From UHGV virus genome UHGV-0018397: DNA of 22,539 nucleotides; one strand, given 5' to 3'. The notes beneath the pieces are model-generated. The model worked only from the letters and a program-made list of their open reading frames with translations. It was not told the origin of the DNA and ran no database searches. The position numbers were made by a program, and so were the translations under genes. This DNA is from a virus. Each line of letters begins with the position of its first letter. Position 1 is the first letter of the stretch. Below are positions 1 through 22,539 of the stretch, piece after piece.

Positions 1-48
1 AAACTGGGGGTGATGTTCCACTACGGAAAGCTGAATATGGCGTTCTGA
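1..48 (+). CDS. 3' end of an upstream ORF (partial, product unknown)
   Basis: Frame 1 is open from the window edge to TGA at 46-48 (..KLGVMFHYGKLNMAF*); too short to assign a product. Confidence 0.25.
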   Translation, partial: KLGVMFHYGKLNMAF

Positions 49-59
49 GCCTTCCCACC

Positions 60-1115
60 ATGATCGGGGAAGACCCAAATATAAACAGTGTTGAGTTAGT
101 CAACGCTGATAGCCTGCAATACATCGCCACTCTCCCTGATAACTCCATTGACCTGATAGTCACGGATCCGCCGTACTTCAAAGTGAAACCCAACGGCTGG
201 GACAATCAGTGGAAAGGGGATGAGGATTATCTTCGCTGGCTTGATATGTGCCTCGCACAATTCTGGCGAGTGCTTAAACCTGCTGGCAGTCTTTATCTTT
301 TCTCCGGTCACCGCCTGGCGGCAGACATTGAGATCATGATGCGTGAGCGGTTCAACGTCCTGAACCACATCATCTGGGCTAAACCGTCGGGCCGCTGGAA
401 TGGCTGTAATAAAGAGAGTCTGCGCTCTTACTTCCCTGCAACAGAGCGCATCCTCTTCGCTGAGCATTACCAGGGGCCGTATAAACCAAAGAGCGACGGT
501 TACGCGGAGAAGGGAAGCGAGCTGAAGCAGCATGTAATGACTCCCCTAATTTCTTATTTCCGGGATGCACGTGAAGCGCTTGGCATAACCTCAAAACAAA
601 TAGCCGATGCGACTGGAAAGAAGAACATGGTGTCTCACTGGTTCAGCGGTAGCCAGTGGCAATTACCGAATGAATTAGACTACCGGAATCTTCAGTCCCT
701 TTTCACGCAGGTAGCCATCGAAAAGCACCAGAACGGCGAACTGGCAACACCACACCACCAGCTGGTGGCTATGTGGCATTCGTTAAATCGCAAGTATTCA
801 GAGCTGCTCGAAGAGTACAAATCGCTTCGGCGGCATTTCTCTGTTTCCGTATCCGTTCCTTATACCGACGTCTGGACACATAAACCCGTTCAGTTTTACC
901 CAGGTAAACACCCATGCGAAAAACCCGCTGACATGTTGCGGCAGATCATCAACGCCAGCAGTAAGCCTGGTGATGTGGTGGCTGATTTCTTTATGGGGTC
1001 CGGTTCGACCGTGAAAATCGCGCTGGAACTTGGCCGCCAGGCTATCGGCGTTGAACTCGAGGAGGACAGGTTTAGCCAGACGGTGGAGGAAATAAGGGCG
1101 TTAACAGGGGAATAA
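60..1115 (+). CDS. DNA methyltransferase (N6-adenine/N4-cytosine family, beta-class motif order), probable phage orphan methylase
   Basis: N-terminal catalytic motif IV (SIDLIVTDPPYF) and C-terminal SAM-binding motif I (FFMGSGST). The frame is also open upstream to the window start, so the true start could lie 5' of ATG 60. Confidence 0.85.
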   Translation: MIGEDPNINSVELVNADSLQYIATLPDNSIDLIVTDPPYFKVKPNGWDNQWKGDEDYLRWLDMCLAQFWRVLKPAGSLYLFSGHRLAADIEIMMRERFNVLNHIIWAKPSGRWNGCNKESLRSYFPATERILFAEHYQGPYKPKSDGYAEKGSELKQHVMTPLISYFRDAREALGITSKQIADATGKKNMVSHWFSGSQWQLPNELDYRNLQSLFTQVAIEKHQNGELATPHHQLVAMWHSLNRKYSELLEEYKSLRRHFSVSVSVPYTDVWTHKPVQFYPGKHPCEKPADMLRQIINASSKPGDVVADFFMGSGSTVKIALELGRQAIGVELEEDRFSQTVEEIRALTGE

Positions 1116-1120
1116 ACGTG

Positions 1121-1147
1121 AGGTCGCTCAAGCGGCCTTTTTTATTA
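1121..1147 (+). terminator. Candidate rho-independent terminator downstream of the methylase
   Basis: AGGTCGC-TCAA-GCGGCCT hairpin (7-bp stem with one G-U pair) followed by TTTTTTATT. Confidence 0.5.
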
Positions 1148-1183
1148 CCTCAATAACACCCGCACACAGCGAGGTGAGAGACC

Positions 1184-1486
1184 ATGAAAATGAATGATTC
1201 AGGGAACATTTTCACGCAGTTCTTCGCGTGGGTAGCAGCTCTGGCGTCAGCCATTGGTTTTACCACTCAGGATATGGTGTTCATGTTCTTTGGCGCCGCT
1301 GGTCTGCTTATCTCGTTTGCCTCCTATGTCAATGGTCGCGTGGATGCCCACCGCAGGCGTAGAGAGGACGAGAAGCGAACAAAAATGGTTAATGACTACC
1401 TGAAAGGCGTTGGTGATAAACCCCTTCACGAACGTCCTGCGGCTGCAAGCGTGGTCGTTGAGGCATTACAAAAGGAAGGTGAGTGA
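1184..1486 (+). CDS. Holin, class II / pinholin-like (two transmembrane helices)
   Basis: 100 aa with two hydrophobic helices (FTQFFAWVAALASAIGF, VFMFFGAAGLLISFASYV) and a charged C-tail (HRRRREDEKR); sits immediately upstream of the endolysin with overlapping stop/start; GAGGTGAG ribosome-binding site. Confidence 0.7.
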   Translation: MKMNDSGNIFTQFFAWVAALASAIGFTTQDMVFMFFGAAGLLISFASYVNGRVDAHRRRREDEKRTKMVNDYLKGVGDKPLHERPAAASVVVEALQKEGE

Positions 1487-2022
1487 TGGGATCCAGAGCA
1501 AAATTAAGTGCTGCTGTTCTGGGGTTGGTACTTGCTGGTGCGCCAGCATCCGTCATTCTCGATCAGTTTCTGAATGAGAAAGAGGGAAACAGCCTTACAG
1601 CGTACAAAGATGGCAGCGGTATCTGGACGATTTGCCGGGGAGCTACCACGGTTGACGGCAAGCCGGTAGTTCAGGGTATGAAGTTGTCAGCTGAGAAATG
1701 TGCCCAGGTGAATGCCATTGAACGCGACAAGGCGCTGGCGTGGGTTGACCGAAATATCAAAGTACCACTGACCGAACCACAGAAAGCCGGGATCGCATCT
1801 TTCTGCCCCTATAACATCGGCCCCGGGAAATGTTTCCCGTCTACGTTCTATAAGCGAATTAATGCTGGCGACCGTAAAGGCGCATGTGAAGCTATTCGCT
1901 GGTGGATTAAAGATGGTGGCCGCGACTGTCGTCTGACCAAAGGCCAGAAAAATGGGTGCTATGGTCAGGTAGAGCGACGAGACCAGGAAAGCGCGTTAAC
2001 GTGCTGGGGGATAGACCAGTGA
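1486..2022 (+). CDS. SAR endolysin (T4-lysozyme-like muramidase with N-terminal signal-anchor-release domain)
   Basis: Catalytic E-8-D-5-T triad in EGNSLTAYKDGSGIWT; Gly/Ala-rich weakly hydrophobic N-terminus (AKLSAAVLGLVLAGAPASVIL) typical of SAR domains. Start is ATG 1486 or GTG 1483. Confidence 0.85.
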   Translation: MGSRAKLSAAVLGLVLAGAPASVILDQFLNEKEGNSLTAYKDGSGIWTICRGATTVDGKPVVQGMKLSAEKCAQVNAIERDKALAWVDRNIKVPLTEPQKAGIASFCPYNIGPGKCFPSTFYKRINAGDRKGACEAIRWWIKDGGRDCRLTKGQKNGCYGQVERRDQESALTCWGIDQ

Positions 2023-2546
2023 GGGCTTACTGGAAGCCGCTGGCAGAAATACTGCTGGTGGCTTTTTTGTTATGCGCGGTCGCGTACTGGTGTTATTCAC
2101 GCGGGTATCAGGAGGCGGACTCATCCTGGAAATTGCAGTGGGCACAACGTGACCTTACTGATGCGACCACTACATTGCAGCGTGAAGTAACCGAAAGAGC
2201 AGAAGAGCAGCGCCGCCAGCGGGCCGTAGATGAAGAACGAGAGAAAGCCGATGAAGAACTGGCAAAAGTACAGGCTGATGCTAACGCTGCTAAGCGTGCT
2301 CGCAGTGGGTTGCAACAGCAGCTCGCCGAAATACAACGGCAGCTCGCAACAAGTGAAACAGGCAGAATTTCCGCAATTGCAGCAACAAGCCAGGCAAAAG
2401 CCGAGGCCGGAATATTGCTCGCCCAGTTGCTCAGCGAAGCTGACGATCTGGCGGGAAAATTCGCAAAAGAGGCTGATGAGCGTTATGTCGCCGGAAATAC
2501 CTGTGAGCGCACCTACGACAAAGTAATAAGGCGCCATGATGAATAA
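2019..2546 (+). CDS. i-spanin (Rz-like)
   Basis: N-terminal transmembrane helix (LAEILLVAFLLCAVAYWCY) followed by a charged coiled-coil periplasmic domain. GTG 2019 is the proposed start; ATG 1956 lies inside the endolysin gene. Confidence 0.65.
   Translation: MRAYWKPLAEILLVAFLLCAVAYWCYSRGYQEADSSWKLQWAQRDLTDATTTLQREVTERAEEQRRQRAVDEEREKADEELAKVQADANAAKRARSGLQQQLAEIQRQLATSETGRISAIAATSQAKAEAGILLAQLLSEADDLAGKFAKEADERYVAGNTCERTYDKVIRRHDE
2251..2526 (+). CDS. o-spanin (Rz1-like outer-membrane lipoprotein), embedded in the +1 frame of Rz
   Basis: Signal peptide with lipobox (MKNWQKYRLMLTLLSVLAVGC); Pro-rich mature region; lies entirely inside the Rz ORF. GAGAGAAAG ribosome-binding site before ATG 2251. 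Confidence 0.65.
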   Translation: MKNWQKYRLMLTLLSVLAVGCNSSSPKYNGSSQQVKQAEFPQLQQQARQKPRPEYCSPSCSAKLTIWRENSQKRLMSVMSPEIPVSAPTTK

Positions 2547-2566
2547 TGCCCGCATTTGCGGGCATT
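2545..2566. terminator. Perfect palindromic hairpin between convergent genes (candidate bidirectional terminator)
   Basis: AATGCCCGCA-TT-TGCGGGCATT, 10-bp perfect inverted repeat, overlapping the Rz stop and 6 nt from the stop of the minus-strand gene; no strong U-tract on either side. Confidence 0.45.
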
Positions 2567-2571
2567 AACGT

Positions 2572-3132
2572 TTAACGATTTTCTGGATGCACTCTCGCGT
2601 TGAGTGTATCGATAAAATCATGTTTAGTAATGCCCACATTGTGAACCCAATTCTTAGCTCTGGCAGGAAGGAAAACTTCAAGCATACGTTGGTAAATTGC
2701 AACAGAGGGCATGTGAGAGTTCCGGGTGAGATCGTCTTTGCCGCTAAACCGTCCCATTCGTTTCAATAAACTACCAATCAAAAGAAACTTTGATTCGTTG
2801 TTACCGTCAAATCCGGGGAATGTGAGTGATAATTTCTCATCGAAATTACGAATAGATTTGGCAACCTCTGCTTTGTCTTCCGCACTGAATCGTTCGTATG
2901 TGTATTGGAGAATGTCATACATATCATAGGTATCAACGAAAAGCTGGACTTCCCAGGGGGTCTCCTCTTCTTCATCTTGAAGGCCTGGGTATTCCCAGGA
3001 TAAAGCCCAGTAGTTATCCGTGCTCACTGCTTCGTCAATGAGGTCAGGATCAAATGAGTTTTCAATTTCTAATGCTCGGTGAATATCACTGAGCATCATG
3101 ATCTGTAGTTTTTCTTGCTGTGAGTATTTCAT
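2572..3132 (-). CDS. YfbU-family (UPF0304) protein, reverse-strand moron
   Basis: 186 aa; recalled similarity to E. coli YfbU blocks (EKLQIMMLSDIH, LTFPGFDGNNESKFL, YQRMLEV). AAGGA ribosome-binding site 8 nt before the ATG. Opposite strand to all flanking phage genes and visibly more AT-rich. Confidence 0.7.
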   Translation of the reverse strand: MKYSQQEKLQIMMLSDIHRALEIENSFDPDLIDEAVSTDNYWALSWEYPGLQDEEEETPWEVQLFVDTYDMYDILQYTYERFSAEDKAEVAKSIRNFDEKLSLTFPGFDGNNESKFLLIGSLLKRMGRFSGKDDLTRNSHMPSVAIYQRMLEVFLPARAKNWVHNVGITKHDFIDTLNARVHPENR

Positions 3133-3147
3133 TCTAAATTCCTTGAA

Positions 3148-3176
3148 TTAATAGAGCGTTGATACTGCGTTATCAA
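3148..3176 (-). promoter_or_regulatory. Candidate sigma70 promoter for the YfbU-like gene, overlapping an inverted repeat
   Basis: On the minus strand TTGATA-N17-TATTAA about 12-15 nt upstream of the ribosome-binding site; on the plus strand TTGATA-ctgcgt-TATCAA (3159-3176) is a perfect 6-bp inverted repeat covering the -35. Confidence 0.35.
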
Positions 3177-3219
3177 AGATACATCTGATTAAATAGTTTT
3201 CAAGAAACTGAGGGTTAAA

Positions 3220-4218
3220 ATGGCAAAACCGGACTGGGGATCACTGCAACACCAGTTCCTCGCCGAGCATGCTAAATCCGGTATTTCCCCCAAAGACTGG
3301 TGTGAAGCGCGGGGGCTGAATTACACATCTGCGCGGCGCTATATCAAAAAGCCAACTGCGCAAAAAAATGCGCAGAAGAAAGTGCGCAATGCGCAGACTG
3401 AACAAGCCCCTACCACTGCGCAGTATGAGCAATCCTCAACTGATGCGCAGACCGATATACAGGAAAGTGCGCAACCCTTCAACCTGCGCAATTACGGCCT
3501 TAACGATATGCAGATCAGGTTTGTCGAAGAGTATCTTCTCGATCTGAACAGGACCGCTGCATACAAGCGAGCTGGCTATAAAGGTGAAGGAAATACGGCT
3601 TACGTTAACGCCTCGCGCCTGCTAAGAAATGCTAAGGTCAGCCAGGCAATCCGCGACGCGCTGGACGAACGCTCGCGAAGAGTGAAGATAACGCAGGACG
3701 AAGTGTTGAAATGGTGGTGGGACATTGCGACGGCAGACGCTACGCAACTTACTGAACATCACCGCGGCTGTTGCCGTTACTGCTGGGGACTCGATTTTAA
3801 CTACCAGTGGCGCGATGCAGTTGAGTTTGAGGAAGCGGAAGAAAAGGTTAAGGGGAAGGAAGGTGCCATGCAGCCTAAGGATACGGGCGGCTACGGCTAC
3901 GACGGCACACTGGACCCGAACCCGGATTGCCCCCGCTGCAATGGCGTTGGTCTGAGCCGTCCTGTTTTCCACGATACACGAGATTTGAAGGGCGCAGAAC
4001 GCCGCCTTTTTGCCGGGATTAAAGAGGGCAAATTTGGCCTTGAAATGATCACCCGCAATCAGGATGAGGCTATGAAGATGGTCGCACAACACCTCGGCAT
4101 GCTGAAAACCAAAACTGAGTTAAGCGGCCCGAATGGTGAGCCCATACAGCATAATCACACAGTAAGCGCGGAGGATCTGACTGATGAGCAGCTCGCCGCA
4201 ATTATCGCTGGTAAGTAA
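3220..4218 (+). CDS. Terminase small subunit (Terminase_2-like core with N-terminal HTH-like extension)
   Basis: Core matches the recalled Terminase_2 pattern (MQIRFVEEYLLDLNRTAAYKRAGYKGEGNTAYVNASRLLRNAKV); N-terminal putative HTH (ISPKDWCEARGLNYTSARRYI); directly upstream of the large terminase; GAGGG ribosome-binding site. Confidence 0.85.
   Translation: MAKPDWGSLQHQFLAEHAKSGISPKDWCEARGLNYTSARRYIKKPTAQKNAQKKVRNAQTEQAPTTAQYEQSSTDAQTDIQESAQPFNLRNYGLNDMQIRFVEEYLLDLNRTAAYKRAGYKGEGNTAYVNASRLLRNAKVSQAIRDALDERSRRVKITQDEVLKWWWDIATADATQLTEHHRGCCRYCWGLDFNYQWRDAVEFEEAEEKVKGKEGAMQPKDTGGYGYDGTLDPNPDCPRCNGVGLSRPVFHDTRDLKGAERRLFAGIKEGKFGLEMITRNQDEAMKMVAQHLGMLKTKTELSGPNGEPIQHNHTVSAEDLTDEQLAAIIAGK
3357..3490. 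repeat. Array of eight TGCGCA palindromic hexamers within the 5' part of terS
   Basis: TGCGCA at 3357, 3369, 3383, 3390, 3417, 3444, 3468 and 3485, read directly from the sequence; six fall in the xxT-GCG-CAR (Ala-Gln) frame and two in a different frame. Confidence 0.8.
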
Positions 4219-5602
4219 GCAGGAAGCAGCGGCCGAGTTACTCAAACGACGCAATGCGCGGGCAAGCCTCCACGACTTCATTCAGTACATTAATCCCGAA
4301 TACATCACCAGCAAGTTCTCTCAGACGGTCTGCGACGCTCTGGATCAGTTCCTGCTGGATATGATGAACGGGCTGCGCCCGATACTGATTCTCGGTGCGC
4401 CGCCGCAGCATGGTAAATCGGATATCGTTTCGCGTTACCTGCCAGCGTATTTCTTCGGAAAATATCCTGAAATGCGCGTGGGCGCTTTGTCGTACTCCGC
4501 TGACCTTGCCGGGGACATGAACGCCGATGTTCAGCGCATTATGTCCACGCCGGAATACCGCAACATATTTCCGGGTGCCTGGTTGGGAAATAAGCCGGCT
4601 GATGGTGTGGCCGTAAAGCGTAACACTGACGAATTCGGTATAGCCAACCATAAGGGAACGTATGTCTGTGCGGGCGTAGGCGGCCCGTTAACAGGTAAGA
4701 AAATCGATCTCGGTATCATCGATGACCCGATAAAAAACGCCAAAGAAGCACTCAGCCCGACGACCAAAAAATCTATCTGGAACTGGTACGTTTCCACGTT
4801 TAAAACGCGTCTGTCGAAAAACAGCGGCGAAATCATCATGGCGACCCGCTGGGCGACAGATGATTTATCCGGGCGTGTGGTGGAAATCACGCCGCGCGCT
4901 AAGGTGCTGGCGTTCCCTGCAATCAACGAGCAGGGTGAAGCGCTGGTGCCTGAACTGCACCCGAAAGAAAAGCTGCTCGAAACCAAAACCATTCTCGGGG
5001 ATTACTTCTGGTCTGCGATGTATCAGCAGTCACCAAAACAGGCCGGCGGCTCAATCTTCAAAGACGAGTGGATCAAGTATTACCTCCCGAAAGACTTGCC
5101 GACCAACTTCGATATTGTCGTCCATAGCTGGGATATGACCTTCAAAGACAGCGAGGGCACCGACTACGTTGTCGGGCAGGTATGGGGGAAAAAAGGCGCC
5201 AATGCTTATCTGCTTCACCAGGTGCGCGCGCGCATGAGCTTTACCGCAACACTCAAAGCCGTTAAACGCATGGCCGACGAATACCCCAAAGGCCTGCGCA
5301 AGCTGGTGGAGGATAAAGCCAACGGCCCGGCGGTTATTGATTCACTGAAAAGCACCGTAGCAGGACTCGTTCCCGTTGAACCGGACGGCAGCAAAGTCGC
5401 CCGGGCGCATGCGATCACCGCTGTATGGGAAGCAGGTAACGTTTTCCTTCCCCATAAAGACATCGCACCGTGGATCACTGAGACGGTCGAGGAAATTACC
5501 ACGTTCCCTGTCGGCGCGAACGATGACGTTGTCGATGCAATGACACAGGGACTACGCGATTTGTATCAGAGAAAAACACTCAGCCCACTGGACATCATGT
5601 AA
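4184..5602 (+). CDS. Terminase large subunit (ATPase plus nuclease)
   Basis: Walker A-like LILGAPPQHGKSD, Walker B-like DLGIIDDP, C-terminal nuclease-type acidic motif (VGANDDVVDAMTQG); 472 aa; overlaps the terS end. Confidence 0.85.
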   Translation: MSSSPQLSLVSKQEAAAELLKRRNARASLHDFIQYINPEYITSKFSQTVCDALDQFLLDMMNGLRPILILGAPPQHGKSDIVSRYLPAYFFGKYPEMRVGALSYSADLAGDMNADVQRIMSTPEYRNIFPGAWLGNKPADGVAVKRNTDEFGIANHKGTYVCAGVGGPLTGKKIDLGIIDDPIKNAKEALSPTTKKSIWNWYVSTFKTRLSKNSGEIIMATRWATDDLSGRVVEITPRAKVLAFPAINEQGEALVPELHPKEKLLETKTILGDYFWSAMYQQSPKQAGGSIFKDEWIKYYLPKDLPTNFDIVVHSWDMTFKDSEGTDYVVGQVWGKKGANAYLLHQVRARMSFTATLKAVKRMADEYPKGLRKLVEDKANGPAVIDSLKSTVAGLVPVEPDGSKVARAHAITAVWEAGNVFLPHKDIAPWITETVEEITTFPVGANDDVVDAMTQGLRDLYQRKTLSPLDIM

Positions 5603-6891
5603 TGACGAGAAAAAATATCGTTGGTCGTCTGAATGATGGCCTGGTTAGCTTAATGACTTCGCTCGGCGAGAAGATTGGCGCAGTGCGGTATAGCAGCAGT
5701 AAGCCTGACGTACCTGATAAAGAGCTGCTCGCGATGTATAAAAAATCGTGGGTGGTGAAAAAGTACATCAACAAAACCGCCGACGACATGCTGAAGTTGC
5801 CCCGTAAATTTTCGGGCGACGTCGATAGCTCCATAACCAAACGCATCGCTGACGCTGAAAAAGAACTGAAATTAAACGCAGTCTTTCACAGCGCGCTGGG
5901 ATGGGCCTCTCTGTTGGGTGACTCGCTAATCGTGGCTATCACGGATTGTGCTGATGACCAGATAGCCTTGCCGCTCAATTTGCAGAGCGAAGATATCGTT
6001 AAATTCCTGGTGTTCCGTAAAGGGGAGTACACGCCGGACAGTAATGTCATCACCGACATACGTTCGGACTGTTTTGGTGAGCCGCTGACGTATCAACTTG
6101 ATGTCGGGACGAAGCAACTCAGGTTTCATCATTCCCGCTGCTGCCGGACAAAGCTGGGCAATCACAGCATTAAGGATCGCGCAAAGTTTGGCACGTCAGA
6201 CCTTCAGGCGCCCTATGAGCATATCAAAACCTTCGACACAGCAATCCTCAGCACCGGAGACACCATACAGGAGGCAAACGTCGATGTGCTGTTTATCCCC
6301 GGCATGAATAACCAGATCGCAGCGGGTCAGGAAGGGCAGGTGCGCGAATACGCCAGGGTGATGAAGGAAACTAAATCCTCAACCGGGCTGCTGCTAATTG
6401 ACGCTGGTGATACAACATCTCAAGGGCGCTATGAGCAGAAAAACGCGCAATTTACCGGACTGTCGGATGTGATCAGCAAAATGGCGATTGTACTGGCCGG
6501 TGCTCTGGACAGGCCCATAACGGTTCTGTTTGGTGAGTCTGCCAGCGGGTTCAGCAGCGGAGAGGAAGACAATAAATCCTATTACGAGACGATTAACGGA
6601 CTTCAGGAGTCCCGGCTTCGTCCAATGCAGGATTTCGCCGACCAGTTCACGCTGGATAAACTCGCCATAACGGAAAGCCTTACCTACGAATACCCGACAA
6701 TCGACAGTATTAATGAGGCTGACGAAGCTAACCGGTTTAGCCAGTACGCCACCGGATTTAATACGCTGGTAACGGGTTCAATCCTGACGGAAGAAGTTGC
6801 TATCAGGGAAATGATAAACCGGGGCGTACTGAAGACGGTCACCGAAGCAGAAATTAAGGCGATTGTCGCAGGGGGTGGCACATGGACCTGA
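5602..6891 (+). CDS. Portal protein (putative)
   Basis: 429 aa between terminase large subunit and head morphogenesis gene; start overlaps the TerL stop (TAATG). Called by position and size, not by a recognised motif. Confidence 0.65.
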   Translation: MTRKNIVGRLNDGLVSLMTSLGEKIGAVRYSSSKPDVPDKELLAMYKKSWVVKKYINKTADDMLKLPRKFSGDVDSSITKRIADAEKELKLNAVFHSALGWASLLGDSLIVAITDCADDQIALPLNLQSEDIVKFLVFRKGEYTPDSNVITDIRSDCFGEPLTYQLDVGTKQLRFHHSRCCRTKLGNHSIKDRAKFGTSDLQAPYEHIKTFDTAILSTGDTIQEANVDVLFIPGMNNQIAAGQEGQVREYARVMKETKSSTGLLLIDAGDTTSQGRYEQKNAQFTGLSDVISKMAIVLAGALDRPITVLFGESASGFSSGEEDNKSYYETINGLQESRLRPMQDFADQFTLDKLAITESLTYEYPTIDSINEADEANRFSQYATGFNTLVTGSILTEEVAIREMINRGVLKTVTEAEIKAIVAGGGTWT

Positions 6892-7733
6892 AACAGCTGC
6901 TGGAGCGCAAACAGGGGCGCCTTAAACCACGACGCCGACGGATGCGGCCACCAACCGCCAGCAAGCGTGCAGAGGTCTGGTATCGAGACAGGCTGATTGA
7001 GTTTGTCGATAGCATGCTTCAGACACTCCTGGACGAGCTGGACAAGCCCACACTCACCGATGCGCCCGATACCACTCCTTTGTCGATTACAGCGCGCCTT
7101 GCGGCAGTCATGCAGCGATTAGCGAGCATTTCAATTCAGGAGGTCGCCGCCCGACTCTCTGCCGGATTCGTTACGCGGGCAAACCTGCAGAACAAAGAGC
7201 AGACTCAGCGCACTTTCTCTCAGGCTTTTGGGATTGATCTGACCGGGATGCTCGGCGATGGCGCGATAAAGCCAGAAATGGAAAAGGCGGTTAATGACAA
7301 TGTCGACCTGATCACCTCCATCCATACCGACTTTATCCACGATATCGGCGCGGAGGTTTTCGAGAACATGAAAGACGGCGGCCGACATGAAAACCTGATC
7401 GACATAATCAAGGAGCGCGGGAATGTCACCCGCAACCGCGCCAGGCTAATCGCACGTGACCAGACCTCAAAACTGAACGCAGACCTGACTGAAGCGCGAA
7501 ATGTTGCTCTTGGTCTTGACCTGTATGAGTGGGGAGGTACTGGCGACGAACGGGAGCGTGACAGTCATTCCGCGTTAAACGGCATGCTCTGTAAATACTC
7601 CGATCCGACGGTCTACTCAGACGACGGCGGCAAAACGTGGAAGAAACGCTCAACCATCGGGGCATTCATCGGTAAACCCGGCGAGGATTACCAATGCCGA
7701 TGCCTGGCCCTCCCTTACGTCTCATGGGATTAA
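6882..7733 (+). CDS. Head morphogenesis protein (Mu F-like minor head protein)
   Basis: C-terminal region typical of the Mu F / SPP1 gp7 family (DSHSALNGMLCKYSDP, GKPGEDYQCRCLALPYV); directly follows the portal. Confidence 0.75.
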   Translation: MDLKQLLERKQGRLKPRRRRMRPPTASKRAEVWYRDRLIEFVDSMLQTLLDELDKPTLTDAPDTTPLSITARLAAVMQRLASISIQEVAARLSAGFVTRANLQNKEQTQRTFSQAFGIDLTGMLGDGAIKPEMEKAVNDNVDLITSIHTDFIHDIGAEVFENMKDGGRHENLIDIIKERGNVTRNRARLIARDQTSKLNADLTEARNVALGLDLYEWGGTGDERERDSHSALNGMLCKYSDPTVYSDDGGKTWKKRSTIGAFIGKPGEDYQCRCLALPYVSWD

Positions 7734-7736
7734 TCA

Positions 7737-8882
7737 ATGAAGTGGAAACGAACACCGCAGGGGTATGTGATTACCACTGCGACGATCACCCGCGCAGGGC
7801 CGATTGAATATTACGGTCACGAACTGGGATTAACTGGCAGCGATGCCAACAAAAAAATCACCGTTGTCCGCACCCTCGACGAATTATCAAAACCTGAAAC
7901 ACTCGCTTCATTCAATGGCCTCCCGTTCACCATAACGCACCCCGACGACGGGGAAGTCACCGCAGCAGACCACAAAGACAAAGCATCCGGTCATATCGCC
8001 AATACCCGTATCGAGGGTGGTGAGGTGGTCTGCGACGTTTTTCTGACGGATGCCGTTGCAATTAAGACGCTGGAAGAAACGGGGATTCGTGAAGTATCCG
8101 TTGGATATGAGCCTGCTGAACTCGAGGAAAGGGGCGGTAAGTATTACCACATCAACATTCGCGGCAATCATGTCGCGGGCGTGGCAGAGGGGCGCTACGG
8201 GCCTCAGTGTAAGTTAAACGACAAAAAAGGTAAGCCGATGTTCAAAACATTAACTGACGCCCTGAGTTTCCTGAAGGGCAAAAAACTGAAGGATGCGGAC
8301 GGTGCAGCGCTAACTCCTGACGAACTGGTCGGCATGATCGCCGCGCTGGAAAAAGCACTGGCAGAACTCCAGGGGCAAGGGACTGACGAGGCGACGGCAA
8401 AGGCTCAGGAAGTGCTGGCGCAACTCGCTGACCTTAAAACTCAACTGGAAGGCATGACGGGGGCACCATCGCCGAACGATGAAGATCCTGCCGCTGGTGG
8501 TGACGACAAGGACGCGAAAATCACTGCGCTGGAAACCGAAAACGCCGATCTGAAAGCGAAGGTTAAAGCGCTGGAAGAAGAACTGGAGCAGCTGAAATCC
8601 GGCAACGAAACCAGCACCACACTGGCAGACGCGAAAGCCCGCTTCCCTAAAGTCAGCTTCAATGATGCCAAATCAGCGCGTGACGTGCGTGCCGCCGTAC
8701 TGGTGAGCACTAAAGCATTTAACGATGCTGAGGTCAAAGCAATGACTGACAGCGAAGTCCGCGCGGCATATGCGGCTATTCAAGCCACCTCGAAGCCACG
8801 CAGTGAAATCGGTGCTCATCTGTTTAACGACTCCGCGAACAAAAGCACTAAAACCGCAACTCAACGCCTTGGGGGTAAATAA
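7737..8882 (+). CDS. Putative scaffold protein (possibly a Mu I-like protease-scaffold fusion)
   Basis: Globular N-terminal half followed by an Ala/Glu/Lys-rich coiled-coil C-terminal half (AELQGQG.., ENADLKAKVKALEEELEQLK); sits between the F-like gene and the capsid gene. Confidence 0.55.
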   Translation: MKWKRTPQGYVITTATITRAGPIEYYGHELGLTGSDANKKITVVRTLDELSKPETLASFNGLPFTITHPDDGEVTAADHKDKASGHIANTRIEGGEVVCDVFLTDAVAIKTLEETGIREVSVGYEPAELEERGGKYYHINIRGNHVAGVAEGRYGPQCKLNDKKGKPMFKTLTDALSFLKGKKLKDADGAALTPDELVGMIAALEKALAELQGQGTDEATAKAQEVLAQLADLKTQLEGMTGAPSPNDEDPAAGGDDKDAKITALETENADLKAKVKALEEELEQLKSGNETSTTLADAKARFPKVSFNDAKSARDVRAAVLVSTKAFNDAEVKAMTDSEVRAAYAAIQATSKPRSEIGAHLFNDSANKSTKTATQRLGGK

Positions 8883-8884
8883 CT

Positions 8885-9376
8885 ATGGCTTTCGGATTTA
8901 CTGACTGGGATGGTGCCGACGGCACTATTAAACCAGGTTCAATCAAACGCGCCTCCAGCTCTAACGATAAAGTCTGGGGGGAAGAGAACCTGACCGAAAC
9001 GAAATTGCCCTACGGCACGTTCGTAGCTGTCAACCCGGACGGCGGCGTGATGCCTCTCGCAGCTGGCAAACGCATTCACGGGATTGTGGTGCGCGACATT
9101 TACGGCGAAGGTGCACCGCACACCAAGCAGGTCAACGTAGGGCATTTCTCTCACGGCGACTGCGTCGGCGCGCTGACAGTCGATGACGCTGATTTTACTC
9201 GTGGCGCGGCGGCTTACATCGTGGCGACGGGTGCCGATGCCGGAAAGGTGACGACAGAAGCAGCCGGAAATATTGATTTGGGTTTCTGGGTGGAAGATGT
9301 GAGCGCGGGTAATAACTGCGTGGCTATCACCCTGGGCTACGTACAACAGGCAGTTCAGCAGACGGAAGGAGCATAA
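8885..9376 (+). CDS. Head structural protein (possible decoration or cement protein)
   Basis: 163 aa, Gly/Ala/Val-rich, immediately upstream of the major capsid gene; GGGGG ribosome-binding site. Called by position only. Confidence 0.4.
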   Translation: MAFGFTDWDGADGTIKPGSIKRASSSNDKVWGEENLTETKLPYGTFVAVNPDGGVMPLAAGKRIHGIVVRDIYGEGAPHTKQVNVGHFSHGDCVGALTVDDADFTRGAAAYIVATGADAGKVTTEAAGNIDLGFWVEDVSAGNNCVAITLGYVQQAVQQTEGA

Positions 9377-9379
9377 CCA

Positions 9380-10348
9380 ATGCCTATGGAATCAGCAGAT
9401 TTCGAAGAAGTGCTGCAGGAAGCGCTAACTGAGCGTGATATGCAGTTGCAAGAAAAAGAACTTCCAGAGATCAACATCGGTGAAGCCCTCCCGGTTAAAG
9501 ACGGCCTGGATTTTTCTCTGGAATATGTGGATTTCGGCGTGTCAGAAGTGGTCGGGTCGGTTAAAGACGGCATCATTGGTAACAAAACCAACAGCCTGAA
9601 AACCATTGATAGTGAAATCGAATGGCTGAAAGCGCCTGTTGGCCAGTGGGCTAAAGCTGCAACCTGGACTCAGCAGGAACTGGAGAAGATCGCACGTCTG
9701 AACATCAACCTGCAGACCAAAAAGCAGGATGATCTGTATGCCAACGCCCTCGCTACCATTCAGTATGCCGGTTACGTCGGCCATCGCGGCGTTAAAGGTC
9801 AGGAAGGGTTGCTGACAGGGACGAAAGTACAGCTTATCACCGACACGTCAGGCAAAACCATTGCCGAAATGACCTCTGATGGGTTCGTGAAACTGGTGCT
9901 GGATGCTTATAACGCGGCATGGCGCAAATCCGGCTATCGTATCCAGCCAACGCATATCGCCATGGACGCCAGCGACTTTATGCTCGCCATGCAGAAATTC
10001 GACCCGAATCCGATTGTTGTGGGTACTGACCTGCTCCCGATTGCGGCGATGGATCGCATTATGGCGGCGCTGCGTAAGGCTTCTGGTAATGAGTCTTTCA
10101 ACATTACTTTCGTGAAAGTCCCGAGCAATTACGCGGTAGGTATCAAATCGGGTAAAACCCGCCTGGCAATCTACACCTACGAAGCCGATTACATCGAAAT
10201 GGAAGTGCATATGCCAGAACTGCTGGCAGCACGACAGCGTGATCTGCTGACCTATGAGTGTGGTTATCGCTCTGCCTTCGGTGGCGCGATGTGGAAACAG
10301 CCGCAGTCCGGGGTGTATGTGGATTACAAATCCTCTCCGGCAGAGTAA
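9380..10348 (+). CDS. Major capsid protein
   Basis: 322 aa, strong ribosome-binding site (GGAAGGAG), follows the scaffold and precedes head-tail genes; size and position as in Mu-like head modules. Confidence 0.7.
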   Translation: MPMESADFEEVLQEALTERDMQLQEKELPEINIGEALPVKDGLDFSLEYVDFGVSEVVGSVKDGIIGNKTNSLKTIDSEIEWLKAPVGQWAKAATWTQQELEKIARLNINLQTKKQDDLYANALATIQYAGYVGHRGVKGQEGLLTGTKVQLITDTSGKTIAEMTSDGFVKLVLDAYNAAWRKSGYRIQPTHIAMDASDFMLAMQKFDPNPIVVGTDLLPIAAMDRIMAALRKASGNESFNITFVKVPSNYAVGIKSGKTRLAIYTYEADYIEMEVHMPELLAARQRDLLTYECGYRSAFGGAMWKQPQSGVYVDYKSSPAE

Positions 10349-10362
10349 TCACAGGGGGTAGC

Positions 10363-10725
10363 ATGGAATTCACCGTTCGTTACCCCGAGTTCGCCAGTGT
10401 TGCCCCTGCTCGAATAGAAGGGGCGCTACAGGATGCAGCAAACCAGATGAGCCGCAAAGTATGGAACAAGCTCTATGAGCAAGGGCTTCATGCTTTAGCG
10501 GCACATCTTCTTTATGCCTCAGGTGCGTTAACCCCTTCCGGAAATTCCAGCGGCAAAACTGCCCAGTCAATAACCAGTCGTTCAGTGGCTGGATTGTCTT
10601 TAGGGTATTCCGCCCCGGATGCCGGGTTTGGTGCAAATCACGATGGTTATGCCTCCAGTTCTTACGGCCAGGAATACATCAGGTTACGTAAGCTGGTGGG
10701 CGTCCACGTGCTGGCGATTCGTTAG
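10363..10725 (+). CDS. Head-tail connector / head completion protein (putative)
   Basis: 120 aa starting at ATG 10363 (MEFTVRYPEF..) with a ribosome-binding site; the upstream part of the tracked ORF (from 10258) overlaps the capsid gene and was discarded. Confidence 0.45.
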   Translation: MEFTVRYPEFASVAPARIEGALQDAANQMSRKVWNKLYEQGLHALAAHLLYASGALTPSGNSSGKTAQSITSRSVAGLSLGYSAPDAGFGANHDGYASSSYGQEYIRLRKLVGVHVLAIR

Positions 10726-10740
10726 GGCGGAGTGTTTCTC

Positions 10741-11313
10741 ATGACGCCAGAAGAAACCTTAAGACTAACCACGGAATATCTGAAGAACCTTCAGGCGATG
10801 AAAACCCATTACGTCGCCGTAGGTTTGCCAGCGGGCAAGGTGGGAAATAAAACCCACGATGACGGAACATCGATAATTGAGATCGGGGCGGTTCACGAGT
10901 TCGGTGCTGAAATCGATCACCCTGGCGGGACGGGGTATATGGCAACCGGTGGAAAAGCTACGTTTACCCGCAAGACCTTCATGGGTCCGGTTAGCGGATT
11001 TACAGCGGCTCACAAGATAACGATTCCTGAACGATCCTTTCTTCGCGCTCCTTTCACCCTCAAAAAGTCGGAAATTAACCGGGCAATCGAAAAGGCCTGT
11101 GAAGCCGTAGGCTCCGGGCGTATGGATGCTGACACCGCATTAAATTTGATAGGCGCGACGGCGCGAAATATCAGCGTGAAGGCCTTTGAGATTGCCGGGT
11201 ATGGCACGTGGTCAGATATCACTGCTGCAACTAAAAAGGCTAAAGGATCGTCTGCGCCGTTAATTGATACAGGCGCCCTGCGTGGTGCCATAACGTGGGA
11301 GGTTCGTAAGTGA
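10741..11313 (+). CDS. Virion morphogenesis / neck protein (putative)
   Basis: C-terminal motif LIDTGALRGAITWEV resembles the phage virion-morphogenesis family as recalled; positioned between head and tail modules. Confidence 0.5.
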   Translation: MTPEETLRLTTEYLKNLQAMKTHYVAVGLPAGKVGNKTHDDGTSIIEIGAVHEFGAEIDHPGGTGYMATGGKATFTRKTFMGPVSGFTAAHKITIPERSFLRAPFTLKKSEINRAIEKACEAVGSGRMDADTALNLIGATARNISVKAFEIAGYGTWSDITAATKKAKGSSAPLIDTGALRGAITWEVRK

Positions 11314-11666
11314 GCGACTTATCAGACCTTGATATGAGCGACGCGTTAATCGGCTGGGAACAGCCTGTAAAACTCAAAACCCGCACTGAAACCACCATCG
11401 ATTTTGAACCGGTCGTGACTGTTAACAGCCAGGACATTCTGGCGGTGGTGCAAAGTGCGAACAAAGAGAATCTGACGCTGGATAGCCTGGACTGGTCGAA
11501 AGAATATCTGCTGATTCATGCACGGCTGAAAATTGAAACCGGTCAGTTTATTGAGAAGGGAGGCAAGGACTACAAAGTCGTGTCCCCGGCCGATTTTATG
11601 GATTACGGATTCTGCGCTGTCATCGCCGAGGAAACCCGGCTCCCGCTACTGGTGCCAACGCCATGA
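11310..11666 (+). CDS. Hypothetical structural protein (tail completion?)
   Basis: 118 aa, likely GTG start with GGGAGG ribosome-binding site; translationally coupled to both neighbours. Confidence 0.4.
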   Translation: MSDLSDLDMSDALIGWEQPVKLKTRTETTIDFEPVVTVNSQDILAVVQSANKENLTLDSLDWSKEYLLIHARLKIETGQFIEKGGKDYKVVSPADFMDYGFCAVIAEETRLPLLVPTP

Positions 11667-12151
11667 CACAACCCCATCTGAAAGCTGTCGCGCGTTTCGT
11701 ACGTGACCTTCTGGACTACGACGAACAGCTGATCAAGTTCGACCGTCGGAACGTGCAGGCGTCCGACTTTTCCACCAGTTATATCGTGGTAAACGGCTCA
11801 CTACCGCAATCAGTGCTGGCCCGTGGCCAGCGCTTTAATGGTGACGCGGAAGTGATGACTTATAGCGCCTCAGTGAGCCACGCGATTGTCCTGGAGTTTT
11901 ACGGGGATAAGGCTTACGTCAACGCTGAAAGCTTCATGATGCTGAGTGAAAGCCAGCACGCGAACGAACTGCGCCGCACGCATTCACTCACCATCATGGC
12001 CGTCTCAAACATCATCGATGTGGGGCAACTCCTGGGGCAGTCCCACGGTAATCGTGTTCACCTGAGTTTCAATGTTCAGTATGCCCCTGCGCGGGACGTG
12101 CAGACACTGCGCATCGATACGCCGCAGTTTCAATTTTTAGAGGACAAGTAA
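11663..12151 (+). CDS. Hypothetical structural protein (tail terminator / sheath stabiliser?)
   Basis: 162 aa immediately upstream of the sheath gene with overlapping start (ATGA). Confidence 0.4.
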   Translation: MTQPHLKAVARFVRDLLDYDEQLIKFDRRNVQASDFSTSYIVVNGSLPQSVLARGQRFNGDAEVMTYSASVSHAIVLEFYGDKAYVNAESFMMLSESQHANELRRTHSLTIMAVSNIIDVGQLLGQSHGNRVHLSFNVQYAPARDVQTLRIDTPQFQFLEDK

Positions 12152-13654
12152 ATGTCGGCATCAATTAATAACGTCATTAATGTGACGCTTCTCGAAGAGG
12201 GACGGGCGGCGGCGCGAGATAACATCAACGTTTGCGCAATTCTGACCAGCCAGACGGGGGTATTGAGCACTGCTGAACGCTGGCGTTCATACAAAAGCGC
12301 ATCTGCTGTCGAACAGGACTGGGGGGCTTCTTCAGTCACCGCAGCTTTTGCGAATGTGTTTTTCGGGACCAGTCCTAACCCGGTATCCGCGGGCGGCACG
12401 CTGATCGTCGGTTACTGGAACGCTGCCGGGGAAACGCTGCCTGCGACCAGCGGTGTACTGCGTGGCGGTGAGATTTCTCAGGCAGTCGTACTGCCAGCGT
12501 TACGCGAGAAGTCTGACTGGTCATTCAGTATTGAGATTGACGGCACTAAGCACGATGTGACTGAAATTAATGGCATGACGGCGACGACACTGGCAGATGT
12601 CATCGCCCAAATCCAGGCGAAAATTACGCCAGATGTTGCATCGGTTGTTTTTGATGGCAGCCGTATAGCGATTACCAACAAATCGACAGGGACTAACTCT
12701 GTTGTTGGTTATCCGACAGTGCTGGATGGTGGCTCTTTTATTGGCGATCTGCTGGCGGTTGCGGAGGGTTCCGGCGCTTCGCTGGTAAACGGTAGCGCAT
12801 CAACTGAGATTTCACCGGAAACACAACTGGAATCTCTCAGCAAACTCAAAGCGCAGGTCAACGTAAAAGGCGCGGCCTTCATCGACAAAATTCTCGATGC
12901 GCAGGTGCCGTTGATCGCTTCATGGGCTAAAGCGAACGCGGTAATCGTGTATGAGACATTTACCGGTTCGGCAGCTCTGGAAGTTGATCCGACTAACCCG
13001 GCATGGGCGGTAACACTCGCCAGCCAGAGTAATTTCCGCATGCTCTACAGCAAAACAGGCAACCGGAAATTTGGTGTTAGCTATATGGCGCGCACGCATA
13101 CCGTTAATTTCAACGGAGAACGCACTGCAATCACTTTGCACCTCAAAACGATGAACGTGCCGGCCGAAAGTTATGAGCAGACGGAGATCGACAAAGCGAA
13201 GCGTGTAGGTCTCGACATCTACACCACGATTAAAGACGTTCCCTGCGTGCTGTCGAGCGGTGCTAATGATTTTGTCGACAACGTCTATAACCTGATGGCC
13301 TACGTTGATGCAGTGCAGACGGATTCCTTCAACCTCCTTAAAACCACGCCGACTAAAGTCCCACAAACCTATTATGGCGTTGATCAGTTAGAGGACTGTG
13401 TAGAGAAAACCACGCATGGGTTTGTGAAGGCTGGGGTGTTCAATCCGGGTACCTGGACGCTGCCTGACTTCTTCGGGGATCGGGATATGTTTCTGCGAAA
13501 TATCGAGCAAAACGGGTATTACGTGCTGGCCGGTGACCTGAAAGACCAGTCAACCGCAGACAGGCAGGAACGCAAATCCCCGGTTGTTCAGGTAGCAGTG
13601 AAGAATGCTGGTGCTGTTCACAGTGCCGATATCATCATCAATTTCAATAAATAA
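12152..13654 (+). CDS. Tail sheath protein (contractile tail)
   Basis: 500 aa, first and largest gene of the tail block, followed by a tube-sized gene, chaperone and tape measure; GAGGA ribosome-binding site. Confidence 0.65.
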   Translation: MSASINNVINVTLLEEGRAAARDNINVCAILTSQTGVLSTAERWRSYKSASAVEQDWGASSVTAAFANVFFGTSPNPVSAGGTLIVGYWNAAGETLPATSGVLRGGEISQAVVLPALREKSDWSFSIEIDGTKHDVTEINGMTATTLADVIAQIQAKITPDVASVVFDGSRIAITNKSTGTNSVVGYPTVLDGGSFIGDLLAVAEGSGASLVNGSASTEISPETQLESLSKLKAQVNVKGAAFIDKILDAQVPLIASWAKANAVIVYETFTGSAALEVDPTNPAWAVTLASQSNFRMLYSKTGNRKFGVSYMARTHTVNFNGERTAITLHLKTMNVPAESYEQTEIDKAKRVGLDIYTTIKDVPCVLSSGANDFVDNVYNLMAYVDAVQTDSFNLLKTTPTKVPQTYYGVDQLEDCVEKTTHGFVKAGVFNPGTWTLPDFFGDRDMFLRNIEQNGYYVLAGDLKDQSTADRQERKSPVVQVAVKNAGAVHSADIIINFNK

Positions 13655-13664
13655 GGAGCGGTAA

Positions 13665-14096
13665 ATGTCTCAGATTGTTATCAGTGCAGATACCGCGACC
13701 ATCGTTCTGAATGGGCGAATCATCACGGATATCGCTGCGGGGGACTACGTCACGCTGACGCCATCCAATCCGCTTACAAGCCGCGCCAATAGTGCGAATA
13801 ACGGCGTCACAATCTCGGGGCGTGTTGATGCCGGGGTGCATGTGATGGTGATACGTGTCCAGAAATTTTCTAACGATGATATCTGGCTTAACCAGCAGCG
13901 TACCGCCGCGATCCCCGTTGTCTTTAACGGCTCAGTTAAAGAGTCGTTCGTGCGCGACGGCGCGGCACTGAAGGAAACCTACGATCTTCAGGCCGGTTCT
14001 ATCACCACACAACCGACGCAAACCAAAAACAACCAGGACGTTAACGCACTGATGGAATACACCATTGAGTACCGCAATGTCGTGCGTAATGTATAA
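13665..14096 (+). CDS. Tail tube protein
   Basis: 143 aa directly after the sheath gene; AAGGAG ribosome-binding site. Confidence 0.6.
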   Translation: MSQIVISADTATIVLNGRIITDIAAGDYVTLTPSNPLTSRANSANNGVTISGRVDAGVHVMVIRVQKFSNDDIWLNQQRTAAIPVVFNGSVKESFVRDGAALKETYDLQAGSITTQPTQTKNNQDVNALMEYTIEYRNVVRNV

Positions 14097-14104
14097 GGTC
14101 AGAT

Positions 14105-14518
14105 ATGTCTAAAGAACAGCAGAAAAAAGCACTCGAGATGATCAAGGCGGTCTACGATGACGGTTTTGCTGAAATCAACGGCAACCGCTACGACTTTGCT
14201 GCGATGACACACAAAAAACGCCGCAAGGTTTTTGCCTTCTTCACAGGCATTGCCTCTGAGTTATCGCGGCAGTCTCTTGAGTTTCTGGACTCAGAGCGAT
14301 TTGAGGAAATTGAACGCCTGATGTTCGATTACGTTCTGTTTGACGGTGTGCAACTGTCTAAGCAGCCGGAACACTTCGAATCCTACCCTGGTGATTACGT
14401 CATGCTAATCACAACAGCGCTTCAGGTTATCAGCCTGCCTTTTATGGGCGGGAGCAATATGAACTCACGTTCAGAAGCTCCAGACGTTCAGAAATTTACG
14501 TTAAATCCTCGAACATAA
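14105..14518 (+). CDS. Tail assembly chaperone (G-like)
   Basis: 137 aa acidic protein between tube and tape measure, the conserved position of the tail assembly chaperone. Confidence 0.6.
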   Translation: MSKEQQKKALEMIKAVYDDGFAEINGNRYDFAAMTHKKRRKVFAFFTGIASELSRQSLEFLDSERFEEIERLMFDYVLFDGVQLSKQPEHFESYPGDYVMLITTALQVISLPFMGGSNMNSRSEAPDVQKFTLNPRT

Positions 14519-14685
14519 GCGACGACATGAGCATGTATCTGGCGCTATCAAAGGCCGGATACGGCCCCTATCACGAACTTGTTAAATTAGACACACCAGA
14601 GCTGTTTGACATGCTTGAGTTCGAGAATATCAGCGCAGACATTCAACACTACGAGATGGAGAAGGCGCGGAATGGCGATAGTTAA
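14395..14685 (+). CDS. -1 frame extension of the tail chaperone (GT-like frameshift product, C-terminal part)
   Basis: The -1 frame is open from 14395 to TAA 14683-14685, overlapping the chaperone 3' end and ending 14 nt inside the tape measure start; no ribosome-binding site before its only ATG (14527). Confidence 0.45.
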   Translation, partial: LRHANHNSASGYQPAFYGREQYELTFRSSRRSEIYVKSSNISDDMSMYLALSKAGYGPYHELVKLDTPELFDMLEFENISADIQHYEMEKARNGDS

Positions 14686-16468
14686 CGAGCTTATTACCAA
14701 ATTCGGTTTTATCGGTAATCTGGCGCCGCAGGAAACCTTCAATGCAAATCTGAAAGCATCTATTGGTTTGCTTGCCGGGCTTGGAGCCGCTATCGCCGGT
14801 TCGGCTGCGGGGGTTGCTGGCTGGGTGACGTCTGTCAGTCAGTCTATTGATCCGCTGGTCCAGTTCTCCCGGGAAACGGGGGTGGCGATCGAGACCGTTC
14901 AGTCACTGGGTTACGCGGCGTCTGTAAATGGCTCAAGTGTTGATGCGTTGCAGGCTTCGCTAGGTGAGATGACAAAAAGAGTGGGGGAGTTCGTTTCCAC
15001 CGGTGAGGGGGAGGCGAAAGACGTTGCGGAAAGGCTGGGCCTTCAGTTCAAGGATATGAACGGGCAGGTAAAAAACTCCGATGTGATATTTCGTGAACTG
15101 GCCGACAAACTGCACGGCATGAGCCAGGCAGAGAAGTTTTCTGTTCTGGATAAGATGGGTATCGACCGTTCCATGGTGCAGTTGCTATCCATGACGGGCG
15201 AAGAAATATCTTCGTTGCAGAACAAGGCCGAGGCGCTTGGTGTTGTCACGCAAGACCAGGCCGATCAGTTTGCAGCCTACAACGATTCTCTGACAACGCT
15301 GGGGAAAGGCTTTGATGGTATCAAATTTCAGGTTGCCGTCGGATTTGTGCCGGTACTGAAAGACCTGGTGGATGGGTTTACGGACATTCTCATTGCTAAT
15401 AAGGATCTCATCAAAAACGGGCTGGCCCATCTTGGGGAAATTATCTTCTCCGTTATGGGTATGATCCGTCGCTTCCTGCCGATTATTGGTCTTATTACCA
15501 CCGGATTTGTAGCCTGGAAAATTGCTGCTATAGGACTTAGAGCGGTGCTGGCAACCATATTCTCTCCTGTCGTACTGATCACTGCCGCCATTATCGCTGT
15601 CGTTCTTGTTATCGATGATTTGCTGACGGCTATGGAAGGTGGCCAAAGCGTTATTGCTGATTTCTTCAAAGATAACTGGGGAATAGATATTGTTCCCGCA
15701 CTGAAAGAGGCGAAAGCGTCGCTCATGGCTTTCATAAACTACGCTATTGGCGTGTTTAAACCGCTTGCTGATGCGATTGCCTCCATGTTCAGGATGGTGT
15801 GGCATCTCATCACAGGTGCGTTTACGGGTGATTTTCAGGGTGCGATGAAGGATGCGCAGAATATCTTTGATTCTCTTATAGCGTTTATCACTGGTGCATT
15901 TGGTGTCGTTGGTGATGCGATTAAATACGTGTTTGGCGATGCCGGCGCGTTTGTCGTTGATGTATTCACTACTGCCATCGAAAACACGAAGCTGATGTTC
16001 TCAGCACTATGGAAGTTAGTCGCTGGCGATTTTGAAGGTGCATGGGGGGATGTGGTAAAAATCTTCGATAACGGCGTCGAACTGATGAAAAAACCATTCA
16101 CGGCTTTTATTGACTGGGCGAAAAACATCTTTGCTGGGCTGGGGGAATACATCAGCAATATTATCAGCAACGCTGCTTCAAATGCCTGGAATGCGACAAA
16201 GTCATTCTTCGGGGTCGGTGAGGATGAACAGCAGCAGGGAGTAACCGGCGGCGGTAACGGCGGCATGAGTCCTGGTGGTATTCCTTACGGCATGAATGCT
16301 GCGGTGGGACTCGGTGGTGGTGGCGTGACAAGCAATTCAAGCGTCAGCCAGCAGAACACGATTCACATCAACACATCCGATCCGGTTGTCGCCGGGAATA
16401 CTGCGGCAGATAGCCTGCAACAAAACATGAAGGATGCCAACCGGTTGAGTGGCAGAGGAGGTCGGTAA
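14672..16468 (+). CDS. Tail tape measure protein
   Basis: About 599 aa from ATG 14672 (GGAGAAGG ribosome-binding site); long internal hydrophobic segment (FLPIIGLITTGFVAWKIAAIGLRAVLATIFSPVVLITAAIIAVVLVI) and Gly-rich C-terminus. Confidence 0.8.
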   Translation: MAIVNELITKFGFIGNLAPQETFNANLKASIGLLAGLGAAIAGSAAGVAGWVTSVSQSIDPLVQFSRETGVAIETVQSLGYAASVNGSSVDALQASLGEMTKRVGEFVSTGEGEAKDVAERLGLQFKDMNGQVKNSDVIFRELADKLHGMSQAEKFSVLDKMGIDRSMVQLLSMTGEEISSLQNKAEALGVVTQDQADQFAAYNDSLTTLGKGFDGIKFQVAVGFVPVLKDLVDGFTDILIANKDLIKNGLAHLGEIIFSVMGMIRRFLPIIGLITTGFVAWKIAAIGLRAVLATIFSPVVLITAAIIAVVLVIDDLLTAMEGGQSVIADFFKDNWGIDIVPALKEAKASLMAFINYAIGVFKPLADAIASMFRMVWHLITGAFTGDFQGAMKDAQNIFDSLIAFITGAFGVVGDAIKYVFGDAGAFVVDVFTTAIENTKLMFSALWKLVAGDFEGAWGDVVKIFDNGVELMKKPFTAFIDWAKNIFAGLGEYISNIISNAASNAWNATKSFFGVGEDEQQQGVTGGGNGGMSPGGIPYGMNAAVGLGGGGVTSNSSVSQQNTIHINTSDPVVAGNTAADSLQQNMKDANRLSGRGGR

Positions 16469-17274
16469 TGGGGATTCTAGACGGCCTCATGCAGGCGCAA
16501 TCTTCTGGCAAAGATACTGTTAAAAAGGTAGGGATCGGCGGGTTCTCAATGTTTGCCCGAGTGAGCGATGCTACTGAATACCCGTCTCAGGTTCCTGTAG
16601 ACGTGCTGGAGGATGGCAGTAACGCGTCAGACGACATTATCAATGGCCCGCTGACGATAAAAATCAGCGGTGTTGTTGCCGATATTTTTGTCGATGCGAA
16701 ACCAAACTCTTCTTTTAGCCTGATGCCAGATTATTCGAAGTATGGTGAGGTGCTGGAGTACATCCCCGCAAAGACGCAGCAGCAGTTGCAAAAAATGAAT
16801 GAGATTGCCGACCGCGCAGAGCAGGCCATCTTAAAGGCAAAACGCCTGGCTGATAAAGGAGCCGACCTGTTTGGGCTGGTGGGCAACCCGTCTACTGGTG
16901 GCGCTAAAGGTATACGCGAGCAATTTCTCGACTTCATTGAGGGGGTGTACTACGGCAAGCAGCTTATTTCCGTGGAGGTGGATTATCGCACCCATGAAAA
17001 TATGGCGTTAAGCGGCCTGACCATCAGTACCGACAATCAAACGATGGAAACTAAGTTTGAAGCCAGTTTTACAAAAATCACCTTCACGCAACTGACTACC
17101 GCACCGATTGAGCAGCACTTCAAATCCCCCTCGGCAGCTGCTAAATCAAAAACGGCGGGCGTTGCTAATAAGGGGGCGCAGACGCCCGCTGATAATTCTA
17201 AAAAAAGTAACGGGACCAGCCAGTCAAAATCAGTCATGACCTCGTTAAAAGGGGCGGCGAAATCTTTATTCTAA
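16468..17274 (+). CDS. Tail / baseplate-associated protein (function unresolved)
   Basis: 268 aa immediately after the tape measure (TAATG overlap); Lys/Ser/Ala-rich low-complexity C-terminus. Confidence 0.45.
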   Translation: MGILDGLMQAQSSGKDTVKKVGIGGFSMFARVSDATEYPSQVPVDVLEDGSNASDDIINGPLTIKISGVVADIFVDAKPNSSFSLMPDYSKYGEVLEYIPAKTQQQLQKMNEIADRAEQAILKAKRLADKGADLFGLVGNPSTGGAKGIREQFLDFIEGVYYGKQLISVEVDYRTHENMALSGLTISTDNQTMETKFEASFTKITFTQLTTAPIEQHFKSPSAAAKSKTAGVANKGAQTPADNSKKSNGTSQSKSVMTSLKGAAKSLF

Positions 17275-17286
17275 TGAGAGCAACGT

Positions 17287-17622
17287 ATGGATCCGATAAC
17301 CAACATCACTGACGAACCTATCCAGCGGCATGTTCTGATTTTTGACCGTGGTGAGGCTGTGGTCACTATTCGTTATCTGCCTACGGTTGAAATGTGGAAA
17401 ATGCGCGTGGAGTACAACGGTGATTACATCGACGGCGTGAAGCTGTCCCTCGGGACGCTACATTTTCGGCACAAGAACTGGCCTTTCGACGTTGTGTTAC
17501 TTTGCGCTGACAATTCCGGCATTGACCCATATCGGGCTGACGACTTCGCCAGTGGTCGCATCGAAATGTATCTGGTCACGCCGGAAGAGATGATTGATAT
17601 TCGCGGGGGAGACGTGCCGTGA
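17287..17622 (+). CDS. Hypothetical tail protein
   Basis: 111 aa, translationally coupled to the downstream gene (GTGATGG). Confidence 0.4.
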   Translation: MDPITNITDEPIQRHVLIFDRGEAVVTIRYLPTVEMWKMRVEYNGDYIDGVKLSLGTLHFRHKNWPFDVVLLCADNSGIDPYRADDFASGRIEMYLVTPEEMIDIRGGDVP

Positions 17623-18566
17623 TGGATACTTTTTACCGTGATTATCGGCTGACGGTGGGGATCGGCAATCAAGCAGTGATTATCGAGCCACCGATCACCG
17701 TGTCATTCAAGGCGCTGGAAACTGTGGACAAGAAGTCACTCGGCAAGCTGAGTGTGTCCATCAACGGGCTAAAGCCTTCCACGCGTCTGCAATTGCTCAA
17801 GTCCGAAGATGAAGAGAAGTATATCCCCGTTCGACTCGAGGTTGGTTACGACGGCAAGCTGCGCCAGGTATTTCAGGGTTCGGTTAAAAGCGGAGCAGTA
17901 AAGCGTGAGGGGGCGATCCACATCGTCAGCCTGGAATGTGAAGACGGTGGCCACGACTATATCAACGCTTTCACATCGCGCACGGTACGCGGGAAAGATC
18001 AGGTCGTCGATTCTGTCTTGCAGGATATGCCAAACACGAAAAAAGGCTCTGTGACGAAGCAACAAGCACTCATCAGGCCGAAGGTTCTGGTAGGTAGCTC
18101 CAGTAAAATTCTTACCGATACCCTTGCGTCCGACGAGTCATTTTTCATCAAAGATGAGCGCGTCCACATCCTCAAGGCTAATGAGGTTACATCGGGTAAC
18201 ATTCCAGTCGTGAATGCGCGTAGCGGTCTGCTAAATACGCCTCAGGCAACGAAGATTAGCGCACAGGATGACGGGGGGAAGAAAGCCAAGATGCCAACCA
18301 ATGAGCCTGATACGGATCCGGCAGGCAAAAAAGATACTGACTCGAGTACCTTAGCCAAATCCTCGAAAGGGCAGATCGTATTCGATACGAAACTGAATCC
18401 TATGCTGGTGATCGGTGGGCTTTGCGCTGTTGAAAGCGTGACGAACCCCGCGTTAAACGGGGTTTATAAGATATACCAGATTGAAACCAGCGGGCAGAAC
18501 AACGGGGCAGCCTGGTATCAGAAGGTGGTATGCCAGCCTGCCGGAAATTACTCAGTTGTTAACTGA
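17619..18566 (+). CDS. Putative baseplate hub / tail protein
   Basis: 315 aa in the baseplate region; its 3' end overlaps the 3' end of the minus-strand gene by 15 nt. Confidence 0.45.
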   Translation: MMDTFYRDYRLTVGIGNQAVIIEPPITVSFKALETVDKKSLGKLSVSINGLKPSTRLQLLKSEDEEKYIPVRLEVGYDGKLRQVFQGSVKSGAVKREGAIHIVSLECEDGGHDYINAFTSRTVRGKDQVVDSVLQDMPNTKKGSVTKQQALIRPKVLVGSSSKILTDTLASDESFFIKDERVHILKANEVTSGNIPVVNARSGLLNTPQATKISAQDDGGKKAKMPTNEPDTDPAGKKDTDSSTLAKSSKGQIVFDTKLNPMLVIGGLCAVESVTNPALNGVYKIYQIETSGQNNGAAWYQKVVCQPAGNYSVVN

Positions 18567-19085
18567 AGATTTTACTTCTTGCGTTACGCTGGAATTGGTT
18601 TTTTCTGGTGGGTGACGATCTGAAAGCCAGCCAAGAGCAAAAATAATGACTGTGAGAATAAAAATTTTCTCGCCTATTGAAAACTTCACCTTACCACCTG
18701 CATTTTTAAATGCCGTTTTCTCCTCGGTTGATAGTTTTCTAAATTGCTTATGGGTTAATACCATGACCAATGGGCGAGGTGGTTGAATATCTTCCTGACC
18801 ATCCTCTAACAACGTTGAGTCCGAAAAGAAACCAAGCCGCTCAGGTGCTTGTTCCTCTACATTCTCAGCGTGTTTACCGGTGGAGTTCTTTTGACCCGCG
18901 AGCAAGTTTCCACTCGTGTAAGACAAACCGGTACCGGGAATGCCTGCGGTTGCCTTTACCCCTTTTTTACCAACGTTCAGGGTAGCACCAGCCTTACCAA
19001 TTGATGCGCTAGTAATGCCTGTTTTACCTATGTTTATATGAATGCCTGGTGCAATTTTGATGCGCTGTCTGAATTTGAATCCCAT
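18552..19085 (-). CDS. DUF4236-like membrane protein, reverse-strand moron
   Basis: 177 aa; N-terminus MGFKFRQRIKIAPGIHINIGKTGITSASIGKAGATLNVGKKGVKATAGIPGTGLSYTSG matches the Gly-rich DUF4236 pattern as recalled; C-terminal transmembrane helix (IFILTVIIFALGWL); GGAGAG ribosome-binding site; AT-rich. Confidence 0.7.
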   Translation of the reverse strand: MGFKFRQRIKIAPGIHINIGKTGITSASIGKAGATLNVGKKGVKATAGIPGTGLSYTSGNLLAGQKNSTGKHAENVEEQAPERLGFFSDSTLLEDGQEDIQPPRPLVMVLTHKQFRKLSTEEKTAFKNAGGKVKFSIGEKIFILTVIIFALGWLSDRHPPEKTNSSVTQEVKSSVNN

Positions 19086-19200
19086 GAGTGACTCTCCTTA
19101 GTATTAAACGCTGGCGCAGGTTCGCTCTACGGCGATTAGTATGAGTATTTATCTAGCCATCCATTGAACCCACTCTGGCGGTTTTTTATGGGCTTAATTT
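19086..19200. promoter_or_regulatory. Divergent intergenic region (promoter for the DUF4236-like gene and possible restart of the baseplate operon)
   Basis: 115-bp AT-rich non-coding spacer between divergent start codons; a TTGAAC -35-like hexamer on the plus strand at 19164-19169; no convincing full promoter identified by eye. Confidence 0.3.
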
Positions 19201-19818
19201 ATGATCGAAGAACTTCACGACACTATCGGCCTGGGTGTTGAATTTGCTCTGGCCGATGTTCACACCATTGTTGTCGCAAAAATAACGTCTGTAAATGACA
19301 AAACAATCAGTTGCGTCCCCGTTATCAATCGGGTTGTGAAAGGGAGCAGCAAGCAACTCCCAGAGTTCATTGAAGTCCCCCCGGTAATTTTGCAAGGCGG
19401 TGATAGTTATATCGCCGAACCAATTGCGGCTGGTGACTATTGCCTCGTCCTTATCTCTGAGCGTTGTTATGACGCTTGGTATGCGGGTAGCGACTTTGTT
19501 TCACCACTTGAAATGCGTATGCACGATTATTCAGATGGCTTCGCTCTGTGTGGGGTTAACCCACAGGCTACCGCGATCAATATCCCTAAGAAGAACAGGA
19601 TGATGAAGGGGGATTCTGACCACGAGGGTGATTTAAACCTCACAGGAAATATTACCCAGAAAGATGGTAAGACGACTCTGGAAGAATGCGATGTTCTGAA
19701 TGTACTTCAATATTCCCAGGTAAAGACAGGCGGTAAGTCTGGGGTGTCTGGTTCATTTCGAAGCGATGACGGGAAAACAATCACAGTTACCAACGGTATT
19801 GTCACGGAGATCTCATGA
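19201..19818 (+). CDS. Putative baseplate spike / assembly protein (gpV-like)
   Basis: 205 aa, first gene after the moron; position in the baseplate block. Confidence 0.4.
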   Translation: MIEELHDTIGLGVEFALADVHTIVVAKITSVNDKTISCVPVINRVVKGSSKQLPEFIEVPPVILQGGDSYIAEPIAAGDYCLVLISERCYDAWYAGSDFVSPLEMRMHDYSDGFALCGVNPQATAINIPKKNRMMKGDSDHEGDLNLTGNITQKDGKTTLEECDVLNVLQYSQVKTGGKSGVSGSFRSDDGKTITVTNGIVTEIS

Positions 19819-20195
19819 TTGTTTCTGCACTTGATAAAAATGACGACTGGGGATTTGGGCGCGGGAAGGCAAACTATATAACTGGCGGTGCTGCTATCGC
19901 GCAGAAAGCCAAATGCCGGATCCGCTCGTTCAAAAACGATAATCCTCTCAACATGGATGACAACATCGACTGGCTTTACCTGTTATCAGAGAAAAACACC
20001 GAGCAGGAGATTCTGCGGGAGATAGAGCGCGTGACGCTGGCGACGGATGGGGTTATGCGCATTACCGCTCTGGCGATGGAGGTCAATAAGGCCACCCGGT
20101 CACAAAAAATCGAACTCAGCATTGAGACCGTCTATGACCAGCAGACGATCACCTTCCCGGTCAACGGAGCGTTGAAGAATGGCACTACAGTTTAG
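19815..20195 (+). CDS. Putative baseplate wedge protein (gpW / gp25-like)
   Basis: 126 aa directly upstream of the baseplate J-like gene, with overlapping coupling. Confidence 0.45.
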   Translation: MIVSALDKNDDWGFGRGKANYITGGAAIAQKAKCRIRSFKNDNPLNMDDNIDWLYLLSEKNTEQEILREIERVTLATDGVMRITALAMEVNKATRSQKIELSIETVYDQQTITFPVNGALKNGTTV

Positions 20196-21360
20196 CGACA
20201 ACGGCCTTGAGACAAGCACTCTCCGGGAGTTATTTCAGGAACTGAGCGACGGATATAAGGGAATTTATGGTCAGGATATCGATTTAGACCAGGAATCTCC
20301 CGACGGTCAACGCGTGGCAATCGAAGCTCAGGCTCGGGCAGATATTGAAGCCGCGCTGCAATGGCTTTATTCCCAAATGGACCCCGATTTTAATACAGGT
20401 GATATGCAGCAGATTATCGCCAAACTTCACGGGCTTTTCCTTCGCCCCGGCTCCCGGTCTCAGCGTGACCTTAAAGTCACAACAGACAGGCCGGTGCTTC
20501 TCTATAGCGGGTACAAGATACGGGACCAGGCAAATCAGGTCTGGGCTATCCGACAGGACGTGACCGTTCCGGCGGGCGTCACAACAGCCACCTTTTTTGC
20601 TCAAAACTTTGGGAAAGTTACTGGGCTTGTGAACGACACCTTCACTCAACTCACACCAGAACCAGGGATTGTGAGCATTATCTCTGATTCCGCGGTTGTG
20701 GTCGGTCGGGATGAGGAAACGCCTGAAGAATTCAGGCAACGCCGGAACCGGTCGCTTGAGAACCCGGCAACAGGTAGCACTGGGGCGGTTTTCGCTAAAG
20801 TTGCTCAACTGACAGGTGTAATTGATCTGAATATCGGAGAGAACGACACAAAAATTGATAATCCGACGACGGGTATCCCGGCCAATTCAATATGGCTGGT
20901 CGTTGAGGGGGGAGCGATTTCAGAAATTGTGGAGGTGATGGTTAAACAGAAAGGCGGTGGAACGGGAACGAAAGGCAGCATAACCGGACGTTTTACCGAG
21001 ACCCTGATTCGGCCTGACGGCACTTCATTTCTGATAGCCCATGAACTTCAGTTTGATCGGCCCATCTATAAGCCGCTTCATATCAGGCTTAATGCCCGCC
21101 GGAAGATTCAAAGCGAACCGATAGATATCGATACTCTCAAAAAATCTCTTGCATCACGCACCATGCATATTGGTGAGTCTGTGGATGCCAATGAATTTTA
21201 TGAGAATGGGTATGGGGTAGGACGGGTAAATTTTGTGCTGACCAATCTGCAAATTAGCAGTAATGGGGCAGATTACACCGATGCTGAGTTATCGCCAGGC
21301 TTTCAGGGAAAGTTCACGTTGAGTGTGGAAAATATAGACGTTAACGAGGTGGTCCAGTGA
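20179..21360 (+). CDS. Baseplate J-like protein
   Basis: 393 aa; size and position typical of P2 gpJ / Mu gp47-like baseplate proteins. Confidence 0.65.
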   Translation: MALQFSDNGLETSTLRELFQELSDGYKGIYGQDIDLDQESPDGQRVAIEAQARADIEAALQWLYSQMDPDFNTGDMQQIIAKLHGLFLRPGSRSQRDLKVTTDRPVLLYSGYKIRDQANQVWAIRQDVTVPAGVTTATFFAQNFGKVTGLVNDTFTQLTPEPGIVSIISDSAVVVGRDEETPEEFRQRRNRSLENPATGSTGAVFAKVAQLTGVIDLNIGENDTKIDNPTTGIPANSIWLVVEGGAISEIVEVMVKQKGGGTGTKGSITGRFTETLIRPDGTSFLIAHELQFDRPIYKPLHIRLNARRKIQSEPIDIDTLKKSLASRTMHIGESVDANEFYENGYGVGRVNFVLTNLQISSNGADYTDAELSPGFQGKFTLSVENIDVNEVVQ

Positions 21361-22079
21361 ATGACGACATCATTAACCGCTACACGCTAATGCTCATCAA
21401 ACAATATTGGGAAAAGAAAAAAGCAAGATCAGAGATACAAGCCATGCTCAGGCACTGGCAAATCATCGCCGATTTTATTCGTAACCCAGATAACTTTGAT
21501 CTCGACCGGGTTACCGGATACCGGCTTGATGTCATTGGCCGGATAGTCGGCCTTCACCGTAGTGTGCCTGCTGTTATTGCCCGTGTATTTTTCGGGTTTG
21601 ACGGACATCTGAATACCGCAGGCTTCGACAGTAAATCTAATGCGGCGTATGTCGGCGCACCTTTCTACAGCAAGTTTTCGCCGGCATATGGTGACTATCA
21701 ACTGGCTGACAATGAGTATCGCAGGTTCCTTCGGGTCAAAATTGCGCGAAACGCCGCAGGTGCAACGATAGCGTCAGACGATCGGGTCAGCCTGCAGGAT
21801 GTTATACAGACGGCTTTCAACGGCGAAGCTTACGTGACCGACAGAAAAGACATGACTCTTGCTTTGAACGTTTCGCCGCGGGTATCAGTTGAAGAGTTAC
21901 GCCTGATTGTGAAGCTTGGCCTGCTGCCGAAACCTGCGGGCGTTCGATACGATTATTTTTATCAGGTGACTCCTGGTCTGACATTCGGTTTCTCGCGAAA
22001 CCCTTCGGCCAGAGGATTCGCCAGCAAGTTTAATACCGCCTACCAGGGCGGTTTTTTTTCGAGGAAAATCCATGTCTAA
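21357..22079 (+). CDS. Baseplate / tail-fibre-proximal protein (P2 gpI-like, putative)
   Basis: 240 aa with GTG start overlapping the upstream stop; between the J-like gene and the tail fibre. Confidence 0.45.
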
Positions 22080-22539
22080 GATTGTACGATATCAGGGAGA
22101 TGTTCGGGCTTTTGCCTCTGATGCACAGGGAATGGAAAGAACCGTGTTTGGTGGAACAAATCAGGCGGATGACCTGACCTCGCAAATTACGGCATCTTTC
22201 CTTCGCGGATGGGGCATTGTTGGCGCTTCCGAACACCCCTCGCTTGAGGACTTCAATGCGGCAATGTATGCAATGAGTCAGTTCATTGCGTATCAGCACC
22301 AAATGGGGGTTCCAGAGTGGCATGCAGAACAGGAATATCATATCGGTTCGATCTGCACACATAACGGTGAATCTTATCAGTCCTTACAAAATGCAAATAT
22401 TGGTAGCCAGCCGCCATCAGCAAAATGGACTCCTGTATTAACGTCAAAAAACGGTCTCGCAAACCTTGGTTTGGGAGAAGCGGCAAAACGGGACGTGGGA
22501 ACAGGGGAAAATCAGATACCGGATATGGTTTCATTTAGT
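22072..22539 (+). CDS. Tail fibre protein, N-terminal part (continues beyond the window)
   Basis: Frame open from ATG 22072 to the window end (156 codons, no stop); GAGG ribosome-binding site; motif [20 protein letters not shown] typical of enterobacterial phage tail-fibre N-terminal regions; not in the ORF track because it has no stop. Confidence 0.6.

What the first reader, a model, noticed from the sequence alone, without database searches (positions are those of the whole stretch)
2572..3132. YfbU-family gene as a reverse-strand moron in the bor-equivalent slot between lysis cassette and terminase
This is the only gene on the minus strand in the first 18 kb. It has its own ribosome-binding site and a promoter-like element, ends at a perfect palindromic hairpin, and looks more AT-rich than the flanking phage genes. 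It sits between Rz/Rz1 and terS, where lambda carries bor. The protein matches E. coli YfbU in several blocks. YfbU has, to my recollection, been reported among proteins linked to MazF-mediated cell death, so a prophage copy could act in abortive infection, superinfection exclusion or lysogenic conversion. I know of no characterised phage-borne YfbU function.
Basis: partly seen in the sequence, partly recalled or inferred. Interest (0 to 1): 0.75.

Follow-up and report, generated by a model that had tools for sequence, protein, structure and literature searches.

The report
Prophage YfbU-fold moron, candidate phage defence
A small self-contained gene cassette encoding a divergent YfbU-fold protein sits backwards between the lysis and DNA-packaging genes of an E. 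coli prophage, in a slot where related phages carry other cargo, and it probably protects the lysogen against other phages, as a distant lactococcal relative (Kamadhenu) does, though this is untested.

Summary

It behaves as a moron cassette of promoter-like element, ORF and hairpin. GC is 42% against 51% in the flanks. Homology to sister prophages breaks exactly at the terS start codon and near the spanin gene end. The slot in relatives holds other cargo: a SIR2-family gene, a PD-T4-6-like kinase with PP2C, DUF2513, KTSC, orphans, or nothing.

Homologues of at least 47% identity occupy the same slot, antisense, in at least six unrelated packaging backbones (40-43 of 45 viral contigs). The protein is under purifying selection. 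The cassette is rare: 2 of 5,426 complete E. coli genomes.

The window protein is a divergent third branch, so a Kamadhenu-like role is likely but unproven. New member of a known kind; moderate interest.

The parts
2572..3132 (-). 186-aa ORF encoding a divergent YfbU/UPF0304-fold protein (PHROG 6084 clade). PGAP names the identical gene 'YfbU family protein' (WP_001767237.1).
2544..2567 (.). Perfect 10-bp GC-rich palindromic hairpin with a 4-nt loop, between the convergent spanin and YfbU genes. It overlaps the spanin stop codon. It is a candidate bidirectional terminator or RNA-stabilising element that travels with the cassette.
   Evidence: All 8 homologous cassettes have a hairpin right after the stop codon, and homology to L004 and L005 starts at 2543-2545.
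3140..3144 (-). Shine-Dalgarno AAGGA, 7 nt upstream of the ATG
   Evidence: read directly
3176..3203 (-). Sigma-70-like promoter candidate: TTGAAA, 16-nt spacer, TATCTT
   Evidence: not above chance on its own; identical hexamers and spacing upstream of the L005 homologue
2547..3219 (.). The variable cargo slot (the moron module) between the spanin stop and the terS start. Homology to sister phages stops at about 2526 on one side and resumes at 3218-3220 on the other.
1956..2546 (+). Left flank: DUF2514 i-spanin, with an embedded o-spanin-like ORF (2230-2526, lipobox LAVGC)
3220..4218 (+). Right flank: small terminase (Terminase_2). Its first ~129 nt are conserved among otherwise different prophage terS genes, so this is a likely recombination linker bounding the slot.

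Best explanation
The feature is a moron: an autonomous promoter-ORF-hairpin cassette placed antisense in the hypervariable cargo slot between the lysis cassette and terS of a lambdoid-type E. coli prophage integrated next to kch.

Shown here:
- It encodes a standalone, roughly 185-aa, all-helical YfbU-fold protein.
- The protein belongs to a divergent clade that is specific to temperate phages.
- The cassette moves between unrelated phage backbones by recombination at conserved linkers (the spanin 3' end and the terS 5' end).
- The protein is under purifying selection.

Inferred:
- It is transcribed from its own promoter in the lysogen, like lambda bor.
- It acts as a single-protein abortive-infection or superinfection-exclusion factor analogous to lactococcal Kamadhenu.
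- In that model the protein, probably oligomeric, is inert until a superinfecting phage produces a trigger. For Kamadhenu the escape mutations point to the phage single-strand annealing protein, that is, to recombination or replication intermediates.
- It then blocks a late step of infection or kills the cell. The conserved F-P-G-F-D-G-N-N-E / N-S-H / Y-x-R-M surface would be the functional site.
- Convergent late transcription would damp its expression during the prophage's own lytic growth.
For: Family and fold:
- Pfam YfbU 46.5 bits against a cut-off of 25.
- hhalign of the clade against E. coli YfbU gives 98.8% probability. Against the Kamadhenu-like clade it gives 99.4%, E 5e-22.

Moron anatomy:
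- GC is 0.42 against 0.51 in the flanks. Seven of the eight distinct homologue backbones checked are also 8-15 points below their flanks; L012 is only about 6 points below.
- A hairpin follows the stop codon in 8 of 8 cassettes, with sequence turnover but a retained stem.
- L005 has identical promoter hexamers.
- Homology to sister phages L002, L019 and L020 resumes exactly at the terS ATG. L003 spanin homology ends at 2526. Salmonella L044, which has a different terminase, shares 2307-3238 at 93% identity.

Accessory status:
- Present in 2 of 5,426 complete E. coli genomes.
- Absent from 25 of 25 TerL-related loci in other species.

Hotspot: the same slot holds a SIR2-family gene, a PD-T4-6-like kinase with PP2C (PADLOC E 1e-31), DUF2513, KTSC, orphans, or nothing.

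Recurrent placement: of 45 IMG/VR loci with at least 47% identity, 43 have terminase on the 5' side, 42 have lysis genes on the 3' side, and 43 are antisense to their flanks. This holds across at least 6 packaging types.

Selection: pN 0.16-0.44 with pS saturated at 0.78-0.96.

Functional precedent:
- Kamadhenu is a 180-aa single-gene protein with only a PF03887 domain and an Abi phenotype (PMC11381338).
- It has no effect on phage replication, transcription or translation, and escape mutants map to Sak-like SSAP G22 (PMC12184496 and PMC13064643).
- E. coli yfbU is required for mazEF-linked death after DNA damage (PMC2646832).
- The window protein and the Kamadhenu-like protein both keep the full F-x-GFDGN-x-E / NSH / Y signature, which E. 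coli YfbU has partly lost.

Wider family: it is typical mobile-element cargo. It is on more than 250 Enterococcus plasmids, on small Acinetobacter plasmids beside an Abi-family gene, and on a 3.4-kb Pseudomonas element.
Against: - There are no functional data for this clade.
- The prophage clade is no closer to Kamadhenu than to housekeeping E. coli YfbU. The prophage-clade profile scores them at 44.2 and 42.9 bits. The Kamadhenu-clade profile scores E. coli YfbU at 105 bits but the window protein at only 28. Function cannot simply be transferred across that distance.
- The authentic Kamadhenu sequence (pUCCL624_130) was not available. I used a proxy: a 180-aa lactococcal YfbU protein from the same strain collection.
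- Kamadhenu was tested by constitutive expression from a high-copy vector.
- The promoter-like match is not above chance and the hairpin lacks a U-tract.
- PADLOC gives no hit. This is uninformative, because PADLOC 2023 also misses the Kamadhenu-like protein.
- No catalytic motif or effector domain is recognisable, so the killing or blocking step is entirely hypothetical.
Confidence: 0.5

Rival explanations
1. Lysogenic conversion aimed at host physiology rather than at other phages. The prophage protein would act as a mimic, partner or dominant-negative of the host's own YfbU. It would modulate the mazEF/YfbU-dependent death response to DNA damage, for example keeping the cell alive long enough for SOS-induced prophage development.
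For: - E. coli yfbU is a 'death gene' specifically under DNA damage, which is the inducing signal for lambdoid prophages (PMC2646832).
- The prophage protein has the same fold.
- YfbU crystallises as a large assembly: 16 chains in 1WPB and in 4LR3, described as a 'large complex' in PMC11381338. Mixed oligomers are therefore conceivable.
- The antisense position with its own promoter fits expression in the lysogen.
Against: - Identity to E. coli YfbU is only about 19-27%, so co-assembly is doubtful.
- The clade also occurs in genera such as Pantoea, Morganella, Hafnia and Yersinia, with no evidence for a matching host pathway.
- The mazEF death literature is itself contested (my own knowledge).
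- The slot's other cargo looks like defence genes, not stress modulators.
Confidence: 0.17
2. A lytic-cycle accessory or counter-defence protein that helps the phage itself overcome host immunity or recombination-sensing defences.
For: The lysis-terminase interval of related prophages also carries anti-defence-like genes, such as a Tad2-like fragment and KilA-N in Morganella loci L006 and L008. Cargo slots often mix defence and anti-defence genes.
Against: - The gene is antisense to the late operon in 43 of 45 loci. During lytic growth it would face convergent late transcription, which is a poor design for a lytic-phase function.
- Only 4 records (2-3 distinct temperate phages) among 50,697 isolated phage genomes carry a homologue, and none is an obligately lytic phage.
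- The experimentally characterised relative is a defence protein, not an inhibitor.
Confidence: 0.12
3. A regulatory or toxin-antitoxin-type module. The YfbU domain would be a sensor or partner domain that normally works with a ribbon-helix-helix DNA-binding domain. The standalone prophage version would then be an orphan regulator or addiction component stabilising the prophage.
For: About 14 of the 149 nearest cluster representatives carry an N-terminal RHH_1 (CopG) domain fused to the YfbU domain, and 3 of 4 tested pass Pfam's cut-off. The family is common on very small plasmids.
Against: - The window protein has no DNA-binding domain.
- No conserved neighbouring partner gene was found in any context examined.
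- A prophage integrated in the chromosome has little need for an addiction module in this position.
Confidence: 0.08
4. A non-functional passenger or decaying remnant that happens to sit in a recombination-prone interval.
For: It is very rare in E. coli (2 of 5,426 genomes).
Against: - Full-length intact ORFs occur in dozens of backbones.
- Eight positions are invariant and many more nearly invariant.
- pN is far below the saturated pS.
- Hairpin and RBS are retained.
- The fold prediction is confident.
Confidence: 0.03

Closest known systems
Kamadhenu (Lactococcus plasmid pUCCL624_130), a single-gene abortive-infection-like antiphage system (Grafakou et al. 2024, PMC11381338; Mosterd et al. 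2025, PMC12184496)
   Same: - Single gene of about 180 aa (180 versus 186) whose only recognisable domain is YfbU (PF03887).
- Carried on a mobile element among other defence genes.
- Same fold as 1WPB.
- Shares the F-x-GFDGN-x-E / N-S-H / Y signature.
- Clade-to-clade hhalign probability is 99.4%.
- A 97%-identical copy of the Kamadhenu-like protein lies beside a lactococcal prophage integrase.
   Different: - Only 20-27% identity.
- Kamadhenu's clade is much closer to canonical YfbU (105 bits) than to the window protein (28 bits).
- Gram-positive plasmid versus enterobacterial prophage.
- The window protein has extra conserved features: W42, a W-x-Y-P segment, and a C-terminal T-L-N-A-R-x-H-P-x-N-R tail.
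- Antiphage activity and the SSAP trigger are shown for Kamadhenu and untested here.
- The comparison used a proxy sequence, not the published one.
E. coli YfbU (UPF0304; PDB 1WPB and 4LR3), a chromosomal 'death gene' in mazEF-mediated death after DNA damage (Amitai et al. 2009, PMC2646832)
   Different: - Not orthologous (NCBIfam equivalog 35 bits against a cut-off of 90).
- 19-27% identity.
- YfbU is a core chromosomal gene of 164 aa; this is a rare, low-GC, horizontally moving prophage gene of 186 aa.
- E. coli YfbU has A-A and A-Q where the window protein and most of the family have G-N and S-H.
Lambda bor, and lambdoid morons in general (such as HK97 gp15 and lambda lom and rexAB; the moron concept of Hendrix and colleagues, from my own knowledge)
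   Same: Same genomic position and orientation as bor: antisense, immediately after Rz/Rz1 and before the packaging genes. Same architecture of own promoter, single ORF and terminator hairpin, with deviant base composition and presence/absence polymorphism between sister phages.
   Different: No sequence or structural relationship to Bor. Bor is a 97-aa outer-membrane lipoprotein, whereas the window protein has no signal peptide or lipobox and is predicted to be a soluble helical protein.
PHROG 6084 (phage protein family of unknown function)
   Same: Full-length match at E 7e-75. This is the phage-specific clade the window protein belongs to.
   Different: The PHROG carries no functional annotation. 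The link to YfbU and Kamadhenu is not recorded there.

Membership tests
YfbU / UPF0304 superfamily (Pfam PF03887) | Score above the Pfam gathering threshold over most of the domain | tested here: met
   46.5 bits against a cut-off of 25, E 5.5e-12, residues 1-158 on profile positions 1-150 of 166
YfbU / UPF0304 superfamily (Pfam PF03887) | Two-domain all-helical YfbU fold | tested here: met
YfbU / UPF0304 superfamily (Pfam PF03887) | Family signature residues: F-x-G-F-D-(G-N)-x-E, N-(S-H), Y-x-R-M | tested here: met
   F105, G107, F108, D109, G110, N111, E113, N138, S139, H140, Y147 and M150 are all present. Each is conserved in 81-99% of 149 cluster representatives.
E. coli YfbU orthologue group (NCBIfam NF003936 equivalog) | Score above the curated equivalog cut-off | tested here: not met
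   35 bits against a cut-off of 90, and only residues 61-155 match. phmmer against PDB YfbU chains gives E about 0.5.
E. coli YfbU orthologue group (NCBIfam NF003936 equivalog) | Large homo-oligomeric assembly, as in the crystal structures | not testable with these tools
   Only a monomer prediction was available
Kamadhenu antiphage system | Single-gene system: a protein of about 180 aa with YfbU as its only domain and no obligatory partner gene | tested here: met
   186 aa with only PF03887. No conserved neighbouring partner across contexts.
Kamadhenu antiphage system | Specific sequence relatedness to Kamadhenu, closer than to generic YfbU proteins | tested here: not met
   The Kamadhenu-clade HMM scores the window protein at 28.1 bits and E. 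coli YfbU at 105.3. The prophage-clade HMM scores the Kamadhenu-like protein at 44.2 and E. coli YfbU at 42.9. A proxy sequence was used.
Kamadhenu antiphage system | Confers phage resistance with an abortive-infection phenotype | not testable with these tools
   Requires phage challenge assays
Kamadhenu antiphage system | Escape through mutation of the phage single-strand annealing protein | not testable with these tools
   Requires escape-mutant genetics. The resident prophage encodes RecT/RecE.
Lambdoid moron (autonomous accessory transcription unit) | Present/absent between otherwise homologous phages, with sharp boundaries between conserved genes | tested here: met
   Homology to L002, L019 and L020 resumes at 3218-3220. 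L003 spanin homology ends at 2526. Relatives carry alternative cargo.
Lambdoid moron (autonomous accessory transcription unit) | Base composition different from the surrounding phage genes | tested here: met
   GC 0.421 against 0.514. The same offset is seen in 7 of the 8 distinct homologue backbones checked.
Lambdoid moron (autonomous accessory transcription unit) | Own promoter | tested here: inconclusive
   TTGAAA-16-TATCTT is present, and L005 has identical hexamers. The count in the region is not above shuffles, and there are no expression data.
Lambdoid moron (autonomous accessory transcription unit) | Own terminator | tested here: inconclusive
   A stable hairpin (dG about -17.5, z -3.2 to -4.8) is conserved as a structure in 8 of 8 cassettes. 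It lacks a U-tract here, so it fails the canonical intrinsic-terminator pattern.
Bor-like lipoprotein | Homology to Bor; signal peptide with lipobox | tested here: not met
   Pfam gives only YfbU. The N-terminus MKYSQQEKLQIMMLSD has no signal peptide or lipobox. The resemblance is positional only.

The most novel reading that the evidence does not exclude
The prophage protein is a structural mimic of the host 'death protein' YfbU. It co-assembles with, or competes against, host YfbU and so disarms the mazEF/YfbU-dependent suicide response to DNA damage. The prophage could then complete SOS-triggered induction in a cell that would otherwise kill itself. This would be a phage counter-measure against a chromosomal abortive-infection-like pathway. 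It would also mean the YfbU fold is used on both sides of the conflict, with Kamadhenu as the defence version.
Probability: 0.08. Interest if true: 0.7.

Novelty: new member of a known kind. Interest (0 to 1): 0.4.

Why it matters
YfbU/UPF0304 is a widespread fold: 2,959 cluster representatives at 50% identity. It has been solved since 2004 but still has no biochemical function. Its only phenotypes are 'required for death after DNA damage' in E. coli and 'abortive infection' for lactococcal Kamadhenu.

This work identifies a distinct clade specific to temperate phages. It is placed almost invariably as an antisense moron in the lysis-terminase cargo slot of enterobacterial prophages. That offers a genetically tractable E. 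coli entry point to the question of what this fold senses and does, using lambda and BASEL phages, recombineering and known SSAP families.

It also documents the spanin-terS interval of this phage group as a hypervariable hotspot carrying defence-like genes, which can be mined. The practical caveat is that the gene is already annotated as a 'YfbU family protein' and the defence link already exists in the literature. This is an extension rather than a new principle.

Tried and rejected
- PADLOC scan of the window protein gave no hit. I rejected it as evidence against defence because a control showed that PADLOC 2023 also fails to recognise the Kamadhenu-like protein and E. coli YfbU.
- Retrieving the authentic Kamadhenu sequence failed. 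No supplements are held, pUCCL624 is not in PLSDB, and the paper text does not mention pUCCL629. As a proxy I used the frameshifted YfbU gene of pUCCL629C, repaired by restoring one G, and then validated it against the intact 97%-identical 180-aa P0197.
- Search for a conserved partner gene, such as a small RHH or antitoxin: none was found. The 81-aa ORF upstream on the Acinetobacter plasmid is not RHH-like, and small ORFs next to homologues are not consistent between loci.
- Alternative coding on the plus strand of 2572-3132: only 47-67-aa ORFs with no support.
- Rfam scan of the whole window found nothing.
- BFVD fold search gave a single weak match. The AFDB50 library was unavailable.
- A first E. 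coli survey with the packaging genes timed out. I replaced it with a genome contigs TerL scan.
- The Gifsy GiPD474 paper (PMC12724215) was checked as a possible precedent. It concerns an unrelated ATPase in a different prophage region.
- dN/dS could not be given as a ratio because synonymous sites are saturated. Only pN far below pS is claimed.
- Bor homology was rejected: the resemblance is positional only.

Full report
**1. The observation**

The window carries a 186-aa ORF at 2572..3132 on the minus strand. The window is 100% identical to a prophage integrated next to kch in E. coli NADC1036 and VE-F5. PGAP already names this gene 'YfbU family protein'.

In that annotation every gene from the replication module to a DUF4236 gene at about window 18.55 kb is on the plus strand except this one. 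The 'only minus-strand gene in the first 18 kb' claim therefore holds.

The gene lies between a lysis cassette and the small and large terminase genes. The lysis cassette consists of a holin candidate, a Phage_lysozyme gene, and a DUF2514 i-spanin with an embedded lipobox ORF. Lambda has antisense bor in the equivalent place, right after Rz/Rz1.

Regulatory signals:
- An AAGGA Shine-Dalgarno sits 7 nt before the ATG.
- A TTGAAA-16-TATCTT promoter-like site lies at 3203..3176. The number of such sites in the region is not above shuffled expectation.
- Between the two convergent stop codons is a perfect 10-bp/4-nt hairpin at 2544-2567, with dG about -17.5 kcal/mol and z -4.8 and -3.2. It has no T-run, so it fails the canonical terminator pattern.

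GC is 0.421 in the gene and 0.30 in the upstream spacer, against 0.514 for the rest of the window.

**2. What the protein is**

Pfam PF03887 (YfbU) matches at E 5.5e-12, 46.5 bits against a cut-off of 25, over residues 1-158. The NCBIfam equivalog for E. coli YfbU is missed by a wide margin (35 bits against 90). Direct phmmer against PDB YfbU chains is not significant. Pairwise BLASTP finds one block of 27% identity.

It matches PHROG 6084 (unknown function) at full length, E 7e-75.

An exhaustive profile search finds 2,959 cluster representatives at E <= 1e-3. Across the 149 nearest, the conserved positions are L9, M13, L14, W42, M71, F105, G107, F108, D109, G110, N111, E113, N138, S139, H140, Y147 and M150. 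The DSSP string of the model shows isolated bridge residues at 108 and 138, which suggests that the two motif segments lie next to each other.

About 14 of those 149 representatives carry an N-terminal ribbon-helix-helix (RHH_1) domain. The window protein does not.

**3. It is a mobile cassette in a hypervariable slot**

Sister prophages with the same packaging genes lose homology to the window precisely at the terS start codon (3218-3220). These are TUM9803 with an identical TerL, Citrobacter murliniae with 99% TerL, and Kluyvera with 98% TerL. Another relative's spanin homology stops at 2526.

In the interval between, related phages carry other cargo:
- a SIR2-family gene (L002);
- a 136-aa orphan (L003);
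- DUF2513 plus an antisense orphan (L019);
- an antisense KTSC gene plus two orphans (L020);
- an antisense 138-aa orphan (L024);
- a membrane protein plus an orphan (L026);
- a Ser/Thr kinase resembling the antiphage kinase PD-T4-6 (PADLOC E 1e-31) with a PP2C phosphatase (L039);
- or nothing (L025).

None of the 25 TerL-related loci from other species has the YfbU gene.

The cassette also appears in other backbones:
- A Salmonella prophage with unrelated terminase genes shares window 2307-3238 at 93% identity. That block is the cassette plus a spanin 3' fragment and the first 19 nt of terS.
- More distant copies (68-71% nucleotide identity) in E. coli and Klebsiella lambda-like prophages share exactly hairpin plus ORF, 2543-3133.

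All eight cassettes examined have a GC-rich hairpin directly after the stop codon. The sequences differ but the stems are retained. One cassette (L005) has the same -35 and -10 hexamers and spacing as the window. Homologues are 8-15 GC points below their flanks in seven of the eight distinct backbones checked.

In IMG/VR, 92 loci encode relatives. Of the 45 with at least 47% identity and at least 2 kb on both sides:
- 43 have terminase genes on the 5' side;
- 42 have lysis genes on the 3' side;
- 40 have both;
- 43 are antisense to their flanks.

This spans at least six different packaging modules. More distant relatives (41% identity or less) sit elsewhere, several of them converging on an integrase, and one is in a P2-like Yersinia phage.

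The cassette is rare. It is in 2 of 5,426 complete E. coli genomes even at distant-blastn sensitivity, and in 4 of 50,697 deposited phage records.

Synonymous sites between homologues are saturated (pS 0.78-0.96) while pN is 0.16-0.44. The protein is therefore maintained by selection.

**4. What is known about relatives**

E. coli yfbU was listed among the 'death genes' needed for mazEF-mediated death, specifically after DNA damage (PMC2646832).

I could not obtain the published sequence. As a proxy I used the only lactococcal YfbU gene in PLSDB:
- It is on pUCCL629C, from the same strain collection, within a restriction-modification-rich region.
- It is frameshifted there. Restoring one G gives a 180-aa protein.
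- An intact 97%-identical 180-aa protein, P0197, exists.

Comparison results:
- Clade-to-clade hhalign with the prophage family gives 99.4% probability, E 5e-22, 20% identity over 164 columns.
- The window protein and this protein share the full F-x-GFDGN-x-E / N-S-H / Y signature. E. coli YfbU has A-A and A-Q at four of these positions.
- However, the Kamadhenu-clade HMM scores E. coli YfbU at 105 bits and the window protein at only 28. The prophage-clade HMM scores both at about 43-44 bits.

The prophage clade is therefore a third, divergent branch rather than a Kamadhenu orthologue.

The superfamily at large is mobile-element cargo. It is on more than 250 Enterococcus plasmids, on small Acinetobacter plasmids next to an Abi-family gene, and on a 3.4-kb Pseudomonas element with a recombinase. 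PADLOC's silence is uninformative, because that release does not recognise the Kamadhenu-like protein either.

**5. Most likely mechanism**

Shown: this is an autonomous, horizontally exchanged, selectively maintained single-gene cassette. It sits in a cargo hotspot that elsewhere holds defence-like genes, and it encodes a YfbU-fold protein.

Inferred, with roughly 50% confidence: it is expressed from its own promoter in the lysogen and works like Kamadhenu, as a single-protein abortive-infection or exclusion factor. The trigger would be a product of an incoming phage, plausibly its recombination or annealing machinery. It would act through the conserved GFDGNNE/NSH surface. How the cell or phage is then stopped is unknown for any family member.

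Rivals:
- A host-directed role that modulates YfbU/mazEF-linked death after DNA damage (about 0.17).
- A lytic-phase or counter-defence role (about 0.12). This is disfavoured by the near-universal antisense orientation.
- An RHH-less regulatory or addiction-type role (about 0.08).
- A passenger remnant (about 0.03). This is contradicted by the conservation.

**6. Novelty and verdict**

The gene is already annotated as YfbU-family, the phage clade already exists as a PHROG, and a YfbU-domain antiphage system is already published. The additions here are:
- the recognition of a distinct temperate-phage clade;
- its strikingly fixed antisense placement in the lysis-terS slot across unrelated backbones;
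- the mapping of cassette boundaries;
- the link to Kamadhenu.

This is a new member of a known kind. It is of moderate interest, mainly as a tractable E. coli route to the still unknown biochemistry of the YfbU fold.

Noticed in passing
window 3357-3490 (inside terS): Eight copies of the palindromic hexamer TGCGCA lie within 134 bp, against six in the remaining 22.4 kb. They encode an AQ-rich linker of TerS. This is a candidate pac site or TerS recognition repeat array.
   Followed up: partly
window 3220-3348: The first ~129 nt of terS (MAKPDWG...) match at 88% many otherwise different E. coli prophage terS genes. The motif also recurs in the gene upstream of the Morganella and Pantoea cassettes. 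It is a likely conserved recombination linker bounding the cargo slot.
   Followed up: partly
window 3159-3176: A perfect inverted repeat, TTGATA-N6-TATCAA, abuts the -10-like hexamer of the candidate promoter, over the expected transcription start. It looks like an operator, but the arms are short and no conservation was seen in other cassettes.
   Followed up: no
window ~18552-19085 (minus strand): A second antisense gene, encoding a DUF4236 protein, is embedded among baseplate and tail genes. It is another likely moron.
   Followed up: no
L039 3110-4617 (Providencia sp. PAZ2 prophage, same slot): A Ser/Thr kinase strongly resembling the antiphage kinase PD-T4-6 (PADLOC E 1e-31; mad6 E 2.5e-37), followed by a PP2C phosphatase (PDC-M21C-like), occupies the spanin-terS slot. 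This is a candidate two-gene defence cargo.
   Followed up: partly
L002 3931-4854 (E. coli TUM9803 prophage, same slot): A SIR2-family protein (weak PADLOC SIR2 matches) replaces the YfbU cassette in a prophage whose TerL is identical to the window's.
   Followed up: partly
L006 and L008 8971-9078 and 7782-8324 (Morganella prophages): A Tad2-like (anti-Thoeris) fragment and a KilA-N gene lie in the same lysis-terminase interval as the YfbU homologue. The interval seems to collect both defence and counter-defence genes.
   Followed up: no
P0077, P0096, P0122, P0154 and about 10 more cluster representatives: These are fusions of an N-terminal ribbon-helix-helix (CopG/RHH_1) DNA-binding domain to the YfbU domain (ERFELRLD...PSRSEAVRRLIE.GL). 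The architecture hints at DNA binding or autoregulation in part of the family.
   Followed up: partly
L050 833-2880 (Logan SRR6419852 contig): The intact Kamadhenu-like 180-aa gene lies tail-to-tail with a phage integrase. Next to that are a lactococcal phage repressor and other prophage early-region genes. Kamadhenu-type genes may therefore also be prophage-borne in Lactococcus.
   Followed up: no
L018 4257-4798 (pUCCL629C, NZ_PP589679.1): The lactococcal YfbU gene is annotated as two fragments because of a single missing G in a CAGGGA run. Nearby methylase genes are also fragmented, which suggests either assembly homopolymer errors or real decay.
   Followed up: partly
window 60-1115: An N6/N4 DNA methyltransferase with a weak internal HTH match lies just upstream of the lysis cassette. 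It is conserved (60-80% identity) in several relatives from Proteus, Providencia and Kluyvera.
   Followed up: no

Follow-up and report, generated by a model that had tools for sequence, protein, structure and literature searches.

In bacteriophage SPP1, the packaging site pac (pacL and pacR) overlaps the terS region and contains repeated boxes bound by the small terminase subunit (TerS), and in the cosB region of lambda, multiple R-sites bound by the winged helix-turn-helix (HTH) of gpNu1 anchor terminase beside the cut site. The described system that lies closest to the locus analyzed here is that of phage P1, where pac is a 161-bp segment within pacA containing seven TGATCA/G hexamers (HEX4 plus HEX3), with an IHF site and with cleavage points between the two hexamer clusters; synonymous recoding of these hexamers reduces packaging (PMC10028697). 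Sternberg and Coulby described this kind of pac site in P1 in 1987, with an array of hexamers lying in the gene of the subunit that recognizes it (summarized in PMC10028697). In the headful phages P22 and Sf6, pac is also embedded in the small terminase coding sequence (PMC11226127, PMC11260489).

The DNA analyzed in this work is the viral genome UHGV-0018397, a stretch of 22,539 nucleotides (nt) that we call the window and that is 100% identical to a prophage of Escherichia coli VE-F5. Its late operon has the gene order terS, terL, portal, with terS immediately upstream of terL (Table 1). We found eight exact copies of the palindrome TGCGCA within 134 bp of the 5' part of terS, at gene nt 138 to 271, where the rate in the rest of the window predicts 0.035 copies (Poisson probability of eight or more, ~5e-17). 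The preliminary description of this DNA had noted eight copies where fewer than one would be expected by chance, and this was confirmed. The other 22.4 kb of the window holds only six more copies, and no comparable density occurs elsewhere in it. The total of 14 is unremarkable, as shuffled sequences contain 9.7 +/- 2.9, so the signal lies in the clustering of the hexamer and not in its overall abundance. The array also includes one hexamer with a single mismatch, TGAGCA at gene nt 207, which is a perfect TGCGCA in two relatives (L025 and L060).

Table 1. Features of the packaging gene region of the window (positions are those of the whole stretch)
Feature	Position	Strand	Description
terS, small terminase subunit	3220..4218	+	332 aa; Pfam Terminase_2 (E 7.6e-28, aa 94-300); phrog_51 (E 2e-71)
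Coding region of extra N-terminal HTH, PacA-like	3220..3354	+	aa 1-45; predicted from AlphaFold2, hhalign and PHROG
Coding region of TerS linker	3355..3498	+	aa 46-93, 48 residues, predicted unstructured; holds the entire array
Tight left cluster, four TGCGCA	3357..3395	.	starts 3357, 3369, 3383, 3390; spacings 12, 14, 7 bp
Looser right group, four TGCGCA	3417..3490	.	starts 3417, 3444, 3468, 3485; spacings 27, 24, 17 bp
TGAGCA, one-mismatch hexamer	3426..3431	.	from alignment, gene nt 207
Coding region of Terminase_2 core	3499..4119	+	aa 94-300; SPP1/SF6-type TerS HTH at ~aa 94-150
terL, large terminase	4184..5602	+	nuclease/ATPase; Pfam Terminase_6N and 6C
portal	5602..6891		directly after terL

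The open reading frame (ORF) that carries the array is annotated as a terminase small subunit in the identical VE-F5 prophage, and its Terminase_2 match scores 98.3 bits against a Pfam gathering cut-off of 26.1. Around the start of this match, residues 92 to 153 gave weak matches to two TerS DNA-binding domains of solved structure, 4zc3 and 2cmp (E 0.12-0.18). In the region that precedes the core and has no Pfam match, AlphaFold2 run with a shallow alignment predicted helices at residues 6-20, 24-30, and 35-42 (pLDDT 76-88) in an HTH-like bundle, with the predicted recognition helix formed by residues 35-42 (YTSARRYI), while residues 45-95 were modeled without secondary structure (pLDDT ~50). 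From these predicted helices and the predicted disorder, the array sits in the DNA for a flexible linker that joins the additional HTH to the ring-forming core. The sequences used for the shallow alignment were fragments of 30-84 aa, which were all that a search with the 48-aa HTH returned and which represent terS ORFs that a frameshift or truncation within the array has cut short; PacA was out of their reach. When the HTH model was compared with the PDB by Foldseek, the matches were to HTH proteins only (such as IstA, Pax, and Tc3), and none was significant.

We found a probable relationship between this N-terminal domain and P1 PacA by several profile comparisons. The hhalign alignment of the HTH family to the PacA N-termini of P1 and Cronobacter phage JK004 had a probability of 91.8% and an E value of 7e-7 over 41 columns, pairing residues 5-45 with PacA residues 2-42 (LNYxSARRYIK and LNPNTARRYLR). 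The window domain matched phrog_1711, the PacA family, at E 4e-5 and phrog_370, a TerS family, at 8e-20, and reciprocally, P1 PacA matched phrog_370 at E 4e-5. A narrow local HMM of the HTH ranked PacA first among the P1 ORFs, at an E value of only 0.2, and it took the profile-profile alignment and the PHROG profiles to establish the link. On the ~41 residues that can be aligned, the N-terminal HTH and the start of P1 PacA probably have a common origin. In pacA, the hexamers occupy gene nt 194-352, beginning 68 nt after the HTH, and fall in two reading frames with spacings of 7/12/15 bp (HEX4) and 12/11 bp. The JK004 PacA is 58% identical to that of P1 over the queried N-terminal 131 residues and keeps hexamers at six of the seven P1 positions, while its linker peptide has changed to NDQKRDQKKRDQ, the Asp-for-Ala counterpart of TAQKNAQKKVRNAQ in the window. 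The likeness to P1 that had been proposed from the clustering of short palindromes near terS thus appears closer than first noted, since it extends to a probable PacA-like HTH and to hexamers in the equivalent position of pacA.

The hexamer array travels strictly with the HTH module, down to the lineage-specific form of its word. Protein and DNA searches turned up bearers of the N-terminal domain, both prophages and phages, from several genera (E. coli, Klebsiella, Salmonella, Yersinia, and Aeromonas among others) and in ~200 Stx-phage records. A scan of viral contigs for the domain confirmed 561 hits, and 80 of these were retrieved; in all, 83 distinct loci were compared. Among these 83, all loci whose helix reads ARRYIK (R-type) had TGCGCA as the commonest hexamer in gene nt 120-450, in 5-10 copies, and the first copy was at gene nt 138 in nearly all of them. 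All AKRYIK (K-type) loci had TGCGAA(T) instead, with 12-bp palindromes TGCGAATTCGCA at nt 144 and 177 beside single TGCGAAT copies. In Aeromonas phage phiARM81mr, the helix is SARRYLK and there are seven copies of TGCGCA, and in Stx phage 933W, the helix is NTARTRIK and four YGATCAT, encoding KIDHEIDHKTDHEIDH, are found at the equivalent place. The parts of TerS that lie downstream are diverse, with lengths of 235, 246, 250, 262, 321-347, and 364 aa: the HTH and its array are fused to several Terminase_2 variants and to cores without a Pfam match, and the partner TerL is a Terminase_3, a Terminase_6N, or a protein without a Pfam match. A sister group with a second arrangement (layout B), from Klebsiella, E. 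coli, and other hosts, has five to six hexamers followed by three more ~160 bp downstream.

We also made the reverse comparison, searching viral contigs for sets of three TGCGCA copies close together and examining the first 120 loci. In 76 of these 120, the HTH domain ends 0-11 nt before the first hexamer. Several of the remaining loci were contig-truncated copies or encoded a phrog_1206 TerS with a more divergent N-terminal HTH, and ~10 were ordinary tandem repeats in GC-rich DNA. Some intergenic TGCGCA arrays were seen as well. Phage ES18, for which packaging initiation has been mapped, has a TerS with neither the N-terminal domain nor an array; its pac site is still not known (PMC11260489).

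The correspondence between HTH lineage and hexamer word comprises about four lineages, and thus few evolutionary events, so that it suggests a link but does not amount to statistical proof. Within the predicted recognition helix, the lineage with TGCGCA has R39 where that with TGCGAA has K39, and this R39K difference is a candidate for determining specificity. A code based on this single residue (R39 for C and K39 for A) was considered and found only partly tenable: ARRYL accompanies TGATCA in P1, the same ARRYL is shared by P1 and phiARM81mr although their hexamers differ, and TerS proteins of the phrog_1206 type with different helices also bear TGCGCA arrays.

Many E. coli prophages share with the window only the first 129-146 nt of terS, and the array coincides exactly with the mosaic junction at which prophage nucleotide identity falls. 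Two IMG/VR contigs stop within terS, one at nt 135 (L133) and the other at nt 390 (L102); these were considered as physical DNA ends and set aside as assembly breaks at the shared mosaic module. A location at the boundary between HTH and core could point to recombination repeats, and site arrays in the 5' part of a gene can serve as operators, in this case for autoregulation of terS and terL, with the TerS HTH or a different protein as the reader. We regard such a non-packaging role of the DNA sites as unlikely, however, for three reasons: the homologous module of P1 is by experiment a pac site (PMC10028697), TerS proteins are the known recognition subunits for pac and cos, and the keeping of ~5-10 copies in each lineage, with a word specific to that lineage, fits protein-DNA recognition better than it fits generic recombination repeats.

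A second question is which part of the terminase would read a pac-type array, as TerS contains another, conventional DNA-binding domain in its Terminase_2 HTH (aa 94-150). In the layout-B relatives, the second hexamer cluster even lies within the DNA that encodes this domain. Yet arrays follow the N-terminal HTH where there is no Terminase_2 (the 246- and 250-aa K-type TerS, 933W, phiARM81mr, and P1 PacA), and the hexamer word follows the lineage of the N-terminal HTH and not the type of core. In addition, the HTH of SF6 TerS is reported to contact DNA in a sequence-independent manner (PMC4737164). It is therefore quite improbable that the array is read by the Terminase_2 HTH or by TerL in place of the N-terminal HTH.

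The codon usage of the array gives information on the level at which the hexamers are selected. Six copies are read as xxT-GCG-CAx (TAQ, NAQ, NAQ, TAQ, DAQ, and SAQ) and two as xTG-CGC-Axx (VRN and LRN), exactly as in the preliminary description, which listed six X-Ala-Gln copies with T in the preceding wobble position and two copies in another frame; all six Ala-Gln dipeptides of the array stretch are encoded by TGCGCA. We kept the protein sequence of codons 45-93 fixed and drew synonymous codons according to the usage of the window itself. In 100,000 such trials, the mean number of TGCGCA copies was 0.92 and the maximum was 6, compared to the 8 observed. Across the R-type family (54-55 distinct loci, from two counts), the density of TGCGCA was 24/kb in the array zone (gene nt 126-410) and 0.29/kb in the flanks, and of the two reading frames in use, one had 277 copies and the other 88. 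At the same loci, X-Ala-Gln/His tripeptides were written with TGCGCA in 283 of 299 cases (95%) within the array, compared to 10 of 145 (7%) in the remainder of terS and terL.

The same pattern was seen when the family was compared column by column. Among 13 close relatives of the same type as the window, identity was 97% in the hexamer columns and 88% in the other linker columns, with 91% in the HTH-coding part and 88% in the core. Individual sites turn over among these 13, with gains at gene nt 207 and 237 and losses at 164, 171, and 198, but the total stays at 6-9 copies. Over larger distances, the hexamers are kept in terS homologues with 39-47% protein identity and in genes with unrelated TerS cores, which was one of the checks proposed at the outset. 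Thus, selection on the hexamers acts at the level of the DNA and not of the peptide, as resampling never gives eight copies, two frames are used, and the tripeptide spelling is 95% within the array and 7% outside it. The earlier statement that the hexamer is maintained as DNA is in this way borne out by resampling, by the codon spelling of the family, and by column conservation, and the array provides a clean case of a protein linker sequence dictated by an overlapping DNA signal.

Selection on nucleotides could also act through RNA. The mRNA of positions 3345-3500 folds at -46.6 kcal/mol (z = -3.75 versus shuffles), and positions 2900-3600 contain seven terminator-like hairpins compared to 0.6 expected, three of which are antisense and consist of hexamer pairs plus an A/T run. 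The palindromes, any two copies of which can pair, might then act in terS mRNA as hairpins that tune translation or stability or, on the other strand, as terminator-like hairpins. This is very improbable in our judgment: stable hairpins arise automatically wherever GC-rich palindromes are repeated, single non-palindromic TGCGAAT copies stand beside the palindromes of the sister lineage, and a defined RNA fold would sit poorly with sites that readily change position at a maintained copy number. Compensatory changes cannot show in this family, as the hexamers are invariant. There is next to no chance that the array has no role as DNA and is the footprint of a low-complexity Ala-Gln/Lys-rich peptide repeat, shaped also by codon bias or slippage in replication, since, although six of the eight copies encode Ala-Gln and the linker is compositionally simple, the reading is effectively refuted by the resampling, the two frames (277/88), and the difference in spelling (95% versus 7%), and the hexamers persist where the linker peptide has diverged.

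Taken as a whole, the comparative evidence, with which every proposed check made here agreed, supports the candidate reading from which this analysis started, and we consider it likely that the eight TGCGCA copies are a P1-type pac or TerS recognition array that uses a non-GATC hexamer and lies inside terS. In the mechanism that we propose, a TerS oligomer would present several PacA-like HTH domains on flexible 48-residue linkers, and these domains could bind several hexamers at once, which would give high avidity and specificity for phage concatemers. The ring of Terminase_2 HTH domains may contribute non-specific wrapping (cf. PMC4737164). TerL would then be recruited to cut within or close to the array, and this cut would be the starting point of headful packaging. 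[quoted passage not shown] A literature search in an incomplete library, in which absence is weak evidence, found nothing that ties TGCGCA arrays to packaging, nothing on the pac site of this TerS family, and nothing on a spread of the PacA-like HTH and array to Terminase_2 TerS proteins or Stx phages.

The distribution of the module raises a more general proposal, to which we give an even chance: the HTH together with the array in its own linker may be a portable "pac cassette" of ~300 bp that is inherited as one unit, that has been grafted onto unrelated TerS cores and TerLs and whose word has diversified. Within this proposal, the words would be TGATCA (P1), YGATCAT (933W-type Stx phages), TGCGCA, and TGCGAAT, and they would have diversified partly through helix changes like R39K. 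If such a cassette exists, sequence alone could reveal the pac sites of hundreds of prophages in enterobacteria, Shiga-toxin phages among them, and a swap of cassettes could re-program packaging specificity. Pac sites are known experimentally in only a handful of headful phages. A readable pac signature for this large group of prophages of E. coli, Klebsiella, Salmonella, Yersinia, and Aeromonas would allow the starts of generalized and lateral transduction to be predicted, and it would aid the design of minimal packaging signals for phagemids or transducing particles (cf. the recoding of the P1 hexamers; PMC10028697). The family would also serve as a natural model of how an HTH comes to recognize a new DNA word, and in the medically important Stx phages of the 933W type, the GATC in the array suggests that Dam takes part in the control of packaging.

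When the locus is set beside the other known systems, each shares part of its design. The TerS core resembles SPP1/SF6 G1P in being a Terminase_2 protein with a canonical HTH, but G1P lacks the 93-residue N-terminal extension (PacA-like HTH and linker), and the SPP1 boxes are longer, whereas the repeats in the window are exact 6-bp palindromes. In P22, pac is a single asymmetric element of ~17-22 bp and not an array of palindromes, and the TerS proteins of P22 and Sf6 have no PacA-like HTH. Lambda has in common with the window several copies of an element bound by a TerS HTH (a predicted property in the window), but its three R sites measure 16 bp each, lie between genes, act with the help of IHF, and are part of a cos (fixed-end) system.

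The closest agreement is with P1. In both, 7-8 copies of a 6-bp palindrome lie within ~130-160 bp in the 5' portion of the gene that encodes the recognition subunit, the array begins shortly after the part encoding a probably homologous N-terminal HTH, the words are mostly placed as xxT-NNN-CAx with two frames in use, and the spacings of the tight cluster are 7/12/14-15 bp. The hexamers are also kept while the linker peptide drifts, as in JK004. Among the differences, the window has four tight and four loose hexamers in place of two tight clusters (there is no tight HEX3), and the layout-B relatives are in this respect nearer to the two-cluster design of P1 than the window is. The remainder of TerS is a Terminase_2 core and not a PacA body, and TerL had no detectable similarity to PacB by BLASTP (E >= 0.38). 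The IHF consensus WATCARNNNNTTR was absent from the whole window, and positions 3300-3620 contained no match to it within one mismatch.

P1 and the Stx phages encode Dam, and their hexamers contain GATC. The word of the window is TGCGCA in place of TGATCA/G; it contains no GATC, so Dam-dependent control of cleavage of the P1 type is impossible here. The N6/N4 methylase encoded at 60-1115 of the window was considered as a stand-in for Dam and rejected, as it does not co-occur with the arrays: of 48 R-type loci, 5 have a homologue within 10 kb, and of 22 K-type loci, none does. The kind of array is one known from P1, and for its TGCGCA variant the comparative support is strong and a pac role is predicted. 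From the sequence comparisons made here, the array of the window is best seen as the P1 device with the central two bases of its word changed.

We found that terS genes of a sister lineage, the K-type loci, carry a different word in place of TGCGCA, namely TGCGAAT, and that gene nt 144 and 177 are occupied by palindromes of 12 bp, TGCGAATTCGCA. The density of the K-type word is 12 per kb, compared to 0.5 per kb in the flanks, and its bearers include Klebsiella phage RothC and the Yersinia vB_YenM phages.

Arrays of TGCGCA were also present in viral contigs outside the group with the PacA-like helix-turn-helix (HTH) domain. Triplet arrays were found in the 5' part of small-terminase genes that belong to another family, phrog_1206, and also in the 5' part of an HTH gene immediately upstream of a TerL. 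The recognition helices encoded by these genes are of a quite distinct kind ("ESTLRKRI," "ESSIRYKA," and "DNTVKKIC"), and TGCGCA therefore recurs with divergent readers. In addition, other contigs contain intergenic arrays of 5 to 7 TGCGCA, with no PacA-like HTH or recognizable terminase gene adjacent to them; such arrays may serve as operators or as pac sites in their own right.

Locations of arrays, hairpins, contig ends, and neighboring genes
Feature	Location	Strand	Remarks
DNA methyltransferase	window 60-1115	+	Pfam N6_N4_Mtase
Lysis genes, DUF2514	window 1956-2546		
YfbU-family gene	window 2572-3132	-	Between lysis genes and terS
Three antisense hexamer-pair hairpins	window 3356-3395	-	
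terS/terL overlap	window 4184-4218		35 nt, different frames
Contig ends	L133 at terS nt 135; L102 at terS nt 390		
TGCGAAT arrays	L001:598-642; L005:1632-1675; 21 other K-type loci		HTH "...AKRYIK"
TGCGCA triplet arrays in other terS/HTH genes	L178:1982-2584; L248:241-873(-); L291; L265; L290:1959-2462(-)		
Intergenic TGCGCA arrays	L260:1892-1960; L285:9752-9830; L225:10006-10080; L202; L274		
Four YGATCAT repeats	L090:1630-1690 (933W, AF125520, about 28905-28965)		Directly after HTH-coding part of terS

Within window positions 2900 to 3600, we counted 7 terminator-like hairpins versus 0.6 expected. Three of the 7 are antisense and consist of hexamer pairs with an A-run between them; one example is CTGCGCATTTTTTTGCGCAG, which has a T-rich tail after it. 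These antisense hairpins are probably a by-product of the palindromes. Public databases also hold at least 62 clusters of "TerS" fragments of 30 to 84 amino acids (P0001 to P0062; also loci L069, L079, and L086), which have the HTH in common and in which a frame change or stop falls inside the hexamer array (e.g., "...KKCALRRK"). The array region contains runs of A5 to A7, with the A7 at window positions 3362 to 3368. Possible explanations for the broken frames are sequencing errors at homopolymers, genuine pseudogenes, and slippage.

In two of 80 IMG/VR contigs (L133 and L102), the end of the contig coincides precisely with one edge of the hexamer array. These ends are likely assembly breaks at a mosaic HTH module common to several prophages, while physical DNA ends are a possible alternative.

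Among the neighboring genes, the methyltransferase has an inserted HTH_3-like segment (amino acids 168 to 198), and its NCBIfam scores are far under all cutoffs, with a YhdJ-like adenine methylase model as the top match. Of 48 loci with TGCGCA-type terS, only 5 are accompanied by a homologue of this gene, which therefore appears to be an independent accessory gene. The oppositely oriented YfbU-family gene occurs in only a few of the related prophages, a distribution suggestive of a moron-like element inserted immediately upstream of the packaging module. The overlap of terS and terL is comparable in several relatives (20 to 35 nt).

The N-terminal HTH of the terS product of Stx phage 933W is the same domain as that encoded in the window, with 49% identity, and the YGATCAT repeats that follow it encode the peptide KIDHEIDHKTDHEIDH. 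Roughly 200 Stx-phage records have a 933W-type TerS, for which this array is a candidate Dam-sensitive pac site. As in the pac site of P1, a Dam GATC lies within each of the 933W repeats.

Follow-up and report, generated by a model that had tools for sequence, protein, structure and literature searches.

A probable programmed −1 frameshift at a CCU-UUU site in the tail assembly chaperone gene of a myovirus-type prophage

In phage lambda, the paradigm for frameshifting in tail genes, a small gene between the tail tube (major tail) and tape measure genes gives rise to both gpG and gpGT through slippage at G_GGA_AAG. Both products carry the same N-terminal domain; they are made at a ratio of ~30:1, so that a few per cent slippage suffices, and are absent from virions (PMC5009743). 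The extension of the longer product is encoded by a −1 ORF without a start codon, which overlaps the 3' end of the gene and reaches the tape measure gene. Apart from T4, long-tailed phages widely retain frameshifting of this G-T type, which reaches a 2- to 3-fold higher efficiency in P2-like phages (PMC5009743). Phage P2 gpE/gpE+E' and other myovirus counterparts of G/GT have the same arrangement in phages with contractile tails.

Here, we analysed a locus of this kind in a stretch of 22,539 nucleotides of the virus genome UHGV-0018397 (hereafter, the window), in which a G/GT-like frameshift had been predicted. Our results suggest that the locus is very probably an ordinary phage G/GT arrangement, in a gene family whose two parts appear in databases as unrelated hypothetical proteins. 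As in lambda, a small gene lies between the tail tube and tape measure genes, and a startless −1 ORF overlaps its 3' end and reaches the tape measure gene. Unlike in lambda, the tail is contractile, the extension is short (80 aa) and the proposed slip site has the form N_CCU_UUU, read by tRNA-Pro and tRNA-Phe, rather than G_GGA_AAG, read by tRNA-Gly and tRNA-Lys; there is no detectable sequence similarity. The P2 proteins also belong to a different family and use a different slip sequence.

The closest parallel for the slip site itself comes from a different setting. The NS1' site of West Nile and Japanese encephalitis viruses is C_CCU_UUU, with a natural variant U_CCU_UUU, and the heptamer of most relatives of this locus is identical to it. 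However, the NS1' system works on eukaryotic ribosomes at very high efficiency and has a strong pseudoknot downstream, whereas no conserved pseudoknot or strong hairpin was found across the lineages that we compared.

Gene order and the −1 open frame

The structural module of the window lies on the plus strand and is tightly packed, with gaps of no more than 12 nt apart from one large gap of 153 nt before the tape measure gene. It comprises a sheath gene (12152-13654; DUF3383, Pfam E 2e-68), a 143-aa tail tube gene (13665-14096; phrog_280 virion structural protein, E 7.8e-15), just 3' of it the putative tail assembly chaperone gene in the 0 frame (14105-14518; 137 aa, 15.8 kDa; phrog_16705, unknown function), a 598-aa tape measure gene (14672-16468; phrog_8125 tail length tape measure protein, E 4e-214) and, from 16468, a Dit-like baseplate gene. 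The tape measure gene scores 33.1 bits against Pfam PhageMin_Tail, for which the cut-off is 33.2. A gene is thus present between the tube and tape measure genes, in the position of G, and the order of sheath, tube, 137-aa gene, −1 extension and tape measure agrees with the chaperone and frameshift-extension layout that had been recognized upstream of the tape measure gene. The same gene order is found in Yersinia phage fEV-1 and in Vibrio phages VBM1, 1.154.O and 1.052.A; our overall count is fEV-1 and eight Vibrio phages. In VBM1, the tube homologue is annotated as a virion structural protein and the adjoining gene as 'tail sheath'.

The geometry of the −1 frame is essentially that of the original prediction. 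The frame is open from 14395, directly after a TGA at 14392-14394, to a TAA at 14683-14685 (plus strand). It overlaps the 3' end of the chaperone gene by 41 codons, one more than had been counted, continues for 167 nt (about 55 codons) past the chaperone stop and ends inside the tape measure gene; the tape measure ATG lies at 14672, in the same frame as the chaperone, so the overlap amounts to 14 nt. The part predicted to be translated after a shift, a 'T'-like extension of 80 codons plus stop, spans 14443-14685. Within it lies a 52-aa ORF (14527-14685), which matches phrog_16793 (unknown function; E 6e-33) and corresponds to WP_019076900.1 in RefSeq and to g18 in fEV-1. We read this ORF as the C-terminal part of the predicted extension rather than as a separate gene. 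An open stretch of 96 codons is expected by chance at about 1% of starts, and the window contains 38 antisense stretches of at least 96 codons. The openness of the −1 frame by itself is within chance. Its position, filling the only large gap in the module, combined with its conservation in every relative examined, is beyond chance.

Comparative evidence for the proposed slip site

To place the site, we relied on relatives of the locus. A large protein collection yielded 91 chaperone homologues, with identity down to 43%. DNA of homologous loci was collected from IMG/VR (two scans), GTDB genomes and GenBank phages, giving 169 loci, 64 of them distinct around the site, which fall into about 21 lineages at 70% identity and extend down to about 35% protein identity. 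fEV-1, VBM1, 1.154.O and 1.052.A are 35–50% identical to the predicted fusion. At the nucleotide level, megablast of 13600-14900 against phage records gave no match, and sensitive blastn found only fEV-1. None of the nine isolated-phage records (fEV-1 and the eight Vibrio phages) carries a frameshift annotation, and those of VBM1 and 1.052.A have no gene annotated in the gap before the tape measure gene. Within the library that we searched, the literature on dwarf myoviruses and VBM1-like phages contained no described frameshift. A protein search with the 80-aa extension returned only ORF calls of 50–53 aa and fragments at contig ends, with no natural in-frame fusions.

The overlap contains no in-frame X_XXY_YYZ heptamer, in keeping with the earlier reading that no canonical one is apparent. 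Only three slip-prone tetramers are in frame there: T_TTT at 14440-14443, G_GGC at 14446-14449 and A_AAT at 14503-14506. The first of these belongs to the CCT-TTT-A stretch near 14438-14444 that had tentatively been named as the best candidate, and the comparative data favour this choice, placing the proposed slip site at G_CCT_TTT, 14437-14443, with CCT (14438-14440) encoding Pro112 and TTT (14441-14443) encoding Phe113. Pro112-Phe113 is invariant in the protein alignment. At the level of codons, the Pro codon is CCT in 64/64 distinct loci and the Phe codon is TTT in 60/64 (TTC in the other four), so that CCT-TTY is invariant as a nucleotide sequence, as expected for a slippery sequence. All other conserved residues use 2–6 codons: conserved Gly, Ala, Val and Arg use 3–5, other conserved Phe columns are split roughly 50:50 between TTT and TTC, and CCT accounts for only 24% of the remaining Pro codons in the same genes, taken over the ~21 lineages at 70% identity.

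The base in front of CCT is the variable part of the heptamer. Among the distinct variants, 29 are G_CCT_TTT, 22 are C_CCT_TTT, 7 are T_CCT_TTT, 4 are C_CCT_TTC and 2 are A_CCT_TTT. Counted by lineage (70% clustering), the canonical C_CCT_TTY is present in 18/21, including all of the Vibrio phages examined, and outside the enterobacterial clade the heptamer is either C_CCT_TTY or T_CCT_TTT. In the enterobacterial clade, to which the window belongs, the codon before Pro is CTG, TTG, TTA, TTT or TGG, and the first base of the heptamer is mostly G (or A/T). The window thus departs from the canonical X_XXY_YYZ form: at G_CCT_TTT, the A-site tRNA can re-pair fully and the P-site tRNA at two of three positions. 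The degenerate first base lowers the expected efficiency but leaves in place U_UU.U, a shift-prone tetramer in E. coli. Heptamers of the form H_HH.U_UU.Y are some of the most efficient −1 motifs in that species; of the six effective tetramers, which span 0.26–5.6% with a pseudoknot, U_UU.C ranks second and U_UU.U third after A_AA.G (PMC4066793). The West Nile virus site, C_CCU_UUU, tolerates changes at its first position, the natural U_CCU_UUU included (PMC11507841), which parallels the G, A or T found there in the enterobacterial clade. Given the E. coli motif data, this first-base tolerance and the few per cent that lambda needs, a degenerate G_CCU_UUU is a plausible site.

The arrangement of the frames across the family points to the same position. 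All 64 loci have an open −1 frame at the heptamer; in seven of them, this frame opens just 4 nt before the Pro codon. The 0-frame stop lies 9, 11, 21, 26 or 31 codons past Pro-Phe, depending on the lineage, whereas the −1 extension measured from the heptamer is 75–81 codons in every complete homologue, and a GYG motif sits at extension codon 39–41 in every lineage representative that is not cut by a contig end. A constant extension length and a fixed GYG despite a variable 0-frame stop are expected only if the frames are joined at, or right beside, Pro-Phe. One locus, L032 (IMGVR_UViG_3300012233_000029), has an extension that runs for 344 codons from the slip site: a deletion of ~1.1 kb has brought the C-terminal third of the tape measure protein into frame with it ('..ENISAD|GQSVIADFF..'), an arrangement that may reflect a defective prophage or an assembly artefact.

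Conservation runs through the junction at the protein level as well. The lack of a homologous extension in related phages would have counted against the prediction; the extension is present in all related phages and prophages, and its conservation starts with the residue that directly follows the slip site, far 5' of any start codon. The alignment of predicted fusions from 23 diverse loci is uninterrupted across the junction (in the window, the junction peptide of the predicted fusion is QPEHFESYPGDYVMLITTALQVISLPFYGR). Within the first eight residues after it, R116 and L121 show no variation and Y119 almost none, and further along N137, G152, G154, E172 and I176 are invariant. A TN[VI]SD motif is conserved upstream of the annotated ATG and is followed by the domain that has been called as the small ORF. 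In lineages with an early 0-frame stop, the conserved residues near the junction lie where no other frame codes.

A similar signal is visible over the shorter distances within the window's own clade, for which we analysed substitutions in 49 distinct sequences. The overlap has 0.42 variants per nt, compared with 0.91 and 0.81 in the flanks (Fisher p 1e-6). Changes that are synonymous in the −1 frame are enriched in the overlap (12/30, against 0.22 expected as a fraction; p 0.02), whereas 0-frame synonymous changes (6/30) show no enrichment. As an example, variants that replace a 0-frame Arg by His, Pro or Leu are all silent (Thr) in the −1 frame.

These results support a model in which the gene of this myovirus-type prophage would be decoded in two ways. 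Most ribosomes would read the chaperone frame to the TAA at 14516-14518 and produce the 137-aa protein. In a minority, with tRNA-Pro on CCU (14438-14440) and tRNA-Phe on UUU (14441-14443), both tRNAs would slip back by one base; tRNA-Phe would re-pair fully on UUU at 14440-14442 and tRNA-Pro at two of three positions on GCC at 14437-14439. The next codon after the slip is TAT (14443-14445), and the shifted ribosomes would read on from there to the TAA at 14683-14685, yielding a 193-aa fusion. If lambda gpG/gpGT is a guide, the two proteins would both function in tail assembly, with the shared N-terminal domain binding the tape measure protein and the extension recruiting the tube protein, and a fixed low slip rate would set their ratio. 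We infer the occurrence and efficiency of slippage, its stimulators and the roles of the two domains. We consider it highly probable that this locus makes a 137-aa chaperone and a 193-aa fusion by −1 slippage at G_CCU_UUU, and we hold the frameshift reading with greater confidence still for the family as a whole. The most likely mechanism appears to be tandem, or A-site-dominated, −1 slippage at G_CCU_UUU.

Alternative explanations

The main alternative is that which current annotation implies, namely that the chaperone and the small ORF are two separate genes, the 52-aa product being translated from an ATG at 14527 or 14533, possibly by reinitiation after the TAA at 14516-14518, with no frameshift in this clade. 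RefSeq and GenBank annotate the locus in this way, the ATG and its 8-nt spacing from the stop are common to the window and fEV-1, the Met is found throughout the window's clade, and the slip site there lacks the first C. However, the start codons themselves provide poor support for this model. The original prediction held that the only ATG of the −1 frame has no ribosome-binding site; the second half of this claim stands, although the ATG is not alone, as those at 14527 and 14533 are followed by later ones. The anti-SD duplex upstream of 14527 and 14533 is only −2.1 kcal/mol, weaker than the mean background of the window (−2.7 kcal/mol), whereas neighbouring gene starts range from −4.0 to −12.7 kcal/mol with one exception (17287, −2.7), and the tape measure start has an SD-type duplex of −6.4 kcal/mol. 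Beyond the window's clade and some others, the Met is displaced or missing in most lineages, and 4/19 complete lineage representatives have no ATG, GTG or TTG at all between the slip site and the GYG motif. Candidate starts elsewhere almost all have an SD of −2.8 kcal/mol or weaker, the exception being one TTG in L158 (−5.6). The −1 ORF thus overlaps the 3' end of the chaperone gene and reaches the tape measure gene without a start of its own, as in G/GT systems, and the extension is predicted to have no independent start. Three further observations speak against separate genes: the −1-frame residues upstream of the ATG are conserved (R116, Y119, L121 and TN[VI]SD), own-clade substitutions upstream of the ATG are preferentially silent in the −1 frame, and CCT-TTT is frozen in this clade too, for which an unused site offers no explanation. 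We therefore regard this explanation as improbable. A variant in which the frameshift is kept for the family deserves somewhat more weight, though we still think it unlikely: the enterobacterial clade could shift by tRNA-Phe alone on U_UUU, without re-pairing in the P site, or it could be caught between frameshift-dependent and reinitiation-dependent expression. This reading is based on the G, A or T that the clade has in place of the ancestral first C, on its frozen CCU-UUU and on its ATG 8 nt past the 0-frame stop.

Two further possibilities retain a shift but change its nature or its place. RNA polymerase might slip on the T run of CCTTTTA to produce mRNAs with one base fewer or two more; the conserved element does include a homopolymeric T4 run, and comparative data fail to separate slippage at the RNA level from slippage on the ribosome. 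Known transcriptional slippage sites, however, need far longer runs than the four T found here, of which only three are left in fEV-1 and L085 (CCT TTC), and the conserved unit is CCT-TTY in a fixed frame, with a full tandem-slippage heptamer in most lineages, as ribosomal slippage requires. This makes polymerase slippage very improbable. Equally improbable is a ribosomal shift elsewhere in the overlap, at A_AAT (14503-14506), at G_GGC (14446-14449) or at an A6 run near the stop of fEV-1. Besides the proposed site, A_AAT and G_GGC are the only Z_ZZN tetramers that the overlap has in frame, and fEV-1 has tcc AAA AAA cca right before its stop. However, such positions are already past the stop in lineages whose 0-frame stop comes 9–11 codons after Pro-Phe, the motifs are unconserved, and conservation of the −1 peptide begins straight after Pro-Phe. 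Moreover, A_AA.U and G_GG.C are outside the six shift-prone E. coli tetramers (PMC4066793).

If this reading is right, it assigns a function and a corrected gene model to the phrog_16705 and phrog_16793 'hypothetical protein' families, which are represented in the nine isolated phages that we found and in ~150 viral contigs. A junction of the two ORFs at CCT-TTT could be built into annotation pipelines. It would add a phage example of a Y_CCU_UUU slip site, otherwise best known from flaviviruses, and the natural allelic series at position 1 (C/U/G/A) could be used to gauge the weight of the first heptamer position on bacterial ribosomes. Our understanding of tail assembly is unchanged by the finding.

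Protein products, RNA context and prophage setting

The predicted products are the 137-aa protein (15.8 kDa) and a 193-aa fusion (22.6 kDa) consisting of chaperone residues 1–113 and 80 aa from the −1 frame. For fEV-1, the −1-frame peptides predicted ahead of the Met include LPEHWDDNPQDYLMFVTTALAVFSYPFHAR and those of the stretch QRYRLTIPSR...NFIQK. No tail-assembly-chaperone family of Pfam (Phage_TAC_*) scored above its gathering threshold against the chaperone, its extension, the fusion or any of 38 family members; one Vibrio homologue reached 24.6 bits against Phage_TAC_9, with a cut-off of 25. Searches of PDB sequences with phmmer and profiles gave only noise. The structure 5IR0, which is ORF19 of the Vibrio cholerae PLE satellite and has been called the PLE tail assembly chaperone (PMC12987554), was not found by sequence with the family profile. 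The identification of the 137-aa gene as a tail assembly chaperone is supported, short of proof, by its position among the tail genes and by the Phage_TAC_9 near-miss.

An AlphaFold2 model of the 137-aa protein has a pLDDT of 85; its fold is well defined up to about residue 116, and disorder follows, with residues 117–133 of the 0 frame below 50. A model of the 193-aa fusion from a mixed alignment reached a pLDDT of 44 and was left unused. The part of the 0 frame that lies past the slip site (14444-14515, residues 114–137) shows no synonymous excess and is cut to seven residues in several lineages; it looks like a dispensable by-product, whose length apparently depends on nothing but the chance position of a stop.

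The only relative with proteomic data is fEV-1, in the virions of which Gp17, the chaperone homologue, was detected and Gp18 was not, with no fusion reported or considered (PMC8309999 Table S2; raw data in ProteomeXchange under PXD026811). Since neither chaperones nor their frameshift products would be expected in virions, this result neither supports nor refutes the fusion.

Bacterial tandem-slippage sites such as those of E. coli dnaX and the IS3 family can gain efficiency from an SD-like sequence upstream and a hairpin downstream, and both types of element occur in the family studied here, although its motif is CCU_UUU rather than A_AAA_AAG. An SD-like GGGGGU(G) or GGCGGUG lies ~8 nt (8–13 nt) upstream of the heptamer in 10/21 lineages, with a rank of ≤0.1 and an anti-SD duplex of −6 to −9.7 kcal/mol (loci L072, L075, L125, L152, L162 and others); in L125 and L162, this element is present and the downstream hairpin is absent. 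Hairpins begin 5–8 nt downstream in several lineages, and in a constrained search of positions 5–9 nt downstream, their mean across lineages is −9.7 kcal/mol compared with −6.5 kcal/mol in controls (median rank 0.2). Single-sequence folding downstream of the site gave a z of −2.4 in fEV-1, while a sliding-window fold comparison gave a mean z of −0.7, and no structure common to the lineages was found. Unlike in dnaX and IS3, both candidate stimulators of the window are weak. The upstream element, CAGGUU, is at −3.2 kcal/mol (rank 0.29). The candidate hairpin (14451-14481, plus strand), which starts 7 nt past the slip site, pairs GGAGC (14451-14455) with GCUCC (14477-14481) around an inner stem at −12.2 kcal/mol; it is undistinctive, in that 12% of control positions at the same locus equal it and its z against shuffles is −1.2. 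The same GGAGC/GCUCC pair is found in Vibrio phage 1.154.O, although the encoded residues differ. A stimulatory RNA element is thus not established for the window.

The region downstream of the slip site also contains an exact 10-nt direct repeat, ACGTTCAGAA, at 14467-14476 and 14484-14493, with the copies 17 nt apart. We considered a pseudoknot in which the second copy pairs with UGAAC (14460-14464) in addition to the GGAGC/GCUCC stem, but the second copy of ACGTTCAGAA is unconserved within the clade, so the pairing is probably due to chance and the candidate was dropped.

The prophage itself appears to be rare in E. coli. Among 5,426 complete E. coli genomes, only five contain prophages that match the window sequence (identical or 98%); the carriers include cattle, chicken and human isolates, and the other two have no host listed. 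Strains NADC1036, VE-F5 and TUM9803 are among these lysogens. In these prophages, RefSeq treats the 137-aa gene and the 52-aa ORF (14527-14685) as separate hypothetical proteins, and in some of the E. coli records the tape measure gene, too, is still annotated as a hypothetical protein. The SD of the tape measure gene (GGAG, 14658-14661) is located within the −1 extension, and the 14-nt overlap between the extension stop and the tape measure start (14672-14685; 4664-4677 in L002) is arranged identically (ATGGCGnTnGTTAA) in fEV-1 and the E. coli prophage.

Follow-up and report, generated by a model that had tools for sequence, protein, structure and literature searches.

A DUF4236 membrane-protein gene in the baseplate module of an Escherichia coli prophage, a candidate superinfection-exclusion moron at the position of P22 sieA

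Among the described exclusion proteins closest to the case studied here, HK97 gp15, which acts at the inner membrane, is the product of the first described moron (PMC3594210), and the ltp gene of Streptococcus phage TP-J34 lies between repressor and integrase (PMC3952083). SieA of P22 has three transmembrane (TM) helices and no DUF4236 domain (PMC10883804). Its gene stands in the order gene 16, sieA (reverse strand), mnt (reverse strand), arc, ant and gene 9, with the sieA-mnt-arc-ant block sitting within the late gene array. DUF4236 is a widespread domain with no assigned function and almost no literature; the one paper found to name it assigns it no function. Here we analyse a DUF4236 gene in a 22,539-nucleotide stretch of the virus genome UHGV-0018397 (the window), a locus that supplies a concrete, testable hypothesis for the domain.

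The reverse-strand gene and its predicted product

The ORF listing of the window contains a reverse-strand frame of 177 codons with an ATG start (Table 1), known in RefSeq as WP_000505900.1 (strain NADC1036) and matching phrog_18347 (E 5.6e-79). A first-pass annotation, made from the letters alone, had described it as having a strong ribosome-binding site and lying on the opposite strand between two baseplate genes, and the Shine-Dalgarno sequence and the hub and spike genes on its flanks agree with that description. The hub gene and the ORF converge, and their 3' ends overlap by 15 bp (18552-18566), a detail missed in the first pass. The carrier, an E. coli prophage, is rare (5 of 5426 complete genomes), and a near-identity DNA search among sequenced phages returned no match.

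The plus strand opposite the ORF contains no ORFs other than those of 51 and 71 aa. Among homologues sharing 55-92% identity, dN stays far below dS; dN/dS for the ORF is 0.04-0.2 with dS saturated, and in the part encoding the domain dN against homologues is 0.08-0.17, again with saturated dS. As judged from these substitution rates the ORF is under strong purifying selection, and 30 viral contigs and every one of the five E. coli genomes carry it intact. Because of this selection and the shortness of the opposite ORFs, we do not regard it as an antisense artefact of a longer plus-strand gene, the outcome that the first-pass annotation had set against its own reading. The composition check it proposed gave a GC content of 43.4% and a GC3 of 38.8% for the gene, compared with 50-52% and 55-60% in its neighbours; by this measure its base composition is foreign.

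Table 1. Features at the hub-spike junction, in window coordinates (L003 and L005 are loci of immI-bearing relatives)
Feature	Position	Strand	Basis
Baseplate hub gene (left flank)	17619..18566	+	PF22759 E217_GP41 E 2.7e-9; phrog_196 'baseplate hub' E 3.3e-51
DUF4236 protein CDS, 177 aa	18552..19085	-	ORF; RefSeq annotation; Pfam; phrog_18347; dN/dS
C-terminal tail, aa 158-177 + stop, predicted periplasmic	18552..18614	-	dN/dS
Single TM helix, aa 137-157, ends in invariant GWL	18615..18677	-	Hydropathy, AlphaFold2
Juxtamembrane motif LTxKQFRKLSxEEKxAFKxAGGKVKFS, aa 108-136	18678..18764	-	Homologue alignment
Variable acidic linker, aa 63-107, predicted disordered	18765..18899	-	pLDDT, charge, dN/dS
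DUF4236 domain, aa 3-57; Gly-rich, strongly basic beta-hairpin repeat, predicted cytoplasmic	18915..19079	-	Pfam, AlphaFold2
58-nt leader	19086..19143	-	48/58 nt identical to L003 7943-8000
Shine-Dalgarno AAGGAG	19094..19099	-	Sequence; 8 nt before ATG; kept in related loci
Degenerate terminator remnant before spike gene	19168..19200	+	Matches L005 6418-6453 (22/26 + 7/7 nt)
Central spike gene (right flank)	19201..19818	+	PF18352 E 1.3e-17; RefSeq 'membrane-puncturing spike protein'
Candidate antisense promoter TTTACA-17 nt-AACAAT in spike gene 5' end	19267..19295	-	Consensus scan, 9/12

Both ends of the protein bear out what the first-pass annotation had read from the translation, a Gly-rich DUF4236-like N-terminus and a C-terminal TM helix. 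Residues 3-57 match Pfam PF14020 (DUF4236) over profile positions 1-55 of 55 (E 4.9e-19; 69 bits, cut-off 27). AlphaFold2 models this domain as six strands with a pLDDT of about 85, and the net charge of residues 1-66 is +10. The linker that follows has a pLDDT below 50 over residues 67-107, a net charge of -6 and a dN close to dS, and is deleted in homologues of 147-155 aa. Conservation returns in the juxtamembrane motif, which is Lys-rich, specific to an enterobacterial subfamily, modelled as a small alpha/beta element, and invariant at L110, T111, K113, L118, S119, F126, G130, G131, K132 and S136. The only hydrophobic segment of the protein has a Kyte-Doolittle 19-residue maximum of 1.87 centred near residue 142-146, coincides with an AlphaFold2 helix at residues 137-157, and keeps G152, W153 and L154 invariant at the helix end.

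The charge around the helix, +5 before and 0 after, predicts an N-in/C-out orientation, with which the occurrence of an SH3_3 or a two-Cys domain beyond the helix in some homologues is consistent. The tail itself is short and fast-evolving, with dN close to dS, and in four homologues (three from Salmonella, one from Pantoea) it is lengthened by the domain of about 75 aa with two Cys. We found no signal peptide and no lipobox, and the N-terminus is non-hydrophobic. By prediction, then, the protein shows the features of the tail-anchored inner-membrane class (no signal peptide, one C-terminal helix and a short outer tail), and it would be fixed in the inner membrane by this C-terminal anchor, with about 20 residues reaching the periplasm. 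A structural neighbour search gave nothing informative, a profile search of PDB sequences and a search of NCBIfam gave no match, and PADLOC-DB 2.0 holds no defence family for the protein at E values up to 1.

This layout is common in a large family. At 50% identity, 9011 clusters match DUF4236 (E up to 1e-3). Nearly all members have the domain at the extreme N-terminus, as the window protein does, and the family median for the charge of the first 60 residues is +10. A TM segment follows the domain in 75 of 89 and in 121 of 141 homologues, and the 90 with exactly one TM segment have a median of five residues beyond it. The linker, juxtamembrane motif and GWLSDRH helix end define a small enterobacterial subfamily, only four clusters reaching E 1e-30.

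Elsewhere, DUF4236 genes stand in varied company. The order repressor-DUF4236-integrase occurs in Roseburia phage Shimadzu and R. gnavus phage RG-TP1, and in an integrative element one such gene adjoins an HTH_3 repressor. In phiCD38-2 the gene lies directly upstream of the tape measure gene, and in Klebsiella phage RCIP0034 and Pasteurella phage Pmp2 it adjoins the hub or spike gene; in Pmp2 and phiCD38-2 it is on the strand of the tail genes. One homologue adjoins a pair of AbiTii genes at the end of a prophage, another shares a cassette array with toxin-antitoxin and Abi_alpha genes, and others occur in Klebsiella phages of about 140 kb, integron-like cassette arrays and some non-phage chromosomal contexts.

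The hub-spike junction and the immI cassette

When comparing the hub-spike junction in 76 related viral contigs from IMG/VR, we found the DUF4236 gene alone in 18, a gene for a secreted 120-aa protein alone in 22, both in 12, other envelope proteins in 13 (a bPH_2 protein with two TM segments, a DUF7424 lipoprotein and a secreted OB-like protein), and nothing in 11, all of them more distant phages. Phages fEV-1 and VBM1 likewise have no cargo there. Close relatives, with hubs 82-100% identical, carry the DUF4236 gene, a different cargo gene or both, and in distant relatives (hubs 43-74% identical) the hub and spike genes abut. Since the junction varies among relatives and is empty in some, the DUF4236 gene appears dispensable for the virion. 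This presence and absence at one site, together with the foreign composition, upholds the earlier suggestion of a prophage accessory gene for a membrane-anchored protein inserted backwards in the baseplate module, and speaks for horizontal acquisition. Those E. coli genomes whose match begins at the spike gene were set aside as IS1-truncated prophage remnants and not natural empty junctions. In every locus examined, the full-length subfamily was seen at this prophage junction only.

In the 12 contigs with both genes, the DUF4236 gene stands in tandem with the secreted periplasmic-protein gene beside the spike gene. A T4_Spackle identity for the 120-aa protein was not accepted: the match is below threshold (E 0.01; 16.8 bits, cut-off 27), and a PDB profile search gave no confirmation.

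The source of the DUF4236 gene is suggested by Salmonella and Yersinia relatives, whose order is hub, DUF4236 (reverse), an mnt-like gene (reverse), arc (forward), ant (forward) and spike. Identity to the P22 counterparts is 42% for Mnt, 40% for Arc and 38% for Ant, and the arrangement mirrors that of P22. Between mnt and the DUF4236 gene of these immI-bearing relatives, no terminator or promoter was predicted. In the window, the spacer of 115 bp between ORF and spike gene (19086-19200) matches both ends of the cassette. Its first 58 nt are homologous to the mnt-DUF4236 intergenic region of the Salmonella relatives, and the counterpart of its other end lies between the antirepressor gene and the spike gene, where the terminator hairpin is intact in L003; the fold of the window's own remnant is no better than that of shuffled sequence (z 0.15). 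A global alignment of the spacer to the whole immI region also gave scattered chance blocks, and only the two terminal blocks are trusted. The spacer thus looks like the scar of an mnt-arc-ant deletion. The DUF4236 gene probably came in a P22-type immI cassette (mnt, arc, ant), at the sieA position downstream of mnt, and the window lineage would later have lost mnt-arc-ant and kept this gene alone. Of the AT-rich 115-bp spacer that the first-pass annotation had placed after the ORF, the length stands; the AT-richness is mild (44.3% GC compared with 51.1% in the window), and the location is 5' of the ORF.

Regulatory signals around the gene are scarce. Promoter-like sites near it are not above chance in number, and the best, with 9 of 12 consensus positions, is inside the spike gene. 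Its hexamers are kept in all junction states, forward-strand cargo included, and this conservation is uninformative because it is inseparable from the coding constraint on the spike gene and equally present with forward-strand cargo. No terminator-like site was detected in 18200-19400, where the 3' end of the gene overlaps the hub gene, and Rfam has no match on the junction. Nor was a restart promoter above chance found for the downstream baseplate and fibre genes. Given this, the Q antiterminator of the prophage (which also has its own lysis cassette) and the similar block in the late gene array of P22, antisense read-through is likelier than restart: during lytic growth, a Q-antiterminated late transcript would read the DUF4236 gene antisense and reach the spike and fibre genes. 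Expression of the DUF4236 gene in the lysogen, and the independent transcription supposed in the first-pass annotation, are putative, as neither a promoter above chance nor a terminator was detected near the gene and the deletion removed the promoter of mnt.

Candidate functions

We give about even chances to the reading that the gene is a horizontally acquired moron in a hub-spike hotspot, of P22-type immI origin, whose product excludes superinfecting phages at the inner membrane. The protein would be made in the lysogen, with its basic beta-rich domain, acidic linker and Lys-rich motif facing the cytoplasm and one helix spanning the membrane, and may act from the cytoplasmic face, hindering the genome-delivery conduit or the DNA as it enters. 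Besides the sieA position, DUF4236 genes elsewhere occupy two further textbook exclusion-gene slots, repressor-integrase and chaperone-tape measure. Synteny with the sieA/immI region of P22 lends indirect weight to the superinfection exclusion that the first-pass annotation had listed among possible roles. Several observations stand against exclusion: the portion in the periplasm is very small and free to vary, unlike exclusion proteins that work there; there is no homology to SieA or gp15; DUF4236 also occurs outside prophage lysogeny modules; and genome position is circumstantial.

That the ORF is instead a chance or decaying frame, non-functional and antisense to structural sequence, is scarcely credible. 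A frame of this kind would fit the lack of a detected promoter or terminator and the removal of the upstream mnt promoter by the deletion, but the ORF is located between genes and not antisense to them, its ribosome-binding site is strong, its Pfam match is well above cut-off, and its intactness and low dN relative to dS in homologues effectively refute the idea. A part in lytic growth or regulation of the phage itself (lysis timing, the Ant/Mnt circuit, or help to hub and spike in assembly or infection) is very unlikely: the gene is missing from many close relatives whose hub and spike genes are intact, its strand is opposite to the late operon, its retention after the loss of mnt-arc-ant makes it independent of the Ant/Mnt circuit, and lysis is served by a separate cassette. 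What speaks for such a part is the adjacency to hub or spike in three divergent lineages (the window's clade, RCIP0034 and Pmp2), the shared strand with tail genes in Pmp2 and phiCD38-2, and the homologues in the large Klebsiella phages.

Two further readings share with exclusion a gene that acts in the lysogen, and we consider each of them improbable. The protein could be a post-entry defence, an abortive-infection or membrane effector that senses infection and damages or depolarises the membrane, like P22 SieB or lambda RexB. All evidence for a lysogen-expressed accessory gene serves this equally, an amphipathic, strongly basic beta-sheet could bind an anionic membrane surface, and homologues lie beside the AbiTii pair and in the toxin-antitoxin/Abi_alpha array; however, no PADLOC model matches, the junction has no partner sensor gene, a single short TM helix offers poor grounds for a pore, and placement by delivery-apparatus genes and in the slots of sieA, ltp and gp15 suits entry blockers better. 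Lysogenic conversion or an effect on host physiology without exclusion, such as tethering nucleic acid or ribosomes to the membrane or altering envelope or stress physiology, would suit the very large size of the family, its members in non-phage chromosomal contexts, its uniformly very basic domain and a junction whose other cargo encodes envelope proteins without a proven anti-phage role. It accords less well with a full-length subfamily found solely at this junction, and with the repeated linkage of DUF4236 genes to immunity and repressor genes.

A broader proposal, which we make tentatively and regard as doubtful, is that DUF4236 marks an unrecognised and large family of exclusion proteins (at least 9000 clusters), tail-anchored and with a basic beta-sheet that would capture or block the conduit tip or the entering DNA at the cytoplasmic face, and that the junction is a dedicated hotspot for exclusion cargo acting on the envelope. 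On this view, co-evolution of exclusion and escape would keep the genes beside those for spike, tape measure or immunity, and DUF4236 with the secreted 120-aa protein might give a two-layer block of the T4 Imm and Sp type. Were the exclusion hypothesis for the gene confirmed, it would add a new and very common exclusion family, exclusion would be possible via a cytoplasm-facing tail-anchored protein, and the hub-spike junction would be a place to mine envelope-acting anti-phage genes, with a bearing on prophage-mediated resistance in phage therapy. Without such confirmation, the finding remains an ordinary uncharacterised moron, in a locus where a contractile-tailed prophage appears to have captured a P22-type immunity cassette into its baseplate module.

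Comparison with known exclusion systems

[quoted passage not shown] To HK97 gp15 it is similar in encoding a small single-pass inner-membrane protein from an insert of deviant GC within the tail operon, beside a genome-delivery gene (PMC3594210), and the phiCD38-2 DUF4236 gene is in the same chaperone/tape-measure slot. The differences are that gp15 has 62 aa, an N-terminal TM helix and a relationship to YebO, and is encoded on the strand of the tail genes with its own annotated terminator. Homology to gp15/YebO was rejected (hhalign probability 0.9%). The Shimadzu and RG-TP1 genes are in the slot of ltp, and their products, like Ltp, are membrane-associated. Ltp itself is a lipoprotein on the outer face of the membrane that binds the tape measure protein, whereas the DUF4236 protein has neither signal peptide nor lipobox, and the cytoplasm is the predicted location of its conserved part. 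The tandem cargo of the 12 contigs recalls the two-layer exclusion that T4 exerts through Imm in the membrane and Sp in the periplasm (PMC11436027). The likeness is one of arrangement; in sequence the single link is the sub-threshold T4_Spackle match of the secreted protein.

For P22 SieA, homology (types A-C) was likewise rejected, with an hhalign probability of 0.4% and the motif FxRYPxEAxxFNK absent. The DUF4236 protein has one TM helix and the SieA family three or four, and the host of sieA is a P22-like podovirus whereas that of the DUF4236 gene is a contractile-tailed phage with an E217-type baseplate. The two proteins are similar in size (177 and 164 aa), both are predicted inner-membrane proteins without a signal peptide, and both occur in some related phages only (PMC10883804). 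In the Salmonella and Yersinia relatives the DUF4236 gene also has the position of sieA: lying on the reverse strand, it is flanked by the last upstream virion gene and by the mnt of an immI region located ahead of the spike gene.

The reverse-strand gene and its protein

The first-pass annotation had placed a reverse-strand 177-aa ORF with a ribosome-binding site between two baseplate genes, and both the ORF and its site are present, between the baseplate hub and central spike genes (see table). The spacer described as following the ORF has the length given for it, but it lies 5′ of the ORF on its own strand and is only mildly AT-rich (GC 44.3%, against 51.1% for the whole window). Because the + strand facing the gene carries ORFs of only 51 and 71 aa, the gene is not the shadow of a longer one, the antisense artefact that the annotation had named as its own refutation. 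The stop-region overlap with the hub gene is centred on a GTTAAC palindrome; the overlap is shared by the E. coli and Salmonella loci and absent from the Yersinia locus. Full-length homologues, with 53-92% identity to the protein, are present in E. coli, Kluyvera, Salmonella, Pantoea and Yersinia. Comparisons between loci, in which synonymous sites are saturated, give a dN of 0.08-0.17 for the DUF4236 domain and of 0.10-0.44 for the juxtamembrane motif plus helix; the linker and C-terminal tail evolve at an approximately neutral rate. GC content is 43.4% and GC3 38.8%; the flanking tail genes have 50-52% and 55-60%. AT skew changes sign across the gene. The gene is real, under selection and foreign in composition, and a non-functional ORF is effectively excluded.

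The proposed DUF4236-like N-terminus is borne out by a full-length Pfam match (69 bits against a cut-off of 27, E 4.9e-19, residues 3-57), and the C-terminal transmembrane (TM) helix by prediction, a single hydrophobic segment (Kyte-Doolittle 19-residue maximum 1.87) coinciding with an AlphaFold2 helix. AlphaFold2 models the N-terminal region as six beta-strands (pLDDT ~85), and residues 1-66 have a net charge of +10. The charges flanking the helix (+5 before, 0 after) predict an N-in/C-out topology, supported by relatives in which the helix is followed either by an SH3_3 domain or by a ~75-aa domain containing two Cys; the protein is thus predicted to be a tail-anchored membrane protein. Searching 1.84 billion representatives with a profile gave 9011 clusters at E up to 1e-3 and 4 at 1e-30, so the full-length subfamily is small. 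A TM segment is present in 121 of 141 new representatives, exactly one in 90, with a median of 5 residues beyond it and a median net charge of +10 over the first 60 residues. DUF4236 proteins are therefore typically small and tail-anchored with a basic cytoplasmic beta-domain, and the window protein's architecture is the family norm. Neither the literature nor a PDB sequence profile search gave a known function or solved structure for any DUF4236 protein; fold searches with the window protein were uninformative, and defence-system models did not match it.

Coordinates of the features discussed (L-numbers are compared loci: L001, E. coli prophage; L002, E. coli strain 1506; L003, Salmonella; L005 and L006, Yersinia; L010, Citrobacter murliniae)
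Feature	Locus	Position	Strand	Basis or remark
DUF4236 gene, 177 aa, ATG start	window	18552-19085	-	ORF call
AAGGAG, 8 nt ahead of the ATG	window	19094-19099	-	sequence
Baseplate hub gene, left neighbour	window	17619-18566	+	PF22759 E217_GP41, E 2.7e-9; phrog_196, E 3.3e-51
Central spike gene, right neighbour	window	19201-19818	+	PF18352, E 1.3e-17; RefSeq 'membrane-puncturing spike protein'
Convergent 15-bp overlap of hub and DUF4236 3′ ends	window	18552-18566
Spacer, 115 bp	window	19086-19200		upstream of DUF4236 gene on its own strand
Gly-rich repeat, short amphipathic strands	protein	aa 1-62		GIHINIGKTGITSAS / GATLNVGKKGVKATA / GIPGTGLSYTS
Acidic linker, predicted disordered	protein	aa 63-107		missing in 147-155-aa variants
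Conserved motif	protein	aa 108-136		LTxKQFRKLSxEEKxAFKxAGGKVKFS
Predicted TM helix	protein	aa 137-157		invariant GWL at end
Variable tail, ~20 residues	protein	after aa 157
YfbU family gene, 186 aa	window	2572-3132	-	RefSeq 'YfbU family protein'
Tail-fibre and fibre-assembly genes	L001	25228-27313		beyond window, downstream
Spike-to-fibre remnant	L002	11082-16571
Secreted 120-128-aa protein	L009; L010; L015	6955-7341; 6950-7312; 6304-6672	-; -; +
Forward-strand cargo	L032; L053; L058	5520-5960; 5517-6215; 5514-6251	+	2-TM bPH_2; DUF7424 lipoprotein; secreted tRNA_anti-like (OB-fold)
Hub gene in two ORFs (158 + 118 aa)	L010	6004-6949
NUMOD3-domain protein, 266 aa	L005/L006	13295-14095	+
Complete P22-type immI	L003; L005	6361-7931; 6481-7937
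DUF4236 linked to TM2 domain	L107; L109	3422-4180; 3001-3588		fused in Roseburia phage Shimadzu; adjacent genes in Pasteurella phage Pmp2

Source prophage and the hub-spike junction

Of 5426 complete E. coli genomes, 5 carry a chromosomal prophage that shares 99.4-99.9% identity with the region, and RefSeq already names the gene product there 'DUF4236 domain-containing protein'. This prophage joins a Q antiterminator and lysis cassette to an E217/PB1-type contractile tail module, and no close DNA-level relative was found among sequenced phages. A second reverse-strand gene in the rightward late array, the YfbU family gene flanked by the lysis cassette and the small terminase gene, looks like another moron (an accessory insert in a phage operon). 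Downstream in the E. coli prophage, oppositely oriented tail-fibre and fibre-assembly genes beside a 'recombinase family protein' look like an invertible host-range segment. Three E. coli genomes, strain 1506 among them, retain the spike-to-fibre part of the tail module alone, directly after an IS1A element and beside an integrase/RecT remnant, and so carry a truncated prophage.

All full-length homologues examined lie on the reverse strand at the same hub-spike junction. Scanning IMG/VR with a hub profile gave 80 contigs, 76 with both hub and spike genes; counted as contigs, some near-identical, rather than independent events, the junction holds the DUF4236 gene alone in 18, a reverse-strand 120-128-aa signal-peptide protein alone in 22, the two in tandem in 12, forward-strand cargo in 13 (7 with a 2-TM bPH_2 protein, 5 a DUF7424 lipoprotein and 1 a secreted tRNA_anti-like protein) and no insert in 11, whose hubs are 43-74% identical. 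Hub and spike genes overlap in phages fEV-1 and VBM1. The cargo differs even among contigs with hubs 93-97% identical to the window hub, so the virion can do without the insert, which is swapped among close relatives and whose product is in every case envelope-targeted. The comparison of junctions thus agrees with the accessory insert proposed earlier: the DUF4236 gene is a dispensable, exchangeable insert in a hotspot for envelope cargo.

No other cargo, whether it replaces or accompanies the DUF4236 gene, is as common as the conserved signal-peptide protein (34 IMG/VR contigs), which has two invariant Cys and no Pfam family; one member matched T4_Spackle below threshold (E 0.01), and a PDB profile search gave no confirmation. 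The split hub gene of Citrobacter murliniae suggests a frameshifted, decaying prophage, and the NUMOD3-domain protein of the Yersinia prophages, encoded in the opposite orientation between the sheath gene and the tail gene that follows, is probably a homing endonuclease.

The P22-type immI cassette and transcription

Relatives in Salmonella (L003, L004) and Yersinia (L005, L006) have the gene order hub, DUF4236 (-), Arc-family gene (-), arc (+), antirepressor (+), spike at the junction, and their Arc-family, Arc and antirepressor proteins share 42%, 40% and 38% identity with P22 Mnt, Arc and Ant. This order parallels that of P22 (gene 16, reverse sieA, orf59a, reverse mnt, arc, ant, gene 9), and the DUF4236 gene is therefore syntenic with the sieA slot in these relatives. 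Contractile-tailed prophages of Salmonella and Yersinia carry, inside their baseplate module, a complete P22-type immI region: homologues of Mnt, Arc and Ant, a divergent promoter of the ant type and, behind ant, a terminator. This promoter and this terminator were both detected, and no terminator or promoter was predicted in the 63-69 nt between mnt and the DUF4236 gene, which suggests that the two may be co-transcribed in lysogens.

By alignment, the window spacer matches both ends of the cassette: 19143-19086 is 83% identical to the leader of the Salmonella locus L003, and 19200-19168 matches the terminator region that precedes the spike gene, where the window's hairpin has degenerated. The final bases of mnt survive as non-coding DNA in a related contig (L015). 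In the simplest history, an immI-like cassette would have been captured at the junction, and mnt-arc-ant later deleted with the DUF4236 gene retained.

A consensus scan of the junction region found no restart promoter for the downstream genes above chance. The one candidate promoter for the DUF4236 gene after loss of the mnt promoter is an antisense site within the spike gene, whose conservation is inseparable from coding constraint; in contigs with the secreted protein only, ~21 nt separate cargo start from spike start, so a dedicated promoter for reverse-strand cargo there must be inside the spike gene. Given that no restart promoter stood out, and given the Q antiterminator, the degenerate terminator remnant and the P22 immI block, which likewise lies inside a late gene array, it is likelier that the late transcript reads antisense through the DUF4236 gene.

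Probable function and comparison with known exclusion genes

Selection, foreign composition, the exchangeable junction insert and sieA-slot synteny support in kind the earlier reading of a prophage accessory gene. We infer that the gene is expressed in the lysogen and that its product excludes superinfecting phages at the inner membrane; the gene is an uncharacterised prophage moron, probably for exclusion. We hold this overall reading, an accessory gene probably acting in exclusion, with middling confidence, and any exact mechanism with less. Since the conserved parts are predicted to be cytoplasmic and the periplasmic tail is free to diverge, the site of any such activity should be the cytoplasmic face or the interior of the membrane. 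Rival readings are that the protein acts after phage entry, as an abortive or membrane effector, that it serves a conversion function unconnected with phages, or that it works in the lytic cycle. Elsewhere, a DUF4236 gene adjoins AbiTii genes at a prophage end, and another shares a cassette array with toxin-antitoxin genes. The locus is a useful, testable lead for this large, uncharacterised family.

P22 SieA, whose slot the DUF4236 gene holds in the immI-bearing relatives, is not homologous to the DUF4236 protein and has three TM helices. In Klebsiella phage RCIP0034, whose hub and spike share only 23% and 30% identity with those of the window, a reverse-strand DUF4236 gene lies just upstream of the spike gene, and in Pasteurella phage Pmp2 one forms part of the cargo region behind the hub gene, with a TM2-domain gene after it; the two domains are also linked in Roseburia phage Shimadzu, as a fused protein. 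In Shimadzu and R. gnavus phage RG-TP1 the gene stands between repressor and integrase, and in an integrative element directly after an HTH_3 repressor with an integrase alongside, the slot of the exclusion gene ltp (PMC3952083). In phiCD38-2 it is immediately upstream of the tape measure gene, with a similar placement in an Acinetobacter prophage, and this is the slot of the HK97 exclusion moron gp15 (PMC3594210).
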